Below are positions 1-38,679 of a stretch of 38,679 nucleotides of DNA, piece by piece. The DNA is taken from assembly GCA_035948615.1 (NCBI GenBank), contig DASZJB010000038.1, positions 1 through 38,679 of the forward strand, read 5' to 3'. The notes below the pieces were generated by a model. The model searched no databases. It was not told the DNA's origin and was given only the letters and a program-made list of their open reading frames with translations. This DNA is from Candidatus Dormiibacterota bacterium. GTDB taxonomy: Bacteria; Chloroflexota; Dormibacteria; Aeolococcales; Aeolococcaceae. How positions within the stretch are numbered: the first letter of the stretch is position 1; the number at the start of each line of letters is the position of its first letter. The position numbers and the translations under genes were made by a program.

Positions 1-1067
1 GCGGAGAGCGTGTTGGTTCGGGCGCGTTCGATCAGGCGCTCGTACTCGTCGCGGAATTCCTTGAAGGGGAGCTCCGAGGCGTTGCGGATGACCGGGACGA
101 CGAGCGAACGTGAACCGTCCTTGCGGACGCTGTCCACCGCCAGACCAAGGTGCACCGGCCCCGCGACGCGTGCGGGCTTGCCATCGTCGGTCCGTGCGAA
201 ATGAGTCGACATCGCGGGACTCGCGGCGGCGGCCCGTGCGATGGCGTATCCGATCAGGTGGGTGAACGACACCTTGCCCGCGTTGCCGCCGGCGGCGAGC
301 GCGGTGTTGAGCTGGCGCCGGCGGCTGTCGAGCACGTCGACCCCGACGGTTCGGAACGACGTTGCGGTGGGGATGTCGCGACTGCGCTCCATGTAGTCCA
401 CGAGGGCCGCCGCCGGGCCCTTGATGGGCTCGGCGTGTTCGCCGTCGACGACCCGCACGGTGGCGTCGTGTCGCGGATCAGCGCCGGTCTTGGCGCCGAG
501 CACGTCTGCCTTGGTCACGATGCCGCCGGGACCCGATCCGTGTATGGCGCGAAGATCGACGCCGTTCTTCGCGGCCGCCCTGCGCGCGAGCGGCGCGGCA
601 TTGACATCGGCGCCGTCCGGCGCAGTACCGGGTGTGGGGGCGATGGGGACCGCCTCGGGGAGTGGCGGCGGCTCAGGGGCTGGTACGTCCTCTGCGCGGG
701 TCGGCGGCGACGGGGCCTGCTCAGCAGGTGGCTGCGGTGCCGCAGCGCTCGCGGGAGACGGGGCAGGCTCGACCTGTGGGTCAGGTGCAGCGGCAATCGG
801 TGAGGGGGCAGGCGTGGCCGCGGCCCCCGGGGCGATCACCGCAAGGGTCGCGCCGACGGCGACGGTCTCACCTTCGGCCGCGACGATCTCGATCAGCTGA
901 CCGGTTGCCGGTGCGGGGACCTCGACATCAACCTTGTCGGTGGTCACCTCGACAACGGGCTCGCCTTCCTCGACGCTGTCACCCACCGCCTTGAGCCAGC
1001 GGGACACGATTCCTTCCGAGACCGACTCGCCCATCGCCGGGAGGGTCAGCGAAACAGGGTCGGCCAC
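1..1067 (-). CDS. sucB: 2-oxoacid dehydrogenase E2 component (dihydrolipoamide succinyl/acyltransferase), 3' end cut by window edge
   Basis: Absent from the ORF track because it runs off the window. Hand translation from GTG at 1067-1065 gives VADPVSLTLPAMGESVSEGIVSRWLKAVGDSVEEGEPVVEVTTDKVDVEVPAPATG, a lipoyl domain with the TDK lipoyl-lysine. An Ala/Pro linker and a peripheral subunit-binding motif (PLARRAAAKNGVDL..GSGPGGIVTKADV) follow, then the start of the acyltransferase core, ending ...EFRDEYERLIERARTNTLSA at base 1. Confidence 0.9.
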   Translation of the reverse strand, partial: MADPVSLTLPAMGESVSEGIVSRWLKAVGDSVEEGEPVVEVTTDKVDVEVPAPATGQLIEIVAAEGETVAVGATLAVIAPGAAATPAPSPIAAAPDPQVEPAPSPASAAAPQPPAEQAPSPPTRAEDVPAPEPPPLPEAVPIAPTPGTAPDGADVNAAPLARRAAAKNGVDLRAIHGSGPGGIVTKADVLGAKTGADPRHDATVRVVDGEHAEPIKGPAAALVDYMERSRDIPTATSFRTVGVDVLDSRRRQLNTALAAGGNAGKVSFTHLIGYAIARAAAASPAMSTHFARTDDGKPARVAGPVHLGLAVDSVRKDGSRSLVVPVIRNASELPFKEFRDEYERLIERARTNTLS

Positions 1068-1195
1068 TCTTGAATCGTCTCACCTTCGCTCTTCACCGGT
1101 GCGGACATGCGCCGGAACTCGAATGAGGTTCCGCGCAGATCGCGCCCGGGTATCCGGCCTACCCCGGATCAAGACCGCCCGCGCGCCTAGCTCGC

Positions 1196-1471
1196 CTACC
1201 GCTTGCTCCGGTCGGCGGTCAGTCGGCGCATCGCCGTGCGGAGCCACTGTCGCGTGACCGGGATGAATTCCTCTTCGAGCAGCGCGCAGGCGATCAGCAC
1301 CACGACCGCGCCTCCCAGTCCGATGAAGCTGCTCTGCCAGATGGCGAATCGTGGTTGCGTGCCGGCGCACGACCCGGTGCACGCGGTTGTGACCTGCCCG
1401 GCAGCGAGGCCGAGGAGGATGCCGGCGACCGCCCCGACACCATAGAGCAGGACCGTTCTCGCCGTGTTCAC
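1196..1471 (-). CDS. small membrane protein (two hydrophobic helices, Cys-containing loop), hypothetical
   Basis: ORF 1196..1534. It has two hydrophobic segments (VLLYGVGAVAGILLGLAAG and FIGLGGAVVVLIACALL). I prefer the internal GTG at 1471 (VNTARTV...) because the longer form would overlap the plus-strand promoter box at 1529-1547. The start is uncertain. Confidence 0.45.
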   Translation of the reverse strand: MNTARTVLLYGVGAVAGILLGLAAGQVTTACTGSCAGTQPRFAIWQSSFIGLGGAVVVLIACALLEEEFIPVTRQWLRTAMRRLTADRSKR

Positions 1472-1518
1472 CGCGTGAATATAGGCGTGTGAGCTGCGCG
1501 TCAAGGGCGTGCACGGCC

Positions 1519-1618
1519 TGCGCACTCCATACACAAATCCGTATACTTTTCTGGAAGCCGGATCCGTCCGGTGCGGCCGGAGGGGCGACCGTCAAAGCAG
1601 GATCTTTGGAGGTAGCCC
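1519..1618 (+). promoter_or_regulatory. promoter box plus structured 5' leader, copy A (paralogous to 5150..5257)
   Basis: ATACACAAATCCGTATA (1529-1545) contains a -10 TATACT (1542-1547). A hairpin CCGGA-TCCG-TCCGG lies at 1558-1571. The conserved 18-mer CGGCCGGAGGGGCGACCG is at 1574-1591. Segment 1585-1597 (GCGACCGTCAAAG) can pair with 1604-1616 (CTTTGGAGGTAGC), covering the SD GGAGG. ATG is at 1619. Confidence 0.6.
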
Positions 1619-1981
1619 ATGCCAGGTATTCACCGGTTCCGAATCCTGATCGGTGTGGCTGCGGCCGGAGGCGTGGTCGCATTCGCCGTCCACGCCGGCG
1701 CGCAGCCTCCAACGCCAGGTCGCTACATCAGCTGGGCACCTCCGGCCGTGGCGACGGCGACGCCTGGGGCTGGGCCTGCCCTCCCGGTGGCGAGTCCGTC
1801 CGCGGTCACGAATGCCGGACCGCTCGGTGGTCTGACCTCGCCGCTGTCAGGGCTGTTCAAGCAGCTGAACGCAAATACGGCGGCGACCGCCAGTGGCCAG
1901 TACTCGGTGCTCCACGAGCTCGAAACCGCCCTCGCAGCCCATATTCAGCAGTTCCTGCAGTGGGTGACGGGCGGGCGATGA
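1619..1981 (+). CDS. small secreted protein (signal peptide), hypothetical
   Basis: ORF track, 120 aa. The N-terminus MPGIHRFRILIGVAAAGGVVAFAVHAGA looks like a Sec signal peptide. GGAGG lies 6 nt upstream of the ATG. It is preceded by leader copy A. Confidence 0.6.
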   Translation: MPGIHRFRILIGVAAAGGVVAFAVHAGAQPPTPGRYISWAPPAVATATPGAGPALPVASPSAVTNAGPLGGLTSPLSGLFKQLNANTAATASGQYSVLHELETALAAHIQQFLQWVTGGR

Positions 1982-2005
1982 ACGCCTGGCGGTCAGAATC
2001 GAGAG

Positions 2006-3868
<1,863 letters not shown>

Positions 3869-3892
3869 CGTCGAGCAGGACCTCTCTGGAGG

Positions 3893-4018
3893 TCAGCGCT
3901 CGGCGGGCGCCTGCGCTGCAGTCTGGGCGGCCGCTTTCTTTGCCGCCTTGGCGATTGCGGCAGCCTTCGGCTTCTTACCCTGGCGCTTCGGGGCTCCCCG
4001 AGACTTCTCTCCGGCCAC
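3893..4018 (-). CDS. 41-aa Lys/Ala-rich basic small protein, hypothetical
   Basis: Below the ORF-track size cutoff. Hand translation gives GTG-AGEKSRGAPKRQGKKPKAAAIAKAAKKAAAQTAAQAPAER-TGA. GAGGAGAG lies 5 nt upstream of the GTG at 4018. Confidence 0.4.
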   Translation of the reverse strand: MAGEKSRGAPKRQGKKPKAAAIAKAAKKAAAQTAAQAPAER

Positions 4019-4103
4019 GGCGTCTCTCCTCACGTGTTCTTGTCAGTGATGCTGAGATTAGTACAAGTTTTGATGCGTCGGGATGGACCTACAGGTCCCT
4101 GGA

Positions 4104-5111
4104 TCAGGAGAAGAGGGAGCTGTATCCGTTGAGTGCCGGCTGCCCACCGAGGTGGGCGTAGAGCACCCTTGCGGAAGGGTCAATCTCCCTGCTCGTGATC
4201 ATGTCGATCATGCCCGCCAGGGATTTGCCCTCATAGACCGGATCGGTGATCATCCCCTCCAGGCGCGCACCGAGCTTGATGGCCTCGACAGTCCGCTCGT
4301 CGGCGATCCCGTACGTCCCGGCGTGGTATCGAGCGTCCAGGATGATCTCGTCGCCGCGCAGATCACGACCAATTTCGATCAGCTCGGCCGTCTGTCGGGC
4401 GATGCGGGTCACCTGGTCGAGTGTGTCGTGGGGCTTCGCGGATGCATCGATGCCGATGACCCGGCGGGATCGCTCCTGGGTCGCAAAACCGGCGATCATC
4501 CCGGCCTGGGTGCTCCCGGTGACCGAGCACACAACGACGGTGTCGAAGAACACCCCCAGCGCTCGCTCCTGGTCCGCCACCTCCTGTGCCCAGCGGGCGA
4601 ATCCCAGACCTCCAAGGGGATGATCCGACGCGCCGGCCGGAATCGGATATGGCTTGCCACCGGCAGCCCTCACGTCGTCGAGCGCCTGCTCCCAGCTCGC
4701 CTTGAAACCGATACCGAATCCTTCCTTCACCATCCTGATGTCCGCTCCGAGGATGCGGCTGAGCAGGATGTTGCCAACCTTGTCATAGACGGGATCGGGC
4801 CAGTCGACCCAGCTCTCCTGGACGAGCACGCAGCGCATGCCCATGCGCGCGGCCACCGCGGCGACCTGACGAGTGTGGTTGGACTGGACGCCACCGATCG
4901 ACACCAGCGTGTCGCAGCCTTGAGCGATGGCGTCGGCAACCAGGTACTCCAACTTCCTGGTCTTGTTGCCTCCGAACCCCAAGCCGCTGTTGCAGTCCTC
5001 GCGCTTCGCCCACACCTCGGCGCCGCCCAGCGACGCGGTGAGCCGCTCCAGCGGATGGATCGGAGAAGCACCGAACAGCAGGGGTTGGCGAGCGAATGCA
5101 GCGAGGGTCAT
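4104..5111 (-). CDS. acdS: 1-aminocyclopropane-1-carboxylate deaminase (PLP-dependent, D-cysteine desulfhydrase family)
   Basis: 335 aa with the [14 protein letters not shown]-lysine motif, [23 protein letters not shown] and the C-terminus [20 protein letters not shown], as in characterised AcdS enzymes. Confidence 0.85.
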
Positions 5112-5149
5112 GAGCCTCCGGAAGCGCAGGACGGCGGCGAGTCTATCGC

Positions 5150-5257
5150 TTGACAGATATACACAAATCCGTATAGTCTGCTGAGTGTCCGGGTGCTCAC
5201 CCGGAACGGCCGGAGGGGCGACCGATCCCGAATCACGTCTATCGGAGGTCGTCCATC
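5150..5257 (+). promoter_or_regulatory. near-consensus sigma-70 type promoter plus structured 5' leader, copy B
   Basis: TTGACA (5150-5155), a 16-nt spacer, then TATAGT (5172-5177). The 17-mer ATACACAAATCCGTATA is at 5159-5175. A hairpin CCGGGT-GCTC-ACCCGG lies at 5189-5204. The 18-mer CGGCCGGAGGGGCGACCG is at 5207-5224. Segment 5219-5226 can pair with 5241-5251 (ATCGGAGGTCG), covering the SD. GTG start at 5258. Confidence 0.65.
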
Positions 5258-5497
5258 GTGACTCAGCTCAAGGCGCTCATCGACAACTGGATCCTCATCG
5301 CGCAAGGCCTGCTCGCGAGCGTCGGCGCGCTCGCATTCCTCATCGCGTTCATGTACAAGATCGTGGCGGTCGATCCATCCAGTGTTGCGCAGGCGAAGAA
5401 GTGGATCGGCCGCATCGTCTTCGGCACCATCGGTGTCGAGGTGGCGGGAACGCTGACCCACGCGTTGATCGCCAGTGTCCCAGCGACGATCCACTGA
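5258..5497 (+). CDS. TrbC/VirB2-like two-TM mini-pilin family protein
   Basis: 79 aa. Two hydrophobic helices ([23 protein letters not shown] and [19 protein letters not shown]) flank a short loop, [14 protein letters not shown]. This layout resembles the 'pilin' of actinobacterial T4SS-type conjugative elements, which have a GDPxxVxxAK loop. The family assignment is from memory and was not searched. Confidence 0.6.
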
Positions 5498-5506
5498 GCG
5501 CGCCTG

Positions 5507-6448
5507 ATGCAATCGGTTCCGGGGATCGTGCAGGGGATCCGCGATCCCCTCGGCACGATCCTCCAGCTGCTGACCGGCGTGCTGTCGCACTTCATCGCGA
5601 CCGCGCGAACCGACATCAACGCCGAGCTGAGCCGCTATCTCTTCACAACCGTCGACCCGATCGGATCCGGCATTCGCCCTTTGACGGCAAACCCGGCCAT
5701 CGCGCACCTGAACGGGGCGCTCGCGCTGGTCGCCGACGTGCTCGTCGGCGCGGTCCTGCTGTACGCATCGCTCCGGAGCATCTTCGAGCACTCGATCCAC
5801 GCGCGCTACGCGCTCCACCTGGTGATCCCGCGCGTCATGGCGGCGATCGTCATGGTGCACGGGTCGATGTACTTCATTCAGATGGCGATTGATCTCAACA
5901 ACGCGATCGGCGGGGTGGCGCAGTCGCTCGGCGGGCCGCTGACCATCGACACACTCCCCTGGTCGGGGTCGATGAGCGCCGCGACCGTGTCGATCATCCA
6001 GGGTTCACAGGATCTGTTCCACGCGGTCTTCGCGCTCGGCGTGGTCGTGGCCGTCGTGATTCTGATGCTCTCGTACGTGATCCGAACCGCGATGCTCGAC
6101 ATACTCGTAGTGCTGGCGCCCCTCGCGGCGTTGTGCTCGGCGCTGCCCGACACGCGCCGCTATGCATATACCTGGCTGCGTCTGTTCATGGTCGCGGTGT
6201 TCATGCAGGCCGTGCAGCTGATCATCCTCAGGGTCGCGACGGCGGTCGGGTTCGGCGCCGGGAGCGGCATCGCCGAGAGCCTGTTCGCGCTGGCGATCCT
6301 CTGGATCGTGCTCAAGGTCCCGGGAACGCTCCACGCCGCCACGCATGTCGAGACCAACGCACACACCGCGATGCGCCACGTCCGGCGGTCGATGCACAAG
6401 GCGATGGCCCCCGCACACCATGTGGTGCGCCATCGCACGGCGTTGTGA
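5507..6448 (+). CDS. polytopic membrane protein, TrbL/VirB6-like
   Basis: 313 aa with about 6-7 hydrophobic spans and a basic His/Arg-rich C-terminal tail. It starts 9 nt after the pilin-like gene. Position and topology match TrbL/VirB6-type proteins, but sequence homology was not verified. Confidence 0.55.
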   Translation: MQSVPGIVQGIRDPLGTILQLLTGVLSHFIATARTDINAELSRYLFTTVDPIGSGIRPLTANPAIAHLNGALALVADVLVGAVLLYASLRSIFEHSIHARYALHLVIPRVMAAIVMVHGSMYFIQMAIDLNNAIGGVAQSLGGPLTIDTLPWSGSMSAATVSIIQGSQDLFHAVFALGVVVAVVILMLSYVIRTAMLDILVVLAPLAALCSALPDTRRYAYTWLRLFMVAVFMQAVQLIILRVATAVGFGAGSGIAESLFALAILWIVLKVPGTLHAATHVETNAHTAMRHVRRSMHKAMAPAHHVVRHRTAL

Positions 6449-6954
6449 TCCGCGCCGCTGCCGCGGTCACGGTGCTGCTCGCTCTGGGATTGTGCGGGGG
6501 AACGGCGTTCGCCAGCGGTGCCGCGGGGATGAACTCCACCGGGGTGGGTTTCGCCAAACCGCTGGCGCACTCGTGGGTGTCGCAGGGATTCGGATGCACC
6601 AGCTTTGCCTTCGAACCCGTGGATCGTGCGTGCCCCGGCGGCCACTGGCACTCGGGGATCGACCTGGCGGCGGCGCGGGGCACGCCCGTGATGGCGACGC
6701 TCCCGGGCATCGCCACGGTCATCGTGTCGGCCACGGGATACGGCTTGCACGTGGTCATCGATCACGGCGGCGGTCTCAGCAGCCTGTACGGCCACCTCGA
6801 CTCCGTGCTGGTCGCGAGCGGCGACGTTGTGGTCCGAGGTCAGCTGATCGGTACCGTCGGGTCAAGTGGCAACGCGACCGGGCCGCACCTGCACTTCGAG
6901 ATCCGGCGAGATGGCATCGCCGAGGATCCACGAATGGACCTCTCGCTCCCGTGA
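6445..6954 (+). CDS. secreted M23 family metallopeptidase (peptidoglycan endopeptidase)
   Basis: GTG at 6445 overlaps the upstream TGA (GTGA). The signal peptide is VIRAAAAVTVLLALGLCGGTAFASG. M23 motifs present are HWHSGIDL (HxxxD) and GPHLHFE (HxH). Confidence 0.85.
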   Translation: MIRAAAAVTVLLALGLCGGTAFASGAAGMNSTGVGFAKPLAHSWVSQGFGCTSFAFEPVDRACPGGHWHSGIDLAAARGTPVMATLPGIATVIVSATGYGLHVVIDHGGGLSSLYGHLDSVLVASGDVVVRGQLIGTVGSSGNATGPHLHFEIRRDGIAEDPRMDLSLP

Positions 6955-6959
6955 GGCCG

Positions 6960-7586
6960 TTATCCCGTTGGCACGCCCGATGCGCTGCGGGTCTCCGCCG
7001 CGAGGCGGCGTGCCTGCTGCCAGACGACCCAGATCCGCTGCACCGCGGTGATGTTGGTCAGGATCGCAAGGATCCAGAGTGCCCAGATCAGCAGCGGCGC
7101 GATCACCAGACCGATGACCGTGATGACCACACGCTCAGGACGAGCCAGCAGCCCGCCGTCGCCGTTGAAGCCGAGGGACTGCGCGCGCGCTCGGACGTAG
7201 GACACGAGCAGCGATCCGGTCAGCGCAAAGACCACGAGCATCGGCTCGAGCGTGTGATGGCCGTGAAAGATGAAGTAGTAGAGGAGCGCGATGGACGTCA
7301 TCGCTTCCGCGTAGCGGTCCACGGTCGAGTCGAGAAACGCTCCGTAGCTCTGCTCGCGGCCGGTCACCCGCGCCAGCGCGCCATCGAGAATGTCGAACCC
7401 ACTGGCAATCAGCAGCAGCACGCCGCCGGGGAGGAGAAACCCGAGGGCGATCAGCACCGCAGAGCCTGCGCAGATACACAACCCGAGCATGGTCAGGATG
7501 TTCGGTGTCAGGTGCAGCGCGCGGAGTGCAGGAACGACGCGTCGCGCGCCGGACCTAACCCAGTCCTGGAGCCTGGACGTGAACAC
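6960..7586 (-). CDS. CDP-alcohol phosphatidyltransferase (phosphatidylinositol phosphate synthase, PgsA1-like)
   Basis: Signature DILDGALARVTGREQSYGAFLDSTVDR (D-G-x2-A-R...G-x3-D-x3-D) and multiple TM helices. GTG at 7586 (VFTSRLQDW...) aligns with the Mtb PgsA1 N-terminus. The longest ORF starts at 7670. Confidence 0.8.
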   Translation of the reverse strand: MFTSRLQDWVRSGARRVVPALRALHLTPNILTMLGLCICAGSAVLIALGFLLPGGVLLLIASGFDILDGALARVTGREQSYGAFLDSTVDRYAEAMTSIALLYYFIFHGHHTLEPMLVVFALTGSLLVSYVRARAQSLGFNGDGGLLARPERVVITVIGLVIAPLLIWALWILAILTNITAVQRIWVVWQQARRLAAETRSASGVPTG

Positions 7587-8724
7587 CGGATACCACCGTG
7601 CTCGCGCCGGCACGTTCACGCGCCACGCGATACACGTCGAGAACTTCGTCGACGACGTGTTCCCAGTCATACAGCTGCGCCTTGACGAGCCCGCGCTCGC
7701 TCATCGCGATGCGTCGCGCCGGGTCGTCGAGCAGCGCCCCGAGCGCCGCCGCCCACTCTTTTGGATGGCGCGGTGGAACCAGCACGCCGTCCACGTCATG
7801 GAGGATCACGCTGCTGAACCCCGGGATGGAAGACGCGATCACCGGAACCCCACTGGCCATCGCCTCCAGGAGCACGATCCCGAAGCTCTCGCCGCCGGTC
7901 GCCGGGGCGCAGAAGATGTCGGCGGACGCGTAGTAGCGCGGCAGCAGCTCCGCGGACACCCGGCCCGCGAACTCGACGTCGGGGATGCCCATGGCCGCGA
8001 CCTGACTCTCGTAGCCCCATCGCATCGGGCCATCGCCGACCACGACGAGACGCGCGTCCATGCGATGACGGCGCAGCTGACCGTAGGCCTCGAGCAAGGT
8101 CGGCAAACCTTTGCGCGACTCGAGGCGACCCACAAACAGGATCGTCGCCTTGCCGGGGGTGCGCAGCTCGTCGAGCTGGACATGGTTGGGATTGAACCGA
8201 GAGCAGTCGATGCCGTTCGGGACAACCCGGTACTCACCCTCGAAGTAGCGCGCGATGAAGTCCCGCGCGGGCACGCTCACCGCAACATGCACATGGAGAC
8301 GGTTGAAATAGCGCTTGAGAAACGGCCTGCCGTAGTAGTACCCGAGGTTGCGCCGGGCCATGGTGTGGAAGGTGCCGACGTTAGCGCCGCTGTGGAATCG
8401 CAACACCGTGATCGGCAGCGAGGGCACGAGGGGCTCGTGATAGTGGACGACGTCGAAATGGTTCTCGTCGAGCAACGCTCGCACGCGCCGCACCAAGTGG
8501 AACGACAGTGCGATGCGAGCCACGGATCCGTTGGTGCGCACCGGAACGCTCCGTCCGATGCGCACGTACCCGGGGATGCCGTGGTCATCGCCAACGCGGC
8601 TCGAGGGTGCGAGCACGGTCACGTCGTGGCCGCGCGCCCGCAGCTTGGCCGAGAGGTGCCGGACATGCTCGGTGACCCCCCCTGGATGCATGAAGTCGTA
8701 CGGGGAGACCAGGCAGATCTTCAT
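7555..8724 (-). CDS. pimA: GT4 glycosyltransferase, phosphatidylinositol alpha-mannosyltransferase PimA-like
   Basis: Starts MKICLVSPYDFMHPGGVTEHV. It carries NGSVARI, HYHEPLVPSL and GGESFGIVLLEAMASG, which closely parallel M. tuberculosis PimA. The ATG at 8724 overlaps the upstream stop (ATGA). Confidence 0.8.
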   Translation of the reverse strand: MKICLVSPYDFMHPGGVTEHVRHLSAKLRARGHDVTVLAPSSRVGDDHGIPGYVRIGRSVPVRTNGSVARIALSFHLVRRVRALLDENHFDVVHYHEPLVPSLPITVLRFHSGANVGTFHTMARRNLGYYYGRPFLKRYFNRLHVHVAVSVPARDFIARYFEGEYRVVPNGIDCSRFNPNHVQLDELRTPGKATILFVGRLESRKGLPTLLEAYGQLRRHRMDARLVVVGDGPMRWGYESQVAAMGIPDVEFAGRVSAELLPRYYASADIFCAPATGGESFGIVLLEAMASGVPVIASSIPGFSSVILHDVDGVLVPPRHPKEWAAALGALLDDPARRIAMSERGLVKAQLYDWEHVVDEVLDVYRVARERAGASTVVSGVHVQAPGLG

Positions 8725-9695
8725 CGCGTCCCGGTCGCCGGCCAGATGGGATCGAGGACGTGCCATTGCTCGGGGTGCTCGCGGATCGCCCCCTCGAAGA
8801 TGCGCAGCAGCATCTGCGAAGTCTTGCGCACCTCTGCGTCCCTCGGCGCGTCCGCGGAGTACCGGATCTCGGGATACACCATCGCGTCGACCCGATAGCG
8901 GTTGCGGAAGAGCAGGATTGGGACGATGGCGGCGCCGGCTCGGATGGCGATCTCGACCGTCCCGATCGGGATCGGCGCGGGGGTACCGAAGAACTCGAGC
9001 GGCTCGCCGTTCCCGATCAGATCGCGGTCGAGCGCCATGGCCACGACACCGCCGGAGCGGAGCACCTTGAACACCTCGCGCATCGACGCAGCGCCGAGCC
9101 TCCGCGCCACCTGCGGATCGCCCGCGCGCATCGCCTGCGTGTTGAGCGGAATGATGTGGACGCCCTGCGCGCTCCGTGCTCCGACCACGCGGTCGAAGAG
9201 TTGTTTGGGGCGGAGCACCTCGGCGACCAGCGCCATCTTGTGGCCCATCTTGTTCCAGCCGGCCAGGCCGACCTCCCAGGACCCGAAATGCATCGACGCG
9301 ACAACCACGCCGTTGCCCCGCGCGATGGCATCCTCGAAGTGGTAGAGGTCCTGGATGTCGATCCGCGACGGCAGGTCGGTCCGTCGGAACGACATCTCCA
9401 TCACATCCACCCAGCCATGGGTGAGGTTGCGGAGGTTGCGGCGGACCAGTCGCTTGAGCGGCCGTTCGCCGATCGTCGGAATGACGTGGCGAAGGTTGTC
9501 GCGCAGGCCGTCGAACCGGCTCGGCACGGTGGCCAGGAGCGCGTCGGCGGCGCGATCGCCGAGCCAGTACGACACCGATTGTGGGAGCAGACCGACCAGT
9601 GCCTCCGCCCCGCGGTAGGCGTAGTACGCCAGCATCGGGTCGCGCGCCGCGGGCGGCGGGACGCCCGTCTTGACCGCCACGTCGCCGGCCTGCAT
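8721..9695 (-). CDS. lysophospholipid/lauroyl (LpxL/HtrB-family) acyltransferase, PIM acyltransferase PatA-like
   Basis: ORF 8721..9809. I prefer the ATG at 9695 (MQAGDVAV...), 31 nt after the ino1 stop. The family call rests on context (between ino1 and pimA, as patA is in mycobacteria) and on an HtrB-like sequence (ASMHFGSWEV). Confidence 0.7.
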   Translation of the reverse strand: MQAGDVAVKTGVPPPAARDPMLAYYAYRGAEALVGLLPQSVSYWLGDRAADALLATVPSRFDGLRDNLRHVIPTIGERPLKRLVRRNLRNLTHGWVDVMEMSFRRTDLPSRIDIQDLYHFEDAIARGNGVVVASMHFGSWEVGLAGWNKMGHKMALVAEVLRPKQLFDRVVGARSAQGVHIIPLNTQAMRAGDPQVARRLGAASMREVFKVLRSGGVVAMALDRDLIGNGEPLEFFGTPAPIPIGTVEIAIRAGAAIVPILLFRNRYRVDAMVYPEIRYSADAPRDAEVRKTSQMLLRIFEGAIREHPEQWHVLDPIWPATGTR

Positions 9696-9726
9696 CAACG
9701 CTGTCGGCTCCCGCTCGCCCGGCGGA

Positions 9727-10887
9727 CTAATTCGTCGCGGGTGTGGCGGGTTCCGCCTGCTCAACTGCGGGCAGGACGTCGGCGACCCGGCCGTTGCGCC
9801 GGCCTCCAATCACCTCGACACCGGCGATGAACTCTTCGGTGGCGCGGTGGGCTTCGTCGTCCGAGACCTGGCGCGGGGGTGACTTCATGAAGTACGAGGC
9901 GGGACCTTCGAGCGTGCCACTGAGGCCGCGATCAAGTCCGAGCTTGCAGCAGCGGACCGCATCGATGACGATGCCGGCGCTGTTCGGTGAGTCGTGCACC
10001 TCGAGCTTCAACTCGACGTTGAGCGGCACGTCCCCGAAGGACTTGCCTTCGAGGCGGATGAACGCCCACTTGCGATCGTTGAGCCAGGGCACGTAGTCCG
10101 ACGGGCCGATGTGGATGTGATCCTTCTCCATGGGCGTGGCCAGCTGTGACTGCACGCTGTTGGTCTTGCTGATCTTCTTGCTCATCAAACGCTCGCGTTC
10201 GAGCATGTTGAGAAAGTCGGTGTTGCCGCCGAAGTTGAGCTGATACGTGTTCTCGAGCTCGACGCCGCGGTCACGGAACAGGTGGGTAAGGACGCGGTGC
10301 ACGATGGTTGCCCCGACCTGCGACTTGATGTCGTCGCCGATGATGGGCACGCCCGCCTTGCGGAAGCGCGCCTGCCAGTAGTCCTCTCGCGCGATGAACA
10401 CCGGCATGCAGTTCACCATTGCGCACGGCGCCTCGAGGATCTGCTCGGTGTACCAACGGGTTGCCGCCTCGCTGCCGACCGGGAGGTAGTTGACCACCAC
10501 GTCGGTGCCGGTGTCCTTGAGCACCTGGGCGATGTCGACCGTGGAGCCGGGTGCCTTGGTGATGACTTCAGACAGGTATTTGCCGAGCCCGTCGTGGGTC
10601 ATGCCCCGCAGGACGGGAATGTTCAACTTCGGAACGTCGCTGAACTTCACGGTGTTGTTCAGACCGCTGAAGATCGCCTCGGAAACGTCCTTGCCGACCT
10701 TCAGGACATCGATGTCGAAAGCCGCGGAGATCTCGATATCGGAGATGTGGTAGCCGCCCAGGTTCACGTGCATGAGCCCCGGCACCGTGTCGTTCTCGTC
10801 TGCGTGCTTGTAGTACTCGAGTCCCTGGACAAACGACGAGGCGCAGTTGCCCACGCCGATGATCGCGACTCTGACCTTGTTGCTCAC
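9727..10887 (-). CDS. ino1: myo-inositol-1-phosphate synthase
   Basis: 386 aa. [26 protein letters not shown] is typical of the actinobacterial Ino1 N-terminus. The GTG start overlaps the ArsR stop (GTGA). Confidence 0.92.
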
Positions 10888-11285
10888 GACGCGCCCTCGT
10901 GTATCGGTGTTGTTGATGTGATCTCGGCGGGCACCCCTGCTGAGGAGATGAGCCGAGCGAAGCTCTTGAAATGCGTGGCGATGGCCTCGCGGTCGAGGCG
11001 GCAGAACACCTCGCGACCCTCGCGCCGCGTGCGGATCACCTCCGCTCTGCGGAGGATGCGCAGATGCCAGCTCATGCGTGGCTGGCTCACCTGGCAGAAA
11101 TCCGCGAGCTCGGAGACACGCATCTCGGAGGTCGCCGCGAGCCGCTCGACGATGAGCAGCCTCGTCGGGTTGGCAAGGCCTTCGAAGTGGACCGAGAGGT
11201 CGCTCGCTCCGGCGGCGATGCTCCCGGGAAGCGCGCGGCGCGGCGGCCGCGACGGGGCGTCGGAACCCATAAAGGAATCTTTCAT
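10884..11285 (-). CDS. ArsR/SmtB family transcriptional regulator (no ELCVCDL metal site)
   Basis: Winged-HTH sequence [48 protein letters not shown]. The start is either ATG 11285 (MKDSF) or ATG 11270 (MGSDAPS). The longer ORF to 11450 looks like an Arg-rich artefact. Confidence 0.8.
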
Positions 11286-11302
11286 AAAGGATCGCTTATG
11301 AA
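11281..11302. promoter_or_regulatory. inverted repeat TTCATAA-N8-TTATGAA, candidate ArsR operator
   Basis: Sits in a locally AT-rich stretch at or just upstream of the ArsR start. The arms are perfect 7-nt complements. Confidence 0.5.
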
Positions 11303-11340
11303 TGTTAGCGGTCCGGGCGTGGGAGCGCAAGCCCCCACGC

Positions 11341-11568
11341 TCATTCCCGACGTTCCTCGGTTCCGTCGCTGACCCGCGCGGGACCCGACGGAGCGCCCTC
11401 CTCCGAGGAGTCCGGCTCGGCCGCGACCGCCGGGGCGTCGCGGTCCTCATAGGAGGGCAGGATCACGGCGAGCAACCGGAGGATCACGACGCAGACGAGG
11501 ATCACCACCACGAACGCGACCACCGCCAGCCCGATGCCGCCCAGGACCGATCCGACGTCGAGGAGCAT
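11341..11568 (-). CDS. 75-aa single-pass membrane protein with acidic tail, hypothetical
   Basis: This is the C-terminal part of ORF 11341..12444, starting at MLLDVGSVLGGIGLAVVAFVVVILVCVVILRLLAV. No clear SD. The rest of the long ORF is Arg/Pro-rich junk antisense to 11605..12141. Confidence 0.3.
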   Translation of the reverse strand: MLLDVGSVLGGIGLAVVAFVVVILVCVVILRLLAVILPSYEDRDAPAVAAEPDSSEEGAPSGPARVSDGTEERRE

Positions 11569-11604
11569 CCGGGAAGGATGGCAGGGACGGCTAGGATCGA
11601 TTCG

Positions 11605-12141
11605 ATGACCGAGCTGCCCAGCCCCGCCGAGCTCCCCGCCTCGCTGACGATTCGTCGGGGGAGGATCGTGTTCCGGGCCAGGCGACCGGTCGCGCTCGTG
11701 CTCCCGCTCCTCGCGGTCACGGAGCTCGCCGGGATCATCTGCCTGCTCATCGGCGCCACCATCGGGTGGTTCATCATCGCCGCCCCGCTGATCGGACTGG
11801 CGACCACGGCAGTGGTCCTCCGGCCGGCGCTGGAGCTCACCCGCGACGGCCTGGTTCAGCGCCAGTACCCGTACAGCAGCCTCACCCGCTGGGACGTGAT
11901 CGCGGAGGTCGGCATCGTGCGCGCGGGGAACCGGGTCATCCTCGCGTACAAGCTCGTCCCGGGCACCCCGCCACCGCGGCACCAGCCCGCCGCGGAGATG
12001 CTCAAAGAAGTCAGCGCACCCTACGACGGAGGGTGGTTCGCCGATTCCCTCGCCGGAGGGCCCGACGAGGCCCTCGGCGTGGTCACCCGCTATTTGAACG
12101 ATCCGGGCCTGCGCAGCGTGCTCCCAGTGACCCGCCGCTGA
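11605..12141 (+). CDS. membrane protein, possibly bacterial PH-like domain, hypothetical
   Basis: Internal ATG of ORF 11302..12141 (MTELPSPAELP...). Two adjacent TM helices are followed by a soluble domain. Confidence 0.5.
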   Translation: MTELPSPAELPASLTIRRGRIVFRARRPVALVLPLLAVTELAGIICLLIGATIGWFIIAAPLIGLATTAVVLRPALELTRDGLVQRQYPYSSLTRWDVIAEVGIVRAGNRVILAYKLVPGTPPPRHQPAAEMLKEVSAPYDGGWFADSLAGGPDEALGVVTRYLNDPGLRSVLPVTRR

Positions 12142-12160
12142 GGACGAGCGACTGTGGGCC

Positions 12161-13054
12161 TCAGTCGCTCCCGCGACAGTCCCGGCGGGGTTTGCGACAC
12201 ACGGCGGCGAGACCGACGGCTCGGTCCATGTCCACGGTCGGGTCGTCAACCGGCGCCCAGACGATGTCCGAGGCGAGCCACTCCTGTGGGGGCGGTGGCT
12301 CCGCTGGAGGCGCGACAGCCGGCGCCGGCTCGATCGCACGCTTGATCCGCTCGACGGCACCGGGCGCGACCTTCCGAACGAGCGCTGCGGAGGCCCGAAC
12401 CACCTGTGGGCGGGGCCGTCGCGCAGGCGATGGTTGGGCGTCAACCGGCGGCGCTCCGACGTTCATCGCGCCGTCCGGGAAGACGCGCAGCATCAGGCTC
12501 ACCTCGTCGAAGACCGTCCGGAGCAGCGCGGTCAGCGCCGGTGGCGTGAACTCCATGACGTGCGAACGGGCGAGCAGATGCCCGTCTGGCACGTGCTCGA
12601 ACGACCACAGCCGGTTCGGGGTGCCGACAAAGCACACACCACCGTCGTTGAGACTCTCCGCCATGGCTCGCACGTAGACGAACGGGTCGACGACGTGCTC
12701 GAGGACCTCGGAGCTGGCGACCAGGTCATATGACCTGGGGGCGACCACATCCGGCAGCGGTTTCACCAGGTCTGCGACAAAGAACCGAAGGCCTTGACCA
12801 CCGTAGTTCTCGGTTGCGTATGTGATGGCGGCCGGCGAACTGTCGACACCGTCGGCCGTGGCTCCCGCCCTGGCCATCATGGCGGCGCCGTATCCGGTCC
12901 CACAGCCGAAATCGAGCGCCCTCATCCCCTCCTTGACGAGGTGCTCGGCGATCCATTCGTACACGCCTTCGTGGCCCGCGGAAGTGATGTCTCTGGTTGC
13001 GGTCGGGACGTACCGGTCCTGTCCGTCGGCGGTCGCGAGATCAACGTCGGGCAT
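12161..13054 (-). CDS. class I SAM-dependent methyltransferase
   Basis: Motif I ALDFGCGTGYGAAMMA, motif II-like DLVASSEVLEHV, and a Pro/Ala-rich C-terminal extension. Confidence 0.8.
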   Translation of the reverse strand: MPDVDLATADGQDRYVPTATRDITSAGHEGVYEWIAEHLVKEGMRALDFGCGTGYGAAMMARAGATADGVDSSPAAITYATENYGGQGLRFFVADLVKPLPDVVAPRSYDLVASSEVLEHVVDPFVYVRAMAESLNDGGVCFVGTPNRLWSFEHVPDGHLLARSHVMEFTPPALTALLRTVFDEVSLMLRVFPDGAMNVGAPPVDAQPSPARRPRPQVVRASAALVRKVAPGAVERIKRAIEPAPAVAPPAEPPPPQEWLASDIVWAPVDDPTVDMDRAVGLAAVCRKPRRDCRGSD

Positions 13055-13214
13055 CGGGTGGGAAGCTTACTGCGGCCGCGATGATGGTTCGGACGACCGC
13101 GCTGGATACTATTGGCAGGCTCGGCCGGCTGGCGCAGCGGCCATGTTCGGCTCTCGGACGGCGGGGTAGGACCGGGCGTTGTGGCGGGCGAGCTTCAAGC
13201 GGAATCCCTTCCGT

Positions 13215-13290
13215 CCCAGGGTAGCCAAGTGGTCAAGGCAGCGGTCTGTAAAACCGTGTACCGATGGTTCGACTCCATCCCCTGGGACCA
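13215..13290 (+). tRNA. tRNA with anticodon GTA (Tyr by anticodon), class I architecture, encoded CCA
   Basis: Hand-folded cloverleaf. Acceptor CCCAGGG/CCCTGGG, U8, D arm GCC-AAGTGGTCAA-GGC. Anticodon stem GCGGT/ACCGT with loop CTGTAAA. 5-nt variable loop GTACC. T arm GATGG-TTCGACT-CCATC, A73, CCA. Confidence 0.85.
13249..13288 (+). repeat. direct repeat copy 1 (3' half of the tRNA)
   Basis: TAAAACCGTGTACCGATGGTTCGACTCCATCCCCTGGGAC matches 14256-14295 at 39 of 40 positions. Confidence 0.9.
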
Positions 13291-14255
13291 CACAAAGCCT
13301 TGAGGCAGTAAGGGGTTCGACCCCTAGATTGGCGGCGACACAGGTGCCGATCGAGCGTTTGACAGCCACGACGAAAGCCATCGCGAACATCTGGGCTCGC
13401 CGGGTGGCCGCTGGCTGCAACTCGTACGATCCTCGTCGATGCTCGCGGCGGACAGAACTGACTTGCCCCAGCGGCTTTTTGGGACCGATGGGTGCCTTCA
13501 GAAAGGGAATGGGTTTCTGGGTCAGTGGGCCATGCTAACGACTGCCGTTCGCCGAGAGGTCCCCAACTCGCTGAGATGCGAGGGCGGCGCAGCGTCGACA
13601 AAGCCCTGTGACCGCTTGTACCCGGAGTGTCGTATCCGCGCTGCTTGATCCGCTTCCCAAACTGACAATCGATCTCGTAGTGATAGTGAGCGTGGGATCG
13701 TTTGGTGAGCCCTTTCGCACTAGCCGAGCCGAAAGGGCGACCGTGCCCATGAGGTGAGCCTACGACAGCCACGCGGCCATCGGGCTCAGAACCCGCTGGC
13801 TTTCAGGACGAATAAGACCCTGGCCACGCCGAACAGGGAGGGCGCATAGCCGGTATCGTTTGCCGTTCCAGCGATTCAGGGGGCGGCAAGGGGTAGCTTG
13901 AGCGAGACACCGAACCAGGAAGGTGCGCCGTCCGACAGGCTTACGTGTCGAACCTGCGGAGCTGAACTCCGCTTCCTCGGTCAGGCGCCGGGCTGGGCTC
14001 CCGCGTATGAGCACGTCGGCCGGGGCGATTGGTTGTGGCGTCACGTCAGGCACACGCCCAAGCCTTCCCAGTATCGATGGCAGCACGCGATGGTGCTTAT
14101 CGCCGGTGTCCTTGCGGTTCTCTTCTTCCTCAGCGTCGTGGTAGGAAGTTGCGCCGACTTCCTGCGGTGTGCAGGTGTCGTGCGAGGCATCTGCCCGCCA
14201 GGCGGCGGATGACAGCGCGCTCTTGGGGCAGGACAGAGCGCCAGCCAGCGGGAAA
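13289..14255. mobile_element. putative decayed integrated element or island remnant bounded by the tRNA 3'-half duplication
   Basis: About 1 kb between the direct repeats. It is visibly less G+C-rich than its flanks and has no convincing long ORF and no integrase. Confidence 0.35.
13898..14212 (+). CDS. hypothetical protein with one CxxC and one TM helix
   Basis: ORF track, 104 aa, TTG start. Contains CRTCGAELRF and the hydrophobic segment MVLIAGVLAVLFFLSVVVG. It lies inside the putative insert. Coding status is uncertain. Confidence 0.3.
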   Translation: MSETPNQEGAPSDRLTCRTCGAELRFLGQAPGWAPAYEHVGRGDWLWRHVRHTPKPSQYRWQHAMVLIAGVLAVLFFLSVVVGSCADFLRCAGVVRGICPPGGG

Positions 14256-14295
14256 TAAAACCGTGTACCGATAGTTCGACTCCATCCCCTGGGAC
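14256..14295 (+). repeat. direct repeat copy 2 (orphan tRNA 3' half, att-like)
   Basis: TAAAACCGTGTACCGATAGTTCGACTCCATCCCCTGGGAC. The single G-to-A change would break the T stem. No 5' half is present. Confidence 0.9.
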
Positions 14296-14310
14296 ACCCA
14301 AGCTTTGCAG

Positions 14311-15102
14311 CTAGCGAGTCACGTACCGGTTGTACCGAACGTGTGCCCACACATAGCCGACCACGGTTAAGCCCACGCACCACGCTGTAGCGATGATCGC
14401 GGCGTTGCCGATCGGGGTCCCGGTGAGAAGACCGCGCAGGGTGTTGATGACCGAGGTGAACGGCTGGTTCTCTGCGAACCAGCGCACTCCTGCGGGCATC
14501 GACGCAGTCGGCACGAAGGCGCTGCTGATGAAGGGCAGAAACTGCGGAATCAACGACAGGCTGTTTGCGCCGGCGGGTGTCTTCGCTTGGAGGCCGAAGG
14601 CAATCGTCAGCCAGGTGAGTGCGAGCGTCAGCATCGCGAAGACGCCTGCAGCCGCAAGCCATTCGACCACTGTCGCCGTCGGACGGAAGCCGAGCCCGAT
14701 GGCAACCGCAACGACAAGCGCGCCGCTGATCAGCGTACGGATCAGGCTGCTGAGCACCTGCCCGATCAACACGGACGTGCGCGTGATCGCCATGGTGCGA
14801 AAGCGGGCGATGATGCCTTCGTTCATGTCGATGCAGACATTGATCGCCGTCGCCGCAGCCGCGGCGCCCGCGGTCATCACGAGAATGCCCGGAGCGAGGT
14901 AATCGATGTAGCGGCCCCCAGCGGGTGTTGCGGCTCCCAGACCGGCCCGCAGGGTGTTGCCGAACACGCCGACGAACAGGAGCAGCAGGAACACCGGAAC
15001 CATCAAGCCGCTGATCGACAGGATCGGATAGCGAAGCGAGTGCTTGATGTCGCGCCGGAGCATGGTTGCGGAGTCGCGCATCGCAAAGGCGGAGGTGCTC
15101 AT
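14311..15102 (-). CDS. ABC-2 type transporter permease (DrrB-like)
   Basis: 263 aa with about 6 TM helices. An ATGA overlap joins it to the upstream ATPase gene. Confidence 0.85.
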   Translation of the reverse strand: MSTSAFAMRDSATMLRRDIKHSLRYPILSISGLMVPVFLLLLFVGVFGNTLRAGLGAATPAGGRYIDYLAPGILVMTAGAAAAATAINVCIDMNEGIIARFRTMAITRTSVLIGQVLSSLIRTLISGALVVAVAIGLGFRPTATVVEWLAAAGVFAMLTLALTWLTIAFGLQAKTPAGANSLSLIPQFLPFISSAFVPTASMPAGVRWFAENQPFTSVINTLRGLLTGTPIGNAAIIATAWCVGLTVVGYVWAHVRYNRYVTR

Positions 15103-16046
15103 GCCGATTCCTCGAGTGTGTGATGTGGAGCGCCGGTCAGGGCGAAGAAGACGTCATCGAGGTCCGGCGTCTCCACGGTGACGCTCTCGACCCCGAGAGC
15201 ACGCTCGTCGAGCTGATCGAGCAGGCTTCGGAGCGAGCGCGGCGTGCCGTCGGTGGGAATATCGAGGACGAGCGCGTCGTCGTCGATTGACTCCGCGCCG
15301 AGCACGCTCGCAGCGGCGCCGACATCCGCGGCATCGCGGAAGTGGAGCCGGACACGGCCGCCGGGGATGCGCCGCTTGAGTTGATTCGGCGTGCCCTCGG
15401 CGACGATCCGCCCCTGGTCGAGGACGCCGATCCGGTCGGCGAGCTGGTCGGCCTCATCCAGGTTCTGGGTGGTGAGCAGAACGGTCACGCCGCCGGCGAC
15501 GAGCTCTCGCGTGATCTGCCACATGGTGTGGCGGCTGCGAGGATCGAGCCCGGTGGTCGGCTCGTCGAGGAAGATGATTCGGGGTTCGCCGAGCAGCGTC
15601 ATGGCGAGATCGAGTCGTCGCCGCATGCCCCCCGAGTACTTCATGACCATCTGCCCGGCCGCCTCCACCAGGTCGAATCGTTCGAGGAGTTCGTCGACCC
15701 GCAGGCGACCGGCGCGCCGGTCGAGGTGGTGGAGATCGGCCATGAGCAGCAGGTTCTCCCTGCCCGTGAGGAGGTAGTCGACCGACGAGAACTGGCCGGT
15801 GACACCGATCGCATCGCGAACCGCCTGCGGCTCGCGGCCGACGTCGAAGCCGGCAACCTCGATTGCACCAGCATCAGCGCGGATCAGCGTCGAGAGGATT
15901 TGCACAGTCGTCGTCTTGCCCGCTCCGTTGGGTCCGAGCAGCGCGAACACGCTCCCACCGGCGATCTCGAGGTCGATGCCGTCAAGCACCACCTTTTCGC
16001 CGAACGCCTTGCGCAGCCCGACGACTCGTACCGCCGGGGCGCTCAT
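15099..16046 (-). CDS. ABC transporter ATP-binding protein (DrrA-like)
   Basis: Walker A GPNGAGKTT, signature YSGGMRRRL, Walker B IIFLDEPTTGLD. Confidence 0.92.
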   Translation of the reverse strand: MSAPAVRVVGLRKAFGEKVVLDGIDLEIAGGSVFALLGPNGAGKTTTVQILSTLIRADAGAIEVAGFDVGREPQAVRDAIGVTGQFSSVDYLLTGRENLLLMADLHHLDRRAGRLRVDELLERFDLVEAAGQMVMKYSGGMRRRLDLAMTLLGEPRIIFLDEPTTGLDPRSRHTMWQITRELVAGGVTVLLTTQNLDEADQLADRIGVLDQGRIVAEGTPNQLKRRIPGGRVRLHFRDAADVGAAASVLGAESIDDDALVLDIPTDGTPRSLRSLLDQLDERALGVESVTVETPDLDDVFFALTGAPHHTLEESA

Positions 16047-16921
16047 AGCGCCGCCGCCACAGTCGTGCTCGGCGTCGAGCGACGGATGGTGATATCGCCG
16101 AAGGTGCTCCGAGCACGAACTTCGACGGTCTGGTTCCCCGGCTCAGGCGCGGTCGTCGCGTCGAGGTGGTTGGACACCTTGCCGAAGTTGGTGTTGACGT
16201 CCAGCCACGCCGCCACCCCCTCGGCGATCCCGATCTCCACCTTGCCGAGCGACGTTTGCGCGACCACGGTTCCCGCCTCAATCGCGCCGAAGCGCACATC
16301 CCCATTCGCGGTCTTGGCAACGACTGAGGCGCGCGCGTGCTCGACGTCGATCGAGCCGTTGGCGGTGATCACCCTCAGGTCGCCCGAGATGACGCCGATC
16401 CAGGTATCGCCGTTGGCTCCCTTGACCACGGCGGTGCCGTCAACCGACCCAATTCGCACCGCACCGGATCCAGTCGAGACCTGCGCGTGCCCCGATACCC
16501 GGTCAACCGCGATATCACCGACTCCGGTGCGCAGGTGCACGGGGCCCGCCCGGTCGATGTTGAGGTCACCGACGCCGGTGGAGTAATCGCACTCCCCGAG
16601 CGGCCCGGCGGCGTGCAACGCGGCGACACCTGTCTCTCCGTGTATTTGCGACCCTGCGGGAAGCTCGACCTGGACGTCCACCGAGTCGCCGCCCCCGCGC
16701 GGCCTGTAGTGACGCCAGCTCTTCGGTGCCTTGATCAGCAGCCTGCCGGCCGAGAACTCGACCCGTGTTTGGGCCGCCGCGGCCACATCGGACTTGTTGC
16801 CGGGGTCGGTGGGGCGCACATCAATGGTCGTGTCCGTACGATCGCTTGCCGCGATGCGGACGTCGCCGACACCCAGCTCCAGGGTGACGAGGATGGGTTT
16901 TGGGGTGTCGAAGGTTGGCAT
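16043..16921 (-). CDS. DUF4097-like beta-strand repeat ('toastrack'/putative adhesin) protein
   Basis: 292 aa with repetitive G-D-V/I strand motifs (VGDVRIAA, VGDLNIDRA, VGDIAVDRV, GAVRIGSV, NGDVRFGA, FGDITIRR). An ATGA overlap joins it to the ABC ATPase gene. Confidence 0.75.
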   Translation of the reverse strand: MPTFDTPKPILVTLELGVGDVRIAASDRTDTTIDVRPTDPGNKSDVAAAAQTRVEFSAGRLLIKAPKSWRHYRPRGGGDSVDVQVELPAGSQIHGETGVAALHAAGPLGECDYSTGVGDLNIDRAGPVHLRTGVGDIAVDRVSGHAQVSTGSGAVRIGSVDGTAVVKGANGDTWIGVISGDLRVITANGSIDVEHARASVVAKTANGDVRFGAIEAGTVVAQTSLGKVEIGIAEGVAAWLDVNTNFGKVSNHLDATTAPEPGNQTVEVRARSTFGDITIRRSTPSTTVAAAL

Positions 16922-16945
16922 GGCTTTCTCCTGTGGACTGATTGG

Positions 16946-17476
16946 TTACCGGACCCAGCCGGTGTAGCGGCCGGCGCCGCGCGAGACACGCCCCTCGCGG
17001 CGACCGCCCTGGTCTGCTCGATCCAGCGCGACACTCGCCGCGCGGACGAGCCATGTATTGACTGAAAGACCCTCGCTGCTTGCGGCCTGGTCGACCCTCG
17101 CCTTGAGGTGGTCGGGCATGCGCAGGTTGATCCGTGAGGTCCCGCGGTCATCGGTGTTCCCCGAGCCCGCCGAGACCTGGATCGAGGTTTGGTCGTAGCC
17201 CGCGTCAGCCGGATCGTTGGGAGACGGATCAGCCGGCGGCGGGGTGACAACGAACTCCGGGTTGCGGTCGCGAATGCGCAGCTCGACCGAGCCCGGCGCC
17301 AGCTCCACCGTGATCTCTTCCGCGGCGGCCCCGAGCGCGTCCTGAAGGGCGAGACGGATCGCCGCGTCCAGAGGCGCGGCGAGGCGGTCGGCAAGGGCGC
17401 GTGCCTCGTCACCGCCGGATTCAGCCGCGTCCGCGAGCTGCTGGTGAATGGTTTCGATATAGGGGCGCAGATCCAT
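16946..17476 (-). CDS. ribbon-helix-helix (Arc/MetJ, HicB-like) domain protein
   Basis: The C-terminal RINLRMPDHLKARVDQAASSEGLSVNTWLVRAA is an RHH fold signature. I prefer the ATG at 17476 (MDLRPYIETI) because a promoter-like element occupies 17483-17512. Confidence 0.7.
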   Translation of the reverse strand: MDLRPYIETIHQQLADAAESGGDEARALADRLAAPLDAAIRLALQDALGAAAEEITVELAPGSVELRIRDRNPEFVVTPPPADPSPNDPADAGYDQTSIQVSAGSGNTDDRGTSRINLRMPDHLKARVDQAASSEGLSVNTWLVRAASVALDRADQGGRREGRVSRGAGRYTGWVR

Positions 17477-17482
17477 GACGCC

Positions 17483-17512
17483 ACTATGGCACCACTCATG
17501 ATGCCATGTCAA
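17483..17512 (-). promoter_or_regulatory. promoter with embedded inverted repeat TGGCA-N10-TGCCA (leaderless start)
   Basis: The minus strand reads TTGACA-TGGCATCATGAGTGGTGCCA-TAGT...ATG. The -35 TTGACA is at 17512-17507, the IR at 17506-17487 and the -10-like CATAGT at 17488-17483. The ATG lies 6 nt downstream. Confidence 0.45.
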
Positions 17513-17557
17513 GTCCATCTGAGCCAAAGTGGCACCGCACGCGTGGACGCCGCGGCC

Positions 17558-18196
17558 TCAGGTGGTTTCGGACTCGGGACCCTGCTCGGCCGGTCTGCCT
17601 CGCGACCCGCCGGGAACGCGATCGGCGACGGCGAGCCCCACCAGATTCGCCACCTCGCCGGCCACGTCGTCGGGTGTTCGCCCGGGACCGGCGAGCTCAT
17701 CGATGAAGGCGAAGCTGGTGAGCGCCTGCAACGTGTCGAGCAGGCGCTCGTCATCAACTCCCGACCGGTGGAGCAGCGCTGCGAGGATGTTCCGGCGCCT
17801 GGCGTTCCGAGCAGCGTGACCGGCCAGTTCGCCGGCGCCGACCGCCCCCAGTGCGTGAAGCCGCCGGATCAGGGATCGATGGACGCTGTAGAAGTGACAG
17901 AAGATCGTGACCAGGGTCTCGAGCGCGCTTGCGTTATCGGAGAATGCGAAGGCGTCGGGAATGCGCAGCAGCCCACCGCTTGCCGCCAGATCGTCGTAGA
18001 CGGCCTCGAGCAGCGCGTCCCGGTCGCCACAGAGCGCGTAGAGGGTCACGCGCGAGACTCCCGCGCGTTCGGCGACCGCGTCGAGCGTGAACCGGCGCTC
18101 GCTGAGGAGCTCCTCGCGCGCAGCGGCGACGATTCGAGCTCGGCGCTCGTCCATCGCGGCGGCTCGCCGCCCTAGCTGGTAGTGGCGAGAGGGCAT
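17558..18196 (-). CDS. TetR/AcrR family transcriptional regulator
   Basis: N-terminal HTH FTLDAVAERAGVSRVTLYALCGDRDALLEAV. 212 aa. Confidence 0.88.
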   Translation of the reverse strand: MPSRHYQLGRRAAAMDERRARIVAAAREELLSERRFTLDAVAERAGVSRVTLYALCGDRDALLEAVYDDLAASGGLLRIPDAFAFSDNASALETLVTIFCHFYSVHRSLIRRLHALGAVGAGELAGHAARNARRRNILAALLHRSGVDDERLLDTLQALTSFAFIDELAGPGRTPDDVAGEVANLVGLAVADRVPGGSRGRPAEQGPESETT

Positions 18197-18206
18197 CTTG
18201 CAGTTT

Positions 18207-18229
18207 TCACTGTACGTAATGTACAGTGA
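18207..18229. promoter_or_regulatory. perfect palindrome TCACTGTAC-GTAAT-GTACAGTGA, candidate TetR operator
   Basis: 9-nt perfect arms in the short divergent intergenic region between the TetR gene (start 18196) and the SDR gene (start 18235). Confidence 0.65.
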
Positions 18230-18234
18230 TTAGC

Positions 18235-19005
18235 ATGGCAACTGCAGCACGCATCGCCGATCTCCGCGATGAGGTGGTCGTGGTCACGGGGGGGTCGCGA
18301 GGCATCGGCGCGGGGTCGGCACGCCGGTTCGCCGAGCTCGGCGCGGCGGTCGTCGTCTCAGGGCGGGACCGCGCCGCTCTCGATTCCGTGGTGGCATCGA
18401 TCACATCCGCCGGTGGCCGTGCCGTCGGCATCGCGGCCGACTGCACCGACCAGGGGGAGGTCGACGCCCTGCGCGCAGGCGCTGAAGCCGCCTTCGGTCC
18501 GGCGACCATCCTGCTCGCCTTCGCGGGTGGCGACGGTCGTCCGGAACCGATTGCCGACCTCGACGCAGCGCGCTGGCGGGAGGTCATCGACACCAACCTC
18601 AGTGCGACGTACATCACGGTCCGCACCTTTGCGCTCGGCATGATCGAGCGGCGTCGAGGATCGATTGTCACCATGTCATCGACGGCGGGACGCCAGCCCG
18701 GTGGGGCGTCGGTCGCGTACGCCACCGCGAAAGCCGGCATCGTGATGCTGACCAGGCATCTCGCCAACGACCTCGCGCCCCACGGCGTCCGCATCAACTG
18801 CGTCGCTCCATCGGCCATCGAGACCGAACGTCTCGTGCGACTCATGCCGGCGGCGGCGCGCGAGCAGCTCGGCCGGTCCTTCCCGTTGGGCCGCCTCGGC
18901 AGCGTCGAGGACGTCGCCGACGCCGCGCTGTTCCTTGCGACCGAGCACTCGTCGTGGATCACCGGTGTCACCATCGACGTCACCGGCGGGCGAGTCACGG
19001 CGTGA
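18235..19005 (+). CDS. SDR family oxidoreductase (FabG-like)
   Basis: VVVTGGSRGIGAG (TGxxxGxG), NAG-like region and the YATAKAG (YxxxK) catalytic motif. The ATG at 18235 is preferred over the GTG at 18226, which lies inside the palindrome. Confidence 0.88.
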   Translation: MATAARIADLRDEVVVVTGGSRGIGAGSARRFAELGAAVVVSGRDRAALDSVVASITSAGGRAVGIAADCTDQGEVDALRAGAEAAFGPATILLAFAGGDGRPEPIADLDAARWREVIDTNLSATYITVRTFALGMIERRRGSIVTMSSTAGRQPGGASVAYATAKAGIVMLTRHLANDLAPHGVRINCVAPSAIETERLVRLMPAAAREQLGRSFPLGRLGSVEDVADAALFLATEHSSWITGVTIDVTGGRVTA

Positions 19006-19009
19006 TTGC

Positions 19010-20053
19010 CTACGGCGTCATCACGACCTTCAGGGCCTCGCGCCGCTCGAACAGCTCGTAGCCGCGCACCGCGTCGTCGAGCTTCATGCGATGCGAGATG
19101 ATCGCGTCAGGCTGCGCCACTCCGTTCGACACCATTGCCATCGCATCGTCCCAGCGGCCGATGACGTTGGCGGTGCCGCAGAACTTGAGGTCGATCGCCT
19201 TCACGAACGTCGTGTTGAGCGGGAGCTCGAGCTCCTGGTCGCTGTGCACGCCGATCACGCTGATCCGCCCGCCGGCTCGGGCGATATCGATGCTATCGAG
19301 GAGCGCGGGCACGAGCCCGACACACTCGAGCACGGCGTCGGCACCGCGGCCACCGGTGCGATCCTGAATGAAGCTCGGGACGTGGACGTCGTTGGCGTCC
19401 ACAGGAATGGCACCGAGGCTCTGGGCCATCTCCAGGCGCTGCGACACCGTGTCGACGGCGTAGATGGTCGACGGCTCGAAGCCCCACGACCCCAGGATCG
19501 CCATCAGGCCGACCGGTCCGCATCCGACCACAGCGACCACGTCTCCTCGTTCGATTCGGGCCTCGCTCGCGCAGTCGAACCCGGTCGTGAAGATGTCGCC
19601 GACGAACAGGGCCCGCTCATCACCCATCGAGTCGTCGATACCGTGCAGCACGAGATCGGCGTTGGGCACACGCACGTACTCCGCCTGGGCGCCGGCGACG
19701 TCGCCGAAGAACGAGCCGTATCCGAAGACGCGCTGATCGGGACACCGGCTGAACAGCCGCCGGTCGCAGTACCAGCACGCTCCGCAGGGGATCGTGAACG
19801 AGCCGACGACGCGATCCCCTTCAGTGAAACGGCGCACACCGCCGTCGACGGCTTCGACCACACCGACGAACTCGTGCCCGAGGACTCCGCCCGGGGCCAT
19901 ACCGGGGATGCGCCCATGCACCACGTGCAGATCGCTGCCACAGATCGCGGTCGTGGTCACGCGCACCAGGGCGTCACCGGGCTGCTCGATGCAGGGTTTC
20001 GGAACGTCCACCAGCTCGACCGCGTCGAAATCCTTGAAGACCAACGCACGCAT
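19010..20053 (-). CDS. zinc-dependent alcohol dehydrogenase family protein
   Basis: Internal ATG at 20053 (MRALVFKDFD...). Contains ICGSDLH, GHEFVG, the structural-Zn segment CGACWYCDRRLFSRC and the Rossmann motif VVGCGPVG. Confidence 0.88.
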   Translation of the reverse strand: MRALVFKDFDAVELVDVPKPCIEQPGDALVRVTTTAICGSDLHVVHGRIPGMAPGGVLGHEFVGVVEAVDGGVRRFTEGDRVVGSFTIPCGACWYCDRRLFSRCPDQRVFGYGSFFGDVAGAQAEYVRVPNADLVLHGIDDSMGDERALFVGDIFTTGFDCASEARIERGDVVAVVGCGPVGLMAILGSWGFEPSTIYAVDTVSQRLEMAQSLGAIPVDANDVHVPSFIQDRTGGRGADAVLECVGLVPALLDSIDIARAGGRISVIGVHSDQELELPLNTTFVKAIDLKFCGTANVIGRWDDAMAMVSNGVAQPDAIISHRMKLDDAVRGYELFERREALKVVMTP

Positions 20054-20078
20054 GGTCAGCCTCGCCTTCGGGAGGCGA

Positions 20079-20372
20079 TCAGTGCGCTTCTTCCTCGGCG
20101 GCGCGACGCTGGATGACGCGATCGCGCAACTCGTCCTCGAGGTCGCCGGAGGGAACGGCGTCACGTCGCAGCCAGAATGGAATCCGCTCCGGCTCACCTG
20201 CGGCAAGCGCCTTCGCGCGCGCGTCGAGGTAGGCGCGCAGCGCGGCGTCCACCGCGGTTGAGAGATCGGCGCCACCTGCCATCAGGGGCTGGACGAGATC
20301 GTTTGCGACGACCACGCTGTTCAGCGGCGCGGCCGGTGGCTTCGACCCGAAAAGACGCCCGAGCCACGACAT
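20079..20372 (-). CDS. 97-aa hypothetical protein
   Basis: Only the last 97 codons of ORF 20079..21272 (MSWLGRLFGSKPP...) avoid overlap with the well-supported plus-strand genes. The composition is protein-like. Confidence 0.4.
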   Translation of the reverse strand: MSWLGRLFGSKPPAAPLNSVVVANDLVQPLMAGGADLSTAVDAALRAYLDARAKALAAGEPERIPFWLRRDAVPSGDLEDELRDRVIQRRAAEEEAH

Positions 20373-20399
20373 GAGCCGAGTGTACGCAGTCGCGGGCTT

Positions 20400-21089
20400 G
20401 TGCTTCAGATCCGGTGCGCCGCGCAGTACCGTACACGCGTGGCAAAGCAAGCCGCGGTCACCCCGCAACTCGAGTGGACGGGCGACCCCGAGGCGGATCG
20501 ACTCATCAGTGAGAACCCGACCGCGCTCCTGATCGGCTTCTGCCTCGACCAGCAGGTGCCGATCGAGTGGGCGTTCCAGGGCCCGCTGCGAATGCGCGAG
20601 CGCCTGGGCACGATCGACCCCGTCGAGGTCGCGCGCATGGACCCCACAGTGGTCGAGAAGGCCTTCCAGACACCACCGGCGCTGCATCGTTTCCCGGTGA
20701 GCATGGCGCAGCGCGTGTACGGGCTCTGCCAGGTCATCTCCAACGATTACGGAGGTGACACCGCCAGGATCTGGACGGAGGCACCGGATGCGAAGGAGTT
20801 GCAGCGCCGATTCGCCGCGCTCCCCGGTTTCGGTGCCGCCAAGGCGCGGATCATGGTCGGGGTCGTCGCCAAGCACTTTGGTGTCCAATTGCCGGGATGG
20901 AAAGAGATCGCTCCCGACTGGCCGACGCTTGCGGACGTGCGCACCGTTGCGGAGCGCGAGCAGTACCAGGCGCAGAAGCGTGCCTTCAAGGCAGCGCTTC
21001 GGGCTGAGGCTGCCGCGAACGGTGCCAACGGAAAGGCGCCGGCGACGAGGAAGCGGCCTGCCAAGACGGTGGCGCGTGGCCGGGCCTGA
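20400..21089 (+). CDS. HhH-GPD-type base-excision DNA repair family protein
   Basis: LLIGFCLDQQVPIEWAFQGP and LPGFGAAKARIMVGV (HhH) resemble the actinobacterial HhH-GPD family, with a Lys/Ala-rich tail. Alternative start GTG 20439. Confidence 0.65.
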   Translation: MLQIRCAAQYRTRVAKQAAVTPQLEWTGDPEADRLISENPTALLIGFCLDQQVPIEWAFQGPLRMRERLGTIDPVEVARMDPTVVEKAFQTPPALHRFPVSMAQRVYGLCQVISNDYGGDTARIWTEAPDAKELQRRFAALPGFGAAKARIMVGVVAKHFGVQLPGWKEIAPDWPTLADVRTVAEREQYQAQKRAFKAALRAEAAANGANGKAPATRKRPAKTVARGRA

Positions 21090-21735
21090 GATCACGGTCT
21101 TCGACGACGGCGGCGTCCGCGTCGTCAAGGTTGGCCCGATGGGGCCGTACGGGAACAATGCGTACGTGGTGCGCGATGTCGCGGCCGGGGCGGCGGTGCT
21201 CGTCGACATGCCCGCCGATGAAGAACCGTTGCTCGCCGCGATCGCGGCCGAGGGCGGTGTCCAGACCATCATCGCAACCCATTGGCACCCCGATCACTGG
21301 ATGACCTACGACGCGGTGCGCGCCGCCACGGGTGCGCCCGTTCTGGTCGGTAGCAGCGAGATCCGGATCCCCGAGGAGCGCATCGACGGCCGTCTCGACA
21401 ATGGAGCCGAGGTGAAGGTGGGCAGCGCACGGATCGAGGTGATCCATACGCCCGGCCACACGCCCGGCAGCATCTCGCTGCGCATCGGTCGGGCTCTGAT
21501 CAGCGGCGACACGCTCTTCAACGGGGGGCCTGGCAAGACCTCTGCACGCGGGGACCTTGAGACGATCATGGCGAGCATCACCGCCAAGTTGCTGCCATTG
21601 CCGGAGGAAACGATCGTGCTCCCAGGCCACGGCACGACCACGACGATCGCCGCCAGTCGCCAGGGGGTGGCCGCGTATCAGCGCCACCCAAAACCCGCGG
21701 GCTTTTACGGCGACGTCGAGTGGGGTGATGACTGA
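21076..21735 (+). CDS. MBL-fold metallo-hydrolase
   Basis: THWHPDH (HxHxDH), HTPGHTPGS and PGHG motifs. The GTG at 21076 lies in the frame of ORF 20755..21735. Confidence 0.82.
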   Translation: MAGPEITVFDDGGVRVVKVGPMGPYGNNAYVVRDVAAGAAVLVDMPADEEPLLAAIAAEGGVQTIIATHWHPDHWMTYDAVRAATGAPVLVGSSEIRIPEERIDGRLDNGAEVKVGSARIEVIHTPGHTPGSISLRIGRALISGDTLFNGGPGKTSARGDLETIMASITAKLLPLPEETIVLPGHGTTTTIAASRQGVAAYQRHPKPAGFYGDVEWGDD

Positions 21736-23239
21736 AGCGAAATCCTCAGCGGGAGTGAGTAGATCTGAGGATGCCGGCGGGCTGCATCTCGCCACCGCCC
21801 GCGGGAAGTGGGTGCTCACCGCCACGGTCCTCGGCAGTGCGATGGCGCAGCTCGACGCCACCGTTGTCGGCATTGCCCAACCGGCGATCGGCAAGGAGTT
21901 CCATGCCCAGATTGCCGGCCTGCAGTGGGTGTCTGCCGGGTACCTCCTCACCGTCGCCGGGCTCATCCTTCTCGCCGGCGCGCTCTGTGACCGCTTCGGG
22001 CGACGGAAGATCTTCGTCATCGGCGTGGCGTGGTTCGCCGTCGCATCGCTGATCTGCGCGATCGCACCCAACATCGGGCTGCTCATCGCGGCACGGATGC
22101 TGCAGGGCGTCGGGGGCGCCTTGCTCACGCCCGGAAGCCTCGCCATCCTCGAGGCATCGTTCGCTCCGCTGGAGCGCGGGCGTGTCATCGGTGCATGGTC
22201 CGGGCTTGGGGGTGTCGCCACCGCCCTGGGCCCCTTCGTCGGCGGGTTCCTCATCACCGCCGTCTCGTGGCGATTGATCTTCCTGATCAACCTGCCGATC
22301 GCCGTCGCCGTGATCTTCATCTCGCTCCGTCATGTCCCGGAAACCAAGGACCCCGACGCGACCGGCTACATCGACATCGCCGGCAGCGCGCTCACCGTTG
22401 TGGCGCTCGTGGGAGTTTCCTACGGGCTCATTCAAGGGTCGAGCGGCAACTGGTCGTCCCCCGTCGTCCTGGGCGCGCTCCTCATCGGCGTCGTCGCGCT
22501 CGTCGTGTTTGTCATCGTCGAGCTGCACGTACGAGCGCCGATCGTTCCCCTCGACATCTTCAAATCCCGCCAGTTCAGTGCGACCAATGGGGTCACGCTG
22601 CTGATCTACGGGATGCTTGGCGGGATGTTCTTCCTGCTGCCGATAGAGCTCCAGCAGGTCTCGCACTACAGTCCCACCGCCGCCGGCGCATCCATGCTCC
22701 CGATCACATTCATGCTCTTCGCGCTCTCGTCGCGGTCAGGCGCGCTCTCAGCACGCATCGGCCCGCGCCTGCAGATGTCGGTCGGACCGATCACCGTTGC
22801 CGCCGGACTGGCGCTCTTCGCACGGGTCAACGCCGGGGGCAACTATCTCATCGAGGTCCTGCCCGCGGTGCTGGTGTTCGGATTCGGGCTCGCGATCACC
22901 GTGGCACCGCTGACCGCCACAGCGATGTCGTCAGCGCCCGCTGAACGCAGCGGCCTCGCGTCGGCGGTGAACAACACCGTGGCGCGCACCGGTAGCCTGC
23001 TTGCGGTTGCGCTCCTCCCCGCGGTGGCCGGCATCACCGGCGACAGCTATCTGCACCCTCCGGTGTTCGAGACCGGGTTTCAGCATGCGGCGTTCATCGC
23101 CGCCGTGATCTGCGCTGCGGGAGGCGTGCTGGCGTTCGCCACCATCCGAAATCCTCGCAGTCCGGCGGCGCCCGAGGCAGGCCCTCAACATCCCCGCCAT
23201 CGCCCTGTGGACGTGCCACCGGTGCGGGCGCACACCTAG
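21728..23239 (+). CDS. MFS transporter, DHA2 (14-TMS, EmrB/QacA-like) family
   Basis: The ATG at 21728 overlaps the MBL stop. Contains LDATVVGIAQPAI and LCDRFGRRKIF (motif A-like). About 14 hydrophobic spans. Confidence 0.85.
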   Translation: MTEAKSSAGVSRSEDAGGLHLATARGKWVLTATVLGSAMAQLDATVVGIAQPAIGKEFHAQIAGLQWVSAGYLLTVAGLILLAGALCDRFGRRKIFVIGVAWFAVASLICAIAPNIGLLIAARMLQGVGGALLTPGSLAILEASFAPLERGRVIGAWSGLGGVATALGPFVGGFLITAVSWRLIFLINLPIAVAVIFISLRHVPETKDPDATGYIDIAGSALTVVALVGVSYGLIQGSSGNWSSPVVLGALLIGVVALVVFVIVELHVRAPIVPLDIFKSRQFSATNGVTLLIYGMLGGMFFLLPIELQQVSHYSPTAAGASMLPITFMLFALSSRSGALSARIGPRLQMSVGPITVAAGLALFARVNAGGNYLIEVLPAVLVFGFGLAITVAPLTATAMSSAPAERSGLASAVNNTVARTGSLLAVALLPAVAGITGDSYLHPPVFETGFQHAAFIAAVICAAGGVLAFATIRNPRSPAAPEAGPQHPRHRPVDVPPVRAHT

Positions 23240-23292
23240 CCCGCGGTTGATGCGTCAGGAATCCTGCACCCGGGGCGCCGGACTCCTACGTG

Positions 23293-26200
23293 CTACCTCG
23301 ACAGCCGTCTTCGTCTCCGGCCCACAAACGCCGACCCCGCACCGGCGACGATCAGCAGCAGCCCTGGGGACAGCACCAGTAGGATCCCGGCTCCGGTGCC
23401 CGGATCCGGCACACCCGGGCTGACGATCGCATCGACTGCTCCCACCTCAGCCGGCGCTCCGCTGTCTCCGGGTCCGCTCACGGTCGCGACGTTGCGAATG
23501 TGCGTGCCCGCTGCTGCGGTGACCCTGACCAGGACGGTGATCACCGAGGTGGCGCCCACAGCGAGCGTCGCGGTGGTGTCGGTGCAGGTGATGGTCGATC
23601 CCAGCACACCACACAGCCACGCACCCGGGACCGTGCCGGCAACATGCTCGAACGCCAGGCCGTCGGGCAGAGCGTCGACCACGATCAGCGGCAGCAACGA
23701 ATCGGACGGTCCGCTGTTCTTGACGGTGAGGGCGTAGGTCGCAACGCCCCCGGTCACCAATCCGCCGGTCAGCGTCTTGGTCAGCGACAGGTTGTAGTCG
23801 CGAGTCACGGTCGCGGTATCCGATGAACTGTTGTTGGCAAGGTTCGGATCGGGATTCGATCCAGTGACTGTCGCGATGTTGACGATGCTCGATCCAACCG
23901 AAGGCGCCACCAAGACGGTGAGATCGATGACCGGGGCAGCCGCGCCGCTTGTCAATGTCGGCGCGTACGTGCACGTCACCACCTGACCGGTGGCGGCGCA
24001 CGTCCAGCCGAGCCCAGCGAAGGTGACGTACGTTTCACCGGCGGGCAATGTATCGGTGACGGTGATGCCGGCACCCTCATCCGACGGCCCCGCGTTGCTG
24101 ACCGCGAGGAAGTAGGTGGCATCCGTGCCCGCGACCAACCCGACGCCGCCATGACTCTTGGTGATCTGGAGGTCGGACTCGAGACTGAGGACGGCACTCG
24201 CGCTCCCGGTGTTGTTCGCCGGGTTGGGGTCCACCGTCGGTGACGACACGTGCGCGCTGTTGACCAGCGTCCCGGTATCCGACGACGCGAGGTCGACCGT
24301 GACGGTCAGGAGCGGTGCTGTCTGCGTGGTGGGCAGTGAGCTTGACTCCAGGCAGGTGACGTCCTGGCCCGCCGCGGAGCACGCCCAACCCGTTCCCATT
24401 CCCGAGACGAAGGTCTCTCCTGCAGGGAGCGTGTCGGTGATCGTCAATGGAGCGGCGGCATCGGCGGGGCCGTTGTTGACAACACTGATGACGTAGGTCG
24501 CGCCGTCCCCCGGGATGAACGGACCGGATGTGTCCTTGGTCAGCGCCAGATCGGCCTCAGGCACAATCGTGGTGGGATCCGTGCTCGTGTTGTTGTCCGG
24601 ATTGGGGTCGGCGGTCGTCGGGGTCACCACCGCGGTGTTGTCGACCACCTGGTCGAGCTCGCCCGCGCCGATGCCGACTACAACACTGATCGGAGTCGCG
24701 TCAGCGCCGGCCGCAAGTGCGCTCGTGGCGTCGCAGGTGACCGTGCTCGCGATGGTGGTGCAATTCCAGCCGGCGCCGCCGCTGGCGGAGAGCAGGTTCT
24801 CCGGTGCCGGCACGGTGTCGGTGACCACCAGGGGTAGCTGGGAGTCGCTCGGCCCGAGGTTGGTGACCTGCAGCGTGTAGGTGTTGCCGGTCGTCCCGGC
24901 GTCGAAGTTTCCGGTGTGACTCTTGACGATGCGCAGGTCGGCCGATTGCGTCACCGCGCTGTTGTCGGTCGACGTGTTGTTGGCGAGCGCGGGATCGAGC
25001 GTGCTGCTGCTCACCGTAGCGGTGTTGGAGATCGATCCACCCACGAACGACGGCGATATCGCGATCACGAGCGTGAGCAGCGGCTCGCTCTGTCCTGCGG
25101 GCAGCGCACCCAGCTGCGTGCAGGTCACCTGCTGCCCCGACAGCGAGCAACTCCATCCGGCGCCGCCGTGTGAGATGAAACGTTCGCCGCTCGGAAGGTT
25201 GTCGATGACGGTGATCGGTGGCGCCGCATCGCTCGGTCCGAGGTTGGTGACGGCGAGGTTGTACTTCGAGGTCTGTCCCGAGACGAACGCGCCGCTGTCA
25301 GTCTTGACGATGCGCAGATCGGCCTGGGTCGCCGAGACGTTGCTCGTTGACGACGTGTTGTTCGCACTGTTCGGATCGGGAGTCGCGCTGCTCACCGAGG
25401 CGGTGTTGACGATCGTCTGTGCCACCAGGTCGGCGGCGAGCGAGACGGTCAGCGTGATCGGGTTCGCCGACCCTCCCGCCGGGAGCGCCGCCGCCCGCGT
25501 GCACGTCACCACGCCGCTGAGGAAGCTGCACGACCACCCCGCTCCCGTCGCCGAGACGAAGCCCTCGTTGCCGGGCAGCGTATCGACCACCGAAAGGGGT
25601 GCGGCCGCGTCACTCGGTCCGGTGTTGGCGACTCGGAGCGAGTAGGTCGCGTCCTGGCCGGCCACCAGCGTGCTGGTCAGGGTCTTGACTATCGACACGT
25701 CCGCCGATTGCGTCGTCCCCGCCACGTCGGTGCTCACGTTGTTGCCCGGATTCGGATCGGTGGTCGGGCTGCTCACCGTGGCGGTGTTCGTGAGGCTCGC
25801 AACCGTGACGCCGGACCCGATGGCGACCGTCATCGACAGCGTGCGGGTGGCTCCATTCACCAGTCCCGCGGGATCGGTGCACACCTCGCTTCCGGCGACC
25901 AGACTGCACGACCATCCCGCGGAGACGCTCACGAACGTCTCGCCGGCCGGCAGGGGATCCGTCAGCGTCAGCGGTCCGGCGGCATCGCTCGGACCGTTGT
26001 TGGTGATGGTGAAGTTGTAGGTACCGTTCGTGCCCGCCTCGAAGGTGCCCACGTGCACCTTGGTGAGGACCACATCCGCAGACGTCTGCACCGATGTGGA
26101 GTCATGGCTGGTGTTGTTGGCGGGGTTGGGGTCAGTCGTCGGACCGCTGATCGTGGCGGTGTTGGTGATGCTTCCGGCGGCCTGCGAGGATGCGACATCG

Positions 26201-29200
26201 ACCACGACGGTGATCGGCGACGCGAAGGTGCCGGACGTTAACGTGGTGCTGTCGGTGCACGTGAACTGGTTCCCCGCCTGTGCCCCGCACAGCCATCCAC
26301 TGCCGGTCGCGGTGACCAGCGTCTCGTTCAGCGGAAGCGTGTCCACCATGGTCAGCGGCGCCTGCGAGTCACTTGGCCCATGGTTCTGCACACTGATGGT
26401 GTACGTCCCAGAGCCGCCGGCGGTGAAGCTGCCTGAGTGGCTCTTGGTCACCTGAAGATCCGCGCTGGCCACGATTGTCGTGGGATCGGTGCTGGTGTTG
26501 TTGGTGAGGTTGTCGTCGTACGTTGGCGAAGTCACCGACGCCGTGTTGTCGATCACCGTCCCGTCGGGCGTGTTCGCCGGCGTCGACACCACGAGGGTGA
26601 TCGGGTTTGCGGTCGCCCCGCTGGCGAGGCCGCCTGCATATGTGCACGTCACCGTGCCCGACGCCACGAGGCAGGTCCAGCTCGTGCCCGTGGCGGATAC
26701 ATAGGACTCGCCGGCCGGGATCGCGTCAGTGACCACCATCGGGCTCGCCGCGGTCGATGGACCATTGTTCGTGACGCCCAACGTGTAGCTGCCGTTGGCG
26801 CCGGCGTTGAATGTTCCGGCGTGGCTCTTGGTGATCTGCAGGTCGGCCCGCCCGATGAACGCTTGCGCAGTCGCGTTTGCGCTCGTGTAGGGGCCACTCA
26901 GCGTGCCGGTCGCACCCGAGTCGTCGGTCCACGTCGAGAACACGGTGTTGGTGTGCGGATTCGACGGACCCGTCCCGGGTGATGTCTGCGCAGCCAGGCT
27001 CGGCGTCGCCTCGTATTTGATGGTCACGTTCTGTCCGGGAGTCAGGACTCCGAGGCCACTCCAGTGCAGCACGTCACCGCCCGCGTTCGGGGTGACGGTC
27101 GGATCCGCGTGACCGTTGGGGCCGGTTGGGAAGATGATGGTTGCGGTCCCCGGATCGTAGGACCAGTTCGGCGGCAGGGTGTCGGTCGCGTCAACGCTGT
27201 CGGCACCGGCAAACCCATTGGTGTCGGTCGCCGTGAAGCTCCACTCGAACGGTGCGTTGGCGTACGCCGTTGACCCGTTCGGGGTCGACTTCGTGTCCAC
27301 CACGCTGGGAAACTGCATGGTCACGTTCTTGCTCGAGGAGATCGGACCATAGACCCTCGCGCCCGCTGGATCACCTCCGATGTTGTCCCACGATGTCAGG
27401 GTGGCGGTGTTGGCGATCACCTGCCCGACCGACAGGAGCGAGGATGCCTCAGGGATCACCTGGAAGCTCACCGTGTCCGTCTGGTTCGCGTACAGCGGTC
27501 CGGGGATCGTCCAGGTGACGTCCGTCCCATTGAAGCCGACGGTGCCCGGTGCGAGACCGGCGAGCAGCACGCTCCCCGGGACGTAGACCACACCGGCCGG
27601 AATGGGATCCTGACCGACGAGGTCGAACGCCGGGCTCACGGCCGCGAGGTTCAAGTTGGCGAGCGCGATCGAGTACGTCAGGGTGCCGTGCGGCGAGAGC
27701 GTCGCCGACGACGCGCTTTTGGTGATCGACATGTCGGGTTCAACGATCTGTGTGAGTAGCGCAGGGTTCGAGCTGGTGATCGGCTGCCCGCCCGTGGCGT
27801 GATTGGTCAGGGTGGCAACGTTGCTGATGTTGACGGTGCGTTTGTTCGCCGCGATGTTCGCGACCGTCACCGAGAAGGAGACCAGGAACACCTCGTCGCT
27901 GGCCGTCGCGTTCGCGTAGACGGGAGGAAAGCTGAAGCCGACGGTGTTGCTCGCCGCGGTGTAGCTGTATGTGAAACCACCCGGAATGAGGGTGCCTTCC
28001 GCATACGTCGTCGGGCTGCCGGGGAGGGTGACGAGACCGCTGCCGGTCACATAGGCCTGCGCAGCCCCGAGCGGATCCGCGAGTGACGCGGTGTAGAACG
28101 TCGTGTTATGCGGCACCTTCACCTGGACGGTGTATGTGATCGTCTCGCCGATCGTGGCCTGTCCGATGGCGGCGTTGCCGCTGTTGGTGATCGAGGTCAT
28201 CGCCGACTTGGTCACCGCGCCGACCGCCGTGATCACGTTGGCGGTGCCATTCGCCGCGGGGGCGTTCTCCGCGCCAACGGTGACTGTGGGATCGATGTTC
28301 GAAAGCGGAAAGTACGTGTTGTCGGGTTGTCCGGAGGCATTGTGCTCGCCGACGTAGCTGCGCACCCCGGCATTGTTTGTGAAGGTCTCGCCGGCTGCGG
28401 CGTCCGGCCGGATCTGCAGCACGTAGGAGAGGGTGGTGTTCGCGCCGACGCCGATCTGTGCGATCGCGCTCGACGGCCACTCAATCGCCTTGGCTGCCGT
28501 GACGCAGCTCCCACTCGCCGGGAGGATCGCGCTCACCTCGGAGCAGTCCTCCTGCGCCGGCAGGACATCCCATACCTCGACGTGGTACGCGGGGACCAGC
28601 CCGGTGTTGGTGACAGTGAGCGTCCACCCAACCTGGTCGTTACCGTGCACCGTGTCGCCGGTGGATGTCGGCGCCGCGCTTCCATTGATCGTGGAGACCT
28701 TCTTGGTCATGCTCAGAATGGGCTCGGCCAGCTCATAGGTCGCGAGGCTGCGCGCCGCGAACGTGGTTCCTTCGGTATTCGTGGTCACGACCTTCGCCAG
28801 GTTCTGCGTCAGCGTGAACGTCGCGCCAACGCCGAGCGTCGGATCGGCGCTCGCGATCACCGCAAACTGCACCTCGAAGAGTGCTCCCGGCGTCTGATAG
28901 AGATTGCCGTCCGCTCCCGGCGTTCCCATCGTCCATTGCAGTTCGCCAGCAGTCGGGGTCAATGTCACCGCCGAAGCGGTATTCGACGCCGTCACGGTCG
29001 CCGAACCAGCGACATACGTCGCATTCGGCGGCAGGAAGTCGCTCACCGTTGGGTTCTTGAAGTCGACGCCCGGCGCAAAGGCGACATCGATCTGGAAGCA
29101 GATCTGGTCACCCTTCTGATAGAGAGGTGGATACCCGGCCGAACCCACCGCGAGATATGTGGCGGTCGAGCAGTCCAGCGGACTGCCTGCGGCGACATTC

Positions 29201-30951
29201 TGTGAGACTGACTTGGTGATGGTCAGGCCCGGGGCATCCTGCGTGGCGGTCGCGGTTGCGTTGAGGCCGTCGACCGTTGCTGGCCCGTCGTGGGAGATGG
29301 GCGTGCCTCCGGAGACGCAGTTGGGGTTGGTTGCGTCGCAGCGAACCGAGAAATTACCGGTGGCGGTCTCCGTGTTGGTGAGAGTGTCGAAGCCGACTGT
29401 TGGAACGGTGTTGCTCTTGTTGGCCTGGTAATCGATGCGATCGACCGCCGGGAACGACACCGTGGCGATGCCATCTGGATTGACATGCCCGAGGTTCCAC
29501 ACCACGGTGAAGGTGCCGTCGGCGTTCTCCACCACCGAGGCGTAGGCGGGGTTCGGCAGCGCGCCATTCGGGTCGCACTGCGGATCAGCATGGCCGTCGT
29601 AGTTGATCGAGCCGATCGGGCACAGCCCTGACGGCAGCGTGTCGGTGACCGTCGTCGAGTCGGAGTACCGATACTCGGAGACGTTGACGACGATCGTGTA
29701 GGTCACCGCCTGCCCCTGAAGGAACGTCGGCTTGTCGATGCTTTTCGCGGTCGTGATGTCCCGGGCGGTTATCGAGGAGTACGCGCTCGCCTGGATCGGG
29801 TTGGAGCCGCCCCCGAGCGTTCCGGAATACGTACCGGAGGCAACGCCGTAGCTCGTGAGCACGGTGCCGTCCTGGGTTTCGGGCCCGCTGTTGTTGTCGA
29901 GGTTCGCCGCCTGGCCATCCGACACGGCAGTTGGCGTCGTCCCCGTCCATGTCATGGTGTTCGCCCTGATCGGAATCCCGACAACGAACCGGATGGTCGT
30001 GGTCGCGCCCGGTGCCAGGCTGCCGATGCTGTTCCATTGCACTGCCGTGTACACCGCAGTCGGCAGCGGCCCGGCGCCGTCGGGGTCGAGGTTGACCGTG
30101 GTCACCGATGTCGGAGGTGAGGTCAGGCAGCCGGCGGGAGCACCCGTGTGACCGGAGAGCGGGCCGCTGCCGGGATATTCCTCGGTGCTGCCCGGGTTGG
30201 TCGGCGTCCCGGTGGTGTTGTCCGTCTGACCGCAGAGCAGGTCCTCGAGGCCGGCCGGCAGATAGACGGTCGCCCCGACGCCGTTGGTGGCGTGCACCTG
30301 GTTGTTGGTGATCGTGACCGTGTACACCGTCTGGTGGTCATGGACACCACGGAGGAGCACCCCGCCCGGCGCCAGGCTGATCTGCAACGCGCTCAGCGCG
30401 GTCGTTCCCGAAGCATTTGCCGAGCCGGTGAAATTGCTCGCGGAGCCGCCGGCGGTGAATTGCGGAACCTGGCGCGCATCGGTGTTGACGTAGGCGGACG
30501 CGCTGTCCGTGTAGGTGCTGTTGGCGAACAGGAACGGGGCGGGACCGGTATCGGTCGCCGCGATCACCTTGAACGTGAGGGTCGCAACCGAGCCCGGCGA
30601 CAGATCGGAGACGTTGCTCCAGATGAGCGTCGTCCTGTTCAGCGACGGTTGGTTGCTGAGGATCGCCGGGTTCCCCAGGCTCCCGCTTCCGGCCACGTAC
30701 GACACGCCGGCTGGAAGCACGTCTTCGAAGCTCAGGTTATAGCCCCAGGAGCCGCCCGCAGGATTCGTGACGGTCAGCGTGACCGTGGAACTCGTCCCAT
30801 AGAGGACAGTCCCGGGAACTGTTTCGGCCAGCGAGATGTTCGGCGAGCCCGCGGCCAGCGCGCCCGAGACCGGGCCCGACGTCGTGTAGCACCCAAGCGC
30901 GATCAATGCCGCGCACAATCCGACGACCAGCTGCCGCCCAAGCCGATTCAT
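23293..30951 (-). CDS. giant (2552 aa) secreted DUF11/'conserved repeat domain' surface protein
   Basis: Single uninterrupted ORF with the N-terminal signal peptide MNRLGRQLVVGLCAALIALGCYTTSGPVSGALAAG. Ig-like repeat units fill the whole length. The C-terminus has a TM helix and an RRRRR tail. GAGG lies 8 nt upstream of the ATG. Confidence 0.9.
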   Translation of the reverse strand: MNRLGRQLVVGLCAALIALGCYTTSGPVSGALAAGSPNISLAETVPGTVLYGTSSTVTLTVTNPAGGSWGYNLSFEDVLPAGVSYVAGSGSLGNPAILSNQPSLNRTTLIWSNVSDLSPGSVATLTFKVIAATDTGPAPFLFANSTYTDSASAYVNTDARQVPQFTAGGSASNFTGSANASGTTALSALQISLAPGGVLLRGVHDHQTVYTVTITNNQVHATNGVGATVYLPAGLEDLLCGQTDNTTGTPTNPGSTEEYPGSGPLSGHTGAPAGCLTSPPTSVTTVNLDPDGAGPLPTAVYTAVQWNSIGSLAPGATTTIRFVVGIPIRANTMTWTGTTPTAVSDGQAANLDNNSGPETQDGTVLTSYGVASGTYSGTLGGGSNPIQASAYSSITARDITTAKSIDKPTFLQGQAVTYTIVVNVSEYRYSDSTTVTDTLPSGLCPIGSINYDGHADPQCDPNGALPNPAYASVVENADGTFTVVWNLGHVNPDGIATVSFPAVDRIDYQANKSNTVPTVGFDTLTNTETATGNFSVRCDATNPNCVSGGTPISHDGPATVDGLNATATATQDAPGLTITKSVSQNVAAGSPLDCSTATYLAVGSAGYPPLYQKGDQICFQIDVAFAPGVDFKNPTVSDFLPPNATYVAGSATVTASNTASAVTLTPTAGELQWTMGTPGADGNLYQTPGALFEVQFAVIASADPTLGVGATFTLTQNLAKVVTTNTEGTTFAARSLATYELAEPILSMTKKVSTINGSAAPTSTGDTVHGNDQVGWTLTVTNTGLVPAYHVEVWDVLPAQEDCSEVSAILPASGSCVTAAKAIEWPSSAIAQIGVGANTTLSYVLQIRPDAAAGETFTNNAGVRSYVGEHNASGQPDNTYFPLSNIDPTVTVGAENAPAANGTANVITAVGAVTKSAMTSITNSGNAAIGQATIGETITYTVQVKVPHNTTFYTASLADPLGAAQAYVTGSGLVTLPGSPTTYAEGTLIPGGFTYSYTAASNTVGFSFPPVYANATASDEVFLVSFSVTVANIAANKRTVNISNVATLTNHATGGQPITSSNPALLTQIVEPDMSITKSASSATLSPHGTLTYSIALANLNLAAVSPAFDLVGQDPIPAGVVYVPGSVLLAGLAPGTVGFNGTDVTWTIPGPLYANQTDTVSFQVIPEASSLLSVGQVIANTATLTSWDNIGGDPAGARVYGPISSSKNVTMQFPSVVDTKSTPNGSTAYANAPFEWSFTATDTNGFAGADSVDATDTLPPNWSYDPGTATIIFPTGPNGHADPTVTPNAGGDVLHWSGLGVLTPGQNVTIKYEATPSLAAQTSPGTGPSNPHTNTVFSTWTDDSGATGTLSGPYTSANATAQAFIGRADLQITKSHAGTFNAGANGSYTLGVTNNGPSTAASPMVVTDAIPAGESYVSATGTSWTCLVASGTVTCTYAGGLASGATANPITLVVSTPANTPDGTVIDNTASVTSPTYDDNLTNNTSTDPTTIVASADLQVTKSHSGSFTAGGSGTYTISVQNHGPSDSQAPLTMVDTLPLNETLVTATGSGWLCGAQAGNQFTCTDSTTLTSGTFASPITVVVDVASSQAAGSITNTATISGPTTDPNPANNTSHDSTSVQTSADVVLTKVHVGTFEAGTNGTYNFTITNNGPSDAAGPLTLTDPLPAGETFVSVSAGWSCSLVAGSEVCTDPAGLVNGATRTLSMTVAIGSGVTVASLTNTATVSSPTTDPNPGNNVSTDVAGTTQSADVSIVKTLTSTLVAGQDATYSLRVANTGPSDAAAPLSVVDTLPGNEGFVSATGAGWSCSFLSGVVTCTRAAALPAGGSANPITLTVSLAADLVAQTIVNTASVSSATPDPNSANNTSSTSNVSATQADLRIVKTDSGAFVSGQTSKYNLAVTNLGPSDAAPPITVIDNLPSGERFISHGGAGWSCSLSGQQVTCTQLGALPAGQSEPLLTLVIAISPSFVGGSISNTATVSSSTLDPALANNTSTDNSAVTQSADLRIVKSHTGNFDAGTTGNTYTLQVTNLGPSDSQLPLVVTDTVPAPENLLSASGGAGWNCTTIASTVTCDATSALAAGADATPISVVVGIGAGELDQVVDNTAVVTPTTADPNPDNNTSTDPTTIVPEADLALTKDTSGPFIPGDGATYVISVVNNGPADAAAPLTITDTLPAGETFVSGMGTGWACSAAGQDVTCLESSSLPTTQTAPLLTVTVDLASSDTGTLVNSAHVSSPTVDPNPANNTGSASAVLSLESDLQITKSHGGVGLVAGTDATYFLAVSNAGPSDEGAGITVTDTLPAGETYVTFAGLGWTCAATGQVVTCTYAPTLTSGAAAPVIDLTVLVAPSVGSSIVNIATVTGSNPDPNLANNSSSDTATVTRDYNLSLTKTLTGGLVTGGVATYALTVKNSGPSDSLLPLIVVDALPDGLAFEHVAGTVPGAWLCGVLGSTITCTDTTATLAVGATSVITVLVRVTAAAGTHIRNVATVSGPGDSGAPAEVGAVDAIVSPGVPDPGTGAGILLVLSPGLLLIVAGAGSAFVGRRRRRLSR
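23296..23412 (-). other. C-terminal sorting-signal-like tripartite motif (VPDPGTG / hydrophobic helix / RRRRR)
   Basis: VPDPGTGAGILLVLSPGLLLIVAGAGSAFVGRRRRRLSR, the last 39 residues of the giant protein. Confidence 0.6.
23413..26847 (-). repeat. nine tandem in-frame DUF11-type repeats of about 125-129 aa (about 380 bp)
   Basis: Each unit follows ADLxITKxHxGxFxAG..YTLxVTNxGPSDxxxPLxVxDTLPAGExFVSxxGxGWxCxxxGxxVTCT...NTAxVSSPTxDPNxxNNTS. The first unit starts at RADLQITKSH (GCC at 26847-26845). The units are diverged at the DNA level. Confidence 0.85.
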
Positions 30952-31125
30952 TCAAGCCTCAAGGGATGGTTGCCGGGCTCCCGGTCACCGGCCCGCCGAT
31001 CGTGGCAGCCGCACGGTTACGCATACCCAGGCGCGACCGTCTCGTTGTCCCCACGTAACAGGCCGCGGCGATGCCGTGCGTCCGCCCCCGTCCTGGCGCC
31101 GACCTAAAGGAGCCGACGAGCTTCT

Positions 31126-32031
31126 CTAACCGCGCGTCGCGTCGCCCGTGCGTCGCCACGGCCGCTCGACCCGGAGCGCGCTGAGGATGGCGCGCGTCGC
31201 CGGGGAGCGGTTGAGCGTGATGAAGTGCACCCCCGGCGCGCCGCGGCGGAGCAGGTCGCTGCATTGCAGCGTCGCCCAGGCGACGCCGAGCTGGATCACG
31301 GCCGCGGGATCGTCACGCCGGTCGGCGAGCGACTCGCGCAACGCCGACGGGATGGTGGCACCGATCTTCAACGTGAACCGCTCCACCTGGTCGACGTTGG
31401 TGATCGGCATGATCCCCGGGATCACCGGTACGGTCACGCCCTCGGCGCGGAGGCGGGCGACGAAGTCGAAGTACACCCGGTTGTCGAAGATCAACTGGGT
31501 GATCAGGAACCGGGCACCGGCTCGGACCTTCTCGACTGCGGCTCGCAGGTCGGCGTCGGGCTCGGTCGACTCGGGGTGCTTCTCCGGCGAGCACGCGGCG
31601 CCGACGCAGAGTGAGGTGCTGGCGGCGGCGAGTCGCACCAGGTCGCTCCCGAAGCGCAGCCCGGCGGGGTGGGGTGTAAACACGCCCTGCCCGTTCGGCG
31701 GGTCGCCACGCAGTGCCAGCACGTTCTCGATGCCGGCGCGTTCGTAGCGGCGCAGATCGTCACGGAGCTCGTCGACCGTGCAGTCGCGGCAGGTGAGGTG
31801 TGCCATGGGCAGCAGCCCCGTCTCGTCGCGGATCCGCTCGACGAATCGAACGGTACGATCGTCCCGGCTGCTGCCGCCCGCACCATGGGTCACCGAGACG
31901 AATGCGGGCTCGAGCGGGCGTAGCGCGGAGATCGCAGCGAAGAGCCGCTCGGCACCGGCGTCATCCGCGGGTGGAAAGAACTCGAACGAGAACAGCGGGT
32001 CCCCGCGCCGAAGGAGCGTGTCGATGCGCAT
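31126..32031 (-). CDS. metF: methylenetetrahydrofolate reductase
   Basis: 301 aa with FSFEFFPP, VSVTHGAGGSS, MAHLTC and NVLALRGDPP, which are typical MetF motifs. Confidence 0.9.
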   Translation of the reverse strand: MRIDTLLRRGDPLFSFEFFPPADDAGAERLFAAISALRPLEPAFVSVTHGAGGSSRDDRTVRFVERIRDETGLLPMAHLTCRDCTVDELRDDLRRYERAGIENVLALRGDPPNGQGVFTPHPAGLRFGSDLVRLAAASTSLCVGAACSPEKHPESTEPDADLRAAVEKVRAGARFLITQLIFDNRVYFDFVARLRAEGVTVPVIPGIMPITNVDQVERFTLKIGATIPSALRESLADRRDDPAAVIQLGVAWATLQCSDLLRRGAPGVHFITLNRSPATRAILSALRVERPWRRTGDATRG

Positions 32032-32078
32032 CGGCGCATTGTCGGACAGCCCGGCCGTGGTGCGACCCGGTTCGGCCG

Positions 32079-32150
32079 TACCCGCACGGGGAGTCGAACC
32101 CCGGTTACCACCTTGAAAGGGTGGTGTCCTGACCGCTAGACGATGCGGGC
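32079..32150 (-). tRNA. tRNA-Glu (anticodon TTC)
   Basis: The minus strand reads GCCCGCATCGTCTAGCGGTCAGGACACCACCCTTTCAAGGTGGTAACCGGGGTTCGACTCCCCGTGCGGGTA. It folds as a canonical cloverleaf with anticodon loop CTTTCAA. CCA is not encoded. Confidence 0.9.
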
Positions 32151-32229
32151 GCGACCGCCAATCTTAGGTTCGCGTGGCGACCTCGAGGCCGGCCACAAGG
32201 CAAACGAAGCGCGCCGGTATACTCGCGGC

Positions 32230-32688
32230 ATGCCAGTCAGAGAGATCGTCGGCAAGACCGTCGGCTTTGGCCTCGTGGCCCTCGCGCTCATCGTCGGCGG
32301 CATCCTCGACCTGCTCGGGGGCCACGTCTACAACGATTACCTGAACACCGCGCTCGGCATCATCCTGATCGCCATGGGCGTGGCCACGGGTGGCCTCGGC
32401 ACCTTCCTGATCGTCGGCATCCTCTATGAAGACAGGCTGCGCCGGCAGGACGAGGCGGTGCACATCACGCCGCGTGGAACGCCACCGGCGCCGCCACCGC
32501 CCTGGGGGATGGCCGACGTGGGCAAGCCGCCCGGAGTCGTTCGCGTCGGTGATGCGGCCACAACGTCGGGTGGCGGAGGGTCTCCGCGGGTGATGGCCGT
32601 CGTGGTCTCGAACCTCGATGCGCCGATGCTCATCGTCGGGTTACTCGCGTGGACGATCCTGACCCTCGTGCTCTTCGCGCCCCACTGA
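32230..32688 (+). CDS. membrane protein, hypothetical
   Basis: Internal ATG (MPVREIVGKTVGFGLVALALIVGG...). Three or four hydrophobic helices and a Pro-rich loop. Confidence 0.55.
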   Translation: MPVREIVGKTVGFGLVALALIVGGILDLLGGHVYNDYLNTALGIILIAMGVATGGLGTFLIVGILYEDRLRRQDEAVHITPRGTPPAPPPPWGMADVGKPPGVVRVGDAATTSGGGGSPRVMAVVVSNLDAPMLIVGLLAWTILTLVLFAPH

Positions 32689-32698
32689 GTTTGTTCTA

Positions 32699-34132
32699 GT
32701 GCCCGACGCGCGGGTTCGCACCCGGTTCGCGCCGTCCCCCACCGGCGCGCTGCATTTCGGCTCCGTCCGCACCGCGCTGTTCGCATGGCTCGCGGCGCGC
32801 CATGCCGGCGGCGACTTCATCCTCCGCATCGAGGACACGGACCAGGAGCGCTACATCCCCGGCACCGAGGCGCTCATCCTCGAGACACTGAGCTGGCTCG
32901 GGCTCGATTGGGATGAGGGCCCCGAGGTGGGCGGTCCGCACGAGCCGTACATCCAGTCATTGCGAATCGCGACCTACCGCGAGCATGCCGCCCGGCTCGT
33001 CGCCGGCGGCAGCGCGTACTGGTGCACCTGCACGCCGGTGCGTCTTGCGGCGATGCGCGAAGCTCAGCGAGCACGCTCCGAGCCGACCCGCTACGACCGG
33101 CGCTGTCTGACTCGCCAGACCGAGGTGGCCGAGGAACGGGCGAGCGGGATGGCGGCAGTGGTACGGCTGCGGATGCCGGATGGCGTCAGCGAATGGGACG
33201 ACGTGGTCCGCGGTCACGTGAGCTTTGCCAACGCCGACATCGATGACCAGGTCCTGCTCAAGTCCGACGGCTTTCCCACCTATCACCTCGCGGTCGTCGT
33301 CGACGATCACCTCATGGAGATCAGCGATGTGATCCGATCTGACGAGTGGATCCCATCGACGCCGAAGCACCTTGCGCTGTATGCGGCCTTCGGCTGGGAC
33401 GCGCCGCGATTCGCGCACGTCCCGGCAGTGCTTGGGCCGGATCATCAGAAGCTCAGCAAGCGCCGAGGCGCTCGCAACGTGCTCGAGTATGGCGAGCTCG
33501 GCTATCTCCCTTCGGCAATCGTCAATGCCATCGCGCTGCTGGGGTGGTCGTCCGGCGACGAACAGGAGGTGTTCACCCGGGAGGAGCTCTGCGAGCGATT
33601 CACCCTGGAGCGCGTCAACGCTGCGGCAGCGATCTTCGATCCCAAGCGACTCGATGATCTGAACGGCGTCCACATCCGGCGCATGAGCACCGATGACCTT
33701 GTCGAGGCACTCGAATACCACCTGCCCGGAACCAGCAAGGAGACGCGCCGGCTGCTCATCCCGATGCTCAGAGAGCGGATGGTGACTCTGGCCGATGCGA
33801 CGCGCCTCTGCGCACCGTTGCTCGACGAGGTCACGCTCGATCCCAGCGTCGAGTTCCCGCCGAAGAAGGTCGATCAGTCGACCGCCGTCACCATGATCGA
33901 CGCCTGCATCGACGCCGTCGAGCACGGGGGTCTCGAGAACCACGACGCGTTGCTCGAGCGGATCCGCGCGGTCGCGGACGGCTCGGGCGCGAAATCCAGA
34001 GACGCATTCCGCGTTCTCTACATCGCCATACTTGGCGCGCCTGCAGGCCTGCCGGTGATCGAGGCCATGGCGTTCCTGGGCAAGGAGAAGTCGCTGCAGC
34101 GGCTCCGTGAGGCGCGCGCCCGGCTCGGTTGA
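32699..34132 (+). CDS. gltX: glutamate--tRNA ligase
   Basis: RTRFAPSPTGALHFGSVRTALF (HIGH region), ILRIEDTD and KLSKRRG (KMSKS). 477 aa. Confidence 0.93.
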   Translation: MPDARVRTRFAPSPTGALHFGSVRTALFAWLAARHAGGDFILRIEDTDQERYIPGTEALILETLSWLGLDWDEGPEVGGPHEPYIQSLRIATYREHAARLVAGGSAYWCTCTPVRLAAMREAQRARSEPTRYDRRCLTRQTEVAEERASGMAAVVRLRMPDGVSEWDDVVRGHVSFANADIDDQVLLKSDGFPTYHLAVVVDDHLMEISDVIRSDEWIPSTPKHLALYAAFGWDAPRFAHVPAVLGPDHQKLSKRRGARNVLEYGELGYLPSAIVNAIALLGWSSGDEQEVFTREELCERFTLERVNAAAAIFDPKRLDDLNGVHIRRMSTDDLVEALEYHLPGTSKETRRLLIPMLRERMVTLADATRLCAPLLDEVTLDPSVEFPPKKVDQSTAVTMIDACIDAVEHGGLENHDALLERIRAVADGSGAKSRDAFRVLYIAILGAPAGLPVIEAMAFLGKEKSLQRLREARARLG

Positions 34133-34143
34133 CCGACGCAGGT

Positions 34144-34626
34144 TCAGAGTCCGGTGCCGTCGATCCCCGAGCCGACATGACGCTCCGCGGTCGCCGGCCG
34201 GCGAGTCCGGACGGGTCGATGTGGAACCGGCAGGCGTGCGTGAGGGTCTCGGCGCGGCCGCGCCGCGGGTGCTGCCGGCGCTGCGGGCGCGTCCGCCTCA
34301 CGGCGAGGTGCTGACGGGGCGGGCGCGGAGGGCTGCGGTGCCGGCGCAGGTGGCGCAGGTGCAGGTTCGGCGTGAGTCCGGTGGCGCACGGACGAGGTGA
34401 CACGATCGGCGAGGCGCTCCGCCAGGTGCAGGGCAGCGCGGTCCAGCCCGGTTGCGTGGCCGGCCACGGCGACTCCCACCACCACCGCGCTCAGCGGCCA
34501 GAGTGCCGAGAACAGCGAGAGCCCGGAGAGCACGCCGAACGCGGCGAGGATGGGATGGCGGCGCACATATGAAGGAGGTCCGGAGGCGGGTGCGGGGGTC
34601 GAGGAGCTGTCGTCTGTGATGGTCAT
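34144..34626 (-). CDS. hypothetical membrane protein with Pro/Ala-rich tail
   Basis: 160 aa. Two hydrophobic helices (ILAAFGVLSGLSLFSALWPLSAVVVGVAVAG) followed by low-complexity PAPAPP repeats. Confidence 0.45.
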   Translation of the reverse strand: MTITDDSSSTPAPASGPPSYVRRHPILAAFGVLSGLSLFSALWPLSAVVVGVAVAGHATGLDRAALHLAERLADRVTSSVRHRTHAEPAPAPPAPAPQPSAPAPSAPRREADAPAAPAAPAARPRRDPHARLPVPHRPVRTRRPATAERHVGSGIDGTGL

Positions 34627-34841
34627 GTCACGAGGCTATGTGATCGCTCGGGACAGGTCGCGGACCAACGCCAATTCAGGTCAGACGTTGCTGTTCCGGT
34701 CTCGTTACCACGCTGTGACGCTCCCGTGGACAGACGCCGATGGATGCCGCGACACAATCGGAACGCCGGTCGCGGGGGGCTGACCGTGGACGTGACAGGA
34801 GGTCGTTCGGTGCTCAGGGGACAGCTGCGTCGTGACATGAC

Positions 34842-36695
34842 ATGAGTGAGATCACGGTGGCGCGTCCACGGCCTCTCGCGTCACGAGCTCGCGGCCGGAT
34901 CGGCCGCTTGAGCGGTCCCCAGCGTCTCGCGGTTTTCTCGATCGGCCTCGGGCTCATCGGTATCGCGCTGTGGTTGCTGCCACTGCGGGACGTCCAGCGG
35001 GTCACGCTGATGGGCGCAATTCCATGGTGGGCCGAGCTCGCCGCCGTCTACGCGACCAGCCTGCTGTTCGTCCAGGTGCGCGTGCATCGCGAGGTGTCGA
35101 CGCTCTCCCTGACGGAGATCCCGGTGGCGCTGGGCCTGTTCCTCATCGACCCGCACCAACTGCTCGTCTGCTACGTCGCCGGCGTGCTCCTTGCCAGCTG
35201 GACGCGGCAGCGGCGCATCCGGTGGGTCAAGGACTTCGCCAACGCGATGCTCGATGTCGTCTACATCGGCGTCGCCGTCCTCGTCTTCAACGCCGTGGGG
35301 CCGGTTGCAAGCGATCCGCTCGCGGTGCGCAGCATCGTGGCGTTTGCTGCGGCGATGATCGCCTCGGGGTGGTTCGTCTACCCCATCGCGCTCAACGCCG
35401 GCACCATGCTCGCCCAGGGCCGGCTCGATCTCGGCGACGTGGCGCGCGCCTATCTGTTCCAGGTCATCGCCACGACCACCAACGCGTCACTCGGGATCGT
35501 GGCGCTGGTGATCCTCACCACGCGCCCGGTGCTCGCCGTCGCCCTCGTCCCGCCGGTGGTCCTCGTGCTCGCCGGGCAGATCGCCGCCAGCGAGAGTCAG
35601 CGCCGCGCCGACCGCAACGAGTTCCTTTACCGCACCACCGAGATCCTCCATTCGACACGACGTGTCGGTGAGCGCGCCGGCGAGCTCCTGAACGGCATCA
35701 CCACGATGTTCGGCGTCGAGCGTGCCGAGCTCGTGGTCATCCCGGAGGTGCGCGGCCCGGCGGTGCGCTTCAATTCCACCGGCGACGACGACCACGCGGA
35801 CGCCACGACATCGGAGCTGACGTTTGCCGAGCAGGAGGTGCTCAACGAGCTGCGCACCACAGCGATCCTCACCGGATCGGTGGCTACCGATCAGACCCTC
35901 GGGCTCGCGCTTGCGGAGCGCTCGGCGAGTGCCGGGACGGTGGTGGTTCTCCGCGGGCTCGAGGGCCCGCAAGGCATGCTGCTGCTCCTCAACCCGACAC
36001 GTGGAAGCAAGCTCGGTGCCCACGAGCAGAGCCTGCTCAGCACGGTTGCCGGACTCATCAGCGTGGCCCTCGAGAACGGTCAGCTGGCCGAGGCCATCAA
36101 GGCGATGTCGGTCGAAAAGGCCGAGCTCGCGCGCCGGGCGTTCTATGACCCACTCACCAAGATCGCGAACCGGTCGCTCTTCATTGAGACGGTCGCGACA
36201 TCGCTCGCCCAGCTACCCAGCTCGCAGCGTCCCGTCGCGGTGATGTTCATCGATCTCGACGGGTTCAAGGAGATCAACGACACCTTCGGACACGCAATGG
36301 GCGACCGGGTGCTCAGCGAGGTCGCGGCACGCCTGCGCGTGCAGGTCCGCAAGCTCGACCTCGCCGCGCGTATCGGGGGTGACGAGTTCGGCATGCTCCT
36401 CGACGGCATGCGCCACCACAGCGACGCCGCCGTGGTGGCTGATCGGATCATCGAGACGCTGCGGCGGCCCATTCCGCTCGGCGATGCCGTGATCAGCATC
36501 GGGGCGAGCGTTGGTGTCGCGGTCGTCGACGATGCCGCCGATGCCCCCGAACCCGAGGAGTTGATGCGCCGCGCCGACATGGCCATGTATCTCGCCAAGC
36601 GCCAGGGCAAGAATCGCTTCGTGGTGTTCGACGAGACGGCACGGACCCCGGTCATCGCCAGGATCCCAGAGCCCGCCGGGCAGGTCGCCGGCTGA
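34842..36695 (+). CDS. diguanylate cyclase: multi-TM sensor, GAF-like domain and GGDEF domain
   Basis: About 7 N-terminal TM helices and a central GAF-like region. The GGDEF domain carries the active site RIGGDEFG and an RKLD (RxxD) I-site 5 residues upstream. Confidence 0.88.
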   Translation: MSEITVARPRPLASRARGRIGRLSGPQRLAVFSIGLGLIGIALWLLPLRDVQRVTLMGAIPWWAELAAVYATSLLFVQVRVHREVSTLSLTEIPVALGLFLIDPHQLLVCYVAGVLLASWTRQRRIRWVKDFANAMLDVVYIGVAVLVFNAVGPVASDPLAVRSIVAFAAAMIASGWFVYPIALNAGTMLAQGRLDLGDVARAYLFQVIATTTNASLGIVALVILTTRPVLAVALVPPVVLVLAGQIAASESQRRADRNEFLYRTTEILHSTRRVGERAGELLNGITTMFGVERAELVVIPEVRGPAVRFNSTGDDDHADATTSELTFAEQEVLNELRTTAILTGSVATDQTLGLALAERSASAGTVVVLRGLEGPQGMLLLLNPTRGSKLGAHEQSLLSTVAGLISVALENGQLAEAIKAMSVEKAELARRAFYDPLTKIANRSLFIETVATSLAQLPSSQRPVAVMFIDLDGFKEINDTFGHAMGDRVLSEVAARLRVQVRKLDLAARIGGDEFGMLLDGMRHHSDAAVVADRIIETLRRPIPLGDAVISIGASVGVAVVDDAADAPEPEELMRRADMAMYLAKRQGKNRFVVFDETARTPVIARIPEPAGQVAG

Positions 36696-36726
36696 GGCCG
36701 GAACCGGCTCGCTCTACGATGGGCGG

Positions 36727-37521
36727 GTGAAACCGCCGCGCAGCCTGTCGATCGCCACGTCCGATTCCGGTGGTGGCGCTGGTATTCAGGCGGACCTCAA
36801 GGCGTTTGCCGCGGCCGGCTGCCACGGGATGACGGCAATCGTCGGCGTCACGGCGCAGAACACTGCGGCGATCCTGGCGACCCACGCGTTGCCCACGTGG
36901 GTCATCACCGCGCAACTCGAGGCCGTGTACGACGACATCGGTGTCGACGCGGCCAAGACCGGCGCCCTGCTCTCGGCGGACATCATCGTCGCGGTCGCGG
37001 ACTTCCTCGCGCGTCACCCAACCCCGCTCGTCGTCGACCCGGTGCTGCGTGCGAGCACCGGCGCGCCACTGCTGGATGCTGACGGTGTTGCTGTGCTGAT
37101 CGGATCGCTGCTCCCGCTCGCGACGGTGGTGACACCGAACCTCGCCGAGGCTCGTGTCCTTGCCGGCGGCGACGGTGATCGGCGGTCCCTCGCCGAGCTG
37201 ATCGTCGCCCGCGGTGCTCACGCGGTGCTGATCACAGGCGGGGAGGGCGAGGGATCAGACCTGCTCTACGACGGCGCCGAATTCCTGGAGATTCCGGTCA
37301 CCTGGGTGGACGGATCGGCAACCCACGGCACCGGCTGCACGCATTCCGCGACGCTCGCAGCGTCGCTCGCGCTCGGGATCCCGCTCGCAGACGCTGCCCG
37401 CCACGCGGCCGATGTCACCGCGACCGCGATCGAGCACGGGCTCGTCGAGATCGGCGAGGGAGCGGGACCCGTCGCGGTCGGTCAGCCCTCGTGGGCCAGC
37501 CAGCGGGTGCGAACCAGGTAG
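36727..37521 (+). CDS. thiD: hydroxymethylpyrimidine/phosphomethylpyrimidine kinase
   Basis: LSIATSDSGGGAGIQADLKAF, GVDAAKTG, VVDPVL and GTGCTHSA, which are typical ThiD motifs. Confidence 0.9.
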   Translation: MKPPRSLSIATSDSGGGAGIQADLKAFAAAGCHGMTAIVGVTAQNTAAILATHALPTWVITAQLEAVYDDIGVDAAKTGALLSADIIVAVADFLARHPTPLVVDPVLRASTGAPLLDADGVAVLIGSLLPLATVVTPNLAEARVLAGGDGDRRSLAELIVARGAHAVLITGGEGEGSDLLYDGAEFLEIPVTWVDGSATHGTGCTHSATLAASLALGIPLADAARHAADVTATAIEHGLVEIGEGAGPVAVGQPSWASQRVRTR

Positions 37522-38177
37522 AAGAGCGTCCCGATCCCGATCAGGTCGATGAGGAGGAGGATCGGGCCGAGGTTCAGGCCATTGCCGAACTCCAGCCCGC
37601 TCAGCGGCGTGAGTGCTTCGACAGGTGGGATCCGGGCCGCGTCGAGACTCTCACCGGAGGTCACCGCGCTGACGGTGGTTGAAAGCGGAGCGAACGGGGT
37701 CGGGTCGGCCGGCGTCTGCGCGTGAGCGGCCACAATGGCATCGGCCGTGCCGCTGCCCCCGGAGTGACCCCCGCCCGATCCACCTGAGGATGCGACCGGC
37801 TTCGGGGTCGGAGCCGGCGCCTTGGTCGGCGCCGGCGTGGGGCTGGATGCCGGCGTCGGAGTCGGATTCCCACCACCCCCACCATTCGAGCCCCTGCTGC
37901 CACCGCCGTTCGGGGTCGGTGTCGGTGTTGCGGTCGGGGTGACCACCGGCGAGGGCGATGGCGTCGGAGAGCACCAGGGATGGGGGCGGTGATGGCACGG
38001 CGGCAGCGTCGGTGTGGTTGTCGTCGGGGCAGACGGCGACGGGCTGGGGCTCGGGGCTGCGGCCACTCCGGAGACCCCGGCGAGCATGAGCGCGAAGACG
38101 CCGGGAAGCAGCGCGATCACCGCGCGACCTCTCGGCCGCCTCCGGGGCGTCAGTCTGCCGAATACGTTTGCACTCAT
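37482..38177 (-). CDS. Pro/Thr/Gly-rich secreted protein with C-terminal TM anchor, hypothetical
   Basis: 231 aa. N-terminal RRRPRGR plus a hydrophobic signal, long PSPSP/TPTP/GGGS low-complexity tracts, and a terminal helix ILLLIDLIGIGTLFYLV. Its 3' end overlaps thiD convergently by 40 nt. Confidence 0.5.
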   Translation of the reverse strand: MSANVFGRLTPRRRPRGRAVIALLPGVFALMLAGVSGVAAAPSPSPSPSAPTTTTPTLPPCHHRPHPWCSPTPSPSPVVTPTATPTPTPNGGGSRGSNGGGGGNPTPTPASSPTPAPTKAPAPTPKPVASSGGSGGGHSGGSGTADAIVAAHAQTPADPTPFAPLSTTVSAVTSGESLDAARIPPVEALTPLSGLEFGNGLNLGPILLLIDLIGIGTLFYLVRTRWLAHEG

Positions 38178-38303
38178 TGACGTGTTCCAACTTTGGTCTT
38201 AATACCTGCGTGCCGAGATGAGAGTCGGCGGCTCGTGACGACGCCGCGAGGCCCCGTTCACAGAGTTCACAGCGGCGTTGAGCGCCGGCCTAGGATTCTG
38301 CGG

Positions 38304-38679
38304 GTGTGCACCATCCTGCTCGCCTGGAAATCCCACCCGGGCACCCCGGTGGTCCTGGCGGCCAACCGCGATGAGCTGATCGCGCGGCCGAGCGCACCTC
38401 CCGGCATCCTGCAAAACAGCCCGCTGATCGTCGGTGGGCGCGACCTCGTCGCGGGAGGGACCTGGCTCGCCGTCGCAGCGGACGGCACGGTCTGCGCGGT
38501 CACCAACCGGCATCCCGGCGAGGGTCCACCACCGGCGCCGGATCCTTCGCGTCGATCCCGGGGCGAGATCCCGGTCGCGCTGCTCACCATCGATCCGGCG
38601 GACGTCCCGGCGAGCCTCGCCGCCCTCGGACCGGGCCGCTACAACCCGGTCAACGTTCTCTGGGCGAACGCCGACCGAG
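38304..38679 (+). CDS. NRDE family protein (TANGO2-like), 3' end cut by window edge
   Basis: Absent from the ORF track because there is no stop in the window. Hand translation from GTG 38304 gives VCTILLAWKSHPGTPVVLAANRDELIARPS...GGTWLAV...VTNR, the hallmark N-terminal Cys and NRDE motif. Confidence 0.8.
   Translation, partial: MCTILLAWKSHPGTPVVLAANRDELIARPSAPPGILQNSPLIVGGRDLVAGGTWLAVAADGTVCAVTNRHPGEGPPPAPDPSRRSRGEIPVALLTIDPADVPASLAALGPGRYNPVNVLWANADR

Follow-up and report, generated by a model that had tools for sequence, protein, structure and literature searches.

A probable spacer operator and a predicted bistable leader precede a secreted-protein gene and a pilin-like operon in Dormibacterota

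The window analysed here, i.e. the whole stretch of 38,679 nucleotides from contig DASZJB010000038.1 of a Candidatus Dormiibacterota bacterium, carries two transcription units on the forward strand whose promoter and leader regions share two exactly repeated blocks and are hereafter referred to as copy A and copy B. Copy B precedes an operon (5258-6954, + strand) of three genes in conserved order, which encode a 79-residue T4SS-pilin-like protein (5258-5497; matched weakly over its full length by Pfam T4SS_pilin at E = 0.012, which misses the curated cut-off), a TrbL/VirB6-like membrane protein (5507-6448; Pfam TrbL_4, 2.8e-09, passing the cut-off) and an M23 peptidase (6445-6954; Pfam Peptidase_M23, 1e-30). 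Copy A precedes the gene of a 120-residue signal-peptide protein without a family match (1619-1981, + strand), designated sec120. The typA/bipA gene (2006-3868) begins 24 nt after sec120 and no terminator-like site was found between 1981 and 2006 on the + strand; to judge from this arrangement, typA may be co-transcribed with sec120 behind the copy A module in the window's clade. Downstream of typA, a terminator-like hairpin lies at 3915-3931.

The pilin-like, TrbL-like and M23 genes constitute a phylum-conserved chromosomal set adjoining phosphatidylinositol-synthesis genes, in which the 79-residue protein changes much less than the TrbL-like protein (compared over the leading 60-70 residues of each orthologue). 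A type IV secretion or conjugation cluster was considered and rejected, since no secretion ATPase (VirB4/VirD4) was present within 10 kb on either side in ten related contigs (L001-L010) and the T4SS_pilin match falls below the cut-off; from its gene content the set does not look like a conjugation system.

A scan of the window located the 17-mer ATACACAAATCCGTATA exactly at 1529-1545 and 5159-5175, and the 18-mer CGGCCGGAGGGGCGACCG exactly at 1574-1591 and 5207-5224, in agreement with the preliminary description of this DNA, which had reported identity at 17 of 17 positions for the former and an identical leader element for the latter. No further match to the 17-mer was found in the window even with three mismatches allowed (0.01 expected), and the exactness of both repeats is far beyond chance. 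The stretch between the two blocks differs between the copies in sequence as well as in length (28 nt versus 31 nt); hence, the copies are not the product of a plain recent duplication.

The 17-mer belongs to the promoter. In copy B, a -35 hexamer TTGACA lies at 5150-5155 (+ strand), as detected by a consensus scan, with TTGACA or TTGACG at the same position in most orthologous promoters. The promoter proposed earlier, TTGACA-N16-TATAGT, is indeed present at 5150-5177, but alignment of the promoters across the phylum sets the -10 hexamer at TAGTCT (5174-5179, + strand; TAnnnT, 18-nt spacer), and the overlapping TATAGT (5172-5177, 16-nt spacer) is an alternative confined to the window's clade. 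In all clades TAnnnT is found 17-18 nt past the -35 hexamer, the distance being 18 nt in 58 of 83 promoters. The -10 hexamer of copy A is TACTTT (1544-1549) or TATACT (1542-1547), and as no -35 hexamer is recognisable there, the copy A promoter is less certain than that of copy B.

The core of the 17-mer is an inverted repeat, TACAC-AAATCC-GTATA, at 5160-5175 in copy B (exact repetition, phylum conservation) and at 1530-1545 in copy A (exact repetition, promoter alignment), neither being assigned to a strand. The core conserved across the phylum reads TACAC-N6-GTGTA, with the TACAC and GTGTA half-sites kept, an A/T-rich centre that varies, and a GTATA half-site in the window's clade. The repeat is always confined between the -35 (TTGACA/G) and the TAnnnT -10; its distance from the former is 0-4 nt and differs between clades, and in several clades, that of the window included, it extends over the first two bases of the latter. 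Changes in the half-sites, e.g. from GTGTA to GTATA, occur without compensation, which is expected of protein-binding half-sites and not of an RNA stem. Thus, the conserved inverted repeat overlaps the core promoter and lacks covariation of the RNA type, as in operator-controlled promoters generally, and no such site was found elsewhere in the window. It is probably a DNA operator, in keeping with the earlier suggestion for the 17-mer, although TACAC-N6-GT(G/A)TA fits better than the palindrome TATAC-N8-GTATA proposed at that time.

An inverted repeat likewise fills the DNA between -35 and -10 in promoters bound by MerR-family activators and by spacer-binding repressors. MerR promoters typically have a spacer of 19-20 bp, whereas that of the Dormibacterota module is 17-18 bp; a MerR-type promoter was therefore rejected, the repeat lying in the spacer but the spacer not being over-long. 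No conserved regulator gene was apparent beside the locus in a clustering of neighbouring ORFs that was swamped by overlapping spurious ORFs in this G+C-rich DNA.

For comparison, 80 orthologous TrbL loci from different species were fetched, and further copies of the module were found in metagenomes as well as in about 80 related genomes. Searches with covariance models placed every complete module before a pilin-like gene or a sec120 homologue. In many species a signal-peptide protein of about 120 residues is encoded directly upstream of the pilin gene; sec120 and the pilin gene each have their own module in five such loci (L053, L054, L055, L060 and L079), while in L066, L077 and L082 the pilin gene lacks a separate leader and forms one operon with sec120, which precedes it. 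The earlier proposal of a candidate new cis-regulatory RNA and regulon thus holds with respect to the module, which is real, but the 'regulon' comprises, as far as sampled, no more than one gene set in two transcription units, which are united in a single operon in some species.

A metagenome scan with the 18-mer returned at least 134 exact matches. Eight among those listed have the full architecture (six before pilin genes, two before sec120), and the other 126 listed are chance occurrences, mostly in coding sequences of unrelated G+C-rich organisms, together with tandem 12-mers and terminator-like palindromes; such a listing bounds the size of the regulon only weakly. Among viral contigs, 11 matches to the 18-mer were found, none with the module. 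The tandem arrays, seen in unrelated metagenome contigs (L095:~5300-5420, L109:1-110, L119 and L120), are built of a 12-nt unit GGAGGGGCG(A/G)CC in which the core of the 18-mer happens to occur; as neither a promoter nor a Shine-Dalgarno (SD) context accompanies them, the arrays appear unrelated to the module.

Several loci show rearranged modules. In L017, promoter, leader and the first ~25 pilin codons recur in degenerate form (240-400) about 2.4 kb upstream of the intact copy (2640-2991), with a metal-repressor-like gene and a permease in between; the layout resembles that of an island which entered the pilin unit at its 5' end and is flanked by the module as a direct repeat. L074 likewise has a duplicated leader and a truncated pilin (~790-990 versus 2650-2990). 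In L081 (2576-2720), the module SD drives an ORF of 19 residues that ends just before the pilin start codon, and in L080 (~2570-2720) it also precedes a short ORF ending just upstream of the pilin start; these short ORFs could be sec120 remnants or leader peptides.

The leader is about 70-75 nt long. Promoter geometry predicts a transcript start a few nucleotides before its first hairpin and upstream of the 18-mer. This 5'-proximal hairpin, P1, is present in both copies and differs in sequence between them, as had been reported: in copy B (5188-5205, + strand) it has seven pairs, UCCGGGU/ACCCGGA, with a GCUC loop, and in copy A (1557-1572, + strand; 33.8 bits with the P1+P2 covariance model) it is GCCGGA/UCCGGU with a UCCG loop. 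Across the phylum the sequence of P1 varies freely while its pairing is kept, five of its seven pairs having changed on both sides and 96% of cells being paired, in comparison with at most 48% in a slid-partner control of the whole P1+P2 structure. The covariation of P1, as read from these alignments, is strong. The P1 loop and the linker between P1 and the 18-mer vary in both sequence and length.

The 18-mer, on the contrary, varies little or not at all between the leaders of about 80 species, although their TrbL-like proteins share only 37-98% identity with that of the window, and it takes part in two helices. In the first, its positions 10-17 pair with GGUCGCCC, comprising the last two G residues of the SD and the spacer, and the helix often extends to positions 7-9. 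In copy B, positions 7-17 (5213-5223) double as the anti-SD strand, the segment from the SD GGAGG (5244-5248) up to the start codon occupies 5244-5257 (+ strand), and GGUCGUCC (5247-5254) pairs with positions 10-17 in the minimum-free-energy (MFE) fold. In copy A, the anti-SD strand (1583-1590) of the 18-mer (1574-1591, + strand) pairs with GGUAGCCC (1611-1618) with one G.A mismatch, the SD GGAGG (1608-1612) and spacer spanning 1608-1618 (+ strand), as placed by the MFE fold and by alignment to the anti-SD model. Pairing of the 3' part of the 18-mer with the SD had been proposed from the two copies; it belongs to the MFE fold of both leaders and is supported by covariation. Among 66 distinct leaders, 90.7% of the cells of the anti-SD helix are paired, as against at most 61.5% when the partners are slid, in covariance-model alignments that lean towards the modelled structure. 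Pair 15 is A-U in 58 of these leaders, G-C in seven and G.U in one, and pair 13 is C-G in 63, U-A in two and U.G in one; in the sec120 leader at L054:1130, U15 pairs with A. Of the five variant classes, four have the best or near-best duplex energy for the cognate 18-mer/SD pair; the fifth has a single member.

In the second helix, the 18-mer itself forms a hairpin, P2 (CGGCCG-GAGGGG-CGACCG; 5207-5224, + strand, in copy B), with a C4.A15 mismatch. The sequence is exact in most species, and compensatory changes occur at three pairs: G6-C13 is replaced by A6-U13 in five leaders, A6 never being found alongside C13; C4.A15 is replaced by U4-A15, C4-G15 or U4.G15; and C1-G18 by A1-U18 in L080 and L081. 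Positions 4 and 6, which lie outside the anti-SD helix, change only in step with positions 15 and 13. This covariation stems from few lineages, perhaps from two to four independent events, and the common P2 variant carries the C.A mismatch, with the closing pair broken in several species. RNAalifold prefers a slightly different mini-hairpin (pairs 1-14, 2-13, 4-11 and 5-10); since all changes in it are one-sided and compatible with wobble pairing, and since A1 and G1 variants break it, P2 was preferred to it. As positions 13-17 belong to P2 as well as to the anti-SD helix, the two exclude each other, and both carry compensatory changes; the covariation of position 13 with two partners is the signature of two alternative structures. 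Covariation across the phylum, the absence of which, like that of further copies, would have spoken against the earlier proposal, thus supports both the 5' hairpin and the SD-sequestering helix, and the comparative evidence describes a bistable leader, in which the 18-mer is itself an alternative hairpin.

It is very improbable that both blocks are DNA operators, the 18-mer (CGGCCG-N6-CGRCCG) being a second protein-binding site: it is a near-palindrome with symmetric variants such as CGGTCA-N6-TGACCG, but covariation links its positions 13 and 15 to the SD flank, which lies 25-45 nt downstream, it has many G.U cells that are meaningful only in RNA and a fixed orientation to the gene, and standard and variant 18-mers occur within one genome (L055 and L060), which argues against co-evolution with a DNA-binding protein; the DNA palindrome was rejected on these grounds. 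Loop changes are also seen among the 18-mers. In a more divergent strain (L007:2833-2926), copy A reads CTACACAGATCTGTATA, with the loop changed to GTGGGG, while copy B on the same contig is unchanged, and the sec120 leader at L079:2216 has the GTGGGG loop too.

The SD-sequestered fold, hereafter referred to as OFF, is the MFE structure of both leaders, with predicted energies of -31.0 versus -22.2 kcal/mol with P2 enforced in copy B, and -29.8 versus -20.6 kcal/mol in copy A. It is thus predicted to be about 9 kcal/mol more stable than P2-containing folds, P2 alone being weak (-4.4 kcal/mol). Between 10 and 45 C, the four G residues of the SD are predicted in silico to be unpaired with a probability of at most 0.06, i.e. 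to be at least 94% paired. According to these values, the default state of the leader is off and the leader does not act as a thermometer. RNA thermometers such as ROSE and fourU likewise hold the SD inside a hairpin of the 5' UTR, whereas the present helix has 8-11 G+C-rich pairs, and a thermometer was rejected since the SD helix is predicted to stay closed over this range. The folds are not significantly more stable than those of shuffled sequences (z = -0.28 and -1.44), G+C-rich shuffles folding equally well; hence, the support for the structure is comparative, from covariation, and not thermodynamic. An intrinsic terminator or attenuator was also rejected, since neither leader has a terminator-like site and no U tract follows the hairpins, the sequences 3' of P1 and P2 being AAC and GAUC/GUCA, respectively.

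These observations are best accommodated by a Dormibacterota-specific module with two layers of control, placed before the sec120 and the pilin-like/TrbL-like/M23 units, a reading that we consider probable. At the DNA level, a dimeric protein would recognise TACAC-N6-GT(G/A)TA in the promoter spacer and act most likely as a repressor that blocks RNA polymerase. In the transcript, P1 would be a stable element, probably a protector of the 5' end and a folding insulator. In the OFF state, the loop and 3' arm of the 18-mer (GAGGGGCGACC) would pair with GGUCGCCCNUC, which consists of the last two G residues of the SD plus the spacer that leads up to the start codon, and would bury the ribosome-binding site; in the ON state, the 18-mer would fold as the weak hairpin P2 and free the SD. 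As OFF is so much the more stable, translation would need a factor that captures the 18-mer or P2. The favoured trigger is an RNA-binding protein that would recognise the invariant GAGGGG loop; this loop and the stem sequence are nearly unchanged in two leaders and throughout the phylum, which is consistent with a trans-acting factor recognising them. Other possible triggers are an sRNA, a ligand, or a 30S subunit on standby at the GGAGG of the 18-mer, which resembles an SD. With regard to CsrA/RsmA, both the common 18-mer and the SD contain a GGA motif, which the A6 variants of the 18-mer (CAGAGGGG) lack.

A static leader appears rather unlikely. P1 would then stabilise the mRNA, the anti-SD helix would keep translation of membrane and secreted proteins constitutively low, and P2 would be incidental. 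The large, temperature-insensitive energetic preference for OFF over any P2 fold is as this reading predicts, P2 is weak and mismatched in most species, and no trigger was found. Against it, positions 4 and 6, although outside the OFF helix, change only so as to create or keep pairing with 15 and 13, and the A1-U18 pair of L080 and L081 is again a P2 change; moreover, the helix is near-invariant though free to drift by covariation, which suggests an additional constraint.

Activation by an sRNA of the anti-antisense kind, or a ribosome-standby leader, is somewhat less likely still. A trans-acting RNA or the anti-SD of the 30S subunit would hold the inhibitory strand, or P2 would provide a brief co-transcriptional window for loading. 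An inhibitory strand kept exact in two leaders is what the seed of a shared trans-acting RNA would impose; the 18-mer contains GGAGG at positions 6-10 (GAGG in variants), largely within the P2 loop; and the dominance of OFF at equilibrium also agrees with it. However, a search of 0.77 Mb of Dormibacterota DNA yielded no credible locus complementary to the inhibitory strand, a weak test as it covers only the neighbourhood of the module locus, and the unpaired P2 loop would offer a toehold to the SD strand, so that P2 should be a poor kinetic trap. Two known systems invite comparison. The rpoS leader of E. coli is activated through an anti-antisense mechanism by DsrA, RprA and ArcZ, and leaders of this type resemble the module in that an upstream strand of the 5' UTR blocks the ribosome-binding region and relief comes from capture of that strand; in the module, by contrast, the inhibitory strand can form a hairpin of its own (P2), and the leader is short (~75 nt) and duplicated before two units. 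In the maturation-gene leader of phage MS2, an upstream complementary sequence and a kinetic trap operate; there too the SD is sequestered at equilibrium and a small 5' hairpin competes, but the module belongs to a cellular mRNA and its exposed P2 loop, a likely toehold, makes kinetic trapping doubtful.

A small-molecule riboswitch, in which P1 and P2 would form a compact aptamer and a ligand would stabilise P2 and release the SD, is improbable. As in translational riboswitch platforms and riboregulators, the helices exclude one another and the SD is buried in one of them; the architecture is bistable and phylum-conserved, the purine-rich loop is invariant and the stems are conserved in sequence. 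The element is absent from Rfam and would constitute a new class, in line with the earlier remark that the leader matches no known riboswitch class: at the gathering score, Rfam 15 matched only two tRNA genes in the whole window, and for both leaders at E<=10 it gave only chance matches to snoRNA and lncRNA models. The two tRNA genes lie at 13215-13287 (+ strand) and 32079-32150 (- strand). Against this reading, the leader has only two simple hairpins, with a P1 loop and linker that vary, and no conserved element was found in it beyond P1 and P2, i.e. no junction, pseudoknot or internal-loop core that could serve as a multi-helix ligand pocket. Nor do the regulated genes hint at a ligand, none of them being of a metabolic or transport kind.

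Returning to the two-layer module, a more ambitious version of it holds that the P1-P2 leader represents a new class of ligand- or protein-sensing riboregulators which, together with its dedicated operator, would gate a phylum-wide, non-conjugative envelope apparatus derived from a type IV secretion system and comprising the pilin-like protein, the VirB6-like protein, the M23 hydrolase and the secreted partner. This version is tentative and is given a low likelihood.

The module is real and previously undescribed, and our literature search retrieved no report linking Dormibacterota to riboswitches or to TrbL. Sequestration of the SD with a competing hairpin is a well-known principle, and the result is for that reason useful rather than surprising. 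The ~75-nt bistable leader is well suited to become a new Rfam family and makes clear mutational predictions, and the 16-bp candidate operator is a testable element. Dormibacterota are uncultured bacteria that are abundant in peat, permafrost and Antarctic soils. In these organisms, the module links a secreted protein of about 120 residues to a highly conserved pilin-like/TrbL-like/M23 set without a secretion ATPase nearby, which suggests a dedicated envelope machine under tight control at two levels.

Follow-up and report, generated by a model that had tools for sequence, protein, structure and literature searches.

A VirB2-like, VirB6-like and M23 peptidase operon of Candidatus Dormibacterota, and its probable place in a scattered type IV secretion-derived apparatus

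A three-gene operon on the + strand of a Candidatus Dormibacterota contig (positions 5258-6954 of the window, by which we mean the whole 38.7-kb stretch of DNA that was analysed) encodes a small VirB2-like protein, a TrbL/VirB6-family membrane protein and an exported M23 peptidase. The trio is under purifying selection, with dN/dS values of 0.03-0.15, and comparative sequence evidence indicates that it is vertically inherited across Dormibacterota and is not a dead mobile element. In the reading that we prefer, to which we give a probability of about 0.6, the trio is part of a scattered, relaxase-less, chromosomally fixed apparatus derived from a type IV secretion system (T4SS), vertically inherited in Candidatus Dormibacterota and possibly moving ssDNA.

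Operon composition and neighbourhood

An initial annotation had described three tightly packed genes of native base composition for a TrbC/VirB2-type ‘pilin’, a TrbL/VirB6-like polytopic protein and a secreted M23 endopeptidase, in a window devoid of secretion ATPases and relaxase, and with a promoter and leader common to the operon and to a locus upstream of typA. All of these descriptions agree with our results, the pilin family assignment through a sub-threshold profile match; the source, given as Actinomycetota, is instead Candidatus Dormibacterota. The open reading frames lie where described (Table 1), with a gap of exactly 9 nt (5498-5506) between the pilin-like and 313-aa frames and a GTGA overlap (6445-6448) between the 313-aa and M23 frames. 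The GC content of the operon region (0.64-0.68) is the same as that of the remaining window. According to a Pfam scan, the operon has as its flanks typA, a PALP-family (ACC-deaminase-like) gene and a set of convergent genes for CDP-alcohol transferase, GT4, acyltransferase, Ino1 and ArsR. All plausible genes of the window were scanned, and no relaxase, integrase or ATPase of the VirB4/VirD4 type is among their products. No direct repeats were found flanking the operon.

Table 1. Coordinates of the operon, its control elements and the related upstream locus in the window
Feature	Position	Strand	Details
Second promoter and leader copy, before P120	1519-1618	+	-10 TATACT 1542-1547; 18-mer 1574-1591
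P120, 120-aa secreted protein gene	1619-1981	+	Signal peptide, Pro/Ala-rich linker, conserved C-terminal helix
Pilin-operon promoter	5150-5177	+	TTGACA, 16 nt, TATAGT; ATAC-N8-GTAT dyad in spacer
Conserved 5' leader of pilin operon	5184-5257	+	P1 hairpin 5188-5205; invariant 18-mer CGGCCGGAGGGGCGACCG 5207-5224; P2 helix
79-aa VirB2-like (T4SS_pilin-like) protein gene	5258-5497	+	GTG start; two transmembrane helices; signal peptide absent
313-aa polytopic TrbL/VirB6-family membrane protein gene	5507-6448	+	ATG start
169-aa exported M23 (LytM-type) peptidoglycan endopeptidase gene	6445-6954	+	GTG start; N-terminal hydrophobic signal

The 313-aa protein matches TrbL_4 (PF19597) at 37.2 bits, above the cut-off of 27, and TrbL (PF04610) at 21.6 bits, just under the cut-off. 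A first AF2 model from a shallow alignment (pLDDT 55) was set aside; the model from a deeper alignment reached a pLDDT of 76. When the latter was compared with the PDB by Foldseek, as the initial annotation had suggested, TrwI/VirB6 of the R388 T4SS took all six top ranks (probability 0.75-1.0), with TM-scores of 0.35-0.50 and sequence identities of 11-15%, and VirB6 chains were the only high-probability fold matches. A PDB sequence search with the TrbL profile returned nothing, and neither the window TrbL nor a canonical TrbL_3 had a tblastn match among PLSDB plasmids.

For the 79-aa protein, the consistent, near-full-length top Pfam match is T4SS_pilin (PF18895; profile positions 4-69 of 71, E=0.012), at 16.1 bits and thus below the gathering score of 26.6 bits; the profile is matched by 8 of 14 diverse members of the family, at best with E=6e-5. 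When hhalign was used to compare the pilin profile with two single canonical pilins, neither gave a significant match. The VirB2-type assignment is supported by gene order, as the pilin-like gene always lies directly upstream of the TrbL gene, which is also the arrangement in the canonical elements L181 and L183. Its dN/dS of 0.032 (typA, 0.040) gives the pilin-like protein the same slow rate of evolution as typA, which is odd in a pilin that is exposed and is more in keeping with a membrane subunit that is buried. Both this slow evolution and the sub-threshold match were counted against the reading as a scattered machine.

The 169-aa protein matches Peptidase_M23 (PF01551) over the full profile (3-96 of 96; E=1e-30), and the zinc-binding motifs HSGID (HxxxD) and HLH (HxH) are intact inside the domain. 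Its gene follows TrbL in three divergent lineages, and by analogy the enzyme may fill a VirB1-like hydrolase role.

A shared promoter and leader, and the P120 gene

The pilin-operon promoter agrees with the consensus at 11 of 12 positions, is the sole such site in 3800-7200 and is nearly invariant 5' of the pilin gene across L001-L033. The window contains exactly two copies each of ACACAAATCCGTATA and CGGCCGGAGGGGCGACCG, at 1531/1574 and 5161/5207, with similar spacing. Within Dormibacterota, the pilin gene and the 120-aa gene are the only ones that the leader motif precedes; genome-wide scans for the 18-mer are full of chance matches in GC-rich genomes, and the regulon size per genome is a lower bound.

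The leader is predicted to fold into two helices. In the second, P2, GGGCGACC (5216-5223) would pair with GGTCGTCC (5247-5254), covering the spacer and the 3' half of the Shine–Dalgarno sequence GGAGG (5244-5248). Because an alignment with MAFFT and RNAalifold misaligned the P1 hairpin and recovered just five P2 pairs, we relied on single-sequence folds, which predict the two-helix form alike in five divergent leaders, and on manual comparison of stems, in which P1 co-varies (UCCGGG/CCCGGA, CCAGG/CCUGG, GCAGC/GCUGC, CGGGC/GCCCG and CCGGUC/GACCGG). Rfam 15 contains no family that matches the leader at its gathering score, and permissive filters applied to 5100-5300 gave a chance-level match only. 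The predicted folds suggest that the leader acts by occlusion of the Shine–Dalgarno sequence by P2, and as a dedicated element it is a candidate new regulatory RNA.

The gene that shares this promoter and leader, P120, lies 3.6 kb upstream of the trio and had been overlooked as a partner. In L034 and L035 it immediately precedes the pilin gene within one operon, and in 37 related loci it lies on the same strand as the trio, no more than 10 kb upstream. Its dN/dS is 0.16, and it matches no Pfam or NCBIfam family. Neither P120 nor the leader is present in the loci of a second clade (clade 2). We consider P120 to be a probable fourth component of the apparatus.

Conservation, and the VirB4 and SSB genes of relatives

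All 41 related species loci carry the trio, as do two further clades, and its reading frames are intact in nearly all of them. The dN/dS is 0.091 for TrbL and 0.146 for M23, and the identities of both proteins follow those of typA and Ino1 (rho 0.65-0.69, compared with 0.72 for typA against Ino1). A synteny survey of relatives, another check proposed at the outset, found the trio syntenic in L001-L033 and, by tblastn and annotation, no VirB4-family gene within ±10 kb of it in L001-L047.

VirB4 is the sole ubiquitous T4SS marker (PMC4027160). A tblastn search, like the Pfam scans, found no VirB4-family gene in the window. None was present in the approximately 40 kb examined per window-clade genome, which amounts to about 1-2% of each genome, and the window-clade p198-Dtd loci L256, L257 and L262 are without the ATPase that adjoins p198 in other clades. 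The absence of VirB4 from the inspected window-clade DNA was likewise weighed against a scattered machine.

Sister Dormibacterota lineages have the pilin-VirB6 pair beside, or at most 10 kb from, a VirB4-family ATPase and a VirB3-like protein. Approximately 40 clade-2 loci have the order CHAP-SLT ... VirB3/ParA-like, VirB4-family ATPase, p198, Dtd, pilin, TrbL, and a third soil clade, which again has pilin-TrbL-M23, includes a contig (L285) with the ATPase about 9 kb upstream of the trio. A stand-alone VirB3-like/VirB4 pair occurs on contig L264, the RNR gene of which is 76-84% identical to that of the trio-bearing L035. The linked ATPase passes Pfam P-loop_TraG, AAA_10 and DUF87, and matches NCBIfam VirB4 models with E-values of 1e-31 to 6.5e-43 (top model, CD1110-type VirB4). 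Its plasmid relatives in tblastn searches are mostly VirB4 proteins of conjugative plasmids from Firmicutes and Actinomycetota; a Chloroflexota plasmid match (H4) had no useful context. In further searches for VirB4 partners (a two-ATPase pattern, a p198+ATPase fusion query and a profile search with at least 11 matches), the matches listed were all in sister clades. We dropped p198 as a component because it is always paired with the housekeeping gene Dtd, even without a nearby T4SS gene.

The initial description of a stand-alone system without an ATPase is therefore true of this locus only, as the sister lineages link the pair to a VirB4-family ATPase and a VirB3-like protein. This linkage makes it more likely that the trio has become separated from the rest of a larger apparatus with scattered genes, and we think there is a good chance, nearly two in three, that a VirB4-family motor is encoded elsewhere in this genome.

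An SSB gene immediately follows M23 or TrbL in about 70 loci from three lineages, a linkage that the initial annotation did not report; the SSB is tail-less, with 114-148 aa, and is not linked to the operon in the window clade. Annotated loci contain no relaxase or coupling protein gene within ±10 kb. The SSB linkage in relatives points to DNA uptake or release, and on the basis of gene neighbourhood we tentatively propose DNA as the substrate, at somewhat less than even odds.

In the mechanism that we propose, a leaderless VirB2-like two-helix subunit and a VirB6/TrbL-like polytopic platform or channel subunit would serve as the envelope parts, and the M23 endopeptidase would open the peptidoglycan locally, in the role of VirB1. 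The apparatus would be scattered along the chromosome in this lineage, with the trio beside inositol-lipid genes, P120 3.6 kb upstream, and a VirB3-like/VirB4-family motor and tail-less SSB presumably encoded elsewhere. Expression of both local units may be set by the conserved leader, in which the second helix would bury part of the ribosome-binding site. Assembled together, these parts could provide a conduit in the membrane, or else a short filament base, by which ssDNA would cross the envelope through uptake or release.

The alternative that survives best is a minimal envelope module that works independently of an ATPase: VirB4 would have been lost, and the pilin-like protein, VirB6-like protein, M23 and P120 would act alone, for example as a pore with local wall remodelling. 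The window and the examined window-clade loci hold no ATPase, even beside p198-Dtd; the dedicated leader and the extra P120 were acquired here, both being missing in clade 2; and the extreme conservation of the pilin-like protein suits a structural membrane subunit. We nevertheless regard such a module as unlikely, given that the inspected share of any window-clade genome is only about 1-2%, that in lineages with the same trio a VirB4-family ATPase has been retained on the contig that carries it (L285) and that a VirB3-like/VirB4 pair stands alone on L264, with its RNR close to that of L035. The biology of T4SSs also argues against it, since the extraction of VirB2 and its assembly on VirB6 need VirB4. 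A version in which the switch for the module is a leader RNA of a kind not described before, which occludes the Shine–Dalgarno sequence and has an 18-nt core invariant across orders, is improbable to the same degree; if true, the ATPase-free module would be the first free-standing use of a VirB2-VirB6 pair.

We give far less weight to an operon for cell-wall or division functions that has no relation to type IV secretion, in which the likeness to TrbL and pilins would be a coincidence among helical membrane proteins. Such an operon would account for the sub-threshold pilin match and the modest TM-scores to VirB6, M23 enzymes commonly act in division, and a bactofilin gene lies near the trio in L285; but TrbL_4 is matched above its curated cut-off, the high-probability PDB matches are VirB6 chains only, the pair adjoins VirB3/VirB4 homologues in some 40 loci, and the pilin-TrbL adjacency recurs in bona fide conjugative clusters (L181 and L183). 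Between the two origins considered by the initial annotation, a domesticated module is favoured, and an old integrative conjugative element decaying in place is very improbable, for although the components are of conjugative ancestry and the linked ATPase has its nearest plasmid relatives among the VirB4 proteins of conjugative plasmids from monoderms, the trio persists in all 41 species loci and two further clades in nearly always intact frames, under strong purifying selection, with native composition and divergence congruent with that of housekeeping genes, and the window scans found no integrase, relaxase or flanking direct repeats.

Known systems and significance

The scattered apparatus that we favour resembles, in its components, the chromosomal, relaxase-less T4SS of Patescibacteria (CPR), which is related to the monoderm MPF-FATA class, comprises VirB2-like pilins detected by PF18895, VirB6, PrgI/VirB3 and VirB4, and is inferred to have been co-opted for a role other than conjugation (PMC12102498). 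Patescibacteria have been placed as sister to the Chloroflexota/Dormibacterota branch (PMC12102498). Whereas the CPR genes are mostly clustered near virB4, with variable multi-copy pilin arrays of about 25% identity, Dormibacterota have one extremely conserved pilin-like gene and a broken-up cluster, along with M23, P120, a leader RNA of its own and, in relatives, an SSB gene within the operon. Their hosts also differ, Dormibacterota being free-living soil bacteria and CPR epibionts.

The conjugative systems of monoderm bacteria (MPF-FATA type; L181 and L183) have the same adjacent pair, with T4SS_pilin and TrbL_3/4 genes that are followed there by PrgI-like, VirB4-family and cell-wall hydrolase genes; in these canonical contigs, the pilin-TrbL adjacency is accompanied by PrgI, VirB4, SLT, a TrwB-like protein and a relaxase. 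MPF-FATA elements are mobile, with a coupling protein and relaxase (L183), whereas the Dormibacterota locus is vertical and has neither a relaxase nor a coupling protein nor an integrase. The MPF-FATA pilins carry long signal peptides, in contrast to the leaderless protein here, and the TrbL of these elements can be far longer (691 aa in L181 compared with 313 aa).

Helicobacter pylori ComB is a chromosomal T4SS subset (homologues of VirB2, B3, B4 and B6, among others) that moves DNA without VirD4 or a relaxase. This fits the component list and SSB linkage of the Dormibacterota loci, hence the likeness; ComB differs in being diderm and in having VirB7-10, its sequences show no specific relationship, and DNA uptake in Dormibacterota would be an analogy. 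The R388 TrwI/VirB6-VirB2/VirB5 stalk (PDB 7O3V, 8RT9 and 8RTD), which alone gave specific fold matches to the 313-aa protein, offers a model of the mechanism, in which VirB6 is the platform for the assembly of VirB2 subunits; unlike in that stalk, no VirB5 homologue was recognized at the Dormibacterota trio. The rvh T4SS of Rickettsiales, which is functional and vertically inherited with its genes in several chromosomal islands (PMC2653234), shares the scattered chromosomal layout and vertical inheritance, but it is MPF-T-like and diderm, has duplicated VirB6 paralogues, keeps VirB4, VirB11 and VirD4, and secretes effectors (PMC2653234).

Our literature search found no paper on a secretion or DNA-transfer machine in Dormibacterota, which are abundant, uncultured bacteria of soil and permafrost. 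The SSB linkage hints at DNA uptake or release in these organisms. A T4SS derivative that is phylum-wide, vertical and relaxase-less would give the Patescibacteria system a counterpart in free-living bacteria, and would make it a testable question whether that system came from a common Terrabacteria ancestor or was captured from Firmicutes. The gradient from compact through loosely linked to scattered gene arrangements would provide a natural experiment on the domestication and dismantling of a conjugation machine.

Components of the operon and their identity

The three reading frames, the 9-nt gap between the pilin-like and TrbL frames and the GTGA overlap between the TrbL and M23 frames lie where the initial annotation had placed them. 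The second protein was correctly described as TrbL/VirB6-like: it scores 37.2 bits for TrbL_4, against a curated Pfam cut-off of 27, and falls slightly under the cut-off for TrbL/VirB6 (PF04610). A first AlphaFold model was discarded (pLDDT 55). For the model built from a 51-sequence alignment (pLDDT 76, pTM 0.65), every one of the six top PDB matches is a TrwI/VirB6 chain from the R388 type IV secretion system (T4SS), five with probability 0.99–1.0, E 0.004–0.016 and TM-score 0.27–0.50 and the sixth with probability 0.75 and E = 0.13; beyond TrwI/VirB6 chains, all matches in this comparison were at noise level. The third protein is a secreted M23 peptidase, as claimed (Peptidase_M23, E = 1e-30; zinc motifs HSGID and HLH both intact). 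The VirB2-like assignment of the 79-aa protein holds in part: it covers nearly the full T4SS_pilin profile (PF18895), which 8 of 14 diverse relatives match (best E = 6e-5), but its own score is 16.1 bits against a threshold of 26.6, and no significant similarity emerged when its profile was compared with two canonical pilins taken singly. It is the counterpart, without the long signal peptide, of the mature two-helix part of the pilins in two unrelated metagenomic contigs, L181 and L183. These carry ordinary conjugative clusters (T4SS_pilin, TrbL_3, PrgI, VirB4 in L181; TrbL_3, T4SS_pilin, VirB4, SLT, a TrwB-like protein and relaxase in L183), within which pilin–TrbL adjacency also occurs.

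Features of the window, with strand and description
Feature	Position	Strand	Description
Promoter and leader, second copy	1519-1618	+	precedes P120 gene
P120	1619-1981	+	120-aa secreted protein
PALP–pilin promoter intergenic spot	5112-5149		0.15 kb in the window
Promoter and leader, pilin operon	5150-5257	+	TTGACA-16-TATAGT; 80-nt leader
Pilin-like gene	5258-5497	+	79 aa; PF18895 match below threshold
TrbL/VirB6-like gene	5507-6448	+	313 aa; TrbL_4 above cut-off
M23 gene	6445-6954	+	169 aa; Peptidase_M23
CDP-alcohol transferase	6960-7670	-	overlaps GT4 by ~115 nt as listed
GT4	7555-8766	-	
tRNA-Tyr(GTA)	13215-13290		
2552-aa ORF	23293-30951	-	13 DUF11 repeats; weak Ig-like and MG10-like matches
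tRNA-Glu(TTC)	32078-32150		

Two further parts were absent from the initial component list: P120 and the promoter/leader, which, as had been noticed, is shared with a second locus. We count P120 in the system because its gene is fused immediately 5' of the pilin gene, under one leader for both, in two related loci (L034 and L035), lies upstream within 10 kb, in the same orientation, in 37 related loci and has a dN/dS of 0.16, a sign of purifying selection. Three elements make up the leader: a P1 hairpin, rich in GC, whose stem changes are compensatory across lineages; an 18-nt core, CGGCCGGAGGGGCGACCG, invariant even at ~50% TrbL identity; and, in predicted folds, a second helix in which the G-rich core pairs with the 3' half of the Shine–Dalgarno sequence and spacer. 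In all Dormibacterota loci examined the motif precedes only the pilin operon or the P120 gene, and Rfam holds no matching family; besides the window, the element occurs in L001–L047 and L129–L164. It could represent an undescribed type of cis-regulatory RNA, one occluding the Shine–Dalgarno sequence. In the soil clade (L266–L322), the pilin gene is preceded by another conserved element that resembles a promoter, CTTAACAGGCnGGGTTCCC ... CTAGCGTGGG, and several of the leaders there have an upstream CCUCC able to pair with the GGAGG ribosome-binding site.

Vertical inheritance and genomic setting

Relatives of the 313-aa protein occur in 41 species-level genomes (49–98% identity), with the pilin-like gene directly 5' and the M23 gene 3' of TrbL in 41 of 41. 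The typA-to-ArsR neighbourhood is syntenic throughout L001–L033. No ATPase lies within 10 kb of the trio in these relatives, including the more distant members, which retain the trio in different neighbourhoods. Median dN/dS, each relative against the window copy, is 0.032 for the pilin-like gene, 0.091 for TrbL and 0.146 for M23, with 0.040 for typA and 0.052 for Ino1; identities of TrbL and M23 correlate with those of typA and Ino1 at rho 0.65–0.69, and those of typA and Ino1 with each other about equally tightly, at 0.72. The trio is conserved, has low dN/dS and diverges like housekeeping genes: the three are working genes passed on vertically. The alternative offered initially, an old remnant of an integrative conjugative element, is refuted by the same three observations.

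All plausible window genes were put through Pfam, and none in the 38.7 kb is a VirB4/VirD4-type ATPase, relaxase or integrase; the absence of VirB4, VirD4 and relaxase had been recognized from the start. Flanking genes are typA and one for a PALP-family enzyme, plus a convergent CDP-alcohol transferase/GT4/acyltransferase/Ino1/ArsR block. Base composition is even throughout the window, which agrees with the native composition first ascribed to the operon; the host, initially taken to belong to Actinomycetota, is in fact Candidatus Dormibacterota.

In several relatives (L005–L008, L017–L021), 1–3 kb of additional sequence occupies the PALP–pilin promoter spot, which is therefore a variable insertion site; some relatives lack the PALP gene. 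The CDP-alcohol transferase probably starts 3' of its first ATG (relatives' calls, 200–256 aa). Neither window tRNA gene is adjoined by an integrase or repeat. The 2552-aa ORF probably encodes a giant surface or adhesin-like protein. Seven SMAG contigs (L004, L029, L170, L171, L217, L230, L234) are clearly Dormibacterota by sequence, sharing as much as 94% protein identity with the window; mistakes in binning or labelling probably explain their record labels (Saccharimonadales, Acidiferrales, Verrucomicrobiia, Micrarchaeia, Nanopelagicaceae or Eisenbacteria).

ATPase and SSB linkage in relatives

A TrbL profile search of 1.8 billion representatives returned 3785 relatives. In a second Dormibacteria clade (TrbL ~37%, pilin ~46% identity), a compact chromosomal cluster is conserved in ~40 loci, in the order CHAP and SLT hydrolases, VirB3-like/ParA-like, ATPase, p198, Dtd (D-aminoacyl-tRNA deacylase), pilin and TrbL. 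Its ATPase passes Pfam P-loop_TraG, AAA_10 and DUF87 and matches NCBIfam VirB4 models (E = 1e-31 to 6.5e-43), and its plasmid relatives are mostly VirB4 from monoderm conjugative plasmids; annotation within 10 kb shows neither a relaxase nor a coupling protein. A third, large soil clade, known from metagenomes, again has pilin–TrbL–M23; in its member L285, a VirB4-family gene, p198 and Dtd lie 7–9 kb upstream of the trio with housekeeping genes between, and in locus L264 a VirB3-like/VirB4 pair stands alone. These arrangements form a series within the phylum from compact through loosely linked to scattered.

The L264 pair is immediately preceded (1599-1820) by genes for an Flp/Fap-type pilin and a response regulator. 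The cytoplasmic p198 (198–215 aa; motifs ITFYPPRY and FLEAEAEAMR; L168–L262; for example, L169 8616-9688 and L257 9980-11073, the latter just downstream of a tyrosine recombinase gene) belongs to no known family and lies just 5' of Dtd in almost all Dormibacterota loci where it occurs, with T4SS genes near or not. Window-clade p198–Dtd loci lack the ATPase that adjoins p198 in other clades, and the matches listed by searches for a VirB4-family gene of the window clade all belong to other clades.

A gene for a single-strand-binding protein (SSB) directly follows M23, or TrbL where M23 is missing, in 70 of 193 TrbL-bearing loci spanning three lineages (L034–L040, L042, L044, L069, L174, L187, L266–L336), so the ancestral operon was probably pilin–TrbL–M23–SSB. 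The linked SSBs are 114–148 aa long, and both copies read lack the acidic C-terminal tip, which is present in housekeeping SSBs and missing in some competence or plasmid SSBs. The window-clade operon terminates at M23, 6 bases from the convergent lipid gene, without SSB.

Proposed mechanism and relation to known systems

From the observed homology, conservation, linkage and leader architecture, we infer a mechanism framed on the R388 model. The VirB6-like protein would form a membrane platform on which the two-helix subunit is assembled, or by which it is gated, while M23 would clear peptidoglycan and P120 would serve as an extracytoplasmic accessory. Energy would come from a VirB3/VirB4 motor encoded elsewhere. 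We give roughly two-in-three odds that the window genome has a distant VirB4-family motor gene, because trio-bearing lineages keep the motor and because VirB2 handling on VirB6 needs VirB4 in studied systems. Given the linkage to SSB, the cargo may be single-stranded DNA, taken up or released. The second leader helix would keep both local units translationally off until opened.

By this proposed mode of action, the DNA-uptake system ComB of H. pylori would be close. Among systems already described, the nearest is a chromosomal T4SS without relaxase in Patescibacteria, related to MPF-FATA and equipped with PF18895 pilins, VirB6, PrgI and VirB4 (PMC12102498); in genome organization, the scattered genes of the Rickettsia rvh system are close (PMC2653234). 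A VirB4 gene is the single defining test of a T4SS (PMC4027160), and the window locus has none; we therefore file it as T4SS-derived components and not as a T4SS. We found no paper on such a system in Dormibacterota. What is new in the Dormibacterota system is one ultra-conserved, leaderless pilin-like subunit, an M23 hydrolase and a P120 partner, together with a dedicated leader RNA, an operonic SSB in relatives and the stepwise dispersal of the cluster.

Follow-up and report, generated by a model that had tools for sequence, protein, structure and literature searches.

Why does a bacterial chromosome carry a tyrosine tRNA gene with the layout used by archaea and eukaryotes? The division between bacterial tRNA-Tyr, with a long variable arm and a G1-C72 first pair, and archaeal and eukaryal tRNA-Tyr, with a short arm and C1-G72, is a textbook boundary between the domains, and genetic code expansion relies on this split in tyrosine identity for its most widely used orthogonal pair. 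The rule is restated in the review by Giege and Eriani (PMC9976931), which gives A73, C1-G72, G34, U35 and A36 as the archaeal/eukaryal tyrosine identity determinants. The question is raised by the following gene in the window, i.e. the whole 38,679-nucleotide stretch of DNA analyzed here:

13215..13290, plus strand: class I tRNA(GUA), from ARAGORN and Rfam RF00005; mature body 13215-13287, CCA 13288-13290.

One of the two tRNAs that ARAGORN predicts in the window is tRNA-Tyr (gta), on the plus strand at 13215-13290, and the whole RF00005 model (positions 1-71 of 71) aligns to 13215-13287 with 67.2 bits against a gathering threshold of 29 (E=1.1e-12) and zero non-standard pairs flagged, a match that identifies the gene as a tRNA. 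In the RF00005 alignment, from which structure and numbering were taken, the acceptor stem CCCAGGG/CCCUGGG (C1-G72, C2-G71, C3-G70, A4-U69, G5-C68, G6-C67, G7-C66) is followed by U8 and A9. The D stem has 3 bp, GCC/GGC (G10-C25, C11-G24, C12-G23), with an A13/A22 mismatch, and the D loop is AGUGGUCA. The anticodon stem GCGGU/ACCGU carries the loop CUGUAAA (C-U-G-U-A-A-A) with the anticodon GUA at position 34, the variable loop GUACC is 5 nt long, and the T arm is GAUGG-UUCGACU-CCAUC; the discriminator is A73, with CCA next in the window allele. All of the invariant positions (U8, A14, G18G19, U33, G53, T54-C56, A58, C61) are intact, and thermodynamic folding recovers the acceptor, anticodon and T arms at -28.4 kcal/mol (z = -2.1). 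The first-pass annotation had described a clean cloverleaf with a GTA anticodon, C1-G72, A73 and a 5-nt variable loop, which ARAGORN and RF00005 confirm, and a 3-bp D stem, on which the RF00005 alignment agrees. A scan of the gene for promoter and terminator consensus sequences, which is weak for this phylum, found none. About 100 nt upstream, a motif GGCTACTATTGGCAG (GGATACTATTGGCAG in the window, 13100-13125) is kept between the tRNA and the divergent methyltransferase gene, and is conserved in the upstream regions of the related loci L130, L156, L159 and L161; a TACTAT hexamer within it could be a -10 element of either gene.

All five archaeal/eukaryal determinants (A73, C1-G72, G34, U35, A36) are present in the tRNA, together with the short variable loop. 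Canonical bacterial class II tRNA-Tyr has A73, G34, U35 and the A36-A37-A38 loop in common with it, whereas the long arm and G1-C72 of the class II molecule are missing here. With the archaeal and eukaryal cytoplasmic tRNA-Tyr (e.g. of M. jannaschii and yeast) it shares class I architecture, C1-G72, A73 and GUA, and yeast tRNA-Tyr also has the GCCAAG...AAGGC D arm, the CUGUAAA loop and the UUCGACU T loop found in this tRNA. That this architecture is unusual for a bacterium, as had been noted at first reading, is borne out by the 853 tRNAs predicted in the fetched DNA, a small and biased sample in which 64 have a GUA anticodon: the 56 outside the lineage are all 79-92 nt long and of the long-arm type, none of them starting with C (0/56), and the short ones (8/64) are all this same gene. 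When genome contigs were searched with the loose pattern CTGTAAA-N15-GGTTCRANTCC, no class I tRNA(GUA) occurred among the matches listed (at least 120), which comprise Elusimicrobia tRNA-Ser arms, tmRNA ends and chance matches; so loose a pattern gives no measure of how widespread the gene is. Anticodon-based annotation labels the gene an ordinary tRNA-Tyr, so that such cases escape notice.

A literature search for C1-G72 tRNA-Tyr in Dormibacterota or other non-CPR bacteria found none, and the only published bacterial exception that could be found is that of the CPR lineages, reported by Mukai, Reynolds, Crnkovic and Soll (2017, Life 7:8; PMC5370408). Several CPR phyla contain a C1-G72 tRNA-Tyr in which the long arm is usually kept and sometimes missing, and which is always accompanied by an archaeal/eukaryal-type TyrRS; some CPR genomes contain two tRNA-Tyr forms (PMC5370408). 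The tRNA described here resembles these in its bacterial genome, GUA anticodon, C1-G72, A73 and a body of apparently bacterial descent, and some of the CPR tRNAs are likewise armless. By contrast, most CPR tRNA-Tyr keep the long arm that is absent here; the CPR are episymbionts, whereas the host here is a free-living, high-GC member of the Dormibacterota with Mb-scale contigs; and the partner TyrRS has been shown for the CPR, whereas the Dormibacterota tRNA is known here from the tRNA gene alone. What is new relative to the CPR cases is the phylum, the lifestyle and the complete loss of the long arm.

The context of the gene had first been given simply as bacterial, which is correct and too generic: the NCBI names of homologues and clusters place it in Candidatus Dormibacterota. 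The G+C content of the window is 64-70% throughout, and Pfam assigns its genes to 2-oxoacid dehydrogenase E2, TypA/BipA, a SAM methyltransferase, an ABC-2 transporter, MTHFR and GluRS, besides tRNA-Glu. A phosphatidylinositol cluster comprises a CDP-alcohol phosphatidyltransferase, a lipid-A-type acyltransferase and an inositol-1-phosphate synthase (Ino1). The tRNA is flanked by the following genes:

12161..13054, minus strand: class I SAM-dependent methyltransferase, 5'-side neighbour of the tRNA (Pfam, homologues, synteny).
14311..16046, minus strand: ABC-2 permease (14311-15102) and ABC ATPase (15099-16046), 3'-side neighbours of the tRNA (Pfam).

The adjoining methyltransferase has a 91% identical homologue with the NCBI name Candidatus Dormiibacterota, and the 90%-identity clusters that contain the window TypA and GluRS have members named Candidatus Dormiibacterota and Candidatus Dormibacteria. 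By sequence comparison, the window comes from the core chromosome of a Dormibacterota/Dormibacteria MAG, and belongs neither to an actinobacterium nor to a CPR genome. The same 90% clusters (window 2006-3868 and 32699-34132) also contain proteins of a TPA MAG (HVC42316, HVC42627, HVC43013) labelled Candidatus Saccharimonadales, a CPR order. To judge by G+C content, by the genes present and by the 2-3.5-Mb contigs of relatives, this assignment is probably a taxonomic error, by which surveys of tRNA identity in the CPR could be misled.

A survey of relatives for the same gene, as proposed in the first-pass annotation, was run on related contigs fetched with the methyltransferase as anchor. The tRNA is present in five Dormibacterota lineages, in the same chromosomal neighbourhood in 5/5 and at the exact position in 4/5. 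These are the population of the window itself, to which L001 and L004 also belong, and the lineages of L125-127, L130, L160/L161 and L157, whose neighbouring methyltransferase proteins are 91%, 76%, 75% and 72% identical, respectively. In L001/L004, L125-127, L130 and L160/L161, the ABC-2 permease stands on one side of the tRNA and the methyltransferase on the other, and the permease-ATPase order is that of the window in L001, L125-127, L130 and L160. The site common to these four lineages thus reads ABC transporter, tRNA, methyltransferase/inositol-phosphate synthase cluster, within a housekeeping region that includes TypA, GluRS and MTHFR. In L157 the locus is rearranged, with the methyltransferase inverted relative to the other loci and the tRNA still beside the inositol cluster. 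In a neighbor-joining tree of the methyltransferases, the loci fall into several separate clades. The tRNA is absent from the non-syntenic contigs fetched with the same anchor (L128, L129, L131-134, L155 and L282), and the L156 contig stops just short of the tRNA site.

Across these lineages the tRNA is identical at 73/73 positions (window, L001, L125, L130, L157, L160; also L161, whose contig ends at position 72), with C1-G72 and A73 kept in all related loci, and the identity of all copies leaves zero covariation signal among them. Over the same distances, the identity to the window falls to 90% (L125) and 76% (L130) in the methyltransferase DNA, and to 64% (L125) and 55% (L130) in the 150 nt upstream of the tRNA. 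Because the tRNA is unchanged where the methyltransferase and upstream DNA diverge, the comparison indicates strong purifying selection on the tRNA alone and vertical inheritance, and speaks strongly against both a pseudogene and a recent import. The possibility, raised earlier, that a class I tRNA-Tyr is the norm in this lineage holds to the extent that it is the norm at this locus in the relatives. Two long-read assemblies with an identical neighbouring protein differ in the T loop, which has an extra A in L126 and G57 changed to A in L127; these differences may be sequencing errors or real micro-variants.

The locus has in addition been a site of insertion, as seen from the following features:

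13249..13288, plus strand: left copy of a 40-nt direct repeat (tRNA positions 35-74), an attL-like junction in the intact tRNA (blastn, repeat search).
13289..14255, unstranded: body of a 1007-bp insertion behind the tRNA, absent from L001.
14226..14297, plus strand: degenerate tRNA-like copy, attR-like (repeat search, blastn).

In L001 (99% identity to the window), window positions 14256 and 13302 are directly joined, the two parts overlapping by 52 nt; this is the structure of an empty site, and the window therefore carries a 1007-bp insertion. The repeat copies (13249-13288 and 14256-14295; spacing 1007) are 97.5% identical, with one G-to-A change in the T stem. The attR-like copy at 14226-14297 is only loosely similar to the tRNA in its 5' part and, as in the empty-site allele, ends in GGGA-CAC; it is not recognized as a tRNA by ARAGORN or by Rfam, and its fold is no better than that of shuffled sequence (z = -0.58). 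The 3' end of the tRNA gene varies between loci, with GGGA-CAC in the alleles without the insertion (L001, L125-127), GGGA-GUU in L160, and GGGA-CCA in the window, L004, L130 and L157. The occupied allele reads GGGA-CCA-CAC, in which the first insertion bases are the CA that completes the encoded CCA, and comparison with the empty GGGA-CAC indicates that the CCA of the window was supplied by the insertion. The encoded CCA recorded in the first-pass annotation is therefore present in the window, but is not a fixed property of the gene. Within the insertion (13291-14252), there is no Pfam match among the ORFs, no integrase and no coding signal, and no ORF has a GC3 above 0.7, compared with about 0.8-0.9 in real genes of this region; it looks like a decayed or non-autonomous element.

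Other loci bear related marks. In L157 (6592-8014), the identical tRNA is preceded, at a distance of about 160 nt, by a gene for a tyrosine-type phage integrase (394 aa), with a DUF3558 gene next to it; among the loci examined, L157 is the only one with an integrase adjoining the tRNA, and the tRNA repeat was not found in its 15.6-kb contig. In L159 (1-574, reverse strand), only positions 1-38 of the tRNA are retained, and the sequence then runs into an island headed by a type I restriction-modification methylase-like ORF. The resulting hybrid is a long-armed tRNA-like sequence that scores 25 bits against a threshold of 29, and the contig ends inside the island. The methyltransferase protein of L159 is that of L160 and L161, in which the tRNA runs uninterrupted (in L161 to position 72). 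Many tRNA genes serve as attachment sites for integrating elements, and the att-like repeat and the insertion polymorphism mark this tRNA gene, from the comparison of alleles, as an attachment site and integration hotspot. Both junctions, that of the insertion repeat and that of the L159 island, lie within the anticodon loop, where integrating elements would recombine. The earlier proposal that the tRNA is kept as an integration target agrees with the repeat and the polymorphism, but does not explain the gene itself.

These insertions bring up the question of whether a phage or integrative element introduced the tRNA itself, or whether it was copied from an archaeon or eukaryote, and was then retained near an attachment site. 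Such a recent horizontal import could be read from the 1007-bp insertion with its att-like repeat, the integrase in L157 and the restriction-modification island in L159. However, the tRNA is present in empty as well as occupied alleles, which makes it the target and not the cargo, and it has the same neighbours down to 75% neighbour identity. Scans of IMG/VR with the tRNA and with its 3' half gave 0 matches, GenBank phages gave partial matches only (at most 76% of the tRNA length), and A37 and the D arm are bacterial in style. Recent import is thus very improbable, and the horizontal acquisition suggested in the first-pass annotation is not supported as a recent event by the conserved locus, the bacterial-style A36-A37-A38 loop and the lack of a viral match in these scans. 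Still less credible is a non-functional relic, i.e. a tRNA-like pseudogene kept as a recombination site only. Degenerate tRNA-like copies do occur at the locus (14226-14297 in the window, and the L159 hybrid), but these true relics are visibly decayed and score below threshold, whereas the tRNA scores 67 bits, has its invariant positions intact, and shows 0 substitutions where its flanks diverge by 36-45%.

How tyrosine codons are read in this host was examined by aligning TypA, GluRS and Ino1 of the window to their best solved homologues (48%, 40% and 59% identical, respectively). The three genes contain 28 TAT/TAC codons, of which 19 face Tyr, 3 Phe, 1 Trp and 1 His (24/28 Tyr/Phe/Trp/His), and in the same alignments none faces Pro (0/28). 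On this evidence UAY is tyrosine in the host, and its tyrosine codons are not recoded, so that the host must have a Tyr-charged GUA tRNA. The alignment speaks against recoding, which had been among the explanations first offered, and against a dominant Pro-inserting role for the tRNA.

A Pro-inserting role deserves separate mention because C1:G72 combined with the anticodon of another amino acid is also found in the tRNA-ProX of Streptomyces and Kitasatospora (PMC10404621). If its acceptor identity were that of proline and its anticodon that of tyrosine, the tRNA would insert Pro at Tyr codons, as a mistranslator like Streptomyces tRNA-ProX. The bacterial proline determinants outside the anticodon are G72, A73, G15:C48 and G49 (PMC9976931), and all of them are found in the tRNA. 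By contrast, the strong ProRS determinants G35 and G36 are replaced by U35 and A36, and the hallmarks of tRNA-ProX, namely A33, A34, A15:A48, G21 and an adjacent ProRSx gene (PMC10404621), are absent: the tRNA has U33, G34, G15:C48 and A21, and no ProRSx lies nearby, the neighbours in the window and the syntenic loci being the methyltransferase and the ABC transporter. TAY codons occur at conserved Tyr or aromatic positions, and the Dormibacterota gene is core and invariant, not patchy and not accessory as in the case of tRNA-ProX. Mistranslation of this kind accordingly has only a slight chance of being correct, and a tyrosine-specific function is preferred.

The origin of the tRNA body is less sharply defined. 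In IMG/VR, the D-arm motif TAGCCAAGTGGTNAAGGC occurs in tRNA-Gln (53), Cys (12), Met (12), Ile-like (11), His (9) and other tRNAs, and in Tyr in 0/108. The likeness to Gln- and Cys-type class I tRNAs seen at first reading is thereby confirmed, as TAGCCAAGTGGTNAAGGC is found mainly in Gln, Cys and other class I tRNAs. The D arm was also considered as proof of descent from bacterial class II tRNA-Tyr, an argument refuted by the wide occurrence of the motif in class I isotypes in IMG/VR. As the arm is just as characteristic of class I tRNA-Gln, Cys, His and Met from bacteria and phages, common descent with archaeal/eukaryal tRNA-Tyr is likewise not shown by it. When the 853 tRNAs were compared with the anticodon masked, the nearest non-self tRNAs tied at 54/70 among Cys, Gln, Met and class II Tyr, so that no parent isotype can be named; tRNA-Cys identity (U73 and a GCA anticodon) is replaced here by A73 and GUA. 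The body may have arisen by an anticodon shift. Its A36-A37-A38 anticodon loop is of the bacterial (MiaA-type) style. In archaeal tRNA-Tyr, position 37 is G and the D stem has 4 bp, which makes direct archaeal import unlikely, and eukaryal tRNA-Tyr genes contain introns.

Metagenome contigs were scanned with a pattern consisting of the D arm, CTGTAAA and a 14-32 nt gap, giving 20 contigs of low G+C content (23-37%), of which 19 carry a G1-type short-armed class II tRNA-Tyr; the scanned collection apparently does not contain the lineage studied here. The contigs concerned (L135-L154, JGI marine/freshwater) contribute 20 tRNA-Tyr genes on 19 contigs, 79-82 nt in total length and with the same D arm as the tRNA; in several of them, ARAGORN puts T or TG at position 1, and they may be of organellar or phage origin.

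Taken with the conserved locus and the TAY alignments, the reading that we consider likely is that the gene encodes the functional tRNA-Tyr of this Dormibacteria lineage, chromosomal and vertically inherited, which combines the archaeal/eukaryal identity layout with a bacterial-style anticodon loop and a body of generic bacterial class I character, and reads UAU/UAC as tyrosine. The charging enzyme would be a TyrRS that recognizes the anticodon together with C1-G72/A73 and has no need of the long arm. Among the explanations put forward in the first-pass annotation, a lineage with unusual TyrRS recognition fits best with the 100% conservation and the shared neighbourhood in five lineages. Most likely this enzyme would have entered by gene transfer, as in the CPR, and be of the archaeal/eukaryal type, which lacks a C-terminal S4-like domain; to this we give roughly even odds. 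The alternative would be a remodelled bacterial TyrRS like that of animal mitochondria, since the animal mt-TyrRS shows that a bacterial-type TyrRS can adapt to an armless tRNA (PMC9976931, PMC5370408). Animal mitochondrial tRNA-Tyr is also of class I, and its mt-TyrRS ignores the long arm; however, this tRNA keeps G1-C72, its mt-TyrRS is indifferent to the 1-72 pair, and the setting is organellar. In the gene tables of the window and the fetched Dormibacterota loci (about 200 kb), there is no TyrRS (PF00579).

Whether the gene is the only tRNA-Tyr of its host bears directly on this explanation. In its fullest form, this Dormibacteria lineage would have switched its whole tyrosine decoding to the archaeal/eukaryal rule, with a class I C1-G72 tRNA as the sole tRNA-Tyr, a transferred TyrRS in place of the bacterial one, and a body remade from a bacterial class I tRNA or an arm-deleted tRNA; this is a serious possibility, although we put it at somewhat less than even. 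Conversely, the tRNA could be supernumerary beside a class II tRNA-Tyr and a bacterial TyrRS, and be orthogonal, with a dedicated synthetase paralogue or a non-ribosomal use. The gene is interrupted in at least one assembled population (L159), and if the island there restores no intact copy, it would be dispensable in that population, favouring a second tRNA-Tyr elsewhere; CPR genomes with two tRNA-Tyr forms are moreover known (PMC5370408). Against this, perfect conservation at up to 28% difference in the neighbouring protein is the pattern of a housekeeping tRNA, no synthetase gene adjoins the tRNA in any locus examined, and the tRNA has no oddities beyond the 1-72 pair and the arm length. 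A supernumerary role is therefore unlikely, though less so than import or mistranslation, and a functional tRNA of the tyrosine decoding system remains the preferred reading.

CPR lineages live alongside DPANN archaea, and the Dormibacterota are an abundant soil phylum. If the preferred reading is correct, the Dormibacterota would represent a second, independent breach of the tyrosine identity boundary in Bacteria, after the CPR, and the identity rules would be swappable in ordinary free-living bacteria. The lineage would then provide a natural test case for the joint replacement of a tRNA and its synthetase, and possibly a high-GC bacterial tyrosine pair that is naturally orthogonal to standard bacterial systems.

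Some minor observations concern the remainder of the window. A tRNA-Glu(UUC) gene on the minus strand lies about 550 bp upstream of GluRS (window 32078-34132), separated from it by a 181-aa ORF of no known family, and is of the ordinary bacterial form. A gene for a TrbL/VirB6-like membrane protein and an M23 peptidase stand beside the phosphatidylinositol genes (window 5507-6448, plus strand; L125 16100-17547), and every syntenic relative has them in that position; they have the appearance of a fixed pair of chromosomal genes and not of part of a conjugative element. A single ORF of 2552 aa occupies 23293-30951 on the minus strand, and its counterparts in L126 and L127 contain repeated CLIPPER domains (PF01345) and faint matches to bMG10 and HYDIN-type Ig domains, suggesting that it probably encodes a giant surface protein that is kept in relatives.
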